This document shows positions 1-64,000 of a DNA stretch of 64,000 bases, piece by piece. Source of the stretch: Bdellovibrionota bacterium (lineage in GTDB: Bacteria > Bdellovibrionota > UBA1018 > CAIPTA01 > JAALKR01); assembly GCA_965207455.1 (NCBI GenBank), contig CBDBMJ010000003.1, forward strand, positions 32,001-96,000. The letters are read 5' to 3'. Position 1 is the stretch's first letter, and every line of letters begins with the position of its first letter. The notes under the pieces were generated by a model. The model was not told the DNA's origin. It saw nothing but the letters and a program-made list of their open reading frames with translations, and searched no databases. A program made the position numbers and the translations under genes.

Positions 1-1337
1 ACCTGAGAAATAGACACCCTCTCTTGCTTGGTTGTATCTCGATGGCGAATGGTTACACATTGGTCTTGAATACTGTCGTAATCGTAAGTTACACAATAGG
101 GCGTTGCAATCTCCTCTTGCCTACGGTAACGCTTTCCAATACTGCCCGTAATATCAAAATCTGTGCGAAAATCCTTACGAATATCTTGATAGAGCTTCCT
201 AGCAGGCTCTAAAAGCTCCGGCTTTTTTTGCAAAGGAAAAACAGCCGCTTTATAGGGAGAAAGCCTCGGATGCAACTGCAATACCACCCGTTCGTCGTTA
301 AATCGATAGGCGTCGGCCAAAATAGCCAGAACCACCCGGTCACAACCAACTGCCGTCTCAATTACATAAGGTATAAATTTCTCGTCACCCCCATTGTTTA
401 AATTTTTTCCCGAAAACTCCATGTGACGACTAAGATCAAAGTCCGTACGATTATGAATCCCCTCCAACTCCTTCCAACCAAATGGAAACTCATACTGTAT
501 ATCAAATGCCTTCTTACAATAATGGGCCAACTCCCCAGAACCGTGCTCATGAAAACGTAACTTTTCACTGCGCACACCAAGGCTGTTATGCCACGCCATT
601 CGCTGAGACTTCCATTTGTCGAAATGCTCCCCATCTTCCTTAGGATGAATAAAATACTGCATCTCCATCTGCTCAAACTCGCGCATACGGAAAATAAAAT
701 TTCCCGGCGTGATTTCATTCCGAAAAGACTTGCCAATTTGGGCAATACCAAACGGAATTTTTCGACGACAACTCTGCTGTACGTTCACAAAATTCACAAA
801 AATACCCTGAGCTGTTTCAGGACGGAAATACACCATATTGGAAGGATCCTCAATGGCACCCATATGGGAACGAAACATCATATTAAACAAACGGGGATCA
901 GTGAGACTCTCCTTCGTACCACACCTCGGACAAGCCAATCCCTTCAATAACTCCTTCATCTCCTCCATCGAAGGAACGGTCCCACTTGCTTCCTCTATCT
1001 TTGCTATGGGCTCCAAGGAATCCGCCCGAAAACGGGACTTGCATTGCTTACAATCCACTAAAGGATCGTTGAAATTAGCCACATGACCACTTGCCTCCCA
1101 CACCCTGGGATGCATGAGAATGGCAGAATCTATCCCCTCCACATCTTCCCGATCATAGACCATGGCACTCCACCAAGCCTGCTTCACTGCTTGCTTTATC
1201 TCCACCCCAAGAGGACCATAATCCCAACAGGAATTTAAACCTCCATATATCTCGCTGGAAGGAAAGATAAACCCCCGACGCTTACATAAAGACACAAGAG
1301 ATTGCATGTCCGAAAGATTTTTTAGACTGTCCATCAT
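1..1337 (-). CDS. glyQS: glycine--tRNA ligase (homodimeric type), runs off window start
   Basis: Manual translation gives [46 protein letters not shown], the hallmark N-terminus; anticodon-binding-domain-like sequence near position 1-150; absent from ORF track because it lacks a stop in the window. Confidence 0.93.
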
Positions 1338-1404
1338 TGTTGGCTTGGTTTTACCATAAAAAGAACCATAGTTGGGTTGAACTTCGACTTAATGACTGCT
1401 GGTT

Positions 1405-1456
1405 CCGCTAATTCCCCCAACCTAACTATCTGATCACGTTCAGATCACGCTGAAAT
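1405..1456. repeat. 52-bp motif shared with 4103-4154 and 7501-7552
   Basis: ccgctaattccccca...tgatcacg....atcacgc.gaaat, 42/52 identical by eye to the other copies. Confidence 0.8.
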
Positions 1457-1543
1457 ATCCCCTCAAAGTGTCCGAAGCTATTTTTCAACAGCCAATTTAG
1501 CGCAGCATAATAATATCAGCGCAATGCATAATTAAAAAATATA

Positions 1544-1984
1544 GTGATATTAGGGAGCTTAGTAGTAGCTCTATGTTCAAATGTTGCTTTAGCAGCAGAT
1601 ACTGATAAGAAATTAGTGCTCAATTGTGGTGGTTTAACTCAACCGAGTTTTTCCCAAAGTACACTGCAGTTCACTTATAATTCAGAGAGAGATATGACTA
1701 GGGCCAATAGTTTAACGTTCCAGAAGCATGATGGTAATCATGCTGTTGAAATGTATAGTAAGTGTTATGTAGTATGGTCAGACCCTACAAGGGAAGTGCT
1801 ACCAGTACCTGTATCCATGAATTGTTACGATGCGAAAGAAAACAGAGGGATTCAGGTAACAAAGACAAAAAGACAGGAAAATTCCCTTAATCTAGCTCTA
1901 AGACAGTATTCATATGATTCCAATAGTGGCGAGAAAACACTTCAAGAAAATTTTGGTTATTGCCAAGAAGTTACAGCAGAATAA
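1544..1984 (+). CDS. hypothetical secreted protein (AT-rich, 4 Cys in mature part)
   Basis: Signal-peptide-like (KNI)VILGSLVVALCSNVALA; followed by an intrinsic terminator; start codon uncertain. Confidence 0.7.
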   Translation: MILGSLVVALCSNVALAADTDKKLVLNCGGLTQPSFSQSTLQFTYNSERDMTRANSLTFQKHDGNHAVEMYSKCYVVWSDPTREVLPVPVSMNCYDAKENRGIQVTKTKRQENSLNLALRQYSYDSNSGEKTLQENFGYCQEVTAE

Positions 1985-2020
1985 ACACTGAATATATCTT
2001 TCGATAATTTGTCTTTAAAT

Positions 2021-2062
2021 AAAATCAAGGGAAGGAGAAATTCTTCTCCCCTTGATTTTTTT
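2021..2062. terminator. bidirectional intrinsic terminator
   Basis: aaaatcaagggaaggagaa-a-ttcttctccccttgatttttt hairpin with A/T tails, between the 1544-1984 ORF and convergent tRNA-Tyr. Confidence 0.75.
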
Positions 2063-2179
2063 GTTCTTAACTCCATTTTCACTAGACTCTCTTTTTCAGA
2101 AAAAATCACACCGAAAATCACACCAAAAGTGAAATCGGTAAAAAATAAATCAATAATTTCAATGAACTTACAAAGAATC

Positions 2180-2265
2180 TGGTGGAGGGAGAAGGATTCG
2201 AACCTTCGAAGGCGTACGCCGTCAGATTTACAGTCTGATCCCTTTGGCCGCTTGGGTATCCCTCC
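2180..2265 (-). tRNA. tRNA-Tyr(GTA)
   Basis: GGAGGGATACCCAAGCGGCCAAAGGGATCAGACTGTAAATCTGAC...GGTTCGAATCCTTCTCCCTCCACCA; long variable arm, CCA end. Confidence 0.97.
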
Positions 2266-2460
2266 GCATAAAGCAAGTTCTGAAATGCTCAATACACTCT
2301 TATTACCTAAAAAATTTATCATAGCAAGATTATCACACAATAATAAAAAAGATTCGTTTCGACATCGCCTCACTAACCCTTCTTCTACTTTTTTCCATGA
2401 TTATGCTGCACGTTACACTGTATATTAGTATATTATAAATTTTGAACGCTTGAGGAAAAG

Positions 2461-2536
2461 GCCGGCGTAGCTCAGGGGCCAGAGCGACGCATTTGTAATG
2501 CGTTGGTCGGGGGTTCAAATCCCTCCGCCGGCTCCA
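2461..2536 (+). tRNA. tRNA-Thr(TGT)
   Basis: GCCGGCGTAGCTCAG...ACGCATTTGTAATGCGT...GGTTCAAATCCCTCCGCCGGCTCCA. Confidence 0.96.
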
Positions 2537-2648
2537 TTCAAGACGACAAAATAGAAAAAGATTAAAGCCAATAAAAACAACATTCTTGTGAGAAAGCACA
2601 TCAATCAAGTTAGGAGACCCTTTTAATGTGTTTAGAATAATTTACGAC

Positions 2649-2951
2649 TTAGTCGCCGGCGTAGGGATCACTATCAGATCTATCAATGGACTTATCTTCT
2701 TGATCTTTTTTATCACCACTGCCTTGTTCATCGAGGACATTAGTATTATCTTCTCTAGCTTCCGGACGGGTATTTTGCTTATGCCATATACCAAGGGCAA
2801 TTACTCCAGCGTAAGCAATAGCCGCAGCAATTGCAAAAGTGGCTAGTAGGGGTTCTGCACGAGCATCTTTTGTGCCTGTTAATGTTATGGAGAGTGCAAA
2901 TATCATTGCCATTACCATTGTTACTATTTTTTTATTTCTTCGATTTTTCAT
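2649..2951 (-). CDS. small secreted protein, cassette 1 (shared signal peptide, hydrophobic helix, acidic tail)
   Basis: GAAGGAG RBS; MKNRRNKKIVTMVMAMIFALSITLTGTKDARA/EPL; first 35 codons identical to 4244-4531. Confidence 0.85.
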   Translation of the reverse strand: MKNRRNKKIVTMVMAMIFALSITLTGTKDARAEPLLATFAIAAAIAYAGVIALGIWHKQNTRPEAREDNTNVLDEQGSGDKKDQEDKSIDRSDSDPYAGD

Positions 2952-3075
2952 TATTTACTCCTTCTGAAAGACTTAGGTATCTCTACCCTCTTCTTTCTCT
3001 TAATTTAAAGCAGCACTTATTGGGAGGTTGCTCTTTTTCCCATTGATGAAACCTTTCATCAATTATATTTGTTAC

Positions 3076-3091
3076 TGCAAGGGACGTGCCA
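3076..3091 (-). promoter_or_regulatory. sigma54 -24/-12 promoter
   Basis: TGGCACGTCCCTTGCA, exact TGGCAC-N5-TTGCA consensus, ~125 bp upstream of the cassette 1 start. Confidence 0.85.
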
Positions 3092-3200
3092 AAATACGCC
3101 AAAAAAGGTATTTTTTTAAAAAGCTCTTTATTTTCAGGCATTTACATGTTGCTCTTGGGGCTTGCATGTAGAGGAACTATAGAAAAAGAAGCCCCTAAAT

Positions 3201-3236
3201 TGACTAAAAATTAAACAGTTGTAGAGAATATTTGCA
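3201..3236. promoter_or_regulatory. putative enhancer (bEBP upstream activating sequence) pair
   Basis: tgactaaaaattaaaca-gt-tgtagagaatatttgca ~110-145 bp upstream of the -24 box; conserved at 38598-38632 and degenerate at ~8473-8508. Confidence 0.5.
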
Positions 3237-3418
3237 GTCGTTCCTATAAATTTCTGTGCTGAATAGGCTGGAAAAGGGGAGTTTAGTGCTTCTGCCTACG
3301 CCCCTTAGGGGGAAGAGGCATCAGCAACTAGATTGCGAAGCTCTCTTTTAAGTAGATACCCCTCCTTTCCCACGCATGAGATAAGCAAGGACATTTCAGG
3401 CTAGGTCACCAATGCAGC

Positions 3419-3652
3419 TTGAAAGGCTCTATTTGCCCATTCTGGGTCAAATTTCTCACTTATGATGATGATGGGGGCTTCCACTCCACCTTTAAGAGCT
3501 GCCTTCGGTACTCTCTGAGTCGCACAAGGCAGTCCTTGGTTTCGAGGCAGCCTTCGAGTGCGGAGCTGCTGCTCAGTCCGAGGTCGAGCAGTATGGTGAT
3601 GATTATTAGTTTGCAGTCTGTACATAATTTCCTCCTTATTGTTTTGTTTTAA
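3419..3652. other. cryptic small coding region under apparent codon constraint (frame unresolved)
   Basis: Six differences from copy 6827-7060, all synonymous in the + 77-aa frame and in a minus-strand 54-aa frame (3624-3460). Confidence 0.5.
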
Positions 3653-3700
3653 AAAAATGGGAGACTCTAACAAGCAAAGATGCAACCGACCTTTTTGCTA

Positions 3701-3727
3701 ATGTGTGATTATTAAATAATCACACAT
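3701..3727. promoter_or_regulatory. perfect palindrome, operator-like (second copy 7109-7135)
   Basis: atgtgtgattatt-a-aataatcacacat followed by aatcacaca/aatcata direct repeats. Confidence 0.55.
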
Positions 3728-3899
3728 GAGAATCACACAAGAATCATAAAACACCCCTGATTTGGGCTGATTTTACCTGATTTCGTGTGAATTCACCTTC
3801 TATGAACTTTCTTTATTATCTAACCAAAGTTGTTGTTTTTATTCTGTTTTTTCTATCTTTTCTGAACTATCTGATTTTGTTAAAAATGACGCTATGTGA

Positions 3900-3926
3900 T
3901 GGTCGGGGCGGCAGGATTTAACCTAC
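3900..3926 (-). repeat. tRNA-Pro 3' fragment (att-like)
   Basis: tggtcggggcggcaggattt-aacctac equals 8582-8609 with one base missing in the T loop. Confidence 0.9.
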
Positions 3927-4168
3927 TACACAAAATCCCCTCCAGGGATTTCGTTGCGTAGGCTCCCCTGCGCGCTTAGAAAAATCATCCAAAATATTGA
4001 GGCAAAAGAGCCTTGTTGCGTAATACTTTGTAAAAATTGATTTGAGGGTATAGAGGGTCTACCCGCATGTCCTTTAGGTAATAGCGGAGGAGTCTACTGC
4101 AACCGCTAATTCCCCCACTTTAACCATATGATCACGCTTGAATCACGCAGAAATTAAATTTTAGGCAC

Positions 4169-4195
4169 AAAAAAACCCTCTAAAGAGGGCTTTTT
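4169..4195 (-). terminator. intrinsic terminator after cassette 2
   Basis: aaaaaaaccctc-taaa-gagggcttttt; copy at 7567-7593 after cassette 3. Confidence 0.8.
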
Positions 4196-4243
4196 ATATA
4201 TCAAGATAATTGTATTAAACTATGCTTTAGCTGCCATTATCAG

Positions 4244-4531
4244 TTAGTCTGCTTCAGCGGCGCGGGAATCAGGGGAAGGGCTGTCAGATTCATCAGATTG
4301 CTGATGATCAAGGCGACTCTCTTGTTCCTTGAGGACAGCAGCATTACCTCCATCTCTCTTCTTTATCTCAATAGCGGTAATTATTACCATTAAAGTACCA
4401 ATCGCAATTCCTGCTAGAGTGAGTGTTAGGGGTTCTGCACGAGCATCTTTTGTGCCTGTTAATGTTATGGAGAGTGCAAATATCATTGCCATTACCATTG
4501 TTACTATTTTTTTATTTCTTCGATTTTTCAT
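4244..4531 (-). CDS. small secreted protein, cassette 2
   Basis: Same RBS and 35 N-terminal codons as cassette 1, different mature part TLTLAGIAIGTLMVIITAIEIKK...DSRAAEAD. Confidence 0.85.
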   Translation of the reverse strand: MKNRRNKKIVTMVMAMIFALSITLTGTKDARAEPLTLTLAGIAIGTLMVIITAIEIKKRDGGNAAVLKEQESRLDHQQSDESDSPSPDSRAAEAD

Positions 4532-4655
4532 TATTTACTCCTTCTGAAAGACTTAGGTATCTCTACCCTCTTCTTTCTCTTAATTTAAAGCAGCACTTAT
4601 TGGGAGGTTGCTCTTTTTCCCATTGATGAAACCTTTCATCAATTATATTTGTTAC

Positions 4656-4671
4656 TGCAAGGGACGTGCCA
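4656..4671 (-). promoter_or_regulatory. sigma54 -24/-12 promoter
   Basis: TGGCACGTCCCTTGCA. Confidence 0.85.
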
Positions 4672-4946
4672 AAATACGCCAAAAAAGGTATTTTTTTAAA
4701 AAGCTCTTTATTTTCAGGCATTTACATGTTGCTCTTGGGGCTTGCATGTAGAGGAACTATAGAAAAAGAAGCCCCTAAATTGACTAAAAATTAAACAGTT
4801 GTCATTGCACAGCGATTCTGTCGTATAACTACACAGGGAAAATGTCGGCGCATATGCGTCAAAAAGGGGCTTGATTTCTAGTAAAACAGGCTCTCAAGAC
4901 AGTATTCACAGCTGTTTCCTGGCTCTTAGAGAGCCGTACTTTGCTT

Positions 4947-6095
4947 CTAACGGTCTATCTTCTTTTTTGGGATCCTAGGTGGCAGTGGTCTGCTCTTTTT
5001 AAGAGCTGCACGCGTTCTAAGGAGTATTGTCTGCATATTAAACTTTAGCCATATACGCCGGATGCTCCCATACTGTACATTTAGTTGACACTCTTTCTTT
5101 AAATGCAAGAATAATTGGCTTTGCCCTAGGTAGGGATTCTTCAAAGAAAAATCAATTACTATTCTCTCTATGCTCCTTATGCTTTTGGAGGATTGATTTT
5201 TATTGTAATTCTTTTTTAAAGCACCGGCTCCTTTTTCTTTTAAAATTTTTCTATTGTTATAAATAGTTTGCCTTGAGCAGCCTGACTGTCTGGCTGCCTC
5301 TGATACATTTTGAATCTTGCTTGCAAGCTCAATAATCTCTAGCTTTCTTTTTGCCTCCATGTCTTTTGCAGAAGGTTTTGAAGGTTCAGTTACCTTAGAA
5401 ACTATTAATTTCTTGCCTGCAAAATGCGCTGCAATTTTTCCTCTAGCATTTATTCGGATTTCAATTTCTTGTTTAGCAATGGAATGTCTTAACTTGGATT
5501 CTAATAAATAGATTTTATTCCCATAACTAAAGGTATGATCATTTCTAATCTTCCGATACTCTTTCATAACAAAAATACCACTGAGATTTGTGGATAATGG
5601 AACCGGGGTATATTCAGATATAGGGTTATCTGGTTCCACAATGCAATTTTTCTGCCAATAGGAAGGAAGAAATTTTTTTTGAAAAAACCTGTTTGCTCCT
5701 CCTATATTCCGAATGCCAGCCAATCTTAGCTCTGGAATTAATCTATCTTGAAGTGTATGGAAAACTCTTTCTATTCGACCTTTCCCTTGAGGTGAATTTG
5801 CAAAAATAATTTCAATGCCTAACTCCTCACAAGCTCTCTTTACTTGCGAGAAATTACCCCGCTTTTGACCTCCAAAGAGACCTGCTCTATCAACATACAG
5901 CATTTTAAAAATTCCCCTTTCCTTAATAACTTCTTTTAAGACTTGCAAGCAACCAAAACTTGTTTCTGAAGGAAAGAATTTACCAAAAACCTCTCCATCA
6001 GCATCATCAATAGTAGCGATCAAGCAAGATTTAGAATCTCCGAACCATTTATGTGTACTACCATCCATCTGCAACATGAGACCAGTGCATGCCAT
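4947..6095 (-). CDS. transposase catalytic (DDE) part with C-terminal HTH extension
   Basis: QMDGSTHKWFG, IDDA, YVDRAG, ANSPQGKGRIER motifs. Confidence 0.9.
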   Translation of the reverse strand: MACTGLMLQMDGSTHKWFGDSKSCLIATIDDADGEVFGKFFPSETSFGCLQVLKEVIKERGIFKMLYVDRAGLFGGQKRGNFSQVKRACEELGIEIIFANSPQGKGRIERVFHTLQDRLIPELRLAGIRNIGGANRFFQKKFLPSYWQKNCIVEPDNPISEYTPVPLSTNLSGIFVMKEYRKIRNDHTFSYGNKIYLLESKLRHSIAKQEIEIRINARGKIAAHFAGKKLIVSKVTEPSKPSAKDMEAKRKLEIIELASKIQNVSEAARQSGCSRQTIYNNRKILKEKGAGALKKNYNKNQSSKSIRSIERIVIDFSLKNPYLGQSQLFLHLKKECQLNVQYGSIRRIWLKFNMQTILLRTRAALKKSRPLPPRIPKKKIDR

Positions 6096-6496
6096 ACGCT
6101 CCCTTCTTTTTCTAAGTTTAGAGCGTCTTTTTTTTTCATTTTCACATGATGTATTTCATGTGCCCACCTTCGAAGCGTTTCTTTATTTATAAAAACACCT
6201 TCATCACTTTTCAGCTTTTCTCTAAGATGAGTTAGATTAAAATCAAAATATTTTATTTTAATTAAATCTTCAACTTTAGTTCTTACCGAGTCAGCGGTCT
6301 TATTGATAGGATCGCGACCTCTATTTTTATGCAGCAAATGCAAAGATCCTTTTTCTTTATGTAATCTTAAATATCGTTCAATCGTTCTTATAGATCTATT
6401 TAGAAGTTTTGAGGCATTCGGGATTGTTATTTTGCCATCACAAACCTTTGAGATTGTATCCATTTTTAGTTGATCATAACTTGTTATTCTTATCAT
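6020..6496 (-). CDS. transposase N-terminal HTH part (joined to the catalytic part by a -1 shift at A9G)
   Basis: ASKLLNRSIRTIERY...LLHKNRGR...YFDFNLTHLREKL...ETLRRW typical of this family. Confidence 0.85.
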   Translation of the reverse strand: MIRITSYDQLKMDTISKVCDGKITIPNASKLLNRSIRTIERYLRLHKEKGSLHLLHKNRGRDPINKTADSVRTKVEDLIKIKYFDFNLTHLREKLKSDEGVFINKETLRRWAHEIHHVKMKKKDALNLEKEGSVWHALVSCCRWMVVHINGSEILNLA

Positions 6497-7307
6497 AATA
6501 CTGCGCCCTCCTATTTATTTGTAAAATCAGAAGTACAGCTTATGAATAGCGCAGTGCGCCCGTCAAATTCCCTGTGTAGTTATGATACGACAGAATCGCT
6601 GTGTAATTACACTAAAAATTAAACAGTTGTAGAGAATATTTGCAGTCGTTCCTATAAATTTCTGTGCTGAATAGGCTGGAAAAGGGGAGTTTAGTGCTTC
6701 TGCCTACGCCCCTTAGGGGGAAGAGGCATCAGCAACTAGATTGCGAAGCTCTCTTTTAAGTAGATACCCCTCCTTTCCCACGCATGAGATAAGCAAGGAC
6801 ATTTCAGGCTAGGTCACCAATGCAGCTTGAAAGGCTCTATTTGCCCATTCTGGGTCAAATTTCTCACTTATGATGATGATGGGGGCTTCCACTCCACCTT
6901 TAAGAGCTGCCTGCGGTACTCTCTGAGTCGCACAAGGCAATCCTTGGTTTCAAGGCAGCCCTCAAGTGCGGAGCTGCTACTCAGTCCGAGGTCGAGCAGT
7001 ATGGTGATGATTATTAGTTTGCAGTCTGTACATAATTTCCTCCTTATTGTTTTGTTTTAAAAAAATGGGAGACTCTAACAAGCAAAGATGCAACCGACCT
7101 TTTTGCTAATGTGTGATTATTAAATAATCACACATGAGAATCACACAAGAATCATAAAACACCCCTGATTTGGGCTGATTTTACCTGATTTCGTGTGAAT
7201 TCACCTTCTACGAACTTTCTTTATTATCTAACCAAAGTTGTTGTTTTTATTCTGTTTTTTCTATCTTTTCTGAACTATCTGATTTTGTTAAAAATGACGC
7301 TATGTGA

Positions 7308-7334
7308 TGGTCGGGGCGGCAGGATTTAACCTAC
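7308..7334 (-). repeat. tRNA-Pro 3' fragment (att-like), second copy
   Basis: Identical to 3900-3926. Confidence 0.9.
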
Positions 7335-7624
7335 TACACAAAATCCCCTCCAGGGATTTCGGGCTTCCCTGCGCACTTAGAAAAATTCCAAAATATTGAG
7401 GCAAAAGAGCCTTGTTGCGTAATACTTTGTAAAAATTGATTTGAGGGTATAGAGGGCCTACCCGCTGTCCTTTAGGTAATAGCGGAGGAGTCTACTGCAA
7501 CCGCTAATTCCCCCACTTTAACCATATGATCACGCTTGAATCACGCAGAAATTAAATTTTAGGCACAAAAAAACCCTCTAAAGAGGGCTTTTTATATATC
7601 AAGATAATTGTATTAAACTATGGT

Positions 7625-8245
7625 TTATCTGCCATCAATTACTTCTACTTCATCGGTAGTGAAATCAGCTCCAAGCATTTCAGAAAGTCTTTTCTCATTT
7701 TTTGTTGTATAATCCGAGCTAAAAGAGCGATACATTCGATTAGCTGTATCAGTTAAACTAACTATATCACGACCCGTTTCTTCAGCTATTTTTTGTACCA
7801 AATTTATTAGTTTCTCTTCCACCTCTAAAATCGATATATCTTTATTTAAGCTTGCTATTTTAACCCTCCAATTCGATTGATTCAAGCTTTTATCCTTCTT
7901 TGCTTGCTCTCCATACAAACGAAATTGATTATATTCTCGAACAGCAGTATCCCAGTCAATCTCACTGAGAAGACTCTTGCTAAGGACTGCTCTATCGTAA
8001 AAGAATCTACCTCTTTCATGTAATTTGTCTATTCTCTGGTTAAATTCTCTCTCATCTTTATTCGACTGACCCAGCACTTCATCACGCTCAATCTTCTTTT
8101 CGCTCAGAACCTCTAGAAGCCGTACATTCCTCTTTTGCACTATAGTCATTTCCTCTGCTTGCACTGGTTGAGAATATCCTGTTAGTGTTATGGCAAGAAC
8201 CCCTGCTATCATTGTTACTATTTTTTTATTTCTTCGATTTTTCAT
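7625..8245 (-). CDS. secreted helical/coiled-coil protein, cassette 3
   Basis: Starts MKNRRNKKIVTM...ITLTG like cassettes 1-2, same 5' UTR, unrelated 175-aa mature domain. Confidence 0.85.
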   Translation of the reverse strand: MKNRRNKKIVTMIAGVLAITLTGYSQPVQAEEMTIVQKRNVRLLEVLSEKKIERDEVLGQSNKDEREFNQRIDKLHERGRFFYDRAVLSKSLLSEIDWDTAVREYNQFRLYGEQAKKDKSLNQSNWRVKIASLNKDISILEVEEKLINLVQKIAEETGRDIVSLTDTANRMYRSFSSDYTTKNEKRLSEMLGADFTTDEVEVIDGR

Positions 8246-8581
8246 TATTTACTCCTTCTGAAAGACTTAGGTATCTCTACCCTCTTCTTTCTCTTAATTT
8301 AAAGCACACTTATTGGGAGGGTGCTCTTTCCCATTTGAAATCTTTCATCAATTATATTTGTTACTGCAAAGCCAAAATACTCCCAAAAGGGTTGAAAAAA
8401 GCCCTTTATTTTAAGTTATTTACGCCCGTATTCTGTTTGTATTTGCTGAAGACGAAGAAAAGCGGCTTTTCTCGACTAAAGGTAGACACCTGTCGAGAAA
8501 GTGAGCGGTAGTCTTTGATAAATTCTTGTATCTGTTACGCTGGAAATAGGTTGGATTCAACTGGTGGGTAGTGTTTTATGA

Positions 8582-8659
8582 TGGTCGGGGCGGCAGGATT
8601 TGAACCTACGACCCCTTGGTCCCAAACCAAGTGCGCTAGCCAGACTGCGCTACGCCCCG
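8582..8659 (-). tRNA. tRNA-Pro(TGG)
   Basis: CGGGGCGTAGCGCAGTCTGGCTAGCGCACTTGGTTTGGGACCAAGGGGTCGTAGGTTCAAATCCTGCCGCCCCGACCA. Confidence 0.97.
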
Positions 8660-8712
8660 ACAGAGTCTAAACTTTCTATTCCATATAAAAATCAATGTTA
8701 CCTGAATTCAAG

Positions 8713-9468
8713 CTATAATTCTTCCGATAAAGCTCGTTCAATCGCTTCTTCTTGGAGGGGGAGAATTTTTTGGATTCCGACCAAAGCCAGGTTCGTCATT
8801 TCAGTAAGTTTTTCTGGTGGAAAGGCGCTCTTCTCTCCCGTCCCTTGAATTTCCACAAAGTGTCCCTTTCCTGTGGCCACAACGTTCATGTCTACCTCAC
8901 ATTGGGAGTCCTCTTCATAGTCCAAATCTAAAAGGCAGTTTCCATCTTTATCAATGCCCACGCTAATGGCTCCAATGGATTCGACGAGAGGCTTATGGTG
9001 GGGAGGAATCTTTTTCGACTTTTGTAACTTACGAATAGCAATGACTAGGGCAACGTATGCCCCTACCACTGAGGCGGTACGAGTGCCTCCGTCGGCTTGT
9101 AAAACATCACAGTCTAAGAGGATGGTGCGTTCACCTAGTTGGTCAAAGTCCACGGCTATGCGAAGAGCGCGTCCGATGAGTCGTTGGATTTCTAGCGAAC
9201 GGGCACTGGCTTTGTCCCGTTCCCGTCGGTTTCGTACGTTTGTGGATCGGGGGAGCAGGGAGTATTCAGCAGACACCCAGCCCTTGCCCTGTCCCTTGAG
9301 AAAATGGGGAACCTTTTCTTCCACGCTGGCCGTGCAATACACCTTCGTATTACCTGCACTCACAAGGCAACTGCCCTCGGCGTGACAATTCACATTGACC
9401 TCTAAGGAAATGGGTCGGAGTTCTTGGGGGCTGCGATTAAAGGATCGATGTATTTTTTCCATAGGCAA
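8713..9468 (-). CDS. rph: ribonuclease PH
   Basis: GWVSAEYSLLPRST, DCDVLQADGGTRTAS motifs. Confidence 0.97.
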   Translation of the reverse strand: MPMEKIHRSFNRSPQELRPISLEVNVNCHAEGSCLVSAGNTKVYCTASVEEKVPHFLKGQGKGWVSAEYSLLPRSTNVRNRRERDKASARSLEIQRLIGRALRIAVDFDQLGERTILLDCDVLQADGGTRTASVVGAYVALVIAIRKLQKSKKIPPHHKPLVESIGAISVGIDKDGNCLLDLDYEEDSQCEVDMNVVATGKGHFVEIQGTGEKSAFPPEKLTEMTNLALVGIQKILPLQEEAIERALSEEL

Positions 9469-10140
9469 CTATACAACTACAACCTTTCGTCCATAATCAC
9501 AATAAGACTTTACAACACAATCACTGCATGCGGGGCGACGAGCCACACAAATCTGCCTCCCATGATAAATAATCCAGTGAGAAAACATCGTCCATTGCTT
9601 TTGAGGGATAATTTTCTCCAACGCACCTTCAATCTTTACGGGATCGACCTCCTGGGTAAGGCCCAATAAATTCGCAATACGCTTTACATGGGTGTCTACC
9701 ACCAATCCCGGGACACCAAAAGCATTCCCCAGCACCACATTGGCAGTTTTGCGACCCACACCTGCAAGGGCAGTGAGTGCCTCCATGGTTTGGGGTACGC
9801 GCCCACCATGGGAACTCACCAACACTCGAGCGCATTTTTGAAGATTCTTTGCCTTGTTTTTAAAAAAGCCTGTGGAGTGCACAATGGATTCAATGGTAGA
9901 AAGGCGAGCTTTTGCCAAGAGTTCTGGCGTTGGGTATTTTGCAAAAAGAACTTTTGTCACCTTATTTACCTGCACGTCTGTGCATTGAGCCGACAGTATG
10001 GTGGCAAATAAAAGCTGCTCAGGGGTTTTATAGTCCAAAGCACATTTTGCTTCAGGGTACTCCAAGCTTAGAGCTTCAACGATTCGCTCCACTTTTTTTT
10101 TCAACTCTATTGTATTGTTTATTTTTTTCGCTGTAGCCAT
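9469..10140 (-). CDS. nth: endonuclease III
   Basis: LSAQCTD, HhH GVGRKTANVVL, VDTHV, C-x6-C-x2-C-x5-C cluster. Confidence 0.97.
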   Translation of the reverse strand: MATAKKINNTIELKKKVERIVEALSLEYPEAKCALDYKTPEQLLFATILSAQCTDVQVNKVTKVLFAKYPTPELLAKARLSTIESIVHSTGFFKNKAKNLQKCARVLVSSHGGRVPQTMEALTALAGVGRKTANVVLGNAFGVPGLVVDTHVKRIANLLGLTQEVDPVKIEGALEKIIPQKQWTMFSHWIIYHGRQICVARRPACSDCVVKSYCDYGRKVVVV

Positions 10141-11777
10141 TGGGCCATTTCCTTTACATTTTTTGTATTGACGATATCTTTTTTCCCTAAACCACCCTTG
10201 CGTGCCATGAGCACACCATAGCGATAGTCCTCCAGTCCTCGAATGCTATGGGCGTCGGGGGAAATCGCTATGGAAACTTTTTTTTCTTTTGCCTGGGGAA
10301 GTATGCGCCAGTCGAGGTCCAGACGATAGGGACTGCTATTTAGCTCTATGCCTGTTTGAAAGGCTGCTGCGGTTTCAAGAACAGCTTCCATATCGAAATC
10401 ATAACCCTTCCGACCCAAGAGAATCCGTCCCGTGGGATGGCCCAGCCAAGTGGAAAATGGATTCTTCAGGGCTGTACAAATTCGTCGGGTCATGGCTTCT
10501 TTATTCATTTGAAACTGTCCGTGGATGCTGGCAATAACAAAATCAAATTTTGCAAGTATTTCGTCGGGATAGTCGAGAGAACCGTCGGAAAGAATGTCGG
10601 ACTCAATGCCATGGAAGATATGAACGTCCTTCTGTTTTTCGTTTAAAGCTCTCACCTCATCGCGCTGTCGCTGGATTGTGTCCACCTTCAAACCATTAGC
10701 ATAGATAGCCGACTGAGAATGGTCCGATACACCCAAATAAGAAAGCCCCAACTCCCTACACTTCTCCACCATTTCTTTCAAAGAATTTGCCCCATCACTT
10801 TCAGTAGTATGGGCATGGAAAACACCTTGAATGTCTGCCTCCTCCACAAGATCAATGTTTACGGGCTTTCCCTCTCGCATTTCCGGAGGAATCCATTCAA
10901 GACCAATATTTTGAAAAATAGCTTCCTGAGTTTCTCCCTCTGTAATGGAACCCATTTTTTCTAAAGAAGATACAAAGGTGGATGAGCCGGTAAGACGCAG
11001 CTTCGTAACCTCTAAACTGTGGGGCATTTTTTTTGTCCAAAGAAAAACCCGAACAGCGATGCCATCCTCAGTACTACCCTCCATACAAGGCCAAGGATCC
11101 TTTGTAAAAGTAAAGTCAGGAGAAATGGGCTTTAGTTTTGTGAGATCAGGACGCTTTTCCGTCGACTGGTGCAGGAGAAAATCCAAGCTAGACAAAGTCT
11201 CCATTCGACGACAAAGCTCTCCCACCTCATACACAGCCTCCACCCCAGACAGCACCTCCAAAACGCTGCGAATACTTGCCGACCAGTCCAACCCCCGGGG
11301 CAAAAGACAACGCCCTCGATTGAGTGCCAAATTCTCCAATCCCTTTTGAATACTCCTTTGACTTTTCTCCCCAAAACCCTTGAGATCCAATAAACGATTT
11401 TCACCACAGGCATATTCCAACTCCGAGAGACTACCAACGGACAAAGTCTCCCAAAGAACTTTAATTTTCTTCACCCCAAGACCGGGCACTGCCCTAAGCT
11501 CCATCAGTCGAGACGGAAAACCCTCCTTGAGTTCCTTTAACTCCTCCAAGTCTCCTTCACTCAAATACTCCTCAATGGCAGCAATTAAACCTTTGCCAAT
11601 CCCCTTGATTTTATGTAGATCCTTCGTCGACAAAAGAGTTTTCACATCCCTGGTTTCACCCTTAATAATGGCAGCCCCATTGGAGAAGGCACGCACCTTA
11701 AATGGGTTGGCTCCTTTTAGATCCAAGAAAAAAGCCATTTCCGTAAATAATTCAGCAACCTTATTATTATCCGACAT
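10119..11777 (-). CDS. polX: DNA polymerase X family / PHP domain protein
   Basis: NPFKVRAF, HhH motifs, PHP HAHTTESDG...SDHS...DAH. Confidence 0.93.
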   Translation of the reverse strand: MSDNNKVAELFTEMAFFLDLKGANPFKVRAFSNGAAIIKGETRDVKTLLSTKDLHKIKGIGKGLIAAIEEYLSEGDLEELKELKEGFPSRLMELRAVPGLGVKKIKVLWETLSVGSLSELEYACGENRLLDLKGFGEKSQRSIQKGLENLALNRGRCLLPRGLDWSASIRSVLEVLSGVEAVYEVGELCRRMETLSSLDFLLHQSTEKRPDLTKLKPISPDFTFTKDPWPCMEGSTEDGIAVRVFLWTKKMPHSLEVTKLRLTGSSTFVSSLEKMGSITEGETQEAIFQNIGLEWIPPEMREGKPVNIDLVEEADIQGVFHAHTTESDGANSLKEMVEKCRELGLSYLGVSDHSQSAIYANGLKVDTIQRQRDEVRALNEKQKDVHIFHGIESDILSDGSLDYPDEILAKFDFVIASIHGQFQMNKEAMTRRICTALKNPFSTWLGHPTGRILLGRKGYDFDMEAVLETAAAFQTGIELNSSPYRLDLDWRILPQAKEKKVSIAISPDAHSIRGLEDYRYGVLMARKGGLGKKDIVNTKNVKEMAQWLQRKK

Positions 11778-11901
11778 AAATTTTTTGTATCCACAAAACT
11801 CAGTGAATACAAGCCGTAAGGGACAACAAAGGAAGCAACTTGACAGAAAATCTCAACCCCTGTATAGCAGAGACAGGGATAATTCATTTTGTAAAAATTG
11901 A

Positions 11902-11978
<77 letters not shown>

Positions 11979-12341
11979 AAAATAAAACACTACCCACCAG
12001 TTAAACCCAACCTACTTTCTAATACGCACACCATCAAGTTAGGAGACCCTGTAAAGGGGCGAGTAAGCCAACCCTTTATGGATCCCAGAGAAATAGTACA
12101 TCGTAATAGGGCAAGCCTAAAAAAAACCCAAACCCTTGTTCCAACCTCAAGCAAAAATAAAGATTAAGTGCACTTCAATTTTCTTAGACGCTGGTATATT
12201 GCCTTCTAGTACTGGAAGATCCTATAAACAACAAATAACCGACTTTTTTACTTTAGAACATTGCTGAAAATGCTTTAGTCCAACAAGAAACTGTTTTTTT
12301 TCCATGCCCTATGGTAAGTTGCGAACTAATTATTCTTGGGA

Positions 12342-12418
12342 GCAGGTGTAGCTCAGTTGGATAGAGTAGTTGGCTTCGAACCAATTGGTCGGGGGTTCGA
12401 ATCCCTCCACCTGCGCCA
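12342..12418 (+). tRNA. tRNA-Arg(TCG)
   Basis: GCAGGTGTAGCTCAGTTGGATAGAG...TTGGCTTCGAACCAA...ACCTGCGCCA. Confidence 0.95.
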
Positions 12419-12464
12419 TTCTCGGCAAAAAATTTATTTAAACAAACACTTACAGAGGAAGTAA

Positions 12465-13232
12465 ATGGAAAAAAGTGGATATAGTACACAGGAACTGCGC
12501 AATTTAGTTAAGCTGCGTCAGCGAGGGACTTATATATACATCCTGCCTAATTTATTTACAGCCACAAATCTTGTCTTTGGTTTTTTATCTGTCATTTCTT
12601 CCATGGAGGGTAATTTTGAGTATGCTGCTTGGGCAATTTTATTAGCCACCGTATTTGATCTTTTAGATGGACGGGTTGCTCGCCTCACCAATACCATGAC
12701 CCGTTTTGGAACAGAGTTAGATTCCCTGTGCGACCTAATTTCTTTTGGCATGGCTCCTGCCATATTGATATACCAATCGTCTTTGCGAGAAATGGGTGGA
12801 TGGGGTTTGGTTGTGGCCATGGTTTTTCTTCTTTGTGGCGCTCTCCGCTTAGCAAGATTTAATGTGTTTTCCAATGTGGTTCCCAAAAGCTACTTCCAGG
12901 GGCTACCAATTCCTGCAGCTTCTGCTGCTATTGTTACGCTTATTTTTTTCATGAACAGCACGGGCCATAGTTTAGAAGATAATTTTTTTGTGCCTGCCCT
13001 TGTTCTCTTTTTAAGTTTTCTTATGGTCACTACAATTCGTTTTTTTAGTTTTAAGAAAATCTACCTTGGAGGCCCCCATTCCATTCCCATAATTCTTACT
13101 GCAATTATAATAGTACCTTCACTAATTTTATGGTTTGAAACACTGGCATTTTTATTGCTTCATTTTTATATTGCCCTTTCTCTTTTTTTAGATCTACTTC
13201 GTCATGTTCGACGAAAGGATGCCCTTCAGTGA
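12465..13232 (+). CDS. pssA: CDP-diacylglycerol--serine O-phosphatidyltransferase
   Basis: DLLDGRVARLT..FG.ELDSLCD motif, LRLARFN. Confidence 0.93.
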   Translation: MEKSGYSTQELRNLVKLRQRGTYIYILPNLFTATNLVFGFLSVISSMEGNFEYAAWAILLATVFDLLDGRVARLTNTMTRFGTELDSLCDLISFGMAPAILIYQSSLREMGGWGLVVAMVFLLCGALRLARFNVFSNVVPKSYFQGLPIPAASAAIVTLIFFMNSTGHSLEDNFFVPALVLFLSFLMVTTIRFFSFKKIYLGGPHSIPIILTAIIIVPSLILWFETLAFLLLHFYIALSLFLDLLRHVRRKDALQ

Positions 13233-14071
13233 ATGAAGAGGAGCGTACCTTTTGTTTGCACATTGCCTATGTGGGCACAGGCTATCGAGGATGGCAACGT
13301 CAATCCCCAAAACAAGAGCAGGAGCAAAGCAGTGTGTCCGCTGTACTGGAGAGAGCTATTCGCACGGCTACAAACAGAAGTACCATTTCCTTTCATGGGA
13401 GTGGGCGTACGGATTCCGGTGCGCACGCCCGCAAGCAAGTGGCACATCTTCGTGTATGCACGAGATTTACGCCGTCAATCCTCCTACTAGCTATCAACAG
13501 TTTTTTGCCCACAGACATTCGTGTTACCTGTATTGAAGAAAAAAAATCCACGTTCCATGCCCAGTTGCAGGCGAAATTAAAATGCTATCGCTATTTTATT
13601 CTCTATAATCCCAGCGACAAAAATAAAACTACTTGGCCCTTTCTGTATTCTTGGACATGGTATATCCGTGCTCCACTGGACTGTTCTGCCATGGAGGAAG
13701 CCTTGGGTCATCTGGTGGGAGAGCATGATTTTATGTCCTTTCAAAACACAGGGACAGCCGTCAGCACTACGGTAAGGCATATCTCGGAAGCACGATGTAT
13801 TGAACATAAAGAAAAACTGGGCGACTTTCCCTGGATGCCTCCCCAAGGGTCAAACCTACGTTTACTGGAGATTTGTATTGTGGGTAATGGATTTTTAAAG
13901 CAAATGGTCCGCACTATCGTGGGCACGGTTGTGGATATAGGGAAAGGAAAGTACGACTCTGGGAGAATACAATATATTTTATCCCAAAAAGATCGACGAT
14001 ATAGCGGAATTACAGCCCCTGCTAGAGCCTTGTTTCTCGACAATGTGAAATATACAGCTAACTACACGTAG
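13229..14071 (+). CDS. truA: tRNA pseudouridine(38-40) synthase
   Basis: GWQRQ, GSGRTDSGAHA, GNGFLKQMVR. Confidence 0.95.
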   Translation: MNEEERTFCLHIAYVGTGYRGWQRQSPKQEQEQSSVSAVLERAIRTATNRSTISFHGSGRTDSGAHARKQVAHLRVCTRFTPSILLLAINSFLPTDIRVTCIEEKKSTFHAQLQAKLKCYRYFILYNPSDKNKTTWPFLYSWTWYIRAPLDCSAMEEALGHLVGEHDFMSFQNTGTAVSTTVRHISEARCIEHKEKLGDFPWMPPQGSNLRLLEICIVGNGFLKQMVRTIVGTVVDIGKGKYDSGRIQYILSQKDRRYSGITAPARALFLDNVKYTANYT

Positions 14072-14087
14072 TCCACTGCAAGCAACT

Positions 14088-14939
14088 TCAGTCATCAAAA
14101 TCAAGTTCAATGGGTTTGCTCGATCTCGGTACAGGCGCTACTGCCAGGGTGAGGGTTGCTGTGATAAGAGAGGTATCTACTAAAACACGCAAGCCCATAC
14201 TTCCATAGGGAACAACATACCATTCATACTGTCCACCAAGGCTAATTTTTAATCCATTATCTTTCAAGCGATCTTTATGGGTATCCAATCCCGTACCACC
14301 GATTTTAGTATACTGGTAGCTTGCTAACGCAAAAACTTGCAAGCGACGAAAAAGTTCCCATTCCCCCAACACCCCAGCCCGCACTGTAAGGTCGGTGGCA
14401 TCTGCAAGAAAGATGTTTGGCTGTGATATGTCGCCAAGATTCAAGTAAGTGCCAGCAGCATAAAGATTAAAGAAAATATTGCCGGTCAATGGAAGCGGTA
14501 TCTCCAAAAGTCGTGTATTAAAACCAAATGCTAGTCCTGTGGCTTTATCTGATAAAGTGTTTGTTGGGTAGCTTTTTTGCGCACCACCCATGAATAAAGT
14601 CCAGTCGGGTTTGTCTATCCCACTTAGCGCTCTTTCACTGCTGTGATTTAGTGAGGCTTTCCCGGAAAATGGCAGGTTGATGTCTTCTCCGTCAGCATCT
14701 TCTATGTCAGATGCGTCTTCGTCAAGTTCTAGCACATCCTCTTCGTTGTCATCATCGTCTTCTTCCTCACCCGATTCATCTTCTTCAATCTCTTCGTCTT
14801 CCATAGCATCATCTTCTTCATCTAAAAACTCTTGGAACTCATCATCCGTATCTGCCGCACTTGCTATATTCGCTGTGTATATCTGGGGAGGAAGGAAGAG
14901 GAACAGGGCGACAAGAAGAATGGAGCGAAAATAAATCAT
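14088..14939 (-). CDS. hypothetical exported protein, acidic tract plus beta-barrel-like C-terminus
   Basis: Signal peptide, long D/E run, alternating-hydrophobic strands. Confidence 0.7.
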   Translation of the reverse strand: MIYFRSILLVALFLFLPPQIYTANIASAADTDDEFQEFLDEEDDAMEDEEIEEDESGEEEDDDDNEEDVLELDEDASDIEDADGEDINLPFSGKASLNHSSERALSGIDKPDWTLFMGGAQKSYPTNTLSDKATGLAFGFNTRLLEIPLPLTGNIFFNLYAAGTYLNLGDISQPNIFLADATDLTVRAGVLGEWELFRRLQVFALASYQYTKIGGTGLDTHKDRLKDNGLKISLGGQYEWYVVPYGSMGLRVLVDTSLITATLTLAVAPVPRSSKPIELDFDD

Positions 14940-15025
14940 ACTAAAAGTGTAACAAAACACATTCTGAAATACCACACACAATCCAGTAGACCGCAGGAAT
15001 AGTCTTATGTTATTCCATCAATAGG

Positions 15026-16342
15026 ATGGAAACTACAGATAAATTATTAAAAACTAGCAATATCAAATATACGCAAAAATCGTCCATAGCAGGAGAGATG
15101 GAAATCACCATTGACAGTGAGCGTGTGGTAGAGCGTATGGAAAGCAATTTTGAGAAAATTCGCCATAAAGCGGAGTTACCTGGATTTCGAAAGGGACGGG
15201 TTCCCATGAATATCGTGCGTCAGAAATACCGATCAGAGGTGATCCGAGATACTTTTGAGGATTTGGTGAGCCGCGCCTGCCACATCGCAGCAGAAAAGAA
15301 GGAAGTTCCGATTGTGGGCGCACCTAAGGTGAAGAAAACAAATTGGCTAAACTGGGATGAAAAATCCCCCATGGAGTTTACGGCTCTAGTGGAGCTAGTG
15401 CCCAGCCCGAAGCTTAAAAAATATAAGGGGTTAGAGTTCACGGTAACGGCTATTACAGAGAAAGAAATGGATTCTGAGTACAATGCCGTCCTGAAAAAAA
15501 TCATGGGTCCTTACGTCACCCTAGAGGAGATGAAAGCAAAACGAGGTGTTCGTGCCGATGATATTGTTTGCATGGATTTAAAAGTAACAATAGACGGGCA
15601 CCACTCCCCTACCCACTCTTTAGTCAATAAAATGTTTGAAATAGGCGCCTCCGCTTTGCCCCAAAAACTAGAGAATGAAATCCTTGGAATGAGCGTTGGA
15701 GAAGAAAAGAAGTTGGAAGAAATCTACCCTCAGAATCACCCACAAATAGAGGTGGCTGGAAAAAAGCTCTTGGAAGAAATAAAAATATTGGAGATAAAAA
15801 CCAAGAAATATCCAGAACTCACAGACGAATTTATAGAAGAAAATTGGAAGACAGACCCTAAAAAGTGGAAAGAAGAAATGCGATCATTGGTTAAAAAAGA
15901 AATGAAAGGAAAGCAAAAAGTAGAAAAAGAATCAGCTTTAATAACGGAACTACTCAAGGCGAATCCACTAGAAGTTCCAGAAACCATGATCCACCAGCGC
16001 TTGGATGTTATCTTGGACAGCATGTTCAATGGCCTCAAACCATCCTATCCCATGGAGGAAATAAAAAAAACAATAGAGGGCAATATGCCTAAACATATTA
16101 AACGGGCAGAGAACGACGTGAAAGCCTCCCTTTTATTTGAAAAGGTTATAGAAAAAGTAAACCCCAGTGTTTCCGATGAAGAGGTAAAGGCTAGAATAGC
16201 CCAGTCCACTCAGCCTAACCAGCCTGCCCAGTCAGATTCCCCGCAAAAACCAAAAAGCGAAAAGATTGCTGCTCGAGAAATTAAATTTGAAAAAGCGCTA
16301 AATTATATGATGGAACATTCGAAAATTAAGGAGAAAACGTGA
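15026..16342 (+). CDS. tig: trigger factor
   Basis: LPGFRKGRVP ribosome-binding signature, FKBP-like middle. Confidence 0.93.
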   Translation: METTDKLLKTSNIKYTQKSSIAGEMEITIDSERVVERMESNFEKIRHKAELPGFRKGRVPMNIVRQKYRSEVIRDTFEDLVSRACHIAAEKKEVPIVGAPKVKKTNWLNWDEKSPMEFTALVELVPSPKLKKYKGLEFTVTAITEKEMDSEYNAVLKKIMGPYVTLEEMKAKRGVRADDIVCMDLKVTIDGHHSPTHSLVNKMFEIGASALPQKLENEILGMSVGEEKKLEEIYPQNHPQIEVAGKKLLEEIKILEIKTKKYPELTDEFIEENWKTDPKKWKEEMRSLVKKEMKGKQKVEKESALITELLKANPLEVPETMIHQRLDVILDSMFNGLKPSYPMEEIKKTIEGNMPKHIKRAENDVKASLLFEKVIEKVNPSVSDEEVKARIAQSTQPNQPAQSDSPQKPKSEKIAAREIKFEKALNYMMEHSKIKEKT

Positions 16343-16881
16343 TGGCTACGGATGAAAAGCTACTTTGGCTAGATTTAGAAATGAGTGGGTTGGCTGTAGA
16401 GAAGTGCCGTATTTTGGAGATAGCTGCCATCATTACCGACTATAAGTTTGAACACCTGAAAACTTTTCATCGAATTATTCAACAGCCTCAAAGCGTATTA
16501 CAGTCCATGGACGATTGGTGTTCTAATATGCATCGTAAAAGTGGGCTTTTAGAAAAAATATCAACTGGCACACGGGAGCTAGAGGCAGAGGTGCAGTTCC
16601 TTCAATTCCTGGATGAAGATTTTCAGAAAGAAGATAAAATTATTTTAGCTGGCAATAGCATCGCTCAAGATCGAAAATTCCTTGACCGGTATTGGAAAAA
16701 AACCAGTCAGCACCTCCACTACAGAATGTTGGACGTGAGTGCTTTTAAAATTATTTTTAGTCAAAAGTACGGAAAGAAATTTGAAAAGAAACAAAGCCAC
16801 CGAGCCCTAGATGATGTGAAGAACTCCATCGAAGAGTTGAAGTTCTATCTTCAATTTATCAAAGTAAGTGCCTTGCACTAA
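16339..16881 (+). CDS. orn: oligoribonuclease
   Basis: WLDLEMSGL, LAGNSIAQDRKFL, HYRMLDVS, HRALDD. Confidence 0.96.
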   Translation: MMATDEKLLWLDLEMSGLAVEKCRILEIAAIITDYKFEHLKTFHRIIQQPQSVLQSMDDWCSNMHRKSGLLEKISTGTRELEAEVQFLQFLDEDFQKEDKIILAGNSIAQDRKFLDRYWKKTSQHLHYRMLDVSAFKIIFSQKYGKKFEKKQSHRALDDVKNSIEELKFYLQFIKVSALH

Positions 16882-16892
16882 AACTCTTTTAT

Positions 16893-18296
16893 TTAAAATT
16901 CAAACATGCGGATGGAGGAAAATTCCGTTCGTTGGGATTTTTCCTTGTTCACACCATAGACACGCCAATAATAGGAGCCTTGTTTCTCTAAGCTAATCCG
17001 CAGGCCTGTGCTCTTGGACTTGTAGGTATAGAATTTTTTAAACGTGGGACTCTGGGATAAATGCAATATATAGGAGTTTACGCCTTCCACTGGATGCCAT
17101 GTAAGTGAGGCTGGCGCTCGGCTTATTTTACTCCTATCTTTAGGAAACTTTAAACGAAGCTCACTTTTGAGCATAGAGTCGAGGATGGGGCTCTTGGGTG
17201 GCTCAGTTTTCGCTGTTGCATTTTCGGGCGAAGGGGTTTGCGGCTCTTCCATTTTCACACCCCCCTCAGCTGAAACAACTGGAGTAGTTAGAGCAACTGG
17301 AACAGTTGGCACAACTGGAACTGTTGGATTGGACACAACAGAAGTGCTGGCCTTGTTTGTCGGAGAAAAGAATCCGTTGGCTAAAAAATATATCTCTTCT
17401 AGGGAAGGCAGGTGGCGAATTTCCTCTGCTCCCGATACTTCCCTTCGTATTACTTGCATGTCGGCATTGGCTCCCACCTGCGCTTTTAATAGTGGGCGCT
17501 TGCTATTCTGTGTGGCTCCAATATTCCAATATAATTGTACTCTCCCTTCATGACCGTAAAGTGTATTGGTTTCTCCATTCCACTGAAAACGGGCAGGACC
17601 ATCGGACTGCATCGAAACCACTCCCCATGGGAACGAAAGCCCCATCTTGGTTGATCCTGTAGTCTGGAAATTCACCATTCCTTGAACTTCCAATACTTTC
17701 TCCGATCCCTTTCCCCGTAAAAATTTCACGTACGATCCGGGGGCTATGGTGATGAATAGATTTTCGCATGTCACGATGACTGAGACATTTGGCGCTGTTC
17801 CTGGAAACCGAACGCCTGGAGAAATACGAGCCTGTTGTACTAATTTCTCCGACTCTCCTGGAATGTGTATGGGAATGCGAAGGTTCCTTGCATTATTGTC
17901 ACTGGGATTAAATACACGCTGAATACCACAGGAATAGGGGTGAGCAAAGTACTGGGGCAGGTACTCGGCTAGGGTATTTTTTATTGAGTTGGGAACAAAG
18001 CTATCGAAGTGTTTCATTAGGTTCTTTGTGTCGAATAGGGAAGACTTTTGCTGGCTATTTTGCTGACTAGGAGGAGAGACAGATGCAATTCGACGTGAAG
18101 CGCCTCTTGGCTGGAATTGGGAGAGAAACGGAGGGAGTTTTACTTGCAGTTGACGCAACAGATCGGAACCCTGTGGATGAAATAATAACCAGCCGGAACA
18201 GAAGCCCATGTTAAAAACCAAGCCAACACAAAACATCCTAAAAAATAGTTTTTTTATAAATTTCAAAAAAAAAAGCCCTCTTGTAAAAAATACCAT
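16893..18296 (-). CDS. hypothetical membrane-anchored protein (FecR-like strands, C-terminal Fn3-like domain)
   Basis: Long ORF, N-terminal TM, YYWRVYGV C-terminus. Confidence 0.65.
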   Translation of the reverse strand: MVFFTRGLFFLKFIKKLFFRMFCVGLVFNMGFCSGWLLFHPQGSDLLRQLQVKLPPFLSQFQPRGASRRIASVSPPSQQNSQQKSSLFDTKNLMKHFDSFVPNSIKNTLAEYLPQYFAHPYSCGIQRVFNPSDNNARNLRIPIHIPGESEKLVQQARISPGVRFPGTAPNVSVIVTCENLFITIAPGSYVKFLRGKGSEKVLEVQGMVNFQTTGSTKMGLSFPWGVVSMQSDGPARFQWNGETNTLYGHEGRVQLYWNIGATQNSKRPLLKAQVGANADMQVIRREVSGAEEIRHLPSLEEIYFLANGFFSPTNKASTSVVSNPTVPVVPTVPVALTTPVVSAEGGVKMEEPQTPSPENATAKTEPPKSPILDSMLKSELRLKFPKDRSKISRAPASLTWHPVEGVNSYILHLSQSPTFKKFYTYKSKSTGLRISLEKQGSYYWRVYGVNKEKSQRTEFSSIRMFEF

Positions 18297-18349
18297 GGCA
18301 CTTAAAACTCGACAAGTAGCTTCGGATCATCTATATAGTTTTATGTAGA

Positions 18350-19603
18350 ATGGTTTTCTTTATTTCTTTATTTTGCGCATCGCTCCTTTCCGGCGCGAGC
18401 TTCGCCTTAGAGCCCCCTCGCTATACTGTAAATCAACAGGAAGAGTTTTGGGTTTGGAATTTGAAGGTAATGCCCCCTGGGGACCGTTTGGTGCAAGCAA
18501 GAGCTACTGCTGTAGGCGATAGAAGCTATATTTTTGTGGAGAACGATTTATGGAAATCGGCCATATACCCCCAACAGGTAGAAAGACTCTTTCATCGTTT
18601 GGAGTCCGCAGGAAAGCCCAGTGGTTTCTTTCCACGCTTGGGTGTTCTTTCTGCCTTGGAAGCCCTATTTGCTCCTCTTCCCAAGATCGTCCGATCTGAC
18701 GAGAGGCTAGTGGTACTGCTAACCAACCTATATTCCTACAAAGATCACACATTCGATGGTTACTATAATGCCTTCGATCAATTGACCAAAGACATTGCTT
18801 ACGAGAAGTACAAGCAACAATCCAATGAAGTAAATATGATTTATATCGATTACCGAACCATGGGAGCGATAGACGATTTAGAGGGAGAGGAAATAACTGC
18901 TTCCATTATCGCCCATGAGTCCACTCATTTAATCGACGATGTTGCTGGCTCGTCTCCCCCTAGGGAGCATTGGTTTTCCGAACTACTCGGTGAGATGTCC
19001 ATGGTAGCTACAGGGTATTTTACGGATCAAACGCAAATAAATAAGTTTGCTCTGTCCCCTGAGAAGTTCTCTCTTTTGAGTAAATCCTATGTGCACTATG
19101 GGCCTCTAGCGCTATTTGCTGCTTATTTGATGGATCGTTTGCCTAAAAATAAAATAACTCCTCATATTCAAAAACTCTTTCATTCTACGCTAGATAGCAG
19201 GAAGACAGTGGAGCAAATGGTTCTTGAGTCCACAGGAAAGGCAGTGGCTTTTGATGACATCTACGGCGATTTTATCTCTTACCTATACACGACCTCCAAA
19301 CAGATGAACACCATACCCTGGGGACAGGGCTTTTATGTTCCCACGCTAAAACCAGTGGCCCGTGTGGACCACTACCCGTTTCATTTAGAGAGTTCCATAA
19401 GCCCGTACTCCTTTGCCATTATTGATTTAGATATACCTCCTACCGCAAGGGTGGAACTGAAAATAACTAAGCCCGCAGAGGGTGATTGTCCCTATCACTT
19501 GCGCTGGAAAAAACTTTCTAAAGCCATTGCGGTGTATGCCGTAGGTTGCACACCCGCATCGAAAAAATCTTCCATGGAATATACGCTTTCTATTTATGAA
19601 TAA
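18350..19603 (+). CDS. secreted zinc metallopeptidase-like protein
   Basis: Signal peptide; IIAHESTHLI (HExxH) followed by WFSELLGE. Confidence 0.7.
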   Translation: MVFFISLFCASLLSGASFALEPPRYTVNQQEEFWVWNLKVMPPGDRLVQARATAVGDRSYIFVENDLWKSAIYPQQVERLFHRLESAGKPSGFFPRLGVLSALEALFAPLPKIVRSDERLVVLLTNLYSYKDHTFDGYYNAFDQLTKDIAYEKYKQQSNEVNMIYIDYRTMGAIDDLEGEEITASIIAHESTHLIDDVAGSSPPREHWFSELLGEMSMVATGYFTDQTQINKFALSPEKFSLLSKSYVHYGPLALFAAYLMDRLPKNKITPHIQKLFHSTLDSRKTVEQMVLESTGKAVAFDDIYGDFISYLYTTSKQMNTIPWGQGFYVPTLKPVARVDHYPFHLESSISPYSFAIIDLDIPPTARVELKITKPAEGDCPYHLRWKKLSKAIAVYAVGCTPASKKSSMEYTLSIYE

Positions 19604-22409
19604 CAGGAAAAATATCTCTCTCAAGGGAGCAAGGCAGAATAACCTCAAAAATATCAATGCCGAAATTCCTTTAAAAAAAATAACCGTGGTGACGGGAGTT
19701 TCCGGTTCGGGAAAATCTAGCCTAGCGTTTGATACTTTATATGCTGAGGGTTCTTGTCGTTATATGGAAAGTATGTCTACGTATGCACGTCAATTCTTGG
19801 AACAAATGCCCAGACCAGATGTGGACTCTATCCACAATCTTCCTCCAGCAATTGCCCTGGAACAGCGAAATTCCATCACCAGTTCCCGCACCACAATTTC
19901 AGATATAACGGAACTGGCAGACCACTTTCGTCTACTCTTTGCTGCCATTAGCACACAGAGCTGTATTGTTTGCAAGCATCCCCATGTTGGAGTAAATACC
20001 GCAGAAAATCTTGTCTCCACCATAGAAAAGCTGCCCAAGAAAACGCGATTCTATATACTAGCTTCTTTAGATAATTTAGAAATACAAAGTGAAACAAAGG
20101 AGGACAGCCCGTTTCTGGGACAAAATCTTTACAAACGGGGCTTCCAGCGCCTGTTGGTGAATAATGAGGTGGTGGATCTATCGTCGGCAGAGGGACAAAT
20201 TTTTAATCCCAGCCAAATGGAAGCCTTTGTGATCGTGGATCGTTTGGTGATTTCAAGCTCCATGGAAGAGGAGCGCCCCCGTTTACTCGAATCCATTGAA
20301 ACTGCTTTTCTCTATGGCGACGGAAAATTGGAAATTCGATCCGCTGGAGGAGAAAGCATCCTCCGGGCCTCCCAGGGATATTCCTGCCTATCCTGTGGTC
20401 ATATGCATATTCCCCCCTCTCCCCCACTATTTTCTTCTAACTCACCCCTTGGTGCTTGCTCCACCTGCAACGGGTTTGGAGAAATTTTGGAGCTGGACGA
20501 AAAATTAATAATCCCCAATCCGGACGAAACCTTAGATAGGGGAGCCGTGGATCCTCTCCATAAACCCTCTTACCTCCATTGGGAAAAGGAAATGCTCCAA
20601 GCAATGGGCTATGCCTCCCGTTCGAGCTATTCGGACCTAACACCGGAGAAGAAAGCACTTCTTTGGGACGGGGATGAAAAGTTCGCAGGTATCCATAGTT
20701 ATTTTGAGCGATTAAAGCAAAAGCGCTACAAAATTCATGTGCGGGTATTTATACGAAGGTACCAGACTTTGCGTTTATGTGATTCTTGTACGGGAAGTCG
20801 CCTGTCCCCAGCCCCCCTAAGGTATAGCGTTCAAGGAAAGAGTATTGCAAATATTTTCGACTTAACCATTAAGCAATGCCTCCAATGGGCACAAGACCTT
20901 TCCCTTCCGAAACACGAACAGGAAAAAGCAAAAGAAATCATCTCTCAGATTAGTGCACGACTGTCCTTTCTTGAATCCTTAGGCATCTCCTACTTAAAAC
21001 TCAACCGTAAGGCCAATAGCCTATCGGGGGGAGAGTACCAGCGAATTTGTCTAGCCTCACAGTTAGGCTCAAAACTTTCCAATACCTTATATGTATTAGA
21101 CGAACCGTCCATTGGCCTCCATCCCGTGGACGTGGGCCGACTCATTAATGCCATCAAAGAACTTCGCTCCCATGGAAACACACTGGTGGTGGTGGAGCAC
21201 GACATGGAAATCATGCGAGCCGCAGACTTTCTCATTGAACTGGGTCCACAGGCAGGCGCCCAAGGAGGAGCTTTAATTTCCATCGGTACTAAAGATCGTT
21301 TTTTAAAAAACCGGAAATCCATTAGTGCCCGTTATATGTCGGGTGAATTAAAAATTCCCCAGCCCAAGAAGCGCAGAAAGCCCTCAGAAAAAGTACTGAA
21401 GATGACAAAATGTAGTTCGAATAATTTAAAAAATATAGATCTTGTAATTCCCCTTGGCACGTTGGTAGCTGTAACTGGAGTAAGTGGATCTGGAAAATCA
21501 ACCTTAATTCACGATACTTTTTATAAAGCGTTGGCAAAATTTGTGGGAAAGGAACCCATACCAGATAATGAAATGGGAAAGTTTAATGAAATTCATGGAA
21601 TGGAGAATATACAGGAAGTTTCCTTACTCAATCAAAAACCCATTGGTCGTAATATACGAAGTAATCCAGCCACGTATTTAAAAATTTACGACGAAATCCG
21701 ACGAGTAATGGCCATTCAACCCCAATCAGCTCGCCTCCACCTCACCCCCACCCATTTTTCTTTTAACGTGGACTCAGGCAGGTGTGAAAACTGTAAGGGG
21801 GAAGGGTTTGTGGAAGTGGATATGCACTTTATGGCAAACATGCGACTCACTTGTGAAGAATGCGACGGAAAACGATTTAAAAAACATGTGCTGGGTGTGC
21901 ACTATAAAGGGAAAAATATTGACGATATTCTCCACACCACCATTTCAGAAGCAAAAATATTTTTTAAAGATTTTCCCCTTATTGTGCAAAAACTAAATAC
22001 CCTAGACAATGTGGGATTGAGTTACCTCCAATTGGGGCAAAGCCTAAGCTCTCTTTCTGGAGGGGAATGCCAACGCTTAAAAATTGCCTCTACCATTGTC
22101 AACTCCTCCGCAAAACTAACCCATCAAATGCTCATATTCGACGAACCCACCACGGGACTCCACCTCCACGACATTCACCACCTAATAAAACTCTTCCACA
22201 CCCTAGTGGATAAAAAAAATACGGTGGTTTTTATCGAGCATAGCTTGGACATGATCGCCCAAGCGGACTGGATCATCGACCTAGGCCCCAAGGGAGGCGA
22301 CGAAGGTGGCGACATTATGGCACAGGGACCACCTGAGTCCGTCATCCGTGAGTCAAAATCTGTAACAGGAAAATTTCTAGCTCCATTTTTAAACAAAAAA
22401 AAATCCTAG
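19596..22409 (+). CDS. uvrA: excinuclease ABC subunit A
   Basis: Two GVSGSGKS Walker A motifs, LSGGE signatures, zinc fingers. Confidence 0.96.
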   Translation: MNNRKNISLKGARQNNLKNINAEIPLKKITVVTGVSGSGKSSLAFDTLYAEGSCRYMESMSTYARQFLEQMPRPDVDSIHNLPPAIALEQRNSITSSRTTISDITELADHFRLLFAAISTQSCIVCKHPHVGVNTAENLVSTIEKLPKKTRFYILASLDNLEIQSETKEDSPFLGQNLYKRGFQRLLVNNEVVDLSSAEGQIFNPSQMEAFVIVDRLVISSSMEEERPRLLESIETAFLYGDGKLEIRSAGGESILRASQGYSCLSCGHMHIPPSPPLFSSNSPLGACSTCNGFGEILELDEKLIIPNPDETLDRGAVDPLHKPSYLHWEKEMLQAMGYASRSSYSDLTPEKKALLWDGDEKFAGIHSYFERLKQKRYKIHVRVFIRRYQTLRLCDSCTGSRLSPAPLRYSVQGKSIANIFDLTIKQCLQWAQDLSLPKHEQEKAKEIISQISARLSFLESLGISYLKLNRKANSLSGGEYQRICLASQLGSKLSNTLYVLDEPSIGLHPVDVGRLINAIKELRSHGNTLVVVEHDMEIMRAADFLIELGPQAGAQGGALISIGTKDRFLKNRKSISARYMSGELKIPQPKKRRKPSEKVLKMTKCSSNNLKNIDLVIPLGTLVAVTGVSGSGKSTLIHDTFYKALAKFVGKEPIPDNEMGKFNEIHGMENIQEVSLLNQKPIGRNIRSNPATYLKIYDEIRRVMAIQPQSARLHLTPTHFSFNVDSGRCENCKGEGFVEVDMHFMANMRLTCEECDGKRFKKHVLGVHYKGKNIDDILHTTISEAKIFFKDFPLIVQKLNTLDNVGLSYLQLGQSLSSLSGGECQRLKIASTIVNSSAKLTHQMLIFDEPTTGLHLHDIHHLIKLFHTLVDKKNTVVFIEHSLDMIAQADWIIDLGPKGGDEGGDIMAQGPPESVIRESKSVTGKFLAPFLNKKKS

Positions 22410-22417
22410 CAGCCATA

Positions 22418-23182
22418 ATGATTCTACTAATCCTCTCTATCCTCACATCACTCATACCCTCCCCAACACTTGCCACCACCTTTGGCGAGATTCATCTTAC
22501 CCGTCAACTCCAAAGAGCTCCCCATATTGCTCGTGTGGGCATTGGCGAGCGAACCGTGGAAAAAAATCCCCAAGATAGACTAACCCATACCTATTGGGAA
22601 GCCTCTGTTTTGGAGGTGTTTAGTTCCCGTCCCTTAGAGGAGAACATTCGTATCCGTCAACCAGGAGGCATCATCGACGGTTCCGGTTCTCAAGTATTGG
22701 GTACAGCCTCTTTTACAGAGGGAGAGGAAAGCATTGTTCTGCTACGGGATACCAAGGAAGATGCTAAGGAACTGATTGGCCTAGCCTCAGGAAAGTACAC
22801 CATAACAAAAAACGCCTCAGGAAAAGAAATACTAAAAAGTGGATTAGGCGTTGTGCTGAAAAACCAAAAGAACCAAATTTTTCGCCTACAAGATTTTCGC
22901 AACCTTATGGAAAGAATAAAAACAAAGACTCTTACCCCAGGAGATAAATCCATAACCATTAACCTAGAGAAAACGCACCACAATCATTTAAATAATCACA
23001 AACCCCCCAGGAACATAGAAAGCTCCACTCCAACAACCTCCCAACCCCCTGAAACTCGTCAAAAAGATAGGGAAGAAAGAAAAGAAAGGGAAAACCCACC
23101 TTCTTTTTTTTGGTGGACTGTGGGCGCCCTACTCGCGAGTACCCTCCTAATCACCCTAGCCTTGAAACATTACCGTTCTTAG
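22418..23182 (+). CDS. hypothetical exported protein with C-terminal membrane anchor
   Basis: Signal peptide, IRQPGG motif, C-terminal TM. Confidence 0.7.
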   Translation: MILLILSILTSLIPSPTLATTFGEIHLTRQLQRAPHIARVGIGERTVEKNPQDRLTHTYWEASVLEVFSSRPLEENIRIRQPGGIIDGSGSQVLGTASFTEGEESIVLLRDTKEDAKELIGLASGKYTITKNASGKEILKSGLGVVLKNQKNQIFRLQDFRNLMERIKTKTLTPGDKSITINLEKTHHNHLNNHKPPRNIESSTPTTSQPPETRQKDREERKERENPPSFFWWTVGALLASTLLITLALKHYRS

Positions 23183-23214
23183 GGATATACTGTTTACATA
23201 GGGAGAAGAGGGAT

Positions 23215-23748
23215 ATGTCAAAATTTACTATACTACCCATACTTGTTTTTTTCATCACCCATAGCCTTTGGGCAAACTTTTCCCCTCGCACCGTGGTACC
23301 CGCCTCTAAGGGAAAATTTCAAAAATACCAAGTAGACGCAATCATTCGCGGGGGCTACGCCCTAGCCAAAAATAGCAAAATATCTAAAATTCGTTGGGCA
23401 AGAAAAAATGGCTTTGAACGCTTGGTACTGGAAGTAATATTGGAGGGCACAAAGCAAACCAACCGATCTCCACCCTACTTTCAAGTGGCCCTAGAACCAA
23501 ACAAGGGAAAGGTGAACCTGGGAATACGAAGCATAAAAAACGTGCTGTTTTCTCAAAAGGAAGTCCAGCGTATTGCACAGTCCAGTGGACTGATCAAGAG
23601 CGCCTACCTTGCACCCATGTTGCAGGATAAACTTGTGCTACTGAATCTACAAATGCAAGTACCTGTGGACGTTGAAGCCTTTTATTTAGTCAATCCACCT
23701 AGAATTGTGCTGGATATTCGAGCAAGAAAAACGACAACCCCACTATAA
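23215..23748 (+). CDS. AMIN-domain-like periplasmic protein
   Basis: FERLVLE...FYLVNPPRIVLDI; start moved to the RBS-preceded ATG. Confidence 0.7.
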   Translation: MSKFTILPILVFFITHSLWANFSPRTVVPASKGKFQKYQVDAIIRGGYALAKNSKISKIRWARKNGFERLVLEVILEGTKQTNRSPPYFQVALEPNKGKVNLGIRSIKNVLFSQKEVQRIAQSSGLIKSAYLAPMLQDKLVLLNLQMQVPVDVEAFYLVNPPRIVLDIRARKTTTPL

Positions 23749-23769
23749 CCCCACTATAACCCCAACTAT
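23736..23769. repeat. 3x 11-bp tandem repeat
   Basis: aaccccactat aaccccactat aaccccaactat at the junction with an AT-rich gene. Confidence 0.8.
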
Positions 23770-23780
23770 AAACCTACCGC

Positions 23781-24383
23781 TTAGTATGCTTCTTTAATTT
23801 GCTTAAAGTAATAGCAATATTTTTCGTCAGTTTTAGTTGAACCGAGCCAAAAGGGAAGAAATGAATCATATTTAGCCAGAAAGTACTCTGTTTCTTTCTC
23901 TGATCCTCGCTCTACTACTACTATCTTTTTTAAGTGAACTTCAATATCTGTCATATCCAAAAAAATAGCATAGCTTAAAACAAGGCTGTTATTTTCCTCT
24001 TTTGCAGACACCGCACGCTTATTTATAAAGTTTGTCAACTGTTCTATACGCCCTTCACTTTCTTCCATAAAACTCTCATAATAGCCTAGCTTATTAGAGA
24101 CTAAGGCTCCAAAGATGAGTTTATATTTATAACCGATGGTCTCAAGTCCAGCAAGTAGTGAAGGTATGGGAACTGCTGGGCGCTCAATATCAAAGCATCG
24201 TCCACTTCTCCAACCAAGAGCGTCGCCATCCTTTGCTGGGCTTGCCTTCTCAAAAACCTCTTCCAGTTTGCTGTAGCTCGCATTATCCATTGGACCCACA
24301 TCAGCTAATGACTCCTCACTCAGTACTCTAGCTACTGCTGGCACAGAAAATGCACATAAAAAAATCAGTATATAGTATTTCAT
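23781..24383 (-). CDS. hypothetical secreted protein (AT-rich)
   Basis: AGGAG RBS, signal peptide MKYYILIFLCAFSVPAVA. Confidence 0.78.
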   Translation of the reverse strand: MKYYILIFLCAFSVPAVARVLSEESLADVGPMDNASYSKLEEVFEKASPAKDGDALGWRSGRCFDIERPAVPIPSLLAGLETIGYKYKLIFGALVSNKLGYYESFMEESEGRIEQLTNFINKRAVSAKEENNSLVLSYAIFLDMTDIEVHLKKIVVVERGSEKETEYFLAKYDSFLPFWLGSTKTDEKYCYYFKQIKEAY

Positions 24384-24544
24384 TTTTTTGCTCCTTTTTT
24401 TTATTGCACACTAAAATTGCAGTATATATTATTACATAATATATTTAAATAGTCAAGTATTATTTAGCCAAACGAGTTAAAACTGCAACTTATTGTTTTT
24501 ATTAATTTAATTGAACAAGACAGGGGGAAAGACAGATTAAGAAC

Positions 24545-24895
24545 CTATTCGGATACAAAGGTACGCACTGCTATTCCACGAGCCGTAGTACGCAGGAAAC
24601 CGTTTCGTACTTGAAATTGAATAATAGCATTGGCACCCAGTAGGGCAGCTTCCTCTTGCAGAGAGGCTTTTGCATCGTCGCCGTCGCCCCAAACCATGGT
24701 ACTTACGGAAGCGAGGCGCTTGTATTGAATGGCAAGGTCTGCTTGAGGAGACACAATAACGGATTCTGGCTCTGTGGGCTCATAAACCTTCGTTTGCTTG
24801 GGAATAAAAAAAGTGGAGTAGGAACAAGCCCCCAAAAATAAAAACGACAATAAAAGCGGCAATAAAAAAATCAACCCGTATGTTCTATTCACCAT
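24545..24895 (-). CDS. lipoprotein, YbjQ/heavy-metal-binding-like fold
   Basis: LGAC lipobox; LQEEAALLGANAII...GIAV. Confidence 0.7.
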   Translation of the reverse strand: MVNRTYGLIFLLPLLLSFLFLGACSYSTFFIPKQTKVYEPTEPESVIVSPQADLAIQYKRLASVSTMVWGDGDDAKASLQEEAALLGANAIIQFQVRNGFLRTTARGIAVRTFVSE

Positions 24896-25220
24896 ATTGA
24901 ACCGCAATTCCTTTCACATGAAGCGTGGGAAAAATATCTAGGGAATAATCTATGGACACGTTTACCACGGCGTCAGCTCCCAATTCCGCAGCCTCTTCTT
25001 TCAACGCCTCTACTGCCCAAACTCCACTAGTACCCAAACGAACAGTGGATAAAATAGCAAATGGTCGCGACCTCACAGGGGGAGAACCTAAATATATCAT
25101 AACGTCTCTTGGTCTCTTAGGAACGGAGAAATCCTCGTCCACTAAAAAAACTGTGGTTGTGTTGGCACAACTTGTGCACATTATAGCAACAAAAAATAAA
25201 AACCTAAAACGCATACGCAA
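24885..25220 (-). CDS. lipoprotein, paralog of the adjacent gene
   Basis: TSC lipobox; LKEEAAELGADAVV...GIAV. Confidence 0.7.
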   Translation of the reverse strand: MRMRFRFLFFVAIMCTSCANTTTVFLVDEDFSVPKRPRDVMIYLGSPPVRSRPFAILSTVRLGTSGVWAVEALKEEAAELGADAVVNVSIDYSLDIFPTLHVKGIAVQYGE

Positions 25221-25947
25221 TCGCCAATCCTGGAAAACTTTCTAAAACAGTCTCGTGACTAATATACTCTATAATTAAAGACCAGCCCCTATAAATTTTT
25301 GCTTCAATGCCACCTCCAATGATCATACCAGCCACACCTTCTTGCAATGTATCCATCCTAAGAGCAAACTCCCCCCCCAATAAAATAAAAGGAGAAACCG
25401 ACAAAGGAATCAAATGATAGGTGAGAAAAAAACTGCCCACAAACTTCTGCTCCTTCACCTTGGGGTGAAAAAATCGAGAACTGGCAGCAATACCCATTCC
25501 CAAGCGATTGAAGTTATGGGTCATAAAAGCTCCCACACCAGGGGTGCGCCCCTCCCCACTAATGGCAAAAAGGTTGGAGCGATACCCTTTTCTACCTAAA
25601 ACAGGATGACGATAGGCTTTATTGGGCTGCAAATCCTCTGCCAACTGTGCCTCCAGCTTTGTGAAATCAATATTTTCATCAGGCCTGTGGGTTCTTCTTT
25701 TCTTCAGAAGCGTGCCGTCGTCCAGATCTGAAGTGGAATCCAGCGGTTCTGAGTCTAAGCGTTCTTCTGGTGAACCGGGTGATGGGGCTTCATCTGTGGT
25801 TTCATCTCTAATGTCATCTGTAGCTTCATCTGTGGTTTTATCTGTGGCTTCTTCCCGTCCCAAGCCCTGAGCGAAAACCGTTCCAACCCCTAATCCAAGG
25901 TACAGGCACACCAAGCCAAAACCCATCCATTTTCCATAGAACTTCAT
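25204..25947 (-). CDS. outer-membrane beta-barrel-like protein
   Basis: Signal peptide, acidic linker, C-terminal AYAF. Confidence 0.65.
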   Translation of the reverse strand: MKFYGKWMGFGLVCLYLGLGVGTVFAQGLGREEATDKTTDEATDDIRDETTDEAPSPGSPEERLDSEPLDSTSDLDDGTLLKKRRTHRPDENIDFTKLEAQLAEDLQPNKAYRHPVLGRKGYRSNLFAISGEGRTPGVGAFMTHNFNRLGMGIAASSRFFHPKVKEQKFVGSFFLTYHLIPLSVSPFILLGGEFALRMDTLQEGVAGMIIGGGIEAKIYRGWSLIIEYISHETVLESFPGLAIAYAF

Positions 25948-26099
25948 ATATGTTTAGGTTAACAGAAATAGAAAAAATATTTATAGAAAAGGGCTGTTCC
26001 TGCTAGGCAGTCAATTCATTAAAGAGCTGGCTGCCATAACAAGGAATTTATATAGGGTCAGCGAAGAGCTCGTTTTTTCTTCGTAAATACTGTAATATC

Positions 26100-26350
26100 G
26101 CCAACGTTTACACAACCGTAAGTAACTTCCAATGTCCATCTATCCCGAGAACTATTTTGACTATGGAAAAAGTTTTTATTTTCTAGACGCTCCCACTCTG
26201 AAAAAAAGAACTCAATCCCTTTGTCCTGAAAAGCGAAATGGACAAAAAACTAGACCAGCTTTTTTTATTATTGCAGCAGTCTAAGAATGGAAAAGCGGCA
26301 TGATTTCAACGCGATGCTCCTTGGTGCGTTTTCATTATGAGTCAATACGA
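26100..26350 (+). pseudogene. possible decayed transposase 3' end
   Basis: Fragments NFQCPS, LDAPTL and ELNPFVLKSEMDKKLDQLF (26208-26303) in different frames resemble the C-terminus of integrase-core transposases as I recall them. Confidence 0.35.
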
Positions 26351-26442
26351 GGCTTTCCACAATCGGCTAAATTATCATCTTTTTTCATTCGGGGGTGTTT
26401 CCATGGTGCTATTCAGAGTATGAATAGAGAAAAAGGAAAAAA

Positions 26443-27777
26443 ATGGACAAAATTTCCACAAGTCCTCTTTCAGGATTTCGAGACTTTCTACCTCAGGAAA
26501 GTGCTGCTCGCGCTTGGGCACTGGATACTATTGCAAAGGCCTATGGTGCTTATGGCTTTCAGCCCATCATAACTCCCAGTTGTGAGCGTTTGGCGACCCT
26601 TCAGGGAAAGGGTGCTGGTCAGGAGAATGAGCATCTTATTTTTAAATTACAAAAGCGGGGGAGGTCGTTGGAAAAGGCTTTTACCCAGGCGACGCCTGAA
26701 AATTTAGACACTCTCAGCGACATGGGCTTGCGCTTTGATCTCACGCTCTTACTAGCGCGCTATTATGCCCATTTTCAGCTTCCTCAGCCCTTCAAGGTGT
26801 TTCAGTGCGGGCCTGTTTGGCGTGCCGAGCGTCCACAAAAGGGAAGGTATAGGGAGTTTTTTCAATGCGACGTGGATGTTCTCGGAAGCGCCTCCATAGG
26901 AGCAGAGGTGGATTGTTTGCAAGCGATTGCTCTGGCCATGCACCAGATGGGTATTGGCAAGGTGGAATTTCATCTCAATGATCGACGTCTTTTGGATGCC
27001 TTGGGCACAAATCTGGGTATTCCTCCTGATCAGTGGACGGGTGTACTGGTAACAATGGATAAGTTGGACAAGATAGGAATCGACGGTGTGACCCAGGAGT
27101 TGGGGAAAAAAATACCGAAGCCAGAAAAAATTATTAGCGCCTTTACTGGTCGCAAGACTTTAAGGGAATGGAGTGAAATTGCCCCCACAGCGGTTGACAG
27201 TCTTGGGGAGATTTTTGCCTGCTTGGAGCCGACTCTAACTGAAAAGGATCAGTCCCTTCACTTTTCTCCCACTCTGGTGCGTGGGCAGAATTATTATACG
27301 GGAACGATTTTTGAAATTCGCAAGCCTTCCCTAGGTTACTCCCTTGGCGGTGGTGGGCGCTATGATCGACTGCTGGAGTTGTTTGACGTTCCTTCCACAC
27401 CGGCGTTTGGCGGCAGTATTGGTTTTGAGAGGATAATCCCCCTTTTGTTGGAGAGCAAAGACAAACCTTTCGTGCTTCCCACGCCCCAAGTTTTCTTTCC
27501 TCTCTTTTCCTCAGGCCTCTATGGAAAGGTGAACGATTTGGCAGAAAAATTGCGCAAAAAGGATATAAGCGTAGATGTATTTCCCGATGCCGTGAAGCTC
27601 AAGCGACAGTTTCGGTATGCAGAGGCACGGGATATTCCCTATGTGGCTAGTATTGGTGAGAGTGAGTTAGACCAGGGGACAGTTACATGTAAGAATATGA
27701 AGACAGGCAAGGAAGAAACAATGGATGAAAGTGCATTTATTATAGAAATGGAAAAAAAATGTCGAAACAACCGTTAG
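26443..27777 (+). CDS. hisS: histidine--tRNA ligase
   Basis: GFRDFLP, LRFDLT, RAERPQKGRYREFFQCD, GGGRYD. Confidence 0.97.
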   Translation: MDKISTSPLSGFRDFLPQESAARAWALDTIAKAYGAYGFQPIITPSCERLATLQGKGAGQENEHLIFKLQKRGRSLEKAFTQATPENLDTLSDMGLRFDLTLLLARYYAHFQLPQPFKVFQCGPVWRAERPQKGRYREFFQCDVDVLGSASIGAEVDCLQAIALAMHQMGIGKVEFHLNDRRLLDALGTNLGIPPDQWTGVLVTMDKLDKIGIDGVTQELGKKIPKPEKIISAFTGRKTLREWSEIAPTAVDSLGEIFACLEPTLTEKDQSLHFSPTLVRGQNYYTGTIFEIRKPSLGYSLGGGGRYDRLLELFDVPSTPAFGGSIGFERIIPLLLESKDKPFVLPTPQVFFPLFSSGLYGKVNDLAEKLRKKDISVDVFPDAVKLKRQFRYAEARDIPYVASIGESELDQGTVTCKNMKTGKEETMDESAFIIEMEKKCRNNR

Positions 27778-29561
27778 TATACCGAACCCATACCTGTGGA
27801 GAGCTTTCTTTAGATCAAAACAAAGAAAAAGTGATCCTTAGTGGGTGGGTGGATACCCAACGAAACCATGGTGGGCTGATATTTATCGACCTTAGGGATC
27901 GTTACGGTATTACCCAATTGGTCTTTGATCCGGATCAGGGAAAAGAGTTGATGGATCAGGCCGGCAGGGTTCGTAGTGAGTATGTATTGCGAGTGGTGGG
28001 GATGGTACGCAATCGACCTGAAAATATGGTGAATACAAAGATTTCCACGGGTTCGGTGGAAGTGCTTGCTCAGGAGATCACTGTGCTGTCTGCGGCAAAA
28101 ACGCCTCCTTTTGTTATTGAGGATAAGGCAAATGTTAGTGAGGATATTCGTTTGGAGTTTCGGTATTTGGATCTTCGTCGTCCATTTCTACAAAAGATTC
28201 TTCAACTCAAGCACCGTTTTGTCCAGGGTATGCGTAACTACCTTACGGAAAAAGATTTCCTAGAGATAGACACTCCTATTTTATTTAAAAGCACTCCTGA
28301 AGGGGCAAGGGATTATTTGGTGCCGTCCAGGAATTCACAGGGATCTTTTTATGCCCTACCACAGTCTCCCCAGACCCTAAAGCAGCTTCTGATGATCGGT
28401 GGGTTGGATCGTTATTTTCAATTTGCCCATTGTTTTCGAGATGAAGATTTGCGTTCGGACCGTCAGCCGGAGTTTGTCCAGTTGGATTTAGAAATGTCCT
28501 TTGTCAATGAGGAGTCCATCTATGCCTTAGTGGAGGGATTGATGACAGCAGCCTATAAGGAGGCTTCCAATAGTAAGCTCACCCCACCGTTTCCACGGCT
28601 GACGTATAAAACTGCCATGGAGAAATATGGGAATGACAAGCCAGACACTCGTTTTGACTTATTGTTAGAGAACGCCAGTGCTGTGTTTGAAAAGACAGCA
28701 TTCAAGGCATTCTCTTCGGTGTTAGGGGCTGGTGGTAGTATTAAGGGTTTATGTGTAAAGGCTGGCACCGATCTTTCCCGCAAGAATATTGACAATCTCA
28801 CTTCTCTTGTGGCTCGATTTGGAGCCAAGGGTTTAGCTTGGCTAAAAGTAGAGGAGTCTTTAGTTTCTCCCATTGCAAAGTTTCTATCCTCGCAGGAGCA
28901 AAGTGCTTTAGTGAAATGTATGAAAGCAGAAAAAGGGGATTTAATTCTTTTAGTGGCAGACATTGATCCTGAGGTAGTGGATGCATCTTTGGGTAACCTA
29001 CGGGTCCATCTGGGGAAAGAGCGAAATCTAATTAAGGACAATTGTTTTAACTTTCTTTGGGTCACTGACTTTCCTCTTTTTGAATACGACTCTGAAACAA
29101 AAACCTATTCAGCCAAGCACCACCCTTTCACTCAGCCCCATCCCGACGATATAGAGTTATTGAAAAATCAAAAAAATATGGGGGAGATACGTTCCGTGGC
29201 CTATGATCTTGTTTGTAATGGTCATGAAATTGCTGGTGGTAGTTTGCGTATTTACCAATCGGATGTGCAGGAGGCCATGTTCCGAGCCTTGAATGTAACG
29301 AAAAAAGAAGTGGAAGAAAAATTTGGTTTTTTCATACGTGCCCTACAGTACGGAACTCCTCCCCATGGCGGTATTGCCTTTGGTCTTGACCGAAATATCA
29401 TGTTATTGACGGGAGTGAAATCCATTCGAGATGTTATTGCCTTTCCCAAGACTCAGACGGGAGCTTGTTTGATGAGTTCTTGTCCCGACCCGGTAACAGA
29501 TAAACAACTGCGAGAATTATCTATTCGGGTGAGTAAAGAGGATCGTCCCACCCCAAAATAA
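27759..29561 (+). CDS. aspS: aspartate--tRNA ligase
   Basis: RTHTCGEL, TPEGARDYLVPSR, PPHGGIAFGLDR. Confidence 0.98.
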   Translation: MSKQPLVYRTHTCGELSLDQNKEKVILSGWVDTQRNHGGLIFIDLRDRYGITQLVFDPDQGKELMDQAGRVRSEYVLRVVGMVRNRPENMVNTKISTGSVEVLAQEITVLSAAKTPPFVIEDKANVSEDIRLEFRYLDLRRPFLQKILQLKHRFVQGMRNYLTEKDFLEIDTPILFKSTPEGARDYLVPSRNSQGSFYALPQSPQTLKQLLMIGGLDRYFQFAHCFRDEDLRSDRQPEFVQLDLEMSFVNEESIYALVEGLMTAAYKEASNSKLTPPFPRLTYKTAMEKYGNDKPDTRFDLLLENASAVFEKTAFKAFSSVLGAGGSIKGLCVKAGTDLSRKNIDNLTSLVARFGAKGLAWLKVEESLVSPIAKFLSSQEQSALVKCMKAEKGDLILLVADIDPEVVDASLGNLRVHLGKERNLIKDNCFNFLWVTDFPLFEYDSETKTYSAKHHPFTQPHPDDIELLKNQKNMGEIRSVAYDLVCNGHEIAGGSLRIYQSDVQEAMFRALNVTKKEVEEKFGFFIRALQYGTPPHGGIAFGLDRNIMLLTGVKSIRDVIAFPKTQTGACLMSSCPDPVTDKQLRELSIRVSKEDRPTPK

Positions 29562-30381
29562 TATTATCAATAAGACGGGTTTCGCCCAGAAAAGCAGCCA
29601 GGGCATACACAGCCTTTCCTTTTGTTTCTAGGGGCTTGAGATCGGGATAGGAAAGAATTTCCAGGTATTGGATACGAAAACTTTTTTCTGTTTGGATTTG
29701 CTCCCTGCCCTGTTGGATAATTTCATCCACAGAGTGCTCTCCCTGTGTATAGAGCTTTGCTCCCTCCCTTAGGGTTTTGTATAAAAGAGGTGCTTTTTTT
29801 CTATCTTCGGAGGAAAGGTATTGGTTCCTAGAACTCAGTGCGAGTCCGTCGGACTCCCTCACTGTGGGACAAAACTGTAATTTCACGGGCAACAGAAGGT
29901 CCTTCACCATGCGTTCAATAACGAGGCATTGCTGAATATCTTTTTTTCCAAAGTAGGCGCAGGTGGGTTGGACGAGGGCAAAAAGACGGGCAACAACGGT
30001 GGCCACTCCCTGGAAGTAGGTACTACGAAACTTACCACACAAGGGAGCTGAGACTCCCTCCACTTGAATATAAGAAGAAAAACCAGGGGGATAGATAAGG
30101 GATCTATGGGGGCAAAAAAGTATGGTTAGGTTTTTTTCCCGTAAGCGATTTTTATCTTCCTCCAATGTTCTGGGGTAGACAGAAAAATCTTCGTTTTCTC
30201 CAAATTGTGTGGGGTTTACATAGATGGAAACCACGGTGCACTTGTTTTCTTTTATGGAGGCATCTACCAAAGATTCATGCCCAGGGTGGAGCGCGCCCAT
30301 GGTGGGCACAAAACCAATGCTCCCTTGGCGATAGGGTTTAAGGGCATGGTTTAATTCTTCGAGAGTGGTAACGATCTTCAC
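29521..30381 (-). CDS. panC: pantoate--beta-alanine ligase
   Basis: VPTMGALHPGH, VNPTQF, GLALSSRN. Confidence 0.96.
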   Translation of the reverse strand: MKIVTTLEELNHALKPYRQGSIGFVPTMGALHPGHESLVDASIKENKCTVVSIYVNPTQFGENEDFSVYPRTLEEDKNRLREKNLTILFCPHRSLIYPPGFSSYIQVEGVSAPLCGKFRSTYFQGVATVVARLFALVQPTCAYFGKKDIQQCLVIERMVKDLLLPVKLQFCPTVRESDGLALSSRNQYLSSEDRKKAPLLYKTLREGAKLYTQGEHSVDEIIQQGREQIQTEKSFRIQYLEILSYPDLKPLETKGKAVYALAAFLGETRLIDNIILGWDDPLYSPE

Positions 30382-31598
30382 TAGCTACTCCAGCGAGTGT
30401 GGGCAATATCCAGTAGCCTTTGAGCAATTTCTTCCTTGGAGGCTTTCGGTAAAAACGTATGGGAAGCATTATTTTCAAAAACATATAGCTCGTTGGTATC
30501 CACATCAAAGCCAATGTCGCTTCTACTCACGTCGTTTAAAGCAATAAAATCCAAGCCCTTTGTTTTTAATTTATCCTGTGCTTTTTCCATTTGCTCTTTT
30601 TTTGTACCCACTTCTGCGGCAAATCCCATAAACACTTGCCCCGGCTTTCGCTTAGCTGTCAAAGAGGAAAGAATATCTTTTGCAGAATTAAGTTCCAGAT
30701 TTAATGTTTCCTTGCGTGGAATTTTTCCTTTCTTTTCATCTTTCATTAAAAAATCGCAGACGGCGGCTGTGCTAAAAATTATATTGGCTTTGGGAAGGGC
30801 GCTAAGGGCTTGGGCTTCCATTTCATCGTTGGTTTCCACTTGAAATGTTTTTCCTTGCTCAAGCTTGGTATAGGCGGAATCTACTGGTCCGGATATTAAG
30901 GTAACATGGGCACCCTGTTTTTCTGCTGCCCTAGCAATCATATAACCCATGCGACCACTGGATCGGTTTGTGAGAAAACGAACCGGGTCCAAATAAGTAC
31001 GAGTGGGACCACTGGTAACTAAAACATGTACTCCCTTTAGGGGTTGTGATTCTAATTTCTCCGCAACCTTTTGGTATATCTCCATGGGTTCTGCCATTTT
31101 ACCCATACCCGTTTCCCCACAAGCTAAGTCTCCACTCACGGGTCCAATTTCTTCAACCTTGCGTGCCCGTAGTTTTTTTCTATTCTCTTGAGTAATGGGT
31201 GCTTCCCACATGCGCACATTCATGGCAGGAGCCATAAAAATAGGTTTCGTGAATGCTAGGGCTTCGGTGAGAAGAGCATCGTCGCAAATTCCATGGGCGA
31301 GCTTTGCCATAAAATTTGCTGTGGCAGGAGCCACCACTAGGGCATCTCCCCATTCACAAAGGTCGATATGGGCAGTGGCAGACAGATCGTAACTCTGTTG
31401 GTCGCCTAGAGAACGAAGCACAGGATTATTGCTCAAGCTCTCCAACGTTAGTGGAGTAACAAATTGCTCTCCCTGCTTGGTTAGTATCACACGCACATTG
31501 GATCCATTTTTTACAAACAAGCGCACAAGCTCACAGGATTTATAGGCAGCAATTCCTCCCGTTATTCCTAAAATAATATTTTTATTAAGCAATGGCAT
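30381..31598 (-). CDS. coaBC: phosphopantothenoylcysteine decarboxylase/ligase
   Basis: GGIAAYK, PAMN, DPVRFLTNRSSGRMG. Confidence 0.96.
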   Translation of the reverse strand: MPLLNKNIILGITGGIAAYKSCELVRLFVKNGSNVRVILTKQGEQFVTPLTLESLSNNPVLRSLGDQQSYDLSATAHIDLCEWGDALVVAPATANFMAKLAHGICDDALLTEALAFTKPIFMAPAMNVRMWEAPITQENRKKLRARKVEEIGPVSGDLACGETGMGKMAEPMEIYQKVAEKLESQPLKGVHVLVTSGPTRTYLDPVRFLTNRSSGRMGYMIARAAEKQGAHVTLISGPVDSAYTKLEQGKTFQVETNDEMEAQALSALPKANIIFSTAAVCDFLMKDEKKGKIPRKETLNLELNSAKDILSSLTAKRKPGQVFMGFAAEVGTKKEQMEKAQDKLKTKGLDFIALNDVSRSDIGFDVDTNELYVFENNASHTFLPKASKEEIAQRLLDIAHTRWSS

Positions 31599-32361
31599 AC
31601 AAACCCTCTAACGTTAGGTTGGGTTCAAAGTGGGTAACGGACTGAGATGTTCCCTCTAACAGATACCCAAATCCACCTGTGGCAATCACGGGGCAATCCT
31701 GGGGAAAGTTCTTTTCTTTACGAATAGCTTCCACCATACCGTCTACCATAAAAGCAAACCCATGAATGGCTCCACTACTCATGGCAGTTTTCGTATCATG
31801 GCCCACAACGGGAAGTTCTCCCGACGATGGAGTGAGGGCAATGGGTCCAAGGAGTGCGGTTTTTTGTACCAAAGCGTTCATGGAAATTCCCACACCTGGG
31901 CTAATAATACCTCCCATATATGCAAAGCAATTTTCATTTTTCCCAATAATGTCGAAGGTAGTAGCCGTGCCTGCGTCCACAACAATTGCTGGTGCTCCAA
32001 AACGCAAAGCTCCCTGAGCATTGGCCATTCGATCAGCACCCAAGATAGCAGGGTTGGGTAATTGTATTTCAAAGGACCATGGACTGCTTTCTTTGGCTAT
32101 CACTAGGGGAATACTCAGTTCATGGAACAGTTGGCTCCAAGTGGACTCCAGCGCTGGAACCACGGAAGCAAGGACTGCTTTTTCAAGCTGCTTCTCTAGA
32201 GAGTGTTTCCTACGGGAAAGGTTTGTTTCCAAGTAGGTGAAAAGCTCATCAGCATAGGCATGGCGATTGCTTTGTATGTGGAAAGTATGAAGCTTTCCAT
32301 CGGACTCGAATAAGCCAAATGTTGTGCGTGAGTTGCCGATGTCAATAATGAGTTTAGCCAT
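31585..32361 (-). CDS. coaX: type III pantothenate kinase
   Basis: IDIGNS, LGADR, VDAGTATT. Confidence 0.95.
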   Translation of the reverse strand: MAKLIIDIGNSRTTFGLFESDGKLHTFHIQSNRHAYADELFTYLETNLSRRKHSLEKQLEKAVLASVVPALESTWSQLFHELSIPLVIAKESSPWSFEIQLPNPAILGADRMANAQGALRFGAPAIVVDAGTATTFDIIGKNENCFAYMGGIISPGVGISMNALVQKTALLGPIALTPSSGELPVVGHDTKTAMSSGAIHGFAFMVDGMVEAIRKEKNFPQDCPVIATGGFGYLLEGTSQSVTHFEPNLTLEGLYAIA

Positions 32362-32966
32362 TATTTTTTACCTCTATTTTCATTTCTACTTTCATATTTG
32401 GCTTCATTTTTCTTGCTATTCTTTTTTTTCTTTTCAACTTTGACTTCGGGCTTGGGTTTTGGTTTCTTATCTGGATAGTTAATTTTGTAGATAACGGGAA
32501 CGCCCAGTACTTTATTTCTTATGGGTAGGAGTACAACGCTAATGCCTTGATTTATTTTTTTTAAAGAGGGGGGGGAGCTCTTTTTTCGAAGTATGGATCT
32601 TACCATGGGTTTAAGCTCTGTGGGCCAATGGGCCACGAATTTCTTCTCAGAGAGATTTACCCAAAATTTAACATTATATTCTTTTTTATTGACATAGACT
32701 TGTCCCTCTATGCTGGATTTTTTTACGGTGGGGAACTTTTTATTATTGTCAAGTAAGAAAACACTCATTCCACTTCCTCTAATGAGTAACTCGGTTAGGA
32801 AGGTGCCTGCGGATCGAAGTTGACCACCCCTGGGGCCTACGTTTCTCCCTTTACTTTTTTGGGTATTGGAGGCTTTGGAGGTTTTTTGAGCCAACGATGG
32901 GGGAGCTATGAGGAGAATCGCCAAGGAAAGGAACAGAAGAGAACTTTTTTTAATTTGTTTTTTCAT
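32361..32966 (-). CDS. hypothetical basic exported protein
   Basis: Signal peptide, GPRGGQL motif, translationally coupled in the operon. Confidence 0.7.
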   Translation of the reverse strand: MKKQIKKSSLLFLSLAILLIAPPSLAQKTSKASNTQKSKGRNVGPRGGQLRSAGTFLTELLIRGSGMSVFLLDNNKKFPTVKKSSIEGQVYVNKKEYNVKFWVNLSEKKFVAHWPTELKPMVRSILRKKSSPPSLKKINQGISVVLLPIRNKVLGVPVIYKINYPDKKPKPKPEVKVEKKKKNSKKNEAKYESRNENRGKK

Positions 32967-32967
32967 C

Positions 32968-33768
32968 CTATCCCTTGACTTGTTTTACATAATCCGAGGC
33001 AGCTCCACTGACTATTTTTTTCAAATTGCAGTAGGGCGTAGCAAACTTTGGCGTGGGACCAAAGGTATAGCCTAAGATATCATTTACCACGAGCACCTCT
33101 CCATCACAAACAGTTCCTGCTCCGATCCCAATGGTCGGAATTTTTAATTCTTGGGTAATTTGTTCCGCTGCTGTGGGATGTAGGCACTCCAGTACCAAAG
33201 AAAAACATCCAGCTTTTTCTAAAGCTAGGGCTGATTGCACCAAGAGGTCCACATCTTTTTCCGTTTTTCCGTGGATATAAAACCCTCCCATTTGGTGTAT
33301 GGACTGAGGAGTGAGACCAATGTGACCCATCACTGGGATCCCTGTCTCCACACAGCGACGGGTGAGTTCTAGAATATGGGGGGAGGCGCCCTCCATTTTT
33401 ACGGCCTGTACTCCACCCTCGCCCAAACAACGACCACTACTGATCAGACCCGTCTCCACAGAACTTTGATAGCTCATAAAAGGAAGGTCTGCGATAACAA
33501 ACGCTCGCTCACTTCCTCGAACCACGGCTGCTGAGTGTTCTATAATAGTATCCAAACGAACCTGAAGGGTATTTTCTTGACCGTAGACCACGTTGCCGAT
33601 GGAGTCGCCCACGAGGAGAATATCCACACCTGCATCGTCTAGGCATTGGGCTGTCATCACATCGTAGGCTGTTAGGGCAGCTAGGCGTTCCTTGCCCTTC
33701 ATGGCTTGGAGGGAGTGGAGTGTGTGTCGTTTTGTTTTGTTTTGTACGCTACTCATATTTTGTTCCAT
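32968..33768 (-). CDS. panB: 3-methyl-2-oxobutanoate hydroxymethyltransferase
   Basis: LTAYD, LLVGDS, GHIGLTPQS. Confidence 0.97.
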   Translation of the reverse strand: MEQNMSSVQNKTKRHTLHSLQAMKGKERLAALTAYDVMTAQCLDDAGVDILLVGDSIGNVVYGQENTLQVRLDTIIEHSAAVVRGSERAFVIADLPFMSYQSSVETGLISSGRCLGEGGVQAVKMEGASPHILELTRRCVETGIPVMGHIGLTPQSIHQMGGFYIHGKTEKDVDLLVQSALALEKAGCFSLVLECLHPTAAEQITQELKIPTIGIGAGTVCDGEVLVVNDILGYTFGPTPKFATPYCNLKKIVSGAASDYVKQVKG

Positions 33769-34675
33769 TGGTAGTTGGGTTCCTATAGCGTTCCGTTCCT
33801 TTCTTGCTAATCGGTGATCCCGATTCTATTTCTTTAGAAAACTCTTGGGCAAAAACTCCAGACTCAATATCTTCCCAAAGTTTTTCCATTCGGGGTTGAA
33901 GTTCCTTTTGGGGAAGTAAATATTCTGAAGCTCGTATGCCGCCGAACCTAGCGGTGCTACTTACTTTTTCTAACATTCCAGCCACACCCCATTCTACCAT
34001 CATATCCACGATGAGTTTGGTTTCATGCAAGCACTCATAGGTGGCTAGTGTCGGATTGATTCCTTTTTTCACAAGGTGGCGTATGCTGGCATCCAGTAGG
34101 TGGGGGATTCCCCCGCATAATAGGATTTGTTCGCTGAAAAGATCGGCGTTGGTTTCCTCGGAAAAGGTGCTTTCCAGCAAGCCCACTCGATGGCAGCCCA
34201 GTCCTGTGGCAATTGCGCGGGCAAGTTCCCAAGAATTACCCGAGGCATCCTGAGATACAGCAAGCACGCCCATCACTCCTGAACCAGCCACATAGTTTTC
34301 TCGGAGTTTTTTACCGATACCTTTCGGGGCAACGAGAATGGAGTTGTCTTGGGGAGAGAGGGGAAGTTTCCCGTACGTTACGGCAAAGCCGTGGGCAAAA
34401 ACAAAGGTTCGGGGTGAGCCATCTTTGCAGTGGGTTTGGAAAAAAAGTGGAATCTTTTCATCTGGAATTAAAATGGCTATGGGGTGGAGCGCTCGATTTT
34501 CCAGTGCCTCCTCTAGGGAGCAGGTGGCAAAGCCATCTTTTTGAGCTCGCTCAATGGAGGTTCCCTTGTTTAATGCATTGCGCCCAGAGACAGTCACGTC
34601 CCATCCTGAGTCTTTTAGGTTTTTTGCCCATGCTTGCCCTTGATTTCCGTAGCCAATAAGTGTAATTTGTGCCAT
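33749..34675 (-). CDS. ilvC: ketol-acid reductoisomerase family protein (probable ketopantoate reductase role)
   Basis: IGYGNQG, FAHGF, VAPKG, DLFSEQ..LCGG. Confidence 0.85.
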   Translation of the reverse strand: MAQITLIGYGNQGQAWAKNLKDSGWDVTVSGRNALNKGTSIERAQKDGFATCSLEEALENRALHPIAILIPDEKIPLFFQTHCKDGSPRTFVFAHGFAVTYGKLPLSPQDNSILVAPKGIGKKLRENYVAGSGVMGVLAVSQDASGNSWELARAIATGLGCHRVGLLESTFSEETNADLFSEQILLCGGIPHLLDASIRHLVKKGINPTLATYECLHETKLIVDMMVEWGVAGMLEKVSSTARFGGIRASEYLLPQKELQPRMEKLWEDIESGVFAQEFSKEIESGSPISKKGTERYRNPTTNGTKYE

Positions 34676-34701
34676 GTGACTAATTACTAGCAGGATTTTC
34701 C

Positions 34702-35109
34702 ATGTTACTCAACTTTATGAAAGCAAAAATTCACCGACTTCGGGTTACTCAAGCCAATCATGAGTATGAGGGGAGTGTGACCATTGATGAGCTCCTGATG
34801 AAGGAGGCAGGCATATTGCCTTATGAGCAGGTGCAGGTCTATGACGTGACCTCTGGGAGTCGTTTTGTGACGTATGCGATGGAGGGCCCTCCTGGAAAAG
34901 GGGATTGCTGTGTGAATGGAGCAGCCGCACGTTTGGTGGCTCTAGGGGATGAGGTAATTATCATGAGTTATTGCTTATTAACCCAAGAGGAGGCTTTGGA
35001 TTACCAGCCCAAGGTGGTGCTTATGAATAAAGACAATTCTATTAAAGACAGTTTTACGGTTCGAGGGGGACATAAGGAAGTGGGCGCACCGTTGGTGGAA
35101 AGAAAGTAA
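34702..35109 (+). CDS. panD: aspartate 1-decarboxylase
   Basis: KIHR, YEGSVTID, NGAAAR. Confidence 0.96.
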   Translation: MLLNFMKAKIHRLRVTQANHEYEGSVTIDELLMKEAGILPYEQVQVYDVTSGSRFVTYAMEGPPGKGDCCVNGAAARLVALGDEVIIMSYCLLTQEEALDYQPKVVLMNKDNSIKDSFTVRGGHKEVGAPLVERK

Positions 35110-35113
35110 GCCT

Positions 35114-36235
35114 ATGGAGTGGGTGGTATTTCTTGTTCTTGCTGCTCTAACTGTTCTAGTAGCTGCTCTTGTATTTATTTTTCGTTCTAACAGTAGGGAT
35201 AGGGATTTAGCCCTGATCGCGCTTCAGCAAAACATGATGAAGCAAATGCAAGAGGATGGTGTGAGTTTGCGAAAAGAGTTTAGCCAGTCTTTGCACGAGT
35301 CCATGCAAAATATTTCCACAGTGCTGGGTGGGGTGAGTACTCAGCTCAATAAGCGTATGGAGGAGACAAACACTACTTTGGGTCGCACTCAAAATAATGT
35401 GGGAGATCGGCTCGACAATGCGGCCAAAGTTATCCACAACCTACAAAATCAATTGGGAACTTTGGAGGAGTCCAGCCGACGTATGTTGGATATAGGTCAG
35501 GGGCTTAAAAATTTAGAGAATGTGTTGAGAAATCCAAAAATTCGAGGAAACATGGGCGAGTTTTTTCTAGAGGATCTTCTCAGACAAGTTTTGCCCACGG
35601 GTAGCTACGGCATACAACATTCCTTTCGATCAGGTGTTACCGTAGATGCTGTGGTGTATGTGGGTGATAATCTGCTACCCATCGACTCCAAGTTTCCTGT
35701 GGAGAGTTTTGTGCGTTTTTTGACTATTCCCGATGATGAACCCGACAAAAAGAAAAAAGAATACCGGGCTTTTATTGCCACCATCAAACACCACGCCAAT
35801 GACATTGCTAAAAAATATATTTGTCCCGATGAAAACACCTTTGATTTTGCTTTTATGTATATTCCTGCGGAGAATGTATACTACGAGACTATTATTCGTA
35901 ACGACGGTACAATCAATTCAGACTCCCTATACTCCTGGTTACTACAAAAGAAAGTAATTCCCGTATCTCCTAACTCTCTATATGCTTACCTGCAAGTAAT
36001 ACTGTTGGGTTTAAAGGGCATGAAGATTCAAGAAAGTGCAAAAGAGATTCTCCAGGGCTTAGACCAGCTCTCCGGCGATCTCCGCCGCTTCCAAAGCGAC
36101 TACTCCGTATTGGGAAAGCACATAAAAAATGCAGGCAATACTTTCGAGGGTGGAAATAAATATTTGGAAAAATTTCAAGGTCGTTATGACCAGCTTCTAC
36201 AAACGAAGGAGTATCGTGGAATTACCAAAGAATAA
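35114..36235 (+). CDS. rmuC: DNA recombination protein RmuC
   Basis: RGNMGE, IDSKFP, DFAFMYIPAE, VIPVSP. Confidence 0.92.
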   Translation: MEWVVFLVLAALTVLVAALVFIFRSNSRDRDLALIALQQNMMKQMQEDGVSLRKEFSQSLHESMQNISTVLGGVSTQLNKRMEETNTTLGRTQNNVGDRLDNAAKVIHNLQNQLGTLEESSRRMLDIGQGLKNLENVLRNPKIRGNMGEFFLEDLLRQVLPTGSYGIQHSFRSGVTVDAVVYVGDNLLPIDSKFPVESFVRFLTIPDDEPDKKKKEYRAFIATIKHHANDIAKKYICPDENTFDFAFMYIPAENVYYETIIRNDGTINSDSLYSWLLQKKVIPVSPNSLYAYLQVILLGLKGMKIQESAKEILQGLDQLSGDLRRFQSDYSVLGKHIKNAGNTFEGGNKYLEKFQGRYDQLLQTKEYRGITKE

Positions 36236-36587
36236 ATCCTCCATACGTTCCTGGTCCTACTTTATTCTCTACTGTGTGATGATTGTGTTTTTCACTCATA
36301 AGAAACCACTGGATCCCAGTTCCTACCCTTTTCCAAAGTATGGGGAATTGGTCCATTGTGTGGAATACTTTTTCTTTGCCATACTATTGCAGAAAGCCCT
36401 GCTTCGCAGTGAGGTGCCCAGGAGTTTTTGGTATGCCTTTGGGGGCACGTCCATCTTTGCTGTGGGAAACGCCCTGTATCTCTCCTTTTTCTCCAACGGT
36501 GGCGCTTGGAGCACTACGGATTATATGGCCGTTGGGCTGGGAATAGGGCTTGCCATGTTTCTCTTAAATAGTATTTATCGCACCTAG
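36216..36587 (+). CDS. VanZ-like membrane protein
   Basis: LVHCVEYFFFA resembles the VanZ H..EY motif; GTG start after AAGGAG. Confidence 0.55.
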   Translation: MELPKNKSSIRSWSYFILYCVMIVFFTHKKPLDPSSYPFPKYGELVHCVEYFFFAILLQKALLRSEVPRSFWYAFGGTSIFAVGNALYLSFFSNGGAWSTTDYMAVGLGIGLAMFLLNSIYRT

Positions 36588-36793
36588 GGTCCCAGGTCCG
36601 TGAGCATTTCCACCCCACCCACATCCGTTAGGTACACATGACCCGCGGGGCACACATGCTGTTCCACTTTTCTGGAAACATCATCGGGACGAATCCCACG
36701 AATCACAGGTATTGAGGAAAAATTGGTCTTACAGATGGGACAATCCAATGCTCGTTCCAAGGGATGCTTGGGTAGGGAATGTGCTTTTGTCAT
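36584..36793 (-). CDS. small putative zinc-binding protein
   Basis: CPIC...CPAGH. Confidence 0.55.
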   Translation of the reverse strand: MTKAHSLPKHPLERALDCPICKTNFSSIPVIRGIRPDDVSRKVEQHVCPAGHVYLTDVGGVEMLTDLGP

Positions 36794-36856
36794 GCCATTA
36801 CCATAACATTAATTATATATATTTAAAAGCATCACTTATTTAAATATTTGAGAAAC

Positions 36857-36890
36857 AAAAAAGCCCTCTCTATTTCTAAAGAAGGCTTTT
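36857..36890 (-). terminator. intrinsic terminator
   Basis: aaaaaagccctct...agaaggctttt hairpin downstream of 36943-37698. Confidence 0.6.
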
Positions 36891-36903
36891 CTATTAAGAA
36901 GAT

Positions 36904-37000
36904 TTTGTAATAAATTAAAATTTATGTATTTAAATTTTTTGGTTAGCTGCCGGTTGCATTTTTTGATGAGCAATCATCAGCATCAGTTGATGCGAAAGGC
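36904..37000. repeat. 97-bp perfect direct repeat (second copy 37720-37816)
   Basis: Covers the last 18 codons, stop and 3' UTR of both secreted paralogs. Confidence 0.95.
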
Positions 37001-37698
37001 TCTTTATAGCTCATGCCTCGTTCTTTGAGGCTGGTGTAGTCGTCATTTCTTTTCAATTCAGTACAGAGGTTATTTAACTTCTGTACTTGTTTCGCTAACC
37101 TTTTAGCTTCTGCTTCCGCTTCTTGAGCTTCAGTTATTGCTTCTTCAACTTCTTTTTCTCCAATCAAATTTTTAAATCTTTTTTCCTTGATTACAAGCGC
37201 CAGCTCAGACTCTACTCTTGTACTTACTTGAGAACCTATTTCATCTTCTATATTCGTCTTATATCTATCAAGCAGATCAGCGCCAAAACCCTTAGTATAT
37301 CCAGAAAAAATACAAGTAAATATACCTTCTTTAAGTAATTTATAATTAGTCAAGAGAACATCTGATCTAGTCGAGACTCCACGGAGTATAAATCTTGAAA
37401 TTATACTTGGCTCTTCTGTTGCCTCACATCTAGAATAATTTTCAGAGATATAAGTTGCGATATGAGACTTTAGCTTTTCCCTGATCACAGTATCTGTGGA
37501 AGAAATAGTTTTTTGATATTCCGCTGTCTTACTTTCCGCATCTCTAACTCTCTCTTTTGCACGTATGAATTTCTCCTCAGCAGAAACAGGTTTCACCGAT
37601 GAATCATCACTCTCAGGATTCAGCGCATGTCCAATTGTTGGTGATGCTATGGAAAGCGCTATTGCTGTTATCATTACTATATTTTTTGTTTTTATCAT
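36943..37698 (-). CDS. secreted helical protein, paralog A
   Basis: Signal peptide ...SPTIGHA; ends PFASTDADDCSSKNATGS. Confidence 0.85.
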   Translation of the reverse strand: MIKTKNIVMITAIALSIASPTIGHALNPESDDSSVKPVSAEEKFIRAKERVRDAESKTAEYQKTISSTDTVIREKLKSHIATYISENYSRCEATEEPSIISRFILRGVSTRSDVLLTNYKLLKEGIFTCIFSGYTKGFGADLLDRYKTNIEDEIGSQVSTRVESELALVIKEKRFKNLIGEKEVEEAITEAQEAEAEAKRLAKQVQKLNNLCTELKRNDDYTSLKERGMSYKEPFASTDADDCSSKNATGS

Positions 37699-37758
37699 TT
37701 TTTTATCCTCAGGGAGTAGTTTGTAATAAATTAAAATTTATGTATTTAAATTTTTTGG

Positions 37759-38436
37759 TTAGCTGCCGGTTGCATTTTTTGATGAGCAATCATCAGCATC
37801 AGTTGATGCGAAAGGCACTTTATAGTCTAGACGTTGATCTAGGATAATAGCGATGTCATCTCTTATTGCTCTATCAAGGAGGTTCTCTAATTTTAGAAGT
37901 TGCATAGCCAATTGAATAGCTTTTTCTTCTGCATATGCAAATTTTCTTTCTGCATCTAGATCTTCTTCCGCACTTATAGCATCGTTTATATCCTTTTTTT
38001 CAGCTTCTACTTTTGTACTTACTTGAAGCTCTATTTCATCACCCAGCATTTCAAAATACGTTTTATTTATACTACCTTTAGTAAATCCATGAAAAATGCA
38101 TCTCGATATTCCTATTTCGATTCCTTCATTACGATCAACTGGTATGCTTCTATTGTTCAAATAACGATAGTCCGCACCCATTATCCGAATATCGTTTATT
38201 TCTTCTTCCTTGCACCTAGTATAATTTTTAGAAATATAAGATGAGAGATGAGACTTTATTTCTTTATTTTTAGAATCAAGTTCCACTTGATATTCCACAA
38301 TCACTTCATTTAAAACCGCGGTCCTCTGCTTAGAGTTCTTTGACAAATCATCATCAGAATATCCAATTGTTGGTAAGGCTATGGCAAGTACCATTGCTGT
38401 TATCGCTATTATATTTTTATTGCTTGTTTTCATCAT
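37759..38436 (-). CDS. secreted helical protein, paralog B
   Basis: Signal peptide ...LPTIGYS; shares KSH..YIS.NY.RC, CIF.G.TKG, DEI..QVST.VE; identical C-terminus. Confidence 0.85.
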   Translation of the reverse strand: MMKTSNKNIIAITAMVLAIALPTIGYSDDDLSKNSKQRTAVLNEVIVEYQVELDSKNKEIKSHLSSYISKNYTRCKEEEINDIRIMGADYRYLNNRSIPVDRNEGIEIGISRCIFHGFTKGSINKTYFEMLGDEIELQVSTKVEAEKKDINDAISAEEDLDAERKFAYAEEKAIQLAMQLLKLENLLDRAIRDDIAIILDQRLDYKVPFASTDADDCSSKNATGS

Positions 38437-38476
38437 TATTCTTATCTCCTTTATTCATGTTAGTTATATTTGTTAA

Positions 38477-38492
38477 TGCAAGGGACGTGCCA
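38477..38492 (-). promoter_or_regulatory. sigma54 -24/-12 promoter
   Basis: TGGCACGTCCCTTGCA, identical to 3076 and 4656; flanks to ~38635 align with 3064-3238. Confidence 0.85.
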
Positions 38493-38645
38493 GAATAGCT
38501 TTAAAAGGGTATAATTTAAAAAAGCTTTATTTTCAGTCGCTTAGCCGTTAATCTTATGCCTGCTGATACAAAGGCTACAAGAAATCAAGCCCTGGATTGA
38601 CTAAAAAATAAACAATGTCGAGGAATTTTACAGTAACCAGTAAAT

Positions 38646-39749
38646 TTATGTGTTTGGTTGAAGAGTGAGTACTTCTGCTTCTATCCAGGAGCCTGCCCCT
38701 GTTTGGGTTATGAGTCGGGGGTTGTGGAGTTGAAACATGGTGGGTTCTTCGGCAAAGGCAAGAGGGTATTCCGTTATGGTCACTAGGGCTTTGGTGAGTT
38801 TATAGGAAGGAGGCAAAAATCCTCCGATGGTGTCCACCAATCGGGACTGCACACAACGCTTCCAAAGGGCAGGGCCTCTGTGAATAGCTGTTAAATAAAA
38901 TCCAAAATTTCGCAGTTGACGAAGAATGGGTGCTACATCCATATAATTCTCTTTGATTGGGATTTGAACCACATGTATGCCAGCATTGATCATTTGCTTG
39001 CGCTTTTCTTCTTGGGCGGGAGCGTCCCCGATAAATACAATGGTTTTTTCCTCTCTATTTTGCACCAAGTGGGATTCCATCGGTATGGCCCCAAAGGGGT
39101 CCAGCACACATACCCAGTCTTGGAGGGAAACAATACTATCTTCCCGATAGGCTGCTTCCACGTCGAAAAGAAGAATGTCGTAGAAAAATGGAGTGCTCTT
39201 ATTGTGCACACTCACCCGTACTATCTTTTTCTCATCGTCTATCTTTAAATCCCAAATTAGTTTTATTTGTGGGAGAAAGCGGTTGATGGATTTTTTGTAA
39301 TCTTCATACAAGAGTTGGCAAAGGTGAGCTTCCTCTCCGTCGGCAATAATTACCTCTAAACCGTATTGCTCTAAACTTTGTATACCCTTGCCGCTAATAC
39401 TTTGTGTGGGATGGAGAGTACCAATTAACACTCTGGGAATGCCCATGTTTCGTATGCTTTCCGTTACTGGAGGAATGCGCTGGTAGGTGGGGTTGGGCTC
39501 CAAACTTAAGTATAGGGAAAGCTCCTCTGGCCTGGAGTGATCGTCGATGGTGTTCCACGCTTGGACCACACCATCTTCCTTGTCGCCCGGTTGAAAAACC
39601 GCTTTAGCCAGCACAGTACTTCCTCTGGCAATAATTGCGGACCAGGTGCTCTCCAAGGGTTGACCTATTTTTACTGGCGGTCGTCGACCCTCCAAAACCA
39701 ACTTATGGGTTTGGAGTAACATCTTTCTATCTAAATTCTCAAAGGTCAT
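38646..39749 (-). CDS. RibD-like deaminase/reductase-fold protein, degenerate
   Basis: LYLSLEP....RIPP....IRNMGIPRVLIGTLHP...SGKGI..L...G matches the RibD layout but zinc ligands are missing. Confidence 0.75.
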   Translation of the reverse strand: MTFENLDRKMLLQTHKLVLEGRRPPVKIGQPLESTWSAIIARGSTVLAKAVFQPGDKEDGVVQAWNTIDDHSRPEELSLYLSLEPNPTYQRIPPVTESIRNMGIPRVLIGTLHPTQSISGKGIQSLEQYGLEVIIADGEEAHLCQLLYEDYKKSINRFLPQIKLIWDLKIDDEKKIVRVSVHNKSTPFFYDILLFDVEAAYREDSIVSLQDWVCVLDPFGAIPMESHLVQNREEKTIVFIGDAPAQEEKRKQMINAGIHVVQIPIKENYMDVAPILRQLRNFGFYLTAIHRGPALWKRCVQSRLVDTIGGFLPPSYKLTKALVTITEYPLAFAEEPTMFQLHNPRLITQTGAGSWIEAEVLTLQPNT

Positions 39750-39768
39750 GGGATTAGGAAATCATTCC

Positions 39769-40833
39769 TTAAGCAGGCTCTTCCACAAGAGCGCGCATTT
39801 CCTGTTCCACATGGTATGTCTGTGGTTGGGTGGCATCCTCTAAAATCGGAGATATGCCAACTCCCGGAATATGCTTTCCTGCAATCATGCGAGGGCGCAC
39901 TTGAAGAGAATAAAAAAGTTCGTCACATACCCTGCGAATAAGATGCTCAGAAAAATTGCACACCTCAGTGTCCTCGTTGATACAAATAAAGCGCCCTGTT
40001 TTTTTTACGGATTTGCGAATCGACTCCCAGTCGTAGGGATAAATAGTTCGTAGATCAATAACCTCGTAATGAATACCCTCTTGAGCCAATTTTTTTGCTA
40101 TCCCCTCCACTATGGGCATGAGCCTTCCCCAAGCCACCACTGTGGCCCTGTCTCCCTCTTGGCAGGTTCGTGCCTTACCAATGGAAATATTGGGATCCGA
40201 AAGCCCTTGGGGCCAACGGGGCTTCCAATTCATTTTCTTTTTTTCGTTCACAGGCATATCGATCATGTCGCGAAGTTGCTTTTCATCATCAGGCTCACCC
40301 GGTATTTTCTTCTCCCCCTTACTCCGCAAAAGCGCCTTGGGCTTTAAGTACATAACAGGGTTGGGATCTTTAATGGCCGCTAACATTAAGCCGTAAGCAT
40401 CGTAAGCGTTGGAGGGCATAACCGTCTTCCAACCAGGGATCTGTACCATTTTAGAATCAAAGGAATGGGAATGATAAATAGAACCGTGAATACCACTTCC
40501 AACGGGAGTCATCACCACAATGGGGCAAGTATAGTCGCCATTACTGGCCCAACAAGCATTGCCCGCAAGTTTTAATAGGTCGATGGTATTAAAAATATAA
40601 TCACAGAACTGAATTTCTGCCACACAACGGCTTCCTGCATAGCCCAGACCAGTGGCCATGCCAATCACACCTCGCTCGTCCAAAGGACTGTTCCAACTTG
40701 TCTCCAACCCTTGGGTGGCTGTAAATACTCCACCTAGTGGAGGACCCACGTCTTCCCCAAAAACGTCCTTTAAATCCAAGTTTTTTTCTCCGTACGCCAA
40801 CGCCATTCGGATTGCCTGTGCAATAGTCGCCAT
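39769..40833 (-). CDS. 2-oxoacid dehydrogenase E1 beta subunit
   Basis: GEDV...GGVFTAT, AEIQFCDY, YHSHS, EVIDLRT. Confidence 0.92.
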   Translation of the reverse strand: MATIAQAIRMALAYGEKNLDLKDVFGEDVGPPLGGVFTATQGLETSWNSPLDERGVIGMATGLGYAGSRCVAEIQFCDYIFNTIDLLKLAGNACWASNGDYTCPIVVMTPVGSGIHGSIYHSHSFDSKMVQIPGWKTVMPSNAYDAYGLMLAAIKDPNPVMYLKPKALLRSKGEKKIPGEPDDEKQLRDMIDMPVNEKKKMNWKPRWPQGLSDPNISIGKARTCQEGDRATVVAWGRLMPIVEGIAKKLAQEGIHYEVIDLRTIYPYDWESIRKSVKKTGRFICINEDTEVCNFSEHLIRRVCDELFYSLQVRPRMIAGKHIPGVGISPILEDATQPQTYHVEQEMRALVEEPA

Positions 40834-40836
40834 AAA

Positions 40837-41931
40837 TTAACCCCTTCGTTTATTCTTCCATTGCTCTTTGGCAAGTTTTATAAAGTCCACACCAATGGAC
40901 TCAGCTAAGGTGTCCCTACCTCGATCATTATTCTCTTGAGCATAGACATGATCGAAAATACTCTCAGGTGTGGGATGCGTTTCTTGTCGTACTTTTTTCC
41001 AACTCTCACTAATTTCCTTCGTCCATTTTTCCCAAACCTTTTTCGCGTCCTGAGAGGAAAGTATGCTCTGCTTTTTTAATTCCTTTTCAAACCCCTCAAT
41101 AGGACAAGGGTCTGTGGTTCGGTTAGCACCACTAGCAGACGAATGACCATAAAGACGACTCACACAAAACTCCAAAAGATAGGGCTTGCGCTCCTTGCGC
41201 ACATATTCCATGGCCTGGCTTAAAGCACCCCAAGCCTCCCATACATTGTTTCCGTCGACAGTGAGGGAAGGAATTCCAAAGGCTTTTCCCCGGTCGGAAA
41301 TTTTTCTCTCTCCGTGTTGACCGTCGTAAGTGGTGGAAATACCCCAACGGTTATTATTCACAATTATAAGTAGAGGCAAAGGAGCCGCTGGTCGACTCGC
41401 CCAAATAAGAGCACTGGCAAAATCACCCTCAGCTGTGCCCGCATCTCCCCCATTGGCAATGGTAATACCCCTACTTCCCCTCTGAGCATGAGCCGTTCCA
41501 ATAGCCTGGGTATATTGGGGCTCAATACAAGAAGAGATGGGAGGAATATTCCACTCCCGCTTGCTATAATGATTTACAAAGTTTCGACCCCCAGAATAGG
41601 GATCCGTGGAAACACAGGCCATTTGGCGAATAGTGTCTGCTGGGTCCGCTCCCATTGCCATTAAAATACCGCTGGATCGATAGTGCAGATGAAGGAAATC
41701 ATGATCCAGACCAGAACCCTTATCGAGTAAAAGCCCAAGGGGAATGGAACTTGCCTCTTCTCCCGGCCCCCCAATCCAAAAAAATCCCTCGCCTGATTTC
41801 CCCATAAGAATGATGCGCTCTTCCAATACCCTGGTCTTTACCATGAGGCTGTGAATTTGTAGCAAGGTTTTTGGGGGTATGGCTGACTGAACTGATCGCA
41901 CAGCCGCTGGAGAAAGTACTTTTCTGGTCAT
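40837..41931 (-). CDS. 2-oxoacid dehydrogenase E1 alpha subunit
   Basis: TPP motif GDAGTAEGDF...NNRWGIS, RLYGHSS. Confidence 0.92.
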   Translation of the reverse strand: MTRKVLSPAAVRSVQSAIPPKTLLQIHSLMVKTRVLEERIILMGKSGEGFFWIGGPGEEASSIPLGLLLDKGSGLDHDFLHLHYRSSGILMAMGADPADTIRQMACVSTDPYSGGRNFVNHYSKREWNIPPISSCIEPQYTQAIGTAHAQRGSRGITIANGGDAGTAEGDFASALIWASRPAAPLPLLIIVNNNRWGISTTYDGQHGERKISDRGKAFGIPSLTVDGNNVWEAWGALSQAMEYVRKERKPYLLEFCVSRLYGHSSASGANRTTDPCPIEGFEKELKKQSILSSQDAKKVWEKWTKEISESWKKVRQETHPTPESIFDHVYAQENNDRGRDTLAESIGVDFIKLAKEQWKNKRRG

Positions 41932-42056
41932 AGGTTTGCCCTCATAATAACTTTGTTCCCATAATAACTTTGCCCCCTCCAGCTATTGGCAGTAGACTCT
42001 ATTAGATGCACTTCTATGAAGTGTGACTAGTCGAGTCTAGGAGTAAAAAGGATATC

Positions 42057-42992
42057 ATGAAGTGGAAATTTCCTCCAGCTTTAGCGTCGGATCAAGCAAT
42101 CGGGGTGGTGGCACCCTCGAGCTTTGTGGATAATACATTCTTGCAATCAGGGCAAAAAAAATGCAGTCAGCTGGGCTTAAAACTCCACTATGACGAATCC
42201 ATATTGCAGAAAAAATTGTTCTTCGCAGGCGAAGACTCTCAAAGGGCAGAGAATTTTATTGCTGCCCATACTAGCGAGACCAATAATATGCTTTGGTGTG
42301 CACGAGGAGGCTACGGGGCTGCTCGTATTCTTCCCCTATTGGAGGAAAAAAAATTCCATACAACACTCCAAGAAAATCCAAAACTCCTTATTGGTTACTC
42401 GGACTCCACAGCTCTCTTTACCTATTACCTACAAAGGGGAGGAGTTTCCTGTTTACACGCTCCCTTAATGGCAGCTCCCAGTTGGTTAGATACGACAGAA
42501 AAAGATTCTACCGACTTTCTCAATATCCTTCATGGAACCACAGGTCTGGGCAAAGCCTCCCATACCGCAAAATGGAATACCCTTTTTTTAGGAAACCGTG
42601 GGACAGCTGAAGGAATTCTCATGGGAGGAAATATTAGCGTGCTATGTTCTTTAGTGGGTACGCCTTGGCAGCCCAAGTTTCAAGGAGGGATTGTGCTACT
42701 GGAAGATTGTAACGAACCCCCTTACCGGCTTCACCGTATGCTTACCCAATTGGATCAGGCCGGTTGTTTCGACGGAATACGAGGAGTAATTCTCGGCGAC
42801 TGCACCCACGGAGTGCCCAAAGGCACTACCTGGGAAACGGTCTTTTCCGACATACTCGTTCCCAAATGTCTCGTGCTTCATGGTGCTCCCGTGGGACACA
42901 GCAAGCGCAACAGCCCTCTCCCACTAGGGGTGCGAGCTAGAATCAACTCCCAAGGAAAACTGGAGTTATTGGAGCAGGTGGTAGGGCTCTAG
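42057..42992 (+). CDS. ldcA: LD-carboxypeptidase (S66)
   Basis: ARGGYG, IGYSD, LED, VGH triad motifs. Confidence 0.9.
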   Translation: MKWKFPPALASDQAIGVVAPSSFVDNTFLQSGQKKCSQLGLKLHYDESILQKKLFFAGEDSQRAENFIAAHTSETNNMLWCARGGYGAARILPLLEEKKFHTTLQENPKLLIGYSDSTALFTYYLQRGGVSCLHAPLMAAPSWLDTTEKDSTDFLNILHGTTGLGKASHTAKWNTLFLGNRGTAEGILMGGNISVLCSLVGTPWQPKFQGGIVLLEDCNEPPYRLHRMLTQLDQAGCFDGIRGVILGDCTHGVPKGTTWETVFSDILVPKCLVLHGAPVGHSKRNSPLPLGVRARINSQGKLELLEQVVGL

Positions 42993-43000
42993 GATTATTA
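42956..43000. repeat. imperfect direct repeat flanking the AbiE module (second copy 44412-44450)
   Basis: aaaactggagttattgg...gtagg(g/a)ctctaggattatta. Confidence 0.85.
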
Positions 43001-43757
43001 AGAGACCCAAAATTTCTGTAATTCATCAATAAAGCTCTGGTAAGCCTCTTCAAAGCTAGGTGCTTCTTTGATTCCTGAAACAGCACTTGACCAACCGATC
43101 TTCAGAAGGCTCAAATCTATGGTTTTTAAATGCTGGATAAGATCTTTAGGAATAACTGTTTCTCGATAATTGAAACAAGCTTCAAGAGAACGAAATAAAT
43201 TGTTTTTTTCAGCTCTTGGAAGAAAGTAGGATAAGTCAAATATATCCTTTGAGCGTGAATTGTACTTTCCAAGATCCACTAGTGCATGAATTTTTTCTGC
43301 AATCATTGTTTCTATAGGATAAACAAACCAAGTCAGTTCATTTTCTCCAATCAGCTCTGGTGTTTTAATTTGAAGAGGAGAAGGAACAATAGGATCACCA
43401 ATTCCTAGGTCAAATTGAATAATCTGGAACTTTTTTATATTTTTAGGTATCTCGCCAATCCCAGCACGAAATACTTGTCGAACTCCACCATACTCGCCCT
43501 GAGTTTTAAGATCTATTTCTTTTTCAAACCTAAACCAAACAGCATCATTAAAAGTTTTTTCTACGACTACCTTAACAGCATCAAGATCAATTGTATACCT
43601 GCTGGATTTATAAATACGTAGTCCCACATAGCCACCCTTGAAAACAAGAGATTTGTAGAGTGTTGCATTTGATGTAATTCTGACAACTAAGATTATTTTT
43701 TTTAGCCCAATTTGAAAGCTTCTGTTTTATCGAGATGCTCTGATTCTTTATACTCAT
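42998..43757 (-). pseudogene. AbiEii nucleotidyltransferase toxin, frameshifted
   Basis: ATG at 43757 gives MSIKNQSISIKQKLSNWAKKNNL, then the frame changes to LVVRITSN...LVFKGG...RYTIDLD...AEKIHA...RSKDIFD. Confidence 0.85.
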
Positions 43758-44320
43758 AAAATGATGGCCTCCCAATATTTATCAAAGGTTTTTTTTAGGT
43801 TTAGTGCAGTTGCCATTTTTCCAAGTTTCGTTTCTGTAGTAAGGTCATCTTTAAGAGCACGTCTTGTTGCATTTATCGCAATTCTAAGACCGAGTTTCGT
43901 TGCAAATTTTAGTGATTCAATAAGTGTGCGCTCAATATTTGTGATTTTAAAGCATCCTCGATCTTCGATTCCTTTAGTAAAAGGTGTGCTTGTTCTAAGA
44001 CATTTATATTTTTTGCGTTCATTTTTTTTTGCTTGAGGTACGATAAGCCAAACTTGCTGAGGAGCCTGATCAATGAGTCCGTAATGAAAAAGAGCAGAGA
44101 GCCCACTTACGGCAGCATCTGGTCCAAAATACTTGTATGCCATAGCAAAATCCAGCTCTTCTGGATCAATGGAAGACTTTGGATGCATATAAAGACCACG
44201 ATCAATTCGTAGGAGCTTTTCCTGCTTCACCCACCTTGAAAGCGTGTGTCGCCCAATGCCCGCGCTGCTTTGAGCTTCTTTCGCATTGAATATTCCAAGT
44301 TTTTTTAGTTTGCTAGGCAT
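43754..44320 (-). CDS. AbiEi type IV antitoxin
   Basis: wHTH LLRIDRGLY, SALFHYGL, ITNIERTL. Confidence 0.9.
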   Translation of the reverse strand: MPSKLKKLGIFNAKEAQSSAGIGRHTLSRWVKQEKLLRIDRGLYMHPKSSIDPEELDFAMAYKYFGPDAAVSGLSALFHYGLIDQAPQQVWLIVPQAKKNERKKYKCLRTSTPFTKGIEDRGCFKITNIERTLIESLKFATKLGLRIAINATRRALKDDLTTETKLGKMATALNLKKTFDKYWEAIIL

Positions 44321-44330
44321 CTTATTCTAT

Positions 44331-44380
44331 TATGCACCAAATCCGACATTTTTCAACAAAAATGTCGGATTTGGTGCATA
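44331..44380. promoter_or_regulatory. AbiEi operator, 23-bp perfect inverted repeat
   Basis: tatgcaccaaatccgacattttt-caac-aaaaatgtcggatttggtgcata just upstream of abiEi. Confidence 0.85.
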
Positions 44381-44447
44381 TACGATAGCAGCCATGGAGC
44401 ATAAGTACCTAAAAACTGGAGTTATTGGGGGTAGGACTCTAGGATTA

Positions 44448-45200
44448 TTAGGGTAGGGGCCACAAGCGAAACACGCTTTCTGTTTTCGATATCCACTCCC
44501 CCCGTTCAAAGGGTGTTTTCACGGTATAAGGTGATTTAGCAAAACGGAAAAGCAGGGGCGGGTAGGTTTTATCTTCTTTTTGCCACTGGGGATTTTGTCT
44601 TCCTTTTGCGTGACGAAAGTTTAAGAAGTCGAAGTGTATGTACACCTCCTTTGTGTTTCCAGAGGCAAGAACTCGCCCATCTGGAGTAAGTCGCTTGGAG
44701 TAATCTATTGACGGCAGGCCCATTCGATTCATGGTAATTTCGTCTTTAATCTGAGTATATTCACAGAGATTTATATTTTCTTTTTGGGTAATATGAACAC
44801 GTCCGTGGCTCACGCCCCCATCCTTTCGTCGACCAAATACTTCAAAAGATTTTCTATTACTCAGTTTCTTTCCCTCCTTTCCCCAAAGTTCGTAAAGAAA
44901 AACCATGGACTCTTCTGGAAATAAACCGCAAGAAGGAATTTTATATACTTTCAGAAGTTTCCTGCCACCAAGGAAGCTTACTTCTATTTTCTCTTCTGTA
45001 TGGCGCTCGTCGGTTGCAGCTAGGCTATCGCTTAAGGTATTTAGAGTGCCCTTCCAAGTGCCCTCTAGTTTTTCAAAAGAGAAGCTCTTCCAACTTTGGT
45101 TCATTTTGGTACACTCAAAGCATAAAGAATTTAGTCTTTGCCCCGCACAGCCACTCAAAAATAAACCCAATACGCCAATAGAAAAAAGTAAACGCACCAT
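44448..45200 (-). CDS. hypothetical lipoprotein
   Basis: LSGC lipobox. Confidence 0.75.
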   Translation of the reverse strand: MVRLLFSIGVLGLFLSGCAGQRLNSLCFECTKMNQSWKSFSFEKLEGTWKGTLNTLSDSLAATDERHTEEKIEVSFLGGRKLLKVYKIPSCGLFPEESMVFLYELWGKEGKKLSNRKSFEVFGRRKDGGVSHGRVHITQKENINLCEYTQIKDEITMNRMGLPSIDYSKRLTPDGRVLASGNTKEVYIHFDFLNFRHAKGRQNPQWQKEDKTYPPLLFRFAKSPYTVKTPFERGEWISKTESVFRLWPLP

Positions 45201-45288
45201 TTTTTATGCCTCCTTATAGAAGACATATCGGCAGCAGTTATTTTTACTTGAGCACTATTTATCACCGTCAAAGAATTGACAATTTATT

Positions 45289-46509
45289 TCATGAATACAT
45301 TTTTTTTGCTTTTTTTAACTCTGCATGTTCGAACGCTGAGGCCATGCGATCGATTTCTTTTTTACTTAAGCCAAATTGTTGGGCAATATCGCGCCAGCTA
45401 GAAACAGCCGTTGCCACCTGCTTCACAATCTTATACGCTTGATTTTTTTCTAGTCTAAATTCGTCAATAACAGATAGAGCTGTATCAATAGAGGCTGTTG
45501 AGTCATTGAAGCTAATTGAAGTTGAAAGGATACGGTCCTTTATGTCGATGGGATTTGGGTTTATATCGTAAGCAGGTGAGAGGCGCCAGCCTTTATGTCG
45601 TTCATATAAAAAACCATGGTTTCGCAAATGATCGTCGGTATTAGAAATAAGTACGGTGAAGACAATCCTGCGCCAAAGTTCTGCCATATCTTGATCGGGT
45701 TTTTCACCATACTGTATAAGGGCATGGGCGATCTCAAGATAGCTGCGCCTATCATTATCTTTTGCACCAAGCATACTCATGGCAGAGAGGAATGGAATGC
45801 GTTTATTACCTATTCGATCAAAGCGCTGTATAATGAGAACAGGTTTTTTCTGGATATTTTCTAAGCGCACTTCAGGGATCTGTAGACCAGCTTTTTGTGC
45901 CAGTTTAAGAGCCACAGCTTCCCATACAACAACATTATATTCATCATCTTTTTTAGGAAATTTAGCAATAGCGAGACGACCATTTTTATCATACACAGAT
46001 ACCTTTGGTCTTGCACCACCAAGAGAAGAGCCTGGAGCAAGAAGTATTTTTAAATCATCCTCTGTTTCATTATCATTTAAGAAATTCTCGGAGGCAGACA
46101 AAAGCCTTGGTAAATCAATAAGTGGTGGAATGCTTGTTCTGTTTTTTCGAGTTAAGTATGGTCCTTGGGATTGCAGGGAAAAGCGCAGCGCGCCCTGACG
46201 TGATTCATCGTTGACGGCAAGGAGATAATCTATTTCTAAAAGAGGTTTCATGGCTTGCCCTTTCCTTTTTGCACGCATACTTTCAAAGCGCTGAATGAGA
46301 ATATGTCCCCAGCGATCTGGAGCAGAGTCTCCAATTGCGCCAAATAAAGCCTGACCGGGGCATGTATAAAAAGCACCCTCGGTGAGTTGCAAGGCCGGAT
46401 CAATGGCAAATCTTTCGCGATTCTTGCGCTGGTGACACCATAATTTACCCACTTGCTGGCGCTCATCACCAAGTTGGATAGAAACATAAATTTGCTTACT
46501 ATTTGCCAT
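45289..46509 (-). CDS. hipA: HipA-family kinase toxin
   Basis: SLGGARPK, NTDDHLRNHGF, LSPAYD; start moved to MANSKQ. Confidence 0.9.
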   Translation of the reverse strand: MANSKQIYVSIQLGDERQQVGKLWCHQRKNRERFAIDPALQLTEGAFYTCPGQALFGAIGDSAPDRWGHILIQRFESMRAKRKGQAMKPLLEIDYLLAVNDESRQGALRFSLQSQGPYLTRKNRTSIPPLIDLPRLLSASENFLNDNETEDDLKILLAPGSSLGGARPKVSVYDKNGRLAIAKFPKKDDEYNVVVWEAVALKLAQKAGLQIPEVRLENIQKKPVLIIQRFDRIGNKRIPFLSAMSMLGAKDNDRRSYLEIAHALIQYGEKPDQDMAELWRRIVFTVLISNTDDHLRNHGFLYERHKGWRLSPAYDINPNPIDIKDRILSTSISFNDSTASIDTALSVIDEFRLEKNQAYKIVKQVATAVSSWRDIAQQFGLSKKEIDRMASAFEHAELKKAKKMYS

Positions 46510-46834
46510 TGTTCTCTCGATTGATCCGAGGAAACCGAATGCGTTTTGGCAGGTTTTCTGTTTCCAGATCCAGTCCAATAATATCGCGGTGTGGGCCGGC
46601 TATATTCTGCAAGTGATCAGTCATGCCTAGTACGAATAGAGCACAGGCATATGATCCCATTGAAACAGAGGGCTCACCTCTTTCAATTTTGCCTAAAGTT
46701 ATAACTGAAAAGCCTGCACGTTCAGCCATAATTTTTGTGGGGATACGCCGTCGTCGTCGAGCGACAGAGATATTTTCACCAAGCTCACGCATGGCTCTTT
46801 TTGCAGGAATGGGTAATCGTGGTTTACGTTTCAT
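46499..46834 (-). CDS. Xre HTH antitoxin (HipB-like)
   Basis: ARRRRR..MAERAG.S..TL.KIERGEPSV. Confidence 0.88.
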   Translation of the reverse strand: MKRKPRLPIPAKRAMRELGENISVARRRRRIPTKIMAERAGFSVITLGKIERGEPSVSMGSYACALFVLGMTDHLQNIAGPHRDIIGLDLETENLPKRIRFPRINRENNGK

Positions 46835-46844
46835 CTGTTCACCT

Positions 46845-46899
46845 TAATATATCTTATAATATATACTATAGTATTTAAGAATAATTATAAGATATATTA
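46845..46899. promoter_or_regulatory. 16-bp inverted repeat, probable autoregulatory operator
   Basis: taatatatcttataat-N23-attataagatatatta. Confidence 0.7.
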
Positions 46900-47092
46900 T
46901 ACTCCCTTGCTGTTCAGAGACTCTTTAAATTATGGTGAAGCCTCCACTGAGCACTTAAGCAATAAAAAATATGCTTAACTGTCAAAACTACTATAAGCAT
47001 ATGTTATTTAAGGCTATTTTTTATGTATTTAAGGGAGCGACCTCAATCCTACTGCCCACATCACTCTGCAAAATAACGAATTCCAGCTAAAT

Positions 47093-47752
47093 CTATTCAG
47101 CAGGTTGGTGTCGAATAATAGTACCGTCGATCATGTAAATTACATCTTCCGCAATATTGACTGCATAATCACCAATATGCTCCAAGTGACGAGAGACGGA
47201 TAAATAATGGATAAGAACCTCCACGTTATTTGGATCCTTGCGAATGCAATCATAGACTTGGCGATAGGTCTGCCTATTGATTGCATCCAGCTCATCATCG
47301 AGACCAACAGTTTCCCGTGCAAGCTCCCCATCCCTATCAATCATAGAGTCCAGTGCTCTTCGGAGGATGGTGCGCGCTTTTTTGGCCATCTCTTCAAAAT
47401 CAAATGGCGCTTCAATGGGATCCATCTTAGAAATAACTGCGGCTCGCCTTGAAATATTAACAGCCAAATCTCCCACTCTCTCTAAATCGTTATTAATTTT
47501 CAAGACACCGATCAAAAAACGCATATCTATGGCAACTGGCTGATGAAGAGCCAGCACTTTTAAGCATTCTTCTTCTAAAGCCACCTCAGCTAAATCCACC
47601 TCATGATCCAGCTCTTTAAGATGCTTAGCTAGTTTTTCATCTCGGTGCTTCAACGCTGTTATAGCTTTCCCTAGATTTCCTTCCACCATGGCACTTAATA
47701 AAAGTAATTTTCGTTTAATTGCATCTAATTCCCATTCTAATCGTTTAACCAT
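47093..47752 (-). CDS. phoU: phosphate signalling protein PhoU
   Basis: HQPVAIDMR, DLERVGD. Confidence 0.95.
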   Translation of the reverse strand: MVKRLEWELDAIKRKLLLLSAMVEGNLGKAITALKHRDEKLAKHLKELDHEVDLAEVALEEECLKVLALHQPVAIDMRFLIGVLKINNDLERVGDLAVNISRRAAVISKMDPIEAPFDFEEMAKKARTILRRALDSMIDRDGELARETVGLDDELDAINRQTYRQVYDCIRKDPNNVEVLIHYLSVSRHLEHIGDYAVNIAEDVIYMIDGTIIRHQPAE

Positions 47753-47785
47753 AATACCATTCCCTCTTTCTTATTATAATCCATA

Positions 47786-48550
47786 TTAGCCAAACCTACC
47801 CGTAATATAATCTTCTGTTTCTTTCTTCTTTGGATTTGTGAATAAATTTTTTGTTTCTCCGAACTCTACTAAAACCCCGTTAACGAGAAAGGCTGTTTCG
47901 TCGGAAATACGAGTTGCTTGCTGCATATTATGGGTCACAACCAGTATTGTGTAATTTTTTTTCAAGGAATGGATTAAGTCTTCCACTCCTGCTGTGGAGC
48001 GGGGGTCTAGGGAGGAGCAAGGCTCATCCATTAAAATTACGTCCGGCTTCATGGCTATGGCACGAGCAATGCAAAGGCGCTGCTGTTGTCCACCGGAAAG
48101 ACTTTGAGCTGGATCGTCTAGACGTTTTTCCACTTCCTTCCATAGAGAAGCCTCTTTCAAAGAATTTTCCACTAGCTCATCGTCGTCCCCTTTATACCCG
48201 TGAAGTTTTGGTCCCCAAATAATATTGTCATAGATGGACTTGGGAAAAGGGTTGGGTCGCTGAAAAACCATACCAATTCTTTTCCGAATCTCCACAGGGT
48301 CCGCTTGTGGTGAATATAAATTATTCCCTCGGTACAGCACTTCTCCTTTTATTACTGCACTGGGAATAAAATCGTTCATTCGATTGAAAACTCGTAAAAG
48401 AGTACTTTTACCACATCCAGATGGCCCAATCACCGCAGTAACCTTGTTCTCCTGAATTTGTAAATCTACTTTTTTTACTGCCTCTTCTTCACCGTAAAAA
48501 CAAGATAGGTTACTTACGGATAAAACAATATTTTTATTTATATTTTCCAT
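47786..48550 (-). CDS. pstB: phosphate ABC transporter ATPase
   Basis: [29 protein letters not shown]. Confidence 0.96.
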
Positions 48551-48551
48551 G

Positions 48552-49412
48552 CTAGGTTTGATTCCTTTTTTGTGACCTGTGACGAATCCATAGAGCACCA
48601 CAATTCATTAGAAATAAAGTAGCTAAGAAAACAATAATCGTTGCTGCAGAAAGGCTGTGGAAGTCTGCTTGTGGACGAGAAGCCCAGTTAAATATTTGAA
48701 TAGGAATCGTAGTGAATGGGTCCATTGGGCTGCTAGGAATAAAGGCCACATAGGCATAGGCACCTAGAATAAGTAAGGGAGCAGCCTCGCCAATGGCACG
48801 GGAGAGGGAAAGAATAAGTCCCGTCATAATTCCCGGTGTGGCTGCGGGTAGCACCTGTCCAAAAACTGCTTGCCAGCGCTTGGCTCCAAGGGCGTATGCT
48901 GCGTGACGAATGGAGTCCGGTACTGCTTTAATCGCCTCTTGGGTGGTAATAATAATCATGGGCAATACCAATAGGCTTAACATCAAAGCACCAGAAATCA
49001 AACTTCTTCCTAAATCCATAAATCGTACAAATATGATCAATCCAAGCAGACCATAAATTACAGAGGGCACTCCAGCCAAATTCGATAGGTTTAAATGTAT
49101 GAAATTAGTAAAGCGGTTCTTTTCCATATATTCTTCCAAATAAATAGCAACACAAACACCCATGGGAATAGAAAATATCCCCGTTAATAGCATCACCCAA
49201 ATGGTTCCTCCAATTGCAGCTCTTAATCCAGCTTCCTTAGGCATCCATGACGTCCAGTTGGTAAGCAGGTTCCAACTTAACCAGCCAGCTCCTTTCACAA
49301 TAATGCTCGCAATCAATGTGACTAAAATAAGAGTGGACAACCAAGCAAATCCTAAGCAAGTCCATCGAAACAAGCGCTCCATTCGTTTCCTGCGTTCTAT
49401 ATTTTCCATCAT
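48552..49412 (-). CDS. pstA: phosphate ABC transporter permease
   Basis: [20 protein letters not shown]. Confidence 0.95.
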
Positions 49413-50326
49413 CTGGAAACCACCTTATGAGCAACGGCATTGAGACCAAAGGTCATAAAAAATAATAACGCCCCAACAGCCATACTACTTTTAAATTCAA
49501 TTCCCTCAGCCGATATATCCCCCAAACTAATTTGCACGATATAGGAAGTCATGGTTTGAATACTTTCCAGTGGGTTAATGGTAAGATTGGGTGTGGCTCC
49601 TGCGGCCAACGTAACTGCCATTGTTTCTCCAATGGCCCGGGAAATAGCAAGAATAAAAGCTGCCAATATCCGAGAAAAAGTGGCAGGAACCACAAGTTGG
49701 GTAACCACCTCATAGGTAGTGGCACCCATGGCATAACCTCCTTGCCTTAAAGCAGGGGGTACGGAACGAAAAGCATCGTCGCATAAAGATGCCACTAGCG
49801 GTAAAATCATAATGGCTACAACAATGGATGCGCTAGCTGCATTAAACACTTGAATATTTGGGAAAAATATTCCCAACAATGGAGTAATAAAGGTAAGAGC
49901 AAAGTATCCATATACAATAGAGGGAATTCCTGCCAATAACTCTAAAATGGGTTTCATGATATCCCGGGTGCTGGGCCTGGAATACTCACTAAGATAAATA
50001 GCCGTAACTAGACCAATGGGAAGGGCCAGCGCACCTGAACACACCACCACCAGCAAAGTGCCACACACAAGAGGGAGCACGCCAAAGGATTTTGGCTCCA
50101 GTAAGGGCTCCCAACGGGTGCCTGTTAAAAAATCCAGTATGGGAACTTCTGCAAAAAACTGGAAGCTCTCGTCCAATAAGCACCATAAAATAACAACTGT
50201 AATTAACAGGGTAAAAAGAGTACAAAGCAATAAAACAAGCTCTATTGCTTTTTCCTGTAGATTAGGCTTAATGTTAAAAAAACTCTTTACCATTATACGC
50301 TTACTGCTTTGCCAACTCTTGCTCAA
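49409..50326 (-). CDS. pstC: phosphate ABC transporter permease
   Basis: ELLAGIPSIVYG, SRAIGETM. Confidence 0.95.
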   Translation of the reverse strand: MSKSWQSSKRIMVKSFFNIKPNLQEKAIELVLLLCTLFTLLITVVILWCLLDESFQFFAEVPILDFLTGTRWEPLLEPKSFGVLPLVCGTLLVVVCSGALALPIGLVTAIYLSEYSRPSTRDIMKPILELLAGIPSIVYGYFALTFITPLLGIFFPNIQVFNAASASIVVAIMILPLVASLCDDAFRSVPPALRQGGYAMGATTYEVVTQLVVPATFSRILAAFILAISRAIGETMAVTLAAGATPNLTINPLESIQTMTSYIVQISLGDISAEGIEFKSSMAVGALLFFMTFGLNAVAHKVVSR

Positions 50327-51260
50327 AAAGTTTTAAAACTGCTCTATATTTCTCACCAGACATGGGTACATAACCTACCTCAGAAGCAATATTTTCCACA
50401 TTCTGCAAATAAAACTGCACGAACTTTCTTAGTCCTGGAATCTTTTTTGCTTCTTTCATATTTACATAAATAAAAATAGGCCGGGATAAGGGCTTGTAAC
50501 TTCCAGTCCTAATACTTTCCATTGCTGGTGCCACAGGTGGAGCTTTTTTATTAGCAATGGGTACCGCACGAATTTTATCTTTATTTTCTTTGTAATAAGC
50601 GTAGCCAAAGAAGCCTAAGGAATATTTACTATTGGCCACACCAATAACAAGAACGTTATCATCTTCACTTTTCGTATAATCCGACCTACATCGTTGGGAT
50701 TTTCCATTAATGTTTTTTGTAAAATAGTCGAAAGTACCAGAGTCTCCCCCTGGACCGTAAAGCTGTAGTGGTTTGTTGGGCCAACTTGGTCGCACATCCC
50801 TCCAAGTTTTCACAGGACTATTTCTATCCCATATTTTTTTCAATTCTTTAACGCTAAGATAATCTGCCCATGTATTATCCTTATGAACCACAATAGATAT
50901 TCCATCGTACGCCACGGGTAACTCCAAGTATGAAATATTATTTTTCTTACTCCTTTCTATCTCGTTTGGTTTAATTTGTCGGGAAGCATTGTTAATATGG
51001 GTTGTTCCTCCAAGAAACTTCTTAAATCCTCCACCAGTTCCTGATATACCAATCACCACATTGATTTTTGGGTGGACTTTGCGCATTTCTTCTGCAACAG
51101 CCTCAGTAACAGGATAGACCGTACTCGAGCCATCAACCTGCAAAACCTTGCTGTTATTTCCACCTTTTGTACAGCTCGCTACCAAAACCAAAGCAAGACA
51201 AGCAAAACAAGCAAAACAAGCAAAACCTATGGATACACCTCTCATGCTATTTTTTTTCAT
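50301..51260 (-). CDS. pstS: phosphate-binding lipoprotein
   Basis: DGSSTVYP, SGTGGG, SGTFDYF, PLSRP; start moved to GGAGG-preceded MKKNS. Confidence 0.95.
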   Translation of the reverse strand: MKKNSMRGVSIGFACFACFACLALVLVASCTKGGNNSKVLQVDGSSTVYPVTEAVAEEMRKVHPKINVVIGISGTGGGFKKFLGGTTHINNASRQIKPNEIERSKKNNISYLELPVAYDGISIVVHKDNTWADYLSVKELKKIWDRNSPVKTWRDVRPSWPNKPLQLYGPGGDSGTFDYFTKNINGKSQRCRSDYTKSEDDNVLVIGVANSKYSLGFFGYAYYKENKDKIRAVPIANKKAPPVAPAMESIRTGSYKPLSRPIFIYVNMKEAKKIPGLRKFVQFYLQNVENIASEVGYVPMSGEKYRAVLKLFEQELAKQ

Positions 51261-51331
51261 CCCACTGACCTCCTTTTTGCCCTTTCTATAACTCTCCTTA
51301 TAGGTAAGAAATATTAGCAAAGTGTGAGAAA

Positions 51332-52744
51332 TCAGGGAGATTGTAAAAAAATTGAGAAATTACTACCCTTGCCCTGCTCACTCAGCACTGTGGCTCTCCC
51401 ACCATGTACTGCCGCTATATGCTTTACAATGGCAAGCCCTAAGCCCGTGCCTCCCAGATGGCGACTACGAGACTTATCCACACGATAAAATCGCTCAAAT
51501 AAACGGGGTAAATGGACCTGAGCAATGCCCTCCCCGGAATCCACCACAGAAACCATCACTTCTCCATCCTTGTTGCAAGCATTCAGCTCCACCTCACTTC
51601 CAGCGGGACTGTAGTAAATAGAGTTGTCCAATAAATTTACCAACGCCTGCTCCAACAAAGAGGGGTTGGCTAAAACTTGAAGATCCTTGGGACACTTCAC
51701 TCCAAAGCGGATCCCTTGGGCTTGGGCGTTTTGTGAGCAAGCCTCCAGTGCACTTTCCAGTATGGGCAACAAGGCTTTGGACTCCAGCGAAATACCCCTC
51801 CCTTTTTTTTCTATGCGAGACAGTAGCAGTAAATCTTCCGTAATGGCATGTAGTCGATTGGTGTGCTTGAGAACAATAGTTAAAAAATTTTTCCTTTCTT
51901 CCTCCTTAAGGTTTTTACTCTCTAGGAGCGTTTCCACAAATCCTTTAATAGAGGTAAGGGGGGTGCGCAGTTCATGGGAAATATTTTCCATAAATTCTTT
52001 GCGATGGTTTTCTAGTTGGTGCATACGAGTGGTATCGTAGAATACTAACAAAACACCAATATCCTCCCCACTGGCTCCCAATAAATGACTACTGTTGACA
52101 TACCAAAAAATTTCATCCAATCCCATATTTACTTCCACCCCTGAATTGTGAGAGCTCGTATCCCTAAGTGCCTCTTTGGCAATTTTCAACAACTCAGGTA
52201 TGCGTATAACCTCCTCCACAGCTCTACCACGAGCCTTCTCCCCAGAAACTTGCAGTAGGTTAGCTGCCACTTCGTTGAGCTGAACAATATGCCCCTGCCT
52301 ATCGATAGCAATCACTCCTTCCATCATACTGGAAAGCATGGCCTCCTGTTCCTGCTTTTGTTCAGAAATAGTACGGAGACGATTTTTAAGTTGGTTGCCC
52401 ATTCGATTTAGTGCCACACCCAAACTATGGATTTCCACCGCACTAAAGTGAGATAAATCTACCCTACCCGTAAAATCCCCCTTAGAAATTCGCTTAGCTT
52501 TATTGCGGATGGCTTCCAATGGACGACTTATCCGACGAGAATAAACCAAACTCACCAAAGAAATCAAAATAATAACTACAAGCCCTATCCATATAAACTC
52601 CTTATACAAAGGGGAGAGAAGTTTTATTATATCCGTTTCAGGCATACCAACATATACTGCCAGCCCGATAAAAATAAGAAGCAGTGAAAAGGTAATTACA
52701 AAATAAGATGTGTAGAGTTGCCAAAACAATTTTTTTCGTCGCAT
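51332..52744 (-). CDS. phoR: sensor histidine kinase
   Basis: HAMP-PAS-HisKA SHELRTPL; GGTGLGLAIVKH; in pst operon. Confidence 0.9.
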   Translation of the reverse strand: MRRKKLFWQLYTSYFVITFSLLLIFIGLAVYVGMPETDIIKLLSPLYKEFIWIGLVVIILISLVSLVYSRRISRPLEAIRNKAKRISKGDFTGRVDLSHFSAVEIHSLGVALNRMGNQLKNRLRTISEQKQEQEAMLSSMMEGVIAIDRQGHIVQLNEVAANLLQVSGEKARGRAVEEVIRIPELLKIAKEALRDTSSHNSGVEVNMGLDEIFWYVNSSHLLGASGEDIGVLLVFYDTTRMHQLENHRKEFMENISHELRTPLTSIKGFVETLLESKNLKEEERKNFLTIVLKHTNRLHAITEDLLLLSRIEKKGRGISLESKALLPILESALEACSQNAQAQGIRFGVKCPKDLQVLANPSLLEQALVNLLDNSIYYSPAGSEVELNACNKDGEVMVSVVDSGEGIAQVHLPRLFERFYRVDKSRSRHLGGTGLGLAIVKHIAAVHGGRATVLSEQGKGSNFSIFLQSP

Positions 52745-52747
52745 AAT

Positions 52748-53464
52748 TTATTCCTTAAATCGATAGCCTATGCCTCGAATAGTCTCCACCCAATCTCCAT
52801 GTTTACCTAGCTTTTTTCGTAACCCCACAATTTGTACATCCACGGATCGATCCGTAACAGGATAGTTTGGCCCCTGAACCCCTTGAACAATTTGATTTCG
52901 CGTAAACACCCAACCAGGATGGGTGGCCAAGTATGTGAGCAAGCGAAATTCAGTTACACTTAAAGGAAGTGCTTTGCCATGTATGCTCACCTCATGCTTG
53001 CCCACATGAATATAAAGACCATGAATTTTAATTTCTTCCCTCTCCTCCCAACCAGAGCTTGGCTGTTTTTTTGTTCCCTCACTTCTTCTCAATAACGTTT
53101 TCACACGAGCCACAAGCAAACGTAGGCTGAAGGGTTTTGTAATATAGTCATCAGCCCCCATTTCCAGACCAGCGATAATGTTTTCTTCGTTGCCCTTAGC
53201 AGTCACCATAATAATAGGAATGTGGGCTGTACTTGAATCGTTCTTCAATTGTCGACAAACATCCATGCCACTCATGGACGGCAACATTAAGTCAAGAAGG
53301 GTGATATCTATGGGGTCGAGCGAAGAGTTCCGAATCCTTTCCAACCCCTTTTCCCCTGAAAAAGAACCTGATACATTATAACCCTCCTGGATCAAAGTAT
53401 AGCGAAGCAAGTTTAGTATATCTTCCTCGTCTTCGATAATATGTACGTTGGCTTTCATCCCCAC
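52748..53464 (-). CDS. phoB: OmpR-family response regulator
   Basis: LLDLMLP, GADDYITKPF, ETIRGIGY; upstream of phoR. Confidence 0.9.
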   Translation of the reverse strand: MGMKANVHIIEDEEDILNLLRYTLIQEGYNVSGSFSGEKGLERIRNSSLDPIDITLLDLMLPSMSGMDVCRQLKNDSSTAHIPIIMVTAKGNEENIIAGLEMGADDYITKPFSLRLLVARVKTLLRRSEGTKKQPSSGWEEREEIKIHGLYIHVGKHEVSIHGKALPLSVTEFRLLTYLATHPGWVFTRNQIVQGVQGPNYPVTDRSVDVQIVGLRKKLGKHGDWVETIRGIGYRFKE

Positions 53465-53705
53465 CCTTATATAGCACAGGTACGGAGGATATGGCTTTGG
53501 ATTCTAGTACCGACCCATAGTTAGAGCTGCGCCAAGAGCATTGCTGCAAGCCAAGCAAAAAAATAAAAAACTCATTAAAAACAATAGTTTATGAGCGAAT
53601 AAAAAACCGACTAAATGAGTATATTATTATTGACTTTTATTATAATGCGATGTATAATATTAGCTGAAATAAACGTTAACCTATTTAAAGAAAGGAAGAA
53701 AGAAA

Positions 53706-54056
53706 ATGAAAAAAAGAAAAAACATAATAATACTATTGGCTGGTCTAACTTTGCTTAGTCCTGCTATTGGATCTGCAGAAGGGTGCAAATATGACCAGAG
53801 ATACGATGAGAATGCGAGATTCGAAATTAATCTTCGCGAAAAGCAATTAGACCGGTATCATAGAAGGTTGGATCAAGTGAAGCTTTCAATTTCAATTTTA
53901 GAGGCAGGTAAGATATATGATCAAGACAAGATAGGCGTCGGTGATATAGGCTATAAAATTAAAAAAGTTACTACCTTGATTAATTGTATACGAAAAAAAT
54001 ATAAAAACGGAAATGCGATAGATAACTGTAAAAATTTCGACTTAAAATATGAGTAA
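53706..54056 (+). CDS. hypothetical secreted protein (AT-rich)
   Basis: Signal peptide MKKRKNIIILLAGLTLLSPAIGSA; upstream TTGACT-N17-TATAAT at 53630-53658. Confidence 0.78.
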   Translation: MKKRKNIIILLAGLTLLSPAIGSAEGCKYDQRYDENARFEINLREKQLDRYHRRLDQVKLSISILEAGKIYDQDKIGVGDIGYKIKKVTTLINCIRKKYKNGNAIDNCKNFDLKYE

Positions 54057-54108
54057 ATCAGGACTGAAAACAATATAGCGTAGTCATTCCCGAAAAATCG
54101 AATGCGCT

Positions 54109-55119
54109 TTAGGAGCCCGCTTTCTGGGCTCCCAGCATTTTCTTCAGCAATGTTTTCCAAGCCTCCCATTCTTCCTTTGGTAGTTCAGGGGAGGAGTTGT
54201 TTTTATCTGTAGTTCGTTCTTTTGCCTGTTCCCTCATTTGTTCTTTCATCTGTTCTTTGGCACAAGAGTAGTTCCCTTGGCAGATATTTAATTTTATACG
54301 GGAGAGGGCTGCCTGTGCATTACTTTTCTCTAGTTTCAGTATTTCCGTCATGCGAGTGCTTGCCTGTTCTATTTCTGCATGGGCAAGGCAAAGATTTCTT
54401 GTTGTATTCAAGGGACTTTGTGCCTGCGCTCTAGTCCAATACTCCATGGCAAGTGTTACTTTTCCTTCCTTTTTACAAATGTGGCCCATAAGATCCAGGG
54501 ATTTTAAATGTTCTCCTTTCTTCTCAAAAACTTTTTCCAATAGCTTTTGAGCAAGGTCTAGGTTCTTTTGATTATAGTAGTATCGAGCGGATTCAAAGAG
54601 AACGGTTGTATTGTCGTCGTAGTGAATGAGTAGTTCTTTAAATTGTAAGTCTGAGCCTACATCTCGAGAGTCTTTTTCTGTGGCTAGTGTTTGCATAAGA
54701 TCTCTCTCCCAACGTTCCGGTTCATCTTGTAGTTTTACAAGGGCTTGTCTCATGAGTCCCTTCACCTCGTTCAAGGAAAAAGGATTCTGGATCAGTTGGT
54801 TTATATTCAACTCTCCTGCCAGCACTTTAATATTGTCGTTGATGTTGTCCACGAGGAGTACAAAAAAAGTATAGCTATATAGGCTTAAGCCGCCAATGGA
54901 TCGAATAAATTGCTGGGCGCTAAAGCCAGAAAAGGAGAATGCGCAAATCACTATATTTACTGGGCGCTTTAGAAACACCTCTTTTGCACTTTCGATGGTT
55001 TCGCAAAAGGAAATCTTTGTATTTTCAATAGCGCAAAAATACCGTTCTATGGCAGCCATGCTCGTCATTCTTTCCCCGATAATCAGTACCGTGAATTCTG
55101 TTTTTTTAGAGCTATTCAC
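54109..55119 (-). CDS. receiver-like domain plus TPR protein
   Basis: CheY-like N-terminus, TPR helices. Confidence 0.7.
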   Translation of the reverse strand: MNSSKKTEFTVLIIGERMTSMAAIERYFCAIENTKISFCETIESAKEVFLKRPVNIVICAFSFSGFSAQQFIRSIGGLSLYSYTFFVLLVDNINDNIKVLAGELNINQLIQNPFSLNEVKGLMRQALVKLQDEPERWERDLMQTLATEKDSRDVGSDLQFKELLIHYDDNTTVLFESARYYYNQKNLDLAQKLLEKVFEKKGEHLKSLDLMGHICKKEGKVTLAMEYWTRAQAQSPLNTTRNLCLAHAEIEQASTRMTEILKLEKSNAQAALSRIKLNICQGNYSCAKEQMKEQMREQAKERTTDKNNSSPELPKEEWEAWKTLLKKMLGAQKAGS

Positions 55120-55263
55120 TATCCATTAATTATAAGTCACCTTGGGGGTGAGAAAAAATAGAATTGCCACAAAAATGATGCGCACTGTAGCTTGCTTTCG
55201 GCCTCCACACAATAATTAAAAACTGTCTTTACAAGACTTCGGTATCTGCTTAAAATATAACTC

Positions 55264-55782
55264 ATGCCCTTCTCTGAGTATAAAAAATACTACACCCTTT
55301 TCTTCCTATCCCTTGGAATCATTACTCTCGATCAGGTCACAAAATCCCTGATCGTCAAAAAGTTTTATTTAGGGGAGAGTGTGTCTGTTATAAAGAATTT
55401 TTTCGACCTCACCCTTGTACACAATTTCGGTGCGGCCTTTGGCATGTTCTCCAAACTTCCCAGCCATATTCGAGAGCCTTTCTTTATGATTATTCCCATA
55501 ACCATACTTATTGTTATTTTTTTTACCTTCCGAAAATTGACAGACGATAAGGTCTATAGCGTGTTTGGTTTTTCCCTTATTATGAGTGGTGCCGTTGGGA
55601 ATCTCATCGACCGTTTTCGATTTGGTTATGTGGTGGACTTCCTAGACTTCCATTGGTTTAATAAATATCATTTTGCTGCATTCAATGTTGCGGACTCCAG
55701 CATTTGTGTGGGTGTGTTTCTCCTACTGGCTTGTATTGTACTCAAACTGGAATCTTCAGAGGACGAAATCCAAGAAGAATAG
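55264..55782 (+). CDS. lspA: lipoprotein signal peptidase
   Basis: DQVTK, NFGAAFG, GNLIDR, VVDF, FNVADS. Confidence 0.97.
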   Translation: MPFSEYKKYYTLFFLSLGIITLDQVTKSLIVKKFYLGESVSVIKNFFDLTLVHNFGAAFGMFSKLPSHIREPFFMIIPITILIVIFFTFRKLTDDKVYSVFGFSLIMSGAVGNLIDRFRFGYVVDFLDFHWFNKYHFAAFNVADSSICVGVFLLLACIVLKLESSEDEIQEE

Positions 55783-55802
55783 GGCAGAACAAGCGCCTTC
55801 CC

Positions 55803-56273
55803 CTATGGGTAGAAAACACTCAAGCTTTTCTTAACCTCCACAAAGGTCTTAATATTTCGGGTGTTTGTAATTTTCCACATTTTCGCTTTGTTGCGTATCA
55901 AGTATGCAATTTTTCGTACGGTCATGCGTGCGTTGTCTTTTTTATTTTTCCTGTCGTATATGAGTTCATAGAGGATGCTGACCTTGTCCGTAGATTCTTG
56001 CCTTAAATCCTTGGCTTCAAATCGAACAAATTTATACTTTGGTTCCACCAGTCTCTTGAGGAATTCCTCGTCCGTCATACTTTTTATTTTTTTCAACGCT
56101 TCTCCCGTAAAGTATTCTTCCAGGTCTTTTTTGTCCTGTTCGTTCGTGGATCGAATGGCCACCTTTATATAATTCTCCAAAACTGTTCGAGGATTATCTT
56201 CCTTACCGTGCTTGCTACAAGCAGAAAGTGCAGTCAAGAGGGTGCAAAAAATAAATAATTTAATTGGATACAT
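55803..56273 (-). CDS. hypothetical lipoprotein
   Basis: LSAC lipobox. Confidence 0.75.
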   Translation of the reverse strand: MYPIKLFIFCTLLTALSACSKHGKEDNPRTVLENYIKVAIRSTNEQDKKDLEEYFTGEALKKIKSMTDEEFLKRLVEPKYKFVRFEAKDLRQESTDKVSILYELIYDRKNKKDNARMTVRKIAYLIRNKAKMWKITNTRNIKTFVEVKKSLSVFYP

Positions 56274-56985
56274 AACCTGCTCTCCTAATTTCGTTTAAGT
56301 AGTTCTGTAAATCTTTGGCCCAGTCGCCACAATTTTTATTGGTAAACTTTAAACCAATCCCTGCTTTATTCTTTGTTTGCAATCTGGTTTCAACCGTAGC
56401 ATGGAATGTGTGCTGGTCACGAAAACTTAACTCGATATACTGAGGTTTAAACGTCCATGCTTTATTGAGTAAAAAAACAAAACACCCTTGCTCACCTAAG
56501 TTTACCAAGCGAACTTTTTCAAAATTCTCCGACCCCTGCTTATCATACACACATGCAGTGACTCTAGGAATAGCCTTTGGGTACTTCTCCCACCAGGCGC
56601 ATTTGGAGTTGTAGTAGGGCAAGGAAAGGGTTTTTTGTATCCACTCCCCCACCAGAACCAATGCCATGGCCAAAAGAAAAATAACGGCCAAGAGAATATG
56701 CTGGTGTTCGCTCATGGCAAATATGGATGAGCCGGCTGTAACAAGCAGGGTGGTGATGGAATAAAAGGTTTTTCCCAAGGGGTGGAATCGAAAAAGAAAT
56801 ACCCCGCTGATAATCGCCCCCAGGATAGCAAAATTTATATGCCACCAGAACGGCTGGTAACCCACCTCCCAGACCCATGTGATGACTTGAAACCCTTTGC
56901 TATAGAAAATATAGGGAATAACAGCTACCACAGGCAGTAACAGGACAGCCAAAGCCATAGATAGGTGGTAGGATAAATAGCGCAT
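56260..56985 (-). CDS. membrane protein with PilZ-like C-terminal domain
   Basis: Four TM segments then NLGEQGCF...GIGLKF. Confidence 0.65.
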   Translation of the reverse strand: MRYLSYHLSMALAVLLLPVVAVIPYIFYSKGFQVITWVWEVGYQPFWWHINFAILGAIISGVFLFRFHPLGKTFYSITTLLVTAGSSIFAMSEHQHILLAVIFLLAMALVLVGEWIQKTLSLPYYNSKCAWWEKYPKAIPRVTACVYDKQGSENFEKVRLVNLGEQGCFVFLLNKAWTFKPQYIELSFRDQHTFHATVETRLQTKNKAGIGLKFTNKNCGDWAKDLQNYLNEIRRAGYVSN

Positions 56986-57049
56986 ACCTAAAATGTATCA
57001 TTTTCACTACACTCTTTAAAGTTTAAAGTAATGATGCTATGCTGTTGAA

Positions 57050-57658
57050 ATGCCTACTACGGGTCTATTCATTGTTTTCAGTTATCTGGTTGGTTCCATA
57101 CCCTCAGGGGTAATCCTTGCGCGGTTGATGGGCCATGGGGATCCCAGAAAATTCGGTAGTGGCAATACGGGTGCTGCCAATCTCACCCGACTGGGAGGCA
57201 AGCCACTGGGAATGCTTACCTTTCTCTTCGACTTTCTCAAGGGCTTCCTACCCACCCTTGCGGCCCAACTGTATTTACCGCCTCAAGAATGGCTTGTTCC
57301 CACTGTGGCTGCCACCACTGTTGTGGCCCACTGTTATTCCCCGTTCCTGCGTTTTTCTGGTGGAAAGGGCGTGGCCACCAATTTTGGTGCTCTCCTTCCC
57401 TTAGCACCCATTCCTGTGCTAATCGGATCGCTCTCCTGGGGTCTTTGTTACTTTCTGAAAAAAATATCTTCCCTAGCCTCCCTCACCTCGGTGCTAGTAA
57501 TACCCATTGCAATGGCTGTTATGGGCTTGCCCAACTCGGTAATTACCGCTGCATCTTTCCTATGCCTATTAATTTTCTATCGACATAAAAAAAACATCCG
57601 AGACTTGCTGAATAACAAAGAGTGGTCATTCAGTAAAAACCAGAGCAAAAAGCCATAG
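57050..57658 (+). CDS. plsY: glycerol-3-phosphate acyltransferase
   Basis: YLVGSIP, GSGNTGA, GGKGVAT, RHKKNI. Confidence 0.96.
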   Translation: MPTTGLFIVFSYLVGSIPSGVILARLMGHGDPRKFGSGNTGAANLTRLGGKPLGMLTFLFDFLKGFLPTLAAQLYLPPQEWLVPTVAATTVVAHCYSPFLRFSGGKGVATNFGALLPLAPIPVLIGSLSWGLCYFLKKISSLASLTSVLVIPIAMAVMGLPNSVITAASFLCLLIFYRHKKNIRDLLNNKEWSFSKNQSKKP

Positions 57659-57660
57659 CC

Positions 57661-58122
57661 CTACGGAGCCTTCCGCTTCGCCCTCTTATTGTTCTTATTG
57701 GCTTTTGTAGTAGCTAGGCCAAACTTTTTTGCCCCTGCCCTTTTGGCAATATTCATCACCTGCAAGGTCAAGCCCAACATCACTTCCTTATCCCCTGCCA
57801 AGACAACGTTCTTTTGTTTTTGGGTGGCAAGTTTTTCTTTTAAGGCTAGCTCCAGATTGTCCAAGTTAACCCGCTTGTCTCCAAGGTATATATTGTTTTT
57901 ATTGTCGATAGAAATGGTAATACCCTTTGATGGGTTGAGTGAAGAGGCGGCTCCTGCTTTTGGTAAATTCACCTTTACTCCACTTTGGGTGACTGCCGAC
58001 GAGGTAACCATAAAAATAATTAATAAAACAAGGAACACATCTGTGAGAGGAGTGATATTAATCTCCGAAAAAAGGCTCAAGTCCTCGTCCTCTTCCACAA
58101 AAGTATTGTTTAGCATTCCCAC
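57661..58122 (-). CDS. exbD: ExbD/TolR biopolymer transport protein
   Basis: EINITPLTDVFLVLLIIFMV. Confidence 0.88.
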   Translation of the reverse strand: MGMLNNTFVEEDEDLSLFSEINITPLTDVFLVLLIIFMVTSSAVTQSGVKVNLPKAGAASSLNPSKGITISIDNKNNIYLGDKRVNLDNLELALKEKLATQKQKNVVLAGDKEVMLGLTLQVMNIAKRAGAKKFGLATTKANKNNKRAKRKAP

Positions 58123-58130
58123 AAAAATCC

Positions 58131-58748
58131 CTATTGGAGTGTTTTTTCCCAGTCGTCGATAAAACTCTCCAGACCAAGGCGACTTTTCATCACAGCACTT
58201 GCCGCTCGTACCTGAAAAATATTAAAAAATACGGCTGCAATAATGGCCACAATAATTCCAGATGCGGTGGCCACGAGAGCCTCAGAAATACCTTGAGCCA
58301 CTACGGAAAATCCCGTGTTTCCCGTAACTGCAATATCTTTAAAGGCTTGGAGAATTCCCACCACTGTTCCAAAGAGACCTAAAAAGGGTGCTGCATTTCC
58401 TATGGTTCCTAGAATCCACAAGTAGCGTCGGTACTCTTGGGTGAGTTCCAGGCGACTGCGCATATACGTCTTTTGAATGGCTTCAGGACTGTCGCCAGAA
58501 GAACCCATAAGCTTTTTCATAAATCCAGCCTCGGGCGCCCTAGAGTGGGAGCATAGATCCAGTGCTTGGTTCCGTTTATTGCCCTCTATGGCTTGGCTCG
58601 CTCCCTGAAATAGTAGGGTGCTATTTTTATCCGCTTGGTATAAAAACCAACCCCTCTCCAGAACAACGGCCCACGTTATGATGGAACAAATAAGGAGCGG
58701 GTACATAACAAAACCGCCAGCATAAAAAATAGTAAGAATTTCACCCAT
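58131..58748 (-). CDS. exbB: MotA/TolQ/ExbB proton channel protein
   Basis: APFLGLFGTVVGI, GISEALVATA. Confidence 0.88.
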   Translation of the reverse strand: MGEILTIFYAGGFVMYPLLICSIITWAVVLERGWFLYQADKNSTLLFQGASQAIEGNKRNQALDLCSHSRAPEAGFMKKLMGSSGDSPEAIQKTYMRSRLELTQEYRRYLWILGTIGNAAPFLGLFGTVVGILQAFKDIAVTGNTGFSVVAQGISEALVATASGIIVAIIAAVFFNIFQVRAASAVMKSRLGLESFIDDWEKTLQ

Positions 58749-58813
58749 AAAAAAATGCTAGCCTTTTTTTATTTTTGTGTAAAGTAAAGTGAGAAAGAGA
58801 TTGAGGATATATA

Positions 58814-59818
58814 ATGCTGAAAAGAATAATAGTCAAGAATAAAGCCCTCACTACCATCATCTGCTTCTTGGTTTTTTTTCTAGCCCTGCTCTTGCGACAA
58901 TACATCATACAAAGCAATGACTCCGCTAGCATCTGGGGCCCCCCACCCACCTGCGACAAAAATGATATTACCCATTTCACCCTATCCCAAATAAATGGCG
59001 ACAAAAAAGACTCCAACACCTTTCGACGAACGAATCCCATCAAAAAAAATATTCCCGATTCGGCAAGGGATCTCTCGGCTGCTTGGGAATTTATAGAGCC
59101 GGATCTGGGTGAGGCCGACGCCCAAGTCCTACAGCGACTGGTTGGCTCCATTTGCTCCCTTCCCCTAGGACGTGCCATTCCCTCAAGGGACAAGAAAAAA
59201 CTGGGGCTAGACAATCCAAGGATCAAGGGCAGTCTCCAAAAACCCCAGCCGGACGACCTCCCCCAAGTCTGGCACTTTCAGGTGGGCGGGAAGTATACTA
59301 GCCGTACAGTCGCAATTTTTCTCAAGAAAAACGATGGGTCTTCCGCTGTCTATGAGGCTCCTTTGGGCCTAGAAAAGCTCCTCCAATCCAATACTCAGCG
59401 CTTTCTCAATCGTCGTGTTATGAGAATGCCTCTGGGAAATGTGAACTATGTAAACGTGCAATTTGCGAAACGAAAGGGCTTCACTTTGGAGCGAGGTAGC
59501 TTGGATTGGAAAATGTTAGTGGAAGGGGAGACTGTGGCAGCCCCTAGCGATGAGATCCGTCGTTTTGTTAACAGGCTGGGCACCCTAAGGGCACTAGATA
59601 TTCTAAAAAAATCTGTCACAGAAAAGAAATGTCGCAAACTTGCCGACGCTGCTATCGTGCAAATTGAAGGTATCGGTAACCATAAGGAAACTTTATATTT
59701 TAGCGAACCCCAGGATCTTGCGAATAAGAAAAGAAAACGAATGCTCACCTGTAATAGCCAAAGAAAATCCCTGCTTGGTGTGCATAAAGATATGTGGATG
59801 TATTTAAATACATTATAA
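58814..59818 (+). CDS. DUF4340-like membrane-anchored protein
   Basis: N-terminal TM, two repeats with W...D...L..L and LGLDNP. Confidence 0.55.
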   Translation: MLKRIIVKNKALTTIICFLVFFLALLLRQYIIQSNDSASIWGPPPTCDKNDITHFTLSQINGDKKDSNTFRRTNPIKKNIPDSARDLSAAWEFIEPDLGEADAQVLQRLVGSICSLPLGRAIPSRDKKKLGLDNPRIKGSLQKPQPDDLPQVWHFQVGGKYTSRTVAIFLKKNDGSSAVYEAPLGLEKLLQSNTQRFLNRRVMRMPLGNVNYVNVQFAKRKGFTLERGSLDWKMLVEGETVAAPSDEIRRFVNRLGTLRALDILKKSVTEKKCRKLADAAIVQIEGIGNHKETLYFSEPQDLANKKRKRMLTCNSQRKSLLGVHKDMWMYLNTL

Positions 59819-59870
59819 ACATAAAATCCCTCTTGACACGATCGACCATATGCCCTATAAGGAGAGAGAA

Positions 59871-60386
59871 ATGAAAAATATAAAAGTGCCTATTGCAATA
59901 ATTCTACTCCATTCCACCCTTGCCTTCCATTCTGCCTTCGCCTTCACTACAGAAGAACAATGTCCCGACTCTACGTTTAAATTTGCAAAATATGAGTGCA
60001 CCTCAACGACTGGTGAAAAGCATACATACGAAATAAAAAGCCAAGGTTGTGCCACCAAGGAGCTCGATGGAAAGGAGCAATCATACAACTCATTGAAAAT
60101 AACCCAGCAGTCTGATAAAGGTGATGATTCTAAGGAGGAGTTCACTACGTGCATACGTGGGCCCCAATCAGGCAAACATTACTTTCTATGCCATCAACCG
60201 AGCAAGGCTCAGGACATTTGTACAGAAAAAGAGTATTTAGTTTTTAATTTTGGGGAAATGGAAGATAAGTTTGGAGGAGAGAAAAGCTTACTGTTTGCTG
60301 CAAAATATATATGTGGCAAGCTTGAAGAGTACTCCTATTATATCGAGTACAATAAGTGCTCGCAAATCTTCCTAGACACCCCTTAA
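59871..60386 (+). CDS. hypothetical Cys-rich secreted protein
   Basis: AGGAG RBS, signal peptide ending AFA, 8 Cys. Confidence 0.75.
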   Translation: MKNIKVPIAIILLHSTLAFHSAFAFTTEEQCPDSTFKFAKYECTSTTGEKHTYEIKSQGCATKELDGKEQSYNSLKITQQSDKGDDSKEEFTTCIRGPQSGKHYFLCHQPSKAQDICTEKEYLVFNFGEMEDKFGGEKSLLFAAKYICGKLEEYSYYIEYNKCSQIFLDTP

Positions 60387-61871
60387 GCATAGAGTATCTA
60401 TGGCTTGTATGTAAAAACGTGTGGCTATATCCAATTGAGAGAGTTCATTATATTCATCGGGGGCGTACGCATTGGGAGCTTCTTTGCCAGGACCAAAGAC
60501 CACGGTGGAGACTCCTTGGTCGGAAAAAATAGATCCTTCGGTGCAGGCCGAACCAGAGGTGATTTTCCCATTCACTCCAACCCTGTGGAGCGCTCCCATC
60601 AATACTCGCACAAAAGTACTTTCCCTATCCGTGTGCATAGCAGGGCTGGAGCTAACCCTCTTAAAGTTGAAACTTATTTTTGGCTCGCCCTGGGCTATCC
60701 TATCCACGGCTTGCTGTAGGGTTTTTTCCAAATCCTCCCTTACTCCTTTGGAGGACATTTCAGGTAATAAAGATATATAAAAATATACAATGATGGTGTC
60801 TGCTTTATGCTCGATGGAATTCATGGATAGAGTGGAAAATGGAGGAGAAAACTCACTTGCGGTTTGCGTTTTTAATTCTTCTCCAACCGTTTCCATCATA
60901 TCTTCCAATTGAAAAAGAATGTCTAAGAGTTTGTCGGGAAAGAGTCGAACAACAGCATCGCTCCCGGAGCGATTAAAGTTGAGCTCAAAAAAATCACTGG
61001 GATTCCCCTGTAAATGTTTTTTAAATTGACGACGGAACATGTCCAACTCCCCATCAGGGAGCATGATAACCGCTGTGGCACTGTCGGCTACTTTATGCAA
61101 CTCTCCCCCACCACTCAAGGATTGCATGCGTATGGGAATATGACTTGCTTTCAATGCACGCAACAGTCGCAGGAGTTTTTCAATGGCACTATCCCCTGTT
61201 TCCGGCATGGCAGCGTACGCACCCGTACCCAAAGCTTTTATTTCCACACGAACATTAAATTCTCTAGCGTCCTTTTGTATCGTCGCAAAAGATAACTGTA
61301 TGGCTGTGCTCATCTGAGATTTATGATGATTCATAATCTGTAGGGACGTGGGGTGACCAATAAGGGCGTACTTGGGATTGAGTGCTTTCGAGTCCATCAA
61401 GTACTTGCTCCCAAAAAAAGAAGACTCTGCCCCACAGGTGGCTGCCAAGTATATGGGCTGAGCTAATTTCTTATCCACAAATTGCTTGCAGGCCTCTAAC
61501 TTACATAAAAAATCTAACTTGGCATTCGCAGCACCCAGTCCGATGATCTTGTCCTTGTCTACCTGAGGACTCCATGGCTCGCTGTTCAAGCGCTTCCAGT
61601 GGGAAAGGTTCCCTGGGTAGGCTGTGTCCAAGTGGGATAGGAGAAGAAGACCTTTAGAGGTTTTGCTTTCCACTAAATCGTCGCCCAAAATTCCAATAAT
61701 ATTAAATTGCCTGCGATTATAGTTTTCGATGGAGTGCTCCACTTTTTGCACAATGATCTTGGCCTGTAGGGACTCAAAAATAGGAATTAAATAATCTACT
61801 ATTTTCTCATTCCCAATACTCGTAACGCTATTGATTCGCAGTAAGTTTAAGGCTTGATCGATAAAATCCAT
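60372..61871 (-). CDS. M20 (ArgE/DapE-like) family protein, degenerate metal site
   Basis: LSHLDT, dimerisation domain, VVFGPG...PDEY. Confidence 0.8.
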   Translation of the reverse strand: MDFIDQALNLLRINSVTSIGNEKIVDYLIPIFESLQAKIIVQKVEHSIENYNRRQFNIIGILGDDLVESKTSKGLLLLSHLDTAYPGNLSHWKRLNSEPWSPQVDKDKIIGLGAANAKLDFLCKLEACKQFVDKKLAQPIYLAATCGAESSFFGSKYLMDSKALNPKYALIGHPTSLQIMNHHKSQMSTAIQLSFATIQKDAREFNVRVEIKALGTGAYAAMPETGDSAIEKLLRLLRALKASHIPIRMQSLSGGGELHKVADSATAVIMLPDGELDMFRRQFKKHLQGNPSDFFELNFNRSGSDAVVRLFPDKLLDILFQLEDMMETVGEELKTQTASEFSPPFSTLSMNSIEHKADTIIVYFYISLLPEMSSKGVREDLEKTLQQAVDRIAQGEPKISFNFKRVSSSPAMHTDRESTFVRVLMGALHRVGVNGKITSGSACTEGSIFSDQGVSTVVFGPGKEAPNAYAPDEYNELSQLDIATRFYIQAIDTLCLRGV

Positions 61872-61963
61872 TTCCCCCTATAGTAACCTTTTCTTTATAG
61901 GTGAGACAATTTTTCCTGAAAATTCATCTGGACCTAAGTTTATTCACACGTTAAAATCCCCCT

Positions 61964-62725
61964 ATGGGCAACTACTGTACCTTTTTTCTATATCTAATCG
62001 CTATTCCAGTGTACGCACAGGGCACGAACACTACCGTAGAGCTGCAAACTGCGGAGCACGCCTACCAAGAAAAAAACTATGAAAAGGCCCATACCCTATA
62101 CACAAAGCTCCTCAAAAAGTCTCCCAACTCAGCAAACCTTCTCTTTAACCTCGCCTCCGTAGAAATAAAAATAGGAATGTTGGGCAGGGCATACGCCCAT
62201 TTGCTACGCGCCCAAAGAAATAGCCCACTGGACTCGGACATTCGCTACAATACAAAACTACTGTACCAAGCATTGTCGGAGGAAAAAAACTTAGCCACGG
62301 TGCCTTCCCAAACCGTACTGGGCTCCACCTTTCTTGGCAGCATCCCACTAAGTCTTTGGCTATGCCTTATGCTTTTGTTCTCAGCCCTTGGTTTACTCCT
62401 GTTTAAACGGGGCGGCTTTCCCTTAACTGCCTCTTCTTTTTTTGCCCTATTGTTTGCTATCGTCAGTGCCTCAGTTTTTTATAACCATTACCACGAGGCT
62501 GTAGTGGTAGGGGAAGAGCCGGTGGTACGCAGTGGTCCAAACGATGGCTTTCCTGAAGTGCTGCTCCTAGCTCAAGGGAGCCTCGTGGCAGTGGAGGAAA
62601 AAAACAAACAGTGGGCTAAAATTCGCTTTCGCCTCGTCCATGGCTCCAGTGATGAGGACATTATTGGTTGGCTGAAGATAAAAACCCTAGATATCTTGGC
62701 TAACCCTAGGGTAGGCTTCCAATAA
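61964..62725 (+). CDS. TPR and SH3 domain protein (BatE-like)
   Basis: TPR N-terminus, two TM, VRSGP...W.KI...GWL. Confidence 0.75.
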   Translation: MGNYCTFFLYLIAIPVYAQGTNTTVELQTAEHAYQEKNYEKAHTLYTKLLKKSPNSANLLFNLASVEIKIGMLGRAYAHLLRAQRNSPLDSDIRYNTKLLYQALSEEKNLATVPSQTVLGSTFLGSIPLSLWLCLMLLFSALGLLLFKRGGFPLTASSFFALLFAIVSASVFYNHYHEAVVVGEEPVVRSGPNDGFPEVLLLAQGSLVAVEEKNKQWAKIRFRLVHGSSDEDIIGWLKIKTLDILANPRVGFQ

Positions 62726-62736
62726 GGTGACATCCC

Positions 62737-63489
62737 GTGTTTATTCGTAAATTTCCATCCTTTCTCCTTCTTTTCGCCCTAGCGCTTTCTGCCTGCTCCA
62801 CTACGCAAAGTAAAAAAAAATCAAGCAACGTCATTACGGCTAAATACCAAGAAGCCCTAGAATTCTTGGAAGATAAACGCTACCTGGAAGCCAATAAAAG
62901 ATTCCAGAGCTTAAAAATCCGTAACCCCTACAGTAGGTACGCTTCCCTATCCTCCCTTCGCATTGGAGATACCTATTTTCAGCAGGGCCTATACCTAGAG
63001 GCTGCCAGTGCATATAAACTGTTCCTAGACCTCTACCCTAAACATAAAGAAGCAAGCTATGCCCTTTTTCGTATTGGAGAAAGCAATATGAAAACCGTTC
63101 CCGATTCCATTTACTTGGATCTGACGGGAGCCACTATTGCGATAAAGAGTTTCCGTCGATTTTTACAAAGGTTTCCCAAGAGTCAGTACCGGAAAAAAGC
63201 GAAAAAATTCATTGCAAGTTTGCGAAAGAAGCTAGGGGAAAAGGAAAACTATGTGGGGAACTTTTACTTTAAACGGGAATTGTGGAAGTCCGCAATTGAA
63301 CGCTATCGTCGAATTTTGAAAGAATACTCGGACCTCAAAATATTCAATGAAAAAGCACTCTATCGCCTAGCCTATTCCTACCGACAAATAAAAGAGCGGC
63401 GAAAGTCCAGAGGCATAGTGGCACGCTTAAAAAAGAGATACCCCAAGGGAGCATTTACAAAAAAAGTACAGTCATGGAAACGACAATAA
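62737..63489 (+). CDS. bamD: outer membrane protein assembly factor BamD
   Basis: LSAC lipobox, PYSRYA, YPKH, FPKSQY, FYFKR. Confidence 0.9.
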   Translation: MFIRKFPSFLLLFALALSACSTTQSKKKSSNVITAKYQEALEFLEDKRYLEANKRFQSLKIRNPYSRYASLSSLRIGDTYFQQGLYLEAASAYKLFLDLYPKHKEASYALFRIGESNMKTVPDSIYLDLTGATIAIKSFRRFLQRFPKSQYRKKAKKFIASLRKKLGEKENYVGNFYFKRELWKSAIERYRRILKEYSDLKIFNEKALYRLAYSYRQIKERRKSRGIVARLKKRYPKGAFTKKVQSWKRQ

Positions 63490-63507
63490 AGGAAAGGCGA
63501 GATTATA

Positions 63508-64000
63508 ATGGATGTAAGCAAAATTCGAAACCTGATCAAAAGCAAAAAGTACCAGCTAGCCCAAGAAGCGCTCCTACGAATGAGTGTAGACGGAAAGTCC
63601 ACGGACGAATCTCAGTATTTAATGGGACTCGTCTGCCAACGACAAAATAATTTGGAGGGAGCAGTCTATGCCTACCAACAAGCCCTTGCCCGTAACCCCG
63701 TCCATACCAATGCCTCCATTGCCCTATCCGTGATTCATAATGATATTGGTCACTACAAAAGCGCAAAGAAAATATTTGAGCAGGCAGAAAAAAATGAAAC
63801 CAAGGGAGGCACACACACTCGAAACAACGCCGTAACCAAAGAACTCTTTCAAAAACACCTAGAAACGGGCAACCTATACCGGAAAATACAACGCTACGAC
63901 GAAGCTACCCATGAGTATATAAAAGCTGGTCGACTAGACCCCAACAACCCTGAAGCTAATATTTGCTTAGCTAAGCTGCTTGCCCAACGGGGACAGGTAA
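63508..64000 (+). CDS. TPR protein, runs off window end
   Basis: Manual translation MDVSKIRNLIK...ALARNPVHTNASIALSVIHNDIGHY...; open to the end. Confidence 0.8.
   Translation, partial: MDVSKIRNLIKSKKYQLAQEALLRMSVDGKSTDESQYLMGLVCQRQNNLEGAVYAYQQALARNPVHTNASIALSVIHNDIGHYKSAKKIFEQAEKNETKGGTHTRNNAVTKELFQKHLETGNLYRKIQRYDEATHEYIKAGRLDPNNPEANICLAKLLAQRGQV

Follow-up and report, generated by a model that had tools for sequence, protein, structure and literature searches.

The locus behind tRNA-Pro(UGG) in a 2.38-Mb genome of an uncultured Bdellovibrionota bacterium, described as Bdellovibrio-like, carries near-identical stretches of DNA that alternate with dissimilar coding segments, and raises the question of whether these are mobile cassettes or duplicated genes. 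An earlier note on this DNA had taken them for integrase-less cassettes of ~1.3–1.6 kb, mobilized in trans or expanded by recombination in the repeated block, termed R. The genome was assembled in three contigs (1.88 Mb, 0.50 Mb and 5.6 kb), and the window, i.e. the whole stretch of 64 000 nucleotides that was analysed, lies on the 504-kb contig (C3). The array looks like a set of duplicated genes kept alike by recombination and not like a new kind of mobile cassette.

Layout of the array

Three genes for small exported proteins lie behind the tRNA gene in the order C, B, A, all on the minus strand (Table 1). The arrangement described previously, V1–R–V2–R′–V3–partial R–tRNA-Pro, was found to be real, R (1378 bp) recurring as a second copy, R′, with an insertion sequence (IS) between its two parts. 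The near-identity of the copies was likewise borne out: when R and R′ were aligned without the IS, 20 of the 1378 columns differed (10 substitutions and three indels, the latter with 10 gap columns) and the 658 nt at 2847–3504 were identical, the differences being clustered at 3505–3571 and 3954–4067. Repeat searches returned the pairs 2832–3131/4412–4711 (98 %), 3196–3495/6604–6903 (99 %) and 4068–4237/7466–7635 (99 %), and a 100-nt piece was present in triplicate, at 2913–3012, 4493–4592 (100 %) and 8207–8306 (99 %). No repeat family within V1, V2 or V3 was listed by the general repeat search of positions 1–12000.

Table 1. Positions of the features of the tRNA-Pro(UGG) array in the window
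Feature	Positions	Strand	Remarks
Gene A	2649–2951	-	100 aa, same build as gene B; V1 is 2649–2846
5′UTR/signal peptide (M1)	2847–3062	-	Part of R; signal-peptide codons and RBS at 2847–2965
R	2847–4224	-	Mosaic; search of own genome gave 57 matches
Promoter module (M2)	3063–3351	-	Part of R
Sigma54-type promoter, gene A	3076–3091	-	TGGCACGTCCCTTGCA
M3 in R	3352–3893	-	Integrase-distal end of Int/Xis islands
TLR module with tRNA-Pro 3′ end	3897–3998	-	76–91 % identity to 16 further copies at eight loci
tRNA-Pro core in R	3900–3917	-	Exact 18-nt match to tRNA-Pro 3′ end
TLR module (M4)	3918–3998	-	Part of R
M5	4004–4092	-	Part of R
M6a	4094–4160	-	Part of R
R terminator hairpin	4176–4189	-	Counterpart in R′ at 7574–7587
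Gene B	4244–4531	-	95 aa; V2 is 4225–4426
R′, promoter-proximal part	4427–4802	-	Identical to 2847–3222; sigma54 promoter, 5′UTR, RBS, first 35 codons of gene B
ISNCY-family IS	4803–6610	-	Target duplication of 16–20 bp at 4783–4802 and 6611–6630
R′, promoter-distal part	6631–7622	-	Terminator, M6a, M5, TLR unit with core 7308–7325, M3 6760–7301, ORF relic ~6868–7033
Gene C	7625–8245	-	206 aa, signal peptide, probably helical exported protein; orphan
Third, partial module copy	8207–8423	-	87.6 % over 233 columns; promoter/5′UTR/signal peptide
Native-type tRNA trailer	8424–8581	-	Alignment of seven trailers
tRNA-Pro(UGG)	8582–8659	-	ARAGORN; Rfam tRNA 65.5 bits

Over the 1053 nt on the M3 side of the tRNA-derived core the copies differ by seven substitutions, six of them in one patch, and over the 307 nt on the other (TLR) side by three substitutions and three indels; such unevenness would also be expected of two elements with separate histories. 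A block of 1.38 kb at 98.5–100 % identity beside ~200 near-random nucleotides needs much conversion or the import of V2.

The borders of R were not found at the tRNA cores, where cassette borders had been placed; the limits of identity fall inside genes instead. Genes A and B are 100 % identical as far as three codons beyond the predicted signal-peptidase site, after which they share 98 of 177 aligned bases; at the other end identity tails off gradually, across ~50 nt, into the coding 3′ ends. From the sequence these borders look homology-limited and not like sharp att borders. No M6, M5 or M4 lies behind gene A, and a convergent tRNA-Thr (2461–2536) follows 112 nt further on.

The IS had also been noticed before; its presence was confirmed and its extent was set to that given in Table 1. 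Its transposase is split into two ORFs (6020–6496 and 4947–6095), and NF033594, the ISNCY equivalog with a cut-off of 250, scored 267.1 bits for ORF2 and 86.9 bits for ORF1. The ends of the IS form inverted repeats of ~40 nt, which together with the target duplication and the NF033594 match place it in the ISNCY family. A second copy is present at C1:237097–240981.

Repeat families within R

R is a patchwork of repeat families scattered over the genome and not one module. Signal-peptide codons with RBS, sigma54 motif, small ORF, tRNA-Pro 3′ fragment and terminator, the contents attributed to it, were all located. In the suggested BLASTN search against the whole genome, the matches mapped to separate dispersed families, each part of R having its own set of copies elsewhere, which does not agree with the description of R as a single constant module. 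By family, the components are a gene 3′ end with its terminator, a tRNA-linked repeat (TLR) unit, the M3 island end and the sigma54/5′UTR/signal-peptide module. M3 has copies at nine further loci, plus three short fragments; the array shares its M6-type 3′ flanks with the loci pC2 and p1101.

M3 corresponds to the integrase-distal end of Int/Xis islands at tRNA-Asn and tRNA-Gln; both of these islands are intact, encode Int, Xis and a replication-relaxation protein, and have M3 on the tRNA side. It contains AAATCAG repeats, a 25-nt palindrome (3698–3730) and the relic of a small ORF (~3460–3625) with a 5-nt deletion after codon 4. At all five occurrences of its left end (tRNA-Asn, tRNA-Gln, tmRNA, R and R′), M3 begins 6–7 nt past CCA, and the junction of the tRNA-Pro 3′ end with M3 matches the attL form of the two integrase-bearing islands. 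The right-hand junctions are of TLR type, so the two arms of an att site were not found together. Seven sites within M3 differ between R and R′, with R′ agreeing with the copies c1578 and c1713 at six of the seven, and R agreeing at six of seven with c1238 and at six of seven with c816. Both alleles are found in other, dispersed M3 copies, which implies ectopic gene conversion. An 814-bp tandem duplication, comprising a piece of M3 and a secreted-protein gene, lies 3′ of the tmRNA gene without repeats of the tmRNA core.

The genome contains nine PF00589 (tyrosine integrase) matches, all on C1 or C2, and islands at tRNA-Asn and tRNA-Gln; the same profile search found no tyrosine recombinase gene on C3 or beside tRNA-Pro. 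A search for reverse transcriptases found none.

The last 18 nt of tRNA-Pro(UGG) (8582–8599) form the core, and its exact copies in R and R′ are, besides the tRNA itself, direct repeats that bound the units. Unit B is bracketed exactly by two 18-nt cores with attL-like core–M3 junctions, as tandem accretion predicts for that side. The earlier note had read these tRNA fragments as the att sites of cassettes; they are contained in TLR units of the kind present at eight other tRNA loci, and no attR arm accompanies them. Every TLR copy inspected closes with the 3′ end of the tRNA next to it, as does the one in R. In both R and R′ the core is preceded by GATTTTGTGTAGTAGGTT, the sequence also found at this place in the TLR arrays of tRNA-Arg(CCU), three tRNA-Ser, tRNA-Pro(GGG) and tRNA-Glu; TTACAGTTGCYTG, the attR arm at the tRNA-Asn and tRNA-Gln islands, is absent before both and stands beside a core only at those two islands. 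To judge from these flanks, the tRNA-Pro fragments in R are of TLR type and not of the attR type of the resident integrases. The TLRs of the E. coli tyrT locus terminate in copies of the tRNA 3′ end, and the present units, lying behind a tRNA gene and closing with a copy of its 3′ end, resemble them. They depart from the usual TLR units of this genome, which are gene-free and recur at ~210–285 bp (steps of 209–226 nt at eight other tRNA loci and of 225–285 nt at tRNA-Met), whereas those behind tRNA-Pro(UGG) measure 1.26 and 1.58 kb and hold one gene each. Their cores lie 1262 and 4670 nt past the tRNA, outside the usual TLR spacing, and the inverted T-arm half (GGATTCGAAC...) before the module was not found in units C and B. 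In the alignment of seven trailers, the first ~38 nt 3′ of tRNA-Pro(UGG) resemble the trailers of tRNA-Pro(GGG) and of the attR of the tRNA-Asn island; a native-type trailer and not element DNA follows the genuine tRNA-Pro 3′ end.

Exported-protein genes and their promoter module

By inspection, the gene B product has a signal peptide (..DARA/EPL), one hydrophobic helix and an acidic tail. The products of A and B are probably small proteins that span the membrane once and have an acidic tail in the cytoplasm, and that of C is probably a helical protein that is periplasmic or secreted. Neither A nor B matched a Pfam family, and none of the three proteins has a cysteine lipobox. Gene C matched no Pfam family at cut-off, its sole match among 1.84 billion representatives was itself and its Atlas scores were at most 0.81. 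The V segments had been described as free of evident nucleotide identity, which holds to the extent that BLASTP found nothing between V1 and V2; in the MAFFT alignment that gave the 98 identical bases there are patches of, for example, 20 of 25, and genes B and C have their last ~45 coding bases in common (44 of 67 identical). No donor copy of V2 was found elsewhere in the genome (blastn depth 1). A ~70-nt insert in the 5′UTR is common to A, B and C and absent from the other 11 aligned modules, A and B share an early stop (GAC TAA), and the bases after the stop of gene B match the last codons of gene C, which together suggest local duplication with C as the outgroup.

A and B each have a TGGCAC-N5-TTGCA pattern (−24 GG/−12 GC) 140 nt ahead of the ATG. 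The 16-mer TGGCACGTCCCTTGCA recurs at 4656–4671 (gene B) and at 38477–38492, before another gene of the family; four sigma54 motifs were present in the window compared with 0.15 expected, and none of 100 shuffles reached four. The partial third copy of the module is present as claimed, but gene C lacks a working sigma54 promoter because of a 6-nt deletion in the spacer that separates the −24 element from the −12 element. The genome profile search gave one rpoN match (PF04552, 209.8 bits) and 12 matches to Sigma54_activat (PF00158), eight of them with at least 188 bits. Judged by promoter sequence, A and B appear to be under sigma54 control, and a single enhancer-binding protein, out of those that the genome encodes, would activate both at once.

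The suggestion of a constant promoter/5′UTR/signal-peptide block before differing mature parts proved correct and applies genome-wide, the module preceding mostly unrelated orphan proteins in a family spread over 14 loci. It gave 37 matches by nhmmer (16 full and 21 partial) and 41 with the sequence model, 16 of these with at least 62 bits. Among 25 mature parts only five pairs, in four local groups, had BLASTP E values below 0.01, and no Pfam family matched the cargo. Identity at third codon positions of the signal peptides was 0.69 compared with 0.49 expected, which indicates that the mature parts did not diverge from one ancestor at an ordinary rate and, in turn, that some exchange of modules or cargo has taken place in the family. 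At four of 14 loci (binomial P=3.7e-5), or three of 13 without the present locus (P=7e-4), a tRNA gene of the same orientation precedes the full module by no more than 2 kb, and one member shares the 5.6-kb contig with a tyrosine integrase, an excisionase-type HTH and MobC/Replic_Relax; the family is thereby tied to hot spots of integration. The tandem pair p1174/p1176 is 92–100 % identical from −150 to +200, except for one 50-nt window at 72 %, and 58–80 % identical beyond. This pair and the tmRNA-linked 814-bp duplication are parallels in the genome that were counted for duplication.

Origin of the array

On balance, the array is probably a cluster of tandem paralogs that occupies a tRNA trailer next to the decayed end of an island, with R homogenized by unequal recombination and gene conversion. 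The three paralogs, C and then the sister pair B and A, would be members of a lineage-specific exported-protein family, with a common sigma54 promoter/5′UTR/signal-peptide module and short 3′ end and otherwise unrelated. The cluster lies in the trailer of tRNA-Pro(UGG), with gene C inside a TLR unit, and the tRNA 3′-end copy closing this unit may once have served an island of the Asn/Gln type as its attachment site, only the integrase-distal end (M3) of the island and one sigma54 gene now being left. R, which reaches from the end of one gene into the signal peptide of the next, would then have been duplicated. Unequal homologous recombination and gene conversion would have kept both copies near-identical; the mature-peptide parts, too different for recombination, may have stayed or become distinct. 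The anatomy, the mosaic make-up of R, both types of tRNA-end repeat and the alleles in common with dispersed copies are seen directly in the sequence; the order of these events, like gene conversion as the homogenizing process and control by sigma54, is what we infer. Expansion through recombination in R, the other route considered in the earlier note, fits the data.

Parallels exist in described systems. In the Staphylococcus aureus lpl cluster of tandem paralogs, as outlined by Tsuru and Kobayashi (2008; PMC2568036), repeat-driven homologous recombination likewise reshuffles genes and the evolutionary unit spans two genes; there the conserved region that recombines is mid-ORF and the spanning unit variable, whereas here the spanning R is conserved and the mid-ORF part variable, and 1.1 kb of R is a mosaic of non-coding repeats with a tRNA fragment among them. 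The Mycoplasma vsp/vpma lipoprotein genes, as summarized in PMC3365025, are clustered and have in common a non-coding region ahead of the ATG that is highly conserved, as well as a conserved signal peptide, after which the sequence varies; the present array is built in the same way. Their variable parts are repetitive and an adjoining site-specific recombinase inverts promoters (PMC3365025), unlike A–C, which have no lipobox, no repeat family listed within V1–V3 by the general repeat search and no recombinase on the contig, and belong to a family dispersed over the genome in which each gene has its own sigma54 promoter. Integron cassettes have an IntI integrase next to the array and imperfect inverted repeats of attC type at their ends; here no tyrosine recombinase was found on C3, and only two inverted-repeat pairs in 1–12000, neither at a unit end.

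It is unlikely that the units, C (~1.26 kb) and B (1.58 kb once the IS is subtracted), each with one exported-protein gene between tRNA-Pro 3′-end copies, accumulated by tandem accretion of CIME-like non-autonomous elements for which the integrase and excisionase would be supplied in trans by the island family of this genome. CIMEs and their tandem accretion are reportedly also the subject of work by Pavlovic from 2004. The exact cores flanking both units, the constant start of M3, its position in the two intact islands, the family gene on the integrase-bearing contig and the enrichment of modules behind tRNAs all speak for accretion, as does the finding that tRNA-Pro(UGG) follows rph in six of six same-order relatives fetched, with different genes next each time; in one of them a gene with an N-terminal YVRVSTDEQ motif presumably encodes a large serine recombinase. 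No close relatives of the genome were found in the collections. According to the account of CIMEs in the review PMC5704250, they are integrase-less DNA between direct repeats of a tRNA 3′ end, in tandem, and to this extent the array is like them, including a core–M3 junction equal to the attL of resident islands. It differs in that the right-hand junctions lack the attR arm of the islands, unit C opens with a native trailer and identity between units crosses the cores and ends within genes. Nor does an integrase lie beside tRNA-Pro or on C3, and site-specific insertion at a tRNA end leaves unexplained why the variable part is the mature half of the gene only. The serial islands at the Dehalococcoides tmRNA gene, as described in PMC3146451, have direct 3′-end repeats with variable cargo between them, but are large and carry integrases, in contrast to the present units. 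The TLR-type cores, the ends of identity in coding sequence and the dispersed alleles at the variant sites all speak against the insertion of cassettes.

A swap of cargo by homologous recombination in the conserved flanks, with V2 imported from another strain or locus and no site-specific recombinase, is similarly improbable. Double crossover or Campbell-type insertion of a circle with R and V2, the 5′ module and 3′ end serving as handles, would account for conserved ends around unalignable middles, for the shared M6-type flanks and for the unsaturated synonymous sites of the signal peptides, and Campbell insertion into R yields exactly V1–R–V2–R–V3; the derived features common to A and B (5′UTR insert, early stop and same build) suit duplication in situ, and V2 has no donor in the genome. 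It is hardly credible that R′ is an artefact of repeats wrongly joined in the assembly. Parts of R are multi-copy and the read data consist of short contigs broken at repeats, but the genome is in only three contigs and R and R′ differ not only at 20 columns but also by an IS with its own target duplication. Separate contigs of one public run hold V2 (4195–4453) and V3 (7593–8239) with R-type ends and no differences, the long-range order being beyond their reach.

Alongside the duplicated paralog cluster favoured here, a wider role can be envisaged, though we regard it as doubtful: the tRNA 3′-end copies closing TLR units might act as extra landing pads for tRNA-targeting islands, the 1.3–1.6-kb tRNA-Pro units might be minimal integrase-less passengers, each with one sigma54-driven exported protein, and the promoter/signal-peptide head and short 3′ end might be handles for swapping unrelated mature domains. 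If this were true, it would mean a mobile, co-regulated secretome in a Bdellovibrio-like bacterium.

Layout of the array and make-up of its repeats

The window (G000:C3:32001-96000, contig 3 of the organism's own genome) belongs to a three-contig assembly of 2.38 Mb. The repeat architecture around tRNA-Pro that the earlier note had described was borne out by repeat search, and all genes of the array lie on the minus strand. The first copy of the repeat, R (2847-4224), was aligned with the second, R' (4427-4802 and 6631-7622), after removal of the insertion sequence that splits the latter. The leading 658 nt of the pairwise alignment contained no difference, and 20 of the 1378 columns differed overall (10 substitutions and three indels), with clusters at 3505-3571 and 3954-4067. 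A third copy (8207-8423; 87.6 % identity over 233 columns) lacked 6 nt between the -24 and -12 elements, which leaves gene C without a sigma54 promoter. Hairpins with T-runs on either side were found 3' of genes B and C; an Rfam search of positions 1-13000 (E up to 1) gave nothing beyond five tRNAs, and sub-threshold matches at the terminator hairpins were dropped (26.3 bits against a cut-off of 50).

Features of the array in window coordinates
Feature	Position	Strand	Product	Place
rph	8713-9468	minus		first in gene order
tRNA-Pro(UGG)	8582-8659	minus		after rph
Gene C	7625-8245	minus	206 aa	
Gene B	4244-4531	minus	95 aa	
Gene A	2649-2951	minus	100 aa	
tRNA-Thr	2461-2536	convergent		beyond gene A

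R gave 57 matches within the genome, and these split into separate repeat families. The earlier note's single module R did not hold up, since its component parts have separate copy families of their own: the promoter-5'UTR-signal-peptide parts (M1/M2), an island end (M3), a tRNA-linked repeat module (M4) and two small repeats (M5 and M6), of which M6, with the terminator, is common to the 3' flanks of other genes of the same exported-protein family. A 61-nt repeat with tandem half-sites (GATCACG..ATCACGC) was located at 1396-1456, 4094-4154 and 7492-7552, with further copies at C2:874, C3:312687, C1:1041948 and C1:1872937; the copy at 1396, which is 77 % identical to those in R, lies within a divergent promoter region ahead of a 146-aa exported protein.

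R' is split by an ISNCY-family element (4803-6610), whose transposase lies in two ORFs and which has a target duplication of 16-20 bp. Two ISNCY copies were found (window 4783-6630 and C1:237097-240981), each with its own 16-20-bp target duplication, the C1 copy being itself broken by ~2 kb. The target was a homologous motif at both sites (ACTAAAAATTAAACAGTTGT in the window and ACTAAAAAATAGACAGTTGT on C1), ~130 nt upstream of the sigma54 promoters of the family genes B and p236. The presence of both copies at a homologous motif, each with its own duplication, suggests that ISNCY prefers a conserved upstream motif of the promoter module as target site.

tRNA-end repeats and integrase islands

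M4 together with the tRNA-Pro 3' end (3897-3998) corresponds to one unit-end of the tRNA-linked repeats (TLRs) of this genome, of which 16 further copies were found behind tRNA-Met, tRNA-Arg(CCU), three tRNA-Ser, tRNA-Pro(GGG) and tRNA-Glu and past the island at tRNA-Gln, with a spacing of 209-226 nt (225-285 nt at tRNA-Met). Every TLR copy read terminates in the 3' end of its own tRNA. The tRNA-linked repeats of E. coli are a known analogue of these units. Two kinds of tRNA-end repeat occur in this genome: a TLR type with ..GTGTAGTAGGT.. ahead of the core (the copy of the tRNA 3' end), to which the fragments in both R and R' belong, and an integrase attR type with TTACAGTTGCYTG ahead of the core, found in the Asn and Gln islands only.

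M3 (3352-3893) was found at nine further loci. Its left end occurred five times: at the tRNA-Pro fragment in each of R and R', at tRNA-Asn, at tRNA-Gln and at the tmRNA gene, in every case 6-7 nt past a CCA. The copies at tRNA-Asn and tRNA-Gln form the tRNA-side ends of islands of 9.4 and 10.7 kb, respectively. At its opposite end each island has genes for replication relaxation, an excisionase-type HTH protein and a tyrosine integrase; beyond these stand TTACAGTTGCYTG and the tRNA end again, as a copy of 13-14 nt. The 10.7-kb Gln island (C1:1227650-1239092, stretch L080), whose M3 copy has an intact small ORF, encodes two ThsB_TIR proteins and an N6_N4_Mtase-Mrr_cat fusion; it also has an IS3-type element, a replication-relaxation-like gene, and the excisionase HTH and integrase genes (C1:1228423-1229881), and past the integrase come attR and a displaced TLR array of three units. 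Its sister at tRNA-Asn (C1:1713427-1722945, stretch L079) has its integrase and excisionase genes at C1:1721399-1722833, the integrase being 77 % identical to that of the Gln island, and encodes a 975-aa Big_13/DUF285 protein. The contig C2 (C2:1-5588, stretch L063), which resembles a portion of an integrative or mobilisable element, has a family gene with sigma54 promoter and genes for a MerR regulator, for MobC/Replic_Relax, for an HTH_17 excisionase and for a tyrosine integrase, the last of which continues past the contig end; its integrase region has 74 % DNA identity to C1:1267899-1269188, beside tRNA-Leu(CAA).

At tRNA-Gln the island sits between the tRNA and its TLR array, which indicates that TLR arrays belong to the chromosome and predate the island. 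A native-type trailer lies directly 3' of the genuine tRNA-Pro(UGG), which itself therefore carries no integrated DNA. The TLR copy of the tRNA-Pro end, however, has M3 against it in the same way as real tRNA ends do; an M3-type island would have integrated into this copy and then decayed, with M3 and gene A as its remains.

Within M3, the small ORF (65 aa, with a strong RBS) is intact in two copies, whereas R, R' and two further copies have lost 5 nt after codon 4; it was located at window 3460-3625 and 6868-7033, L067:109-306 and L068:86-283 (the last two being extracted stretches). In three of the four copies with the deletion the ATG frame stops after 17-18 codons (MYRLQTNNH..). The predicted product has a hydrophobic start, LEGC and a basic helix, and a protein search gave a single match, 95 % identical and probably the other intact copy of the same genome, with none outside it. 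An antisense ORF of 77-85 aa over the small ORF is open in R, R' and both intact copies. The six clustered R/R' differences were rejected as proof that the small ORF is coding, the antisense translations being identical: the differences fall at third positions in sense and antisense frames alike, so the cluster cannot tell the strands apart. A near-perfect palindrome (TGTGTGATTATTAAATAATCACACA) at 3698-3730 and 7106-7138, together with more AATCACAC and AAATCAG repeats upstream of the small ORF, looks like operator or arm-type binding sites.

A gene family with a common promoter and signal-peptide module

Four sigma54-type motifs were observed in the window, against 0.15 expected, and TGGCACGTCCCTTGCA lies 140 nt upstream of the ATG in both A and B. 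The genome encodes rpoN and eight strong enhancer-binding ATPases. With nhmmer, 37 copies of the module were identified in the genome (16 full-length and 21 restricted to the RBS/signal-peptide part), and a sequence-only Infernal model identified 41, of which 16 scored 62-126 bits. At least 10 family members lie within 120 kb at C1:124000-243000, where the signal-peptide consensus is roughly MKKQKNIITTIAMVLAIALPTTGYS, a lipobox Cys replacing GYS in some. An orphan module copy without an intact ORF (C3:457084-459071) adjoins two enhancer-binding ATPase genes (C3:457870-458367, minus; C3:458586-459071, plus), candidates for the regulation of the family.

At conserved residues of the signal peptides, identity in the third codon position was 0.69, where codon usage predicts 0.49. 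When 25 mature parts were compared all against all by BLASTP, only five related pairs emerged, in four local groups. A Pfam scan of 19 family proteins plus A, B and C gave none at cut-off; gene C matched only itself among 1.84 billion representative proteins, an Atlas search had a top score of 0.81, within noise, and the signal-peptide region of the member p208 retrieved itself and one match at E = 0.33. By these comparisons the heads of the family are homologous, unsaturated DNA joined to unalignable bodies, and simple divergence cannot explain such a family. It was not found in the 40 relatives searched, nine of which gave a match to the module model (best 24.9 bits, compared with the 62-126 bits of the 16 in the own genome), nor in print by narrow literature searches on Bdellovibrio sigma-54 promoters and tRNA-linked repeats.

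Relatives and the origin of the array

R as a DNA query gave only two matches in 40 relatives, both of chance size (27-33 nt). The closest relative (G001, same family, 88 % complete) had no rph match, and the tRNA-Pro probe matched a tRNA-Met there instead; the four class-level loci fetched had no tRNA after rph. DNA, pattern and protein searches found no close relative or second strain, and plasmid and phage collections gave no match. A promoter 26-mer (metagenome and genome contigs), a 33-mer of the A/B/C leader (metagenome contigs) and a 23-mer of the small ORF (genome contigs) had no matches in searches from which own-genome records were possibly excluded. One public run (short contigs, possibly the source sample) contained V2 and V3, the variable parts of genes B and C, with R-type ends, at depths (V2 11.4, V3 10.6, flank 24.1) that cannot rank the parts. 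Its joints (2729>4424, side 30; 3094>8491, side 44; 3281>3090; 4136>2000; likeness 90) and depths might represent other haplotypes, short-sided joints at this likeness often being repeat-derived. In a same-order relative (G003:C8:10700-19421, stretch L040), a 586-aa ORF whose N-terminus, YVRVSTDEQ, we take to be a serine-recombinase-like motif abuts a second tRNA-Pro(CGG) beside tRNA-Pro(UGG), which indicates that the tRNA-Pro site takes up foreign DNA in the order too.

A, B and C have in common a ~70-nt 5'UTR insert that is missing in 11 other aligned modules, A and B have an early stop in common, and the post-stop bases of B match the last codons of C; these features make C the outgroup to a sister pair, A and B, that arose in situ. 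Identity was 100 % until three codons beyond the predicted signal-peptidase site, after which V1 (the variable part of gene A) and V2 were identical at 98 of 177 positions, a pair that BLASTP did not align. At the opposite end of R, identity declines gradually within ~50 nt where R passes into the coding 3' ends (44 of 67 for B and C). Such borders appear to follow homology, not att sites. At seven M3 sites that differ between R and R', each allele matches other dispersed copies, which shows that the copies have exchanged sequence. Behind the tmRNA gene (C1:813900-817000, stretch L081) a piece of M3 and a gene for a secreted protein form a simple tandem duplication of 814 bp, without core repeats; its units are 91-92 % identical, each encoding a 105-aa Cys-rich exported protein.

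The earlier note had proposed integrase-less cassettes, mobilised in trans or expanded by recombination in R. In favour of cassettes, the stretch holding gene B is bounded exactly by cores, one junction type is attL-like and divergence is uneven between the two sides of the core; at 4 of the 14 loci with full modules the module follows a tRNA gene (P = 3.7e-5), and a family member is carried on the 5.6-kb C2 with its mobilisation and integrase genes. In all six same-order relatives fetched, out of nine with an rph match, rph precedes tRNA-Pro(UGG) and the genes after the tRNA differ each time, but these relatives are distant (rph 58-62 % identical) and uninformative on R itself. The tRNA-Pro fragments in R and R' are nevertheless of the TLR and not the attR type, and with identity borders of the homology kind we regard mobilised cassettes as unlikely. 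The homology-type borders, the allele exchange, the core-less duplication behind the tmRNA gene and the sister status of A and B favour duplication and gene conversion, by which the array was probably made. A diversity-generating retroelement was rejected, there being no RVT_1 match in the 94.7 %-complete assembly. Accretion of CIMEs has been reviewed (PMC5704250). The array can be likened to the S. aureus lpl cluster, in which the unit spans two adjacent genes (PMC2568036), and A/B/C to the Mycoplasma vsp/vpma loci, with a conserved leader and signal peptide (PMC3365025).

The reach of the three wider observations is limited, as they come from one uncultured genome without close relatives. 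Upstream of each of two family promoters, an ISNCY element has entered at the same motif. An island end lies against a TLR copy of a tRNA 3' end, which suggests that such repeats can serve as secondary attachment sites. The lineage has its own family of at least 16 genes in which promoter, leader and signal peptide are homologous as DNA and the mature parts are mostly unrelated orphans. At the locus itself, an apparent 'cassette array' can emerge from four ordinary processes stacking at one tRNA gene: tRNA-linked repeats, decay of an integrated island, gene-family expansion and gene conversion.
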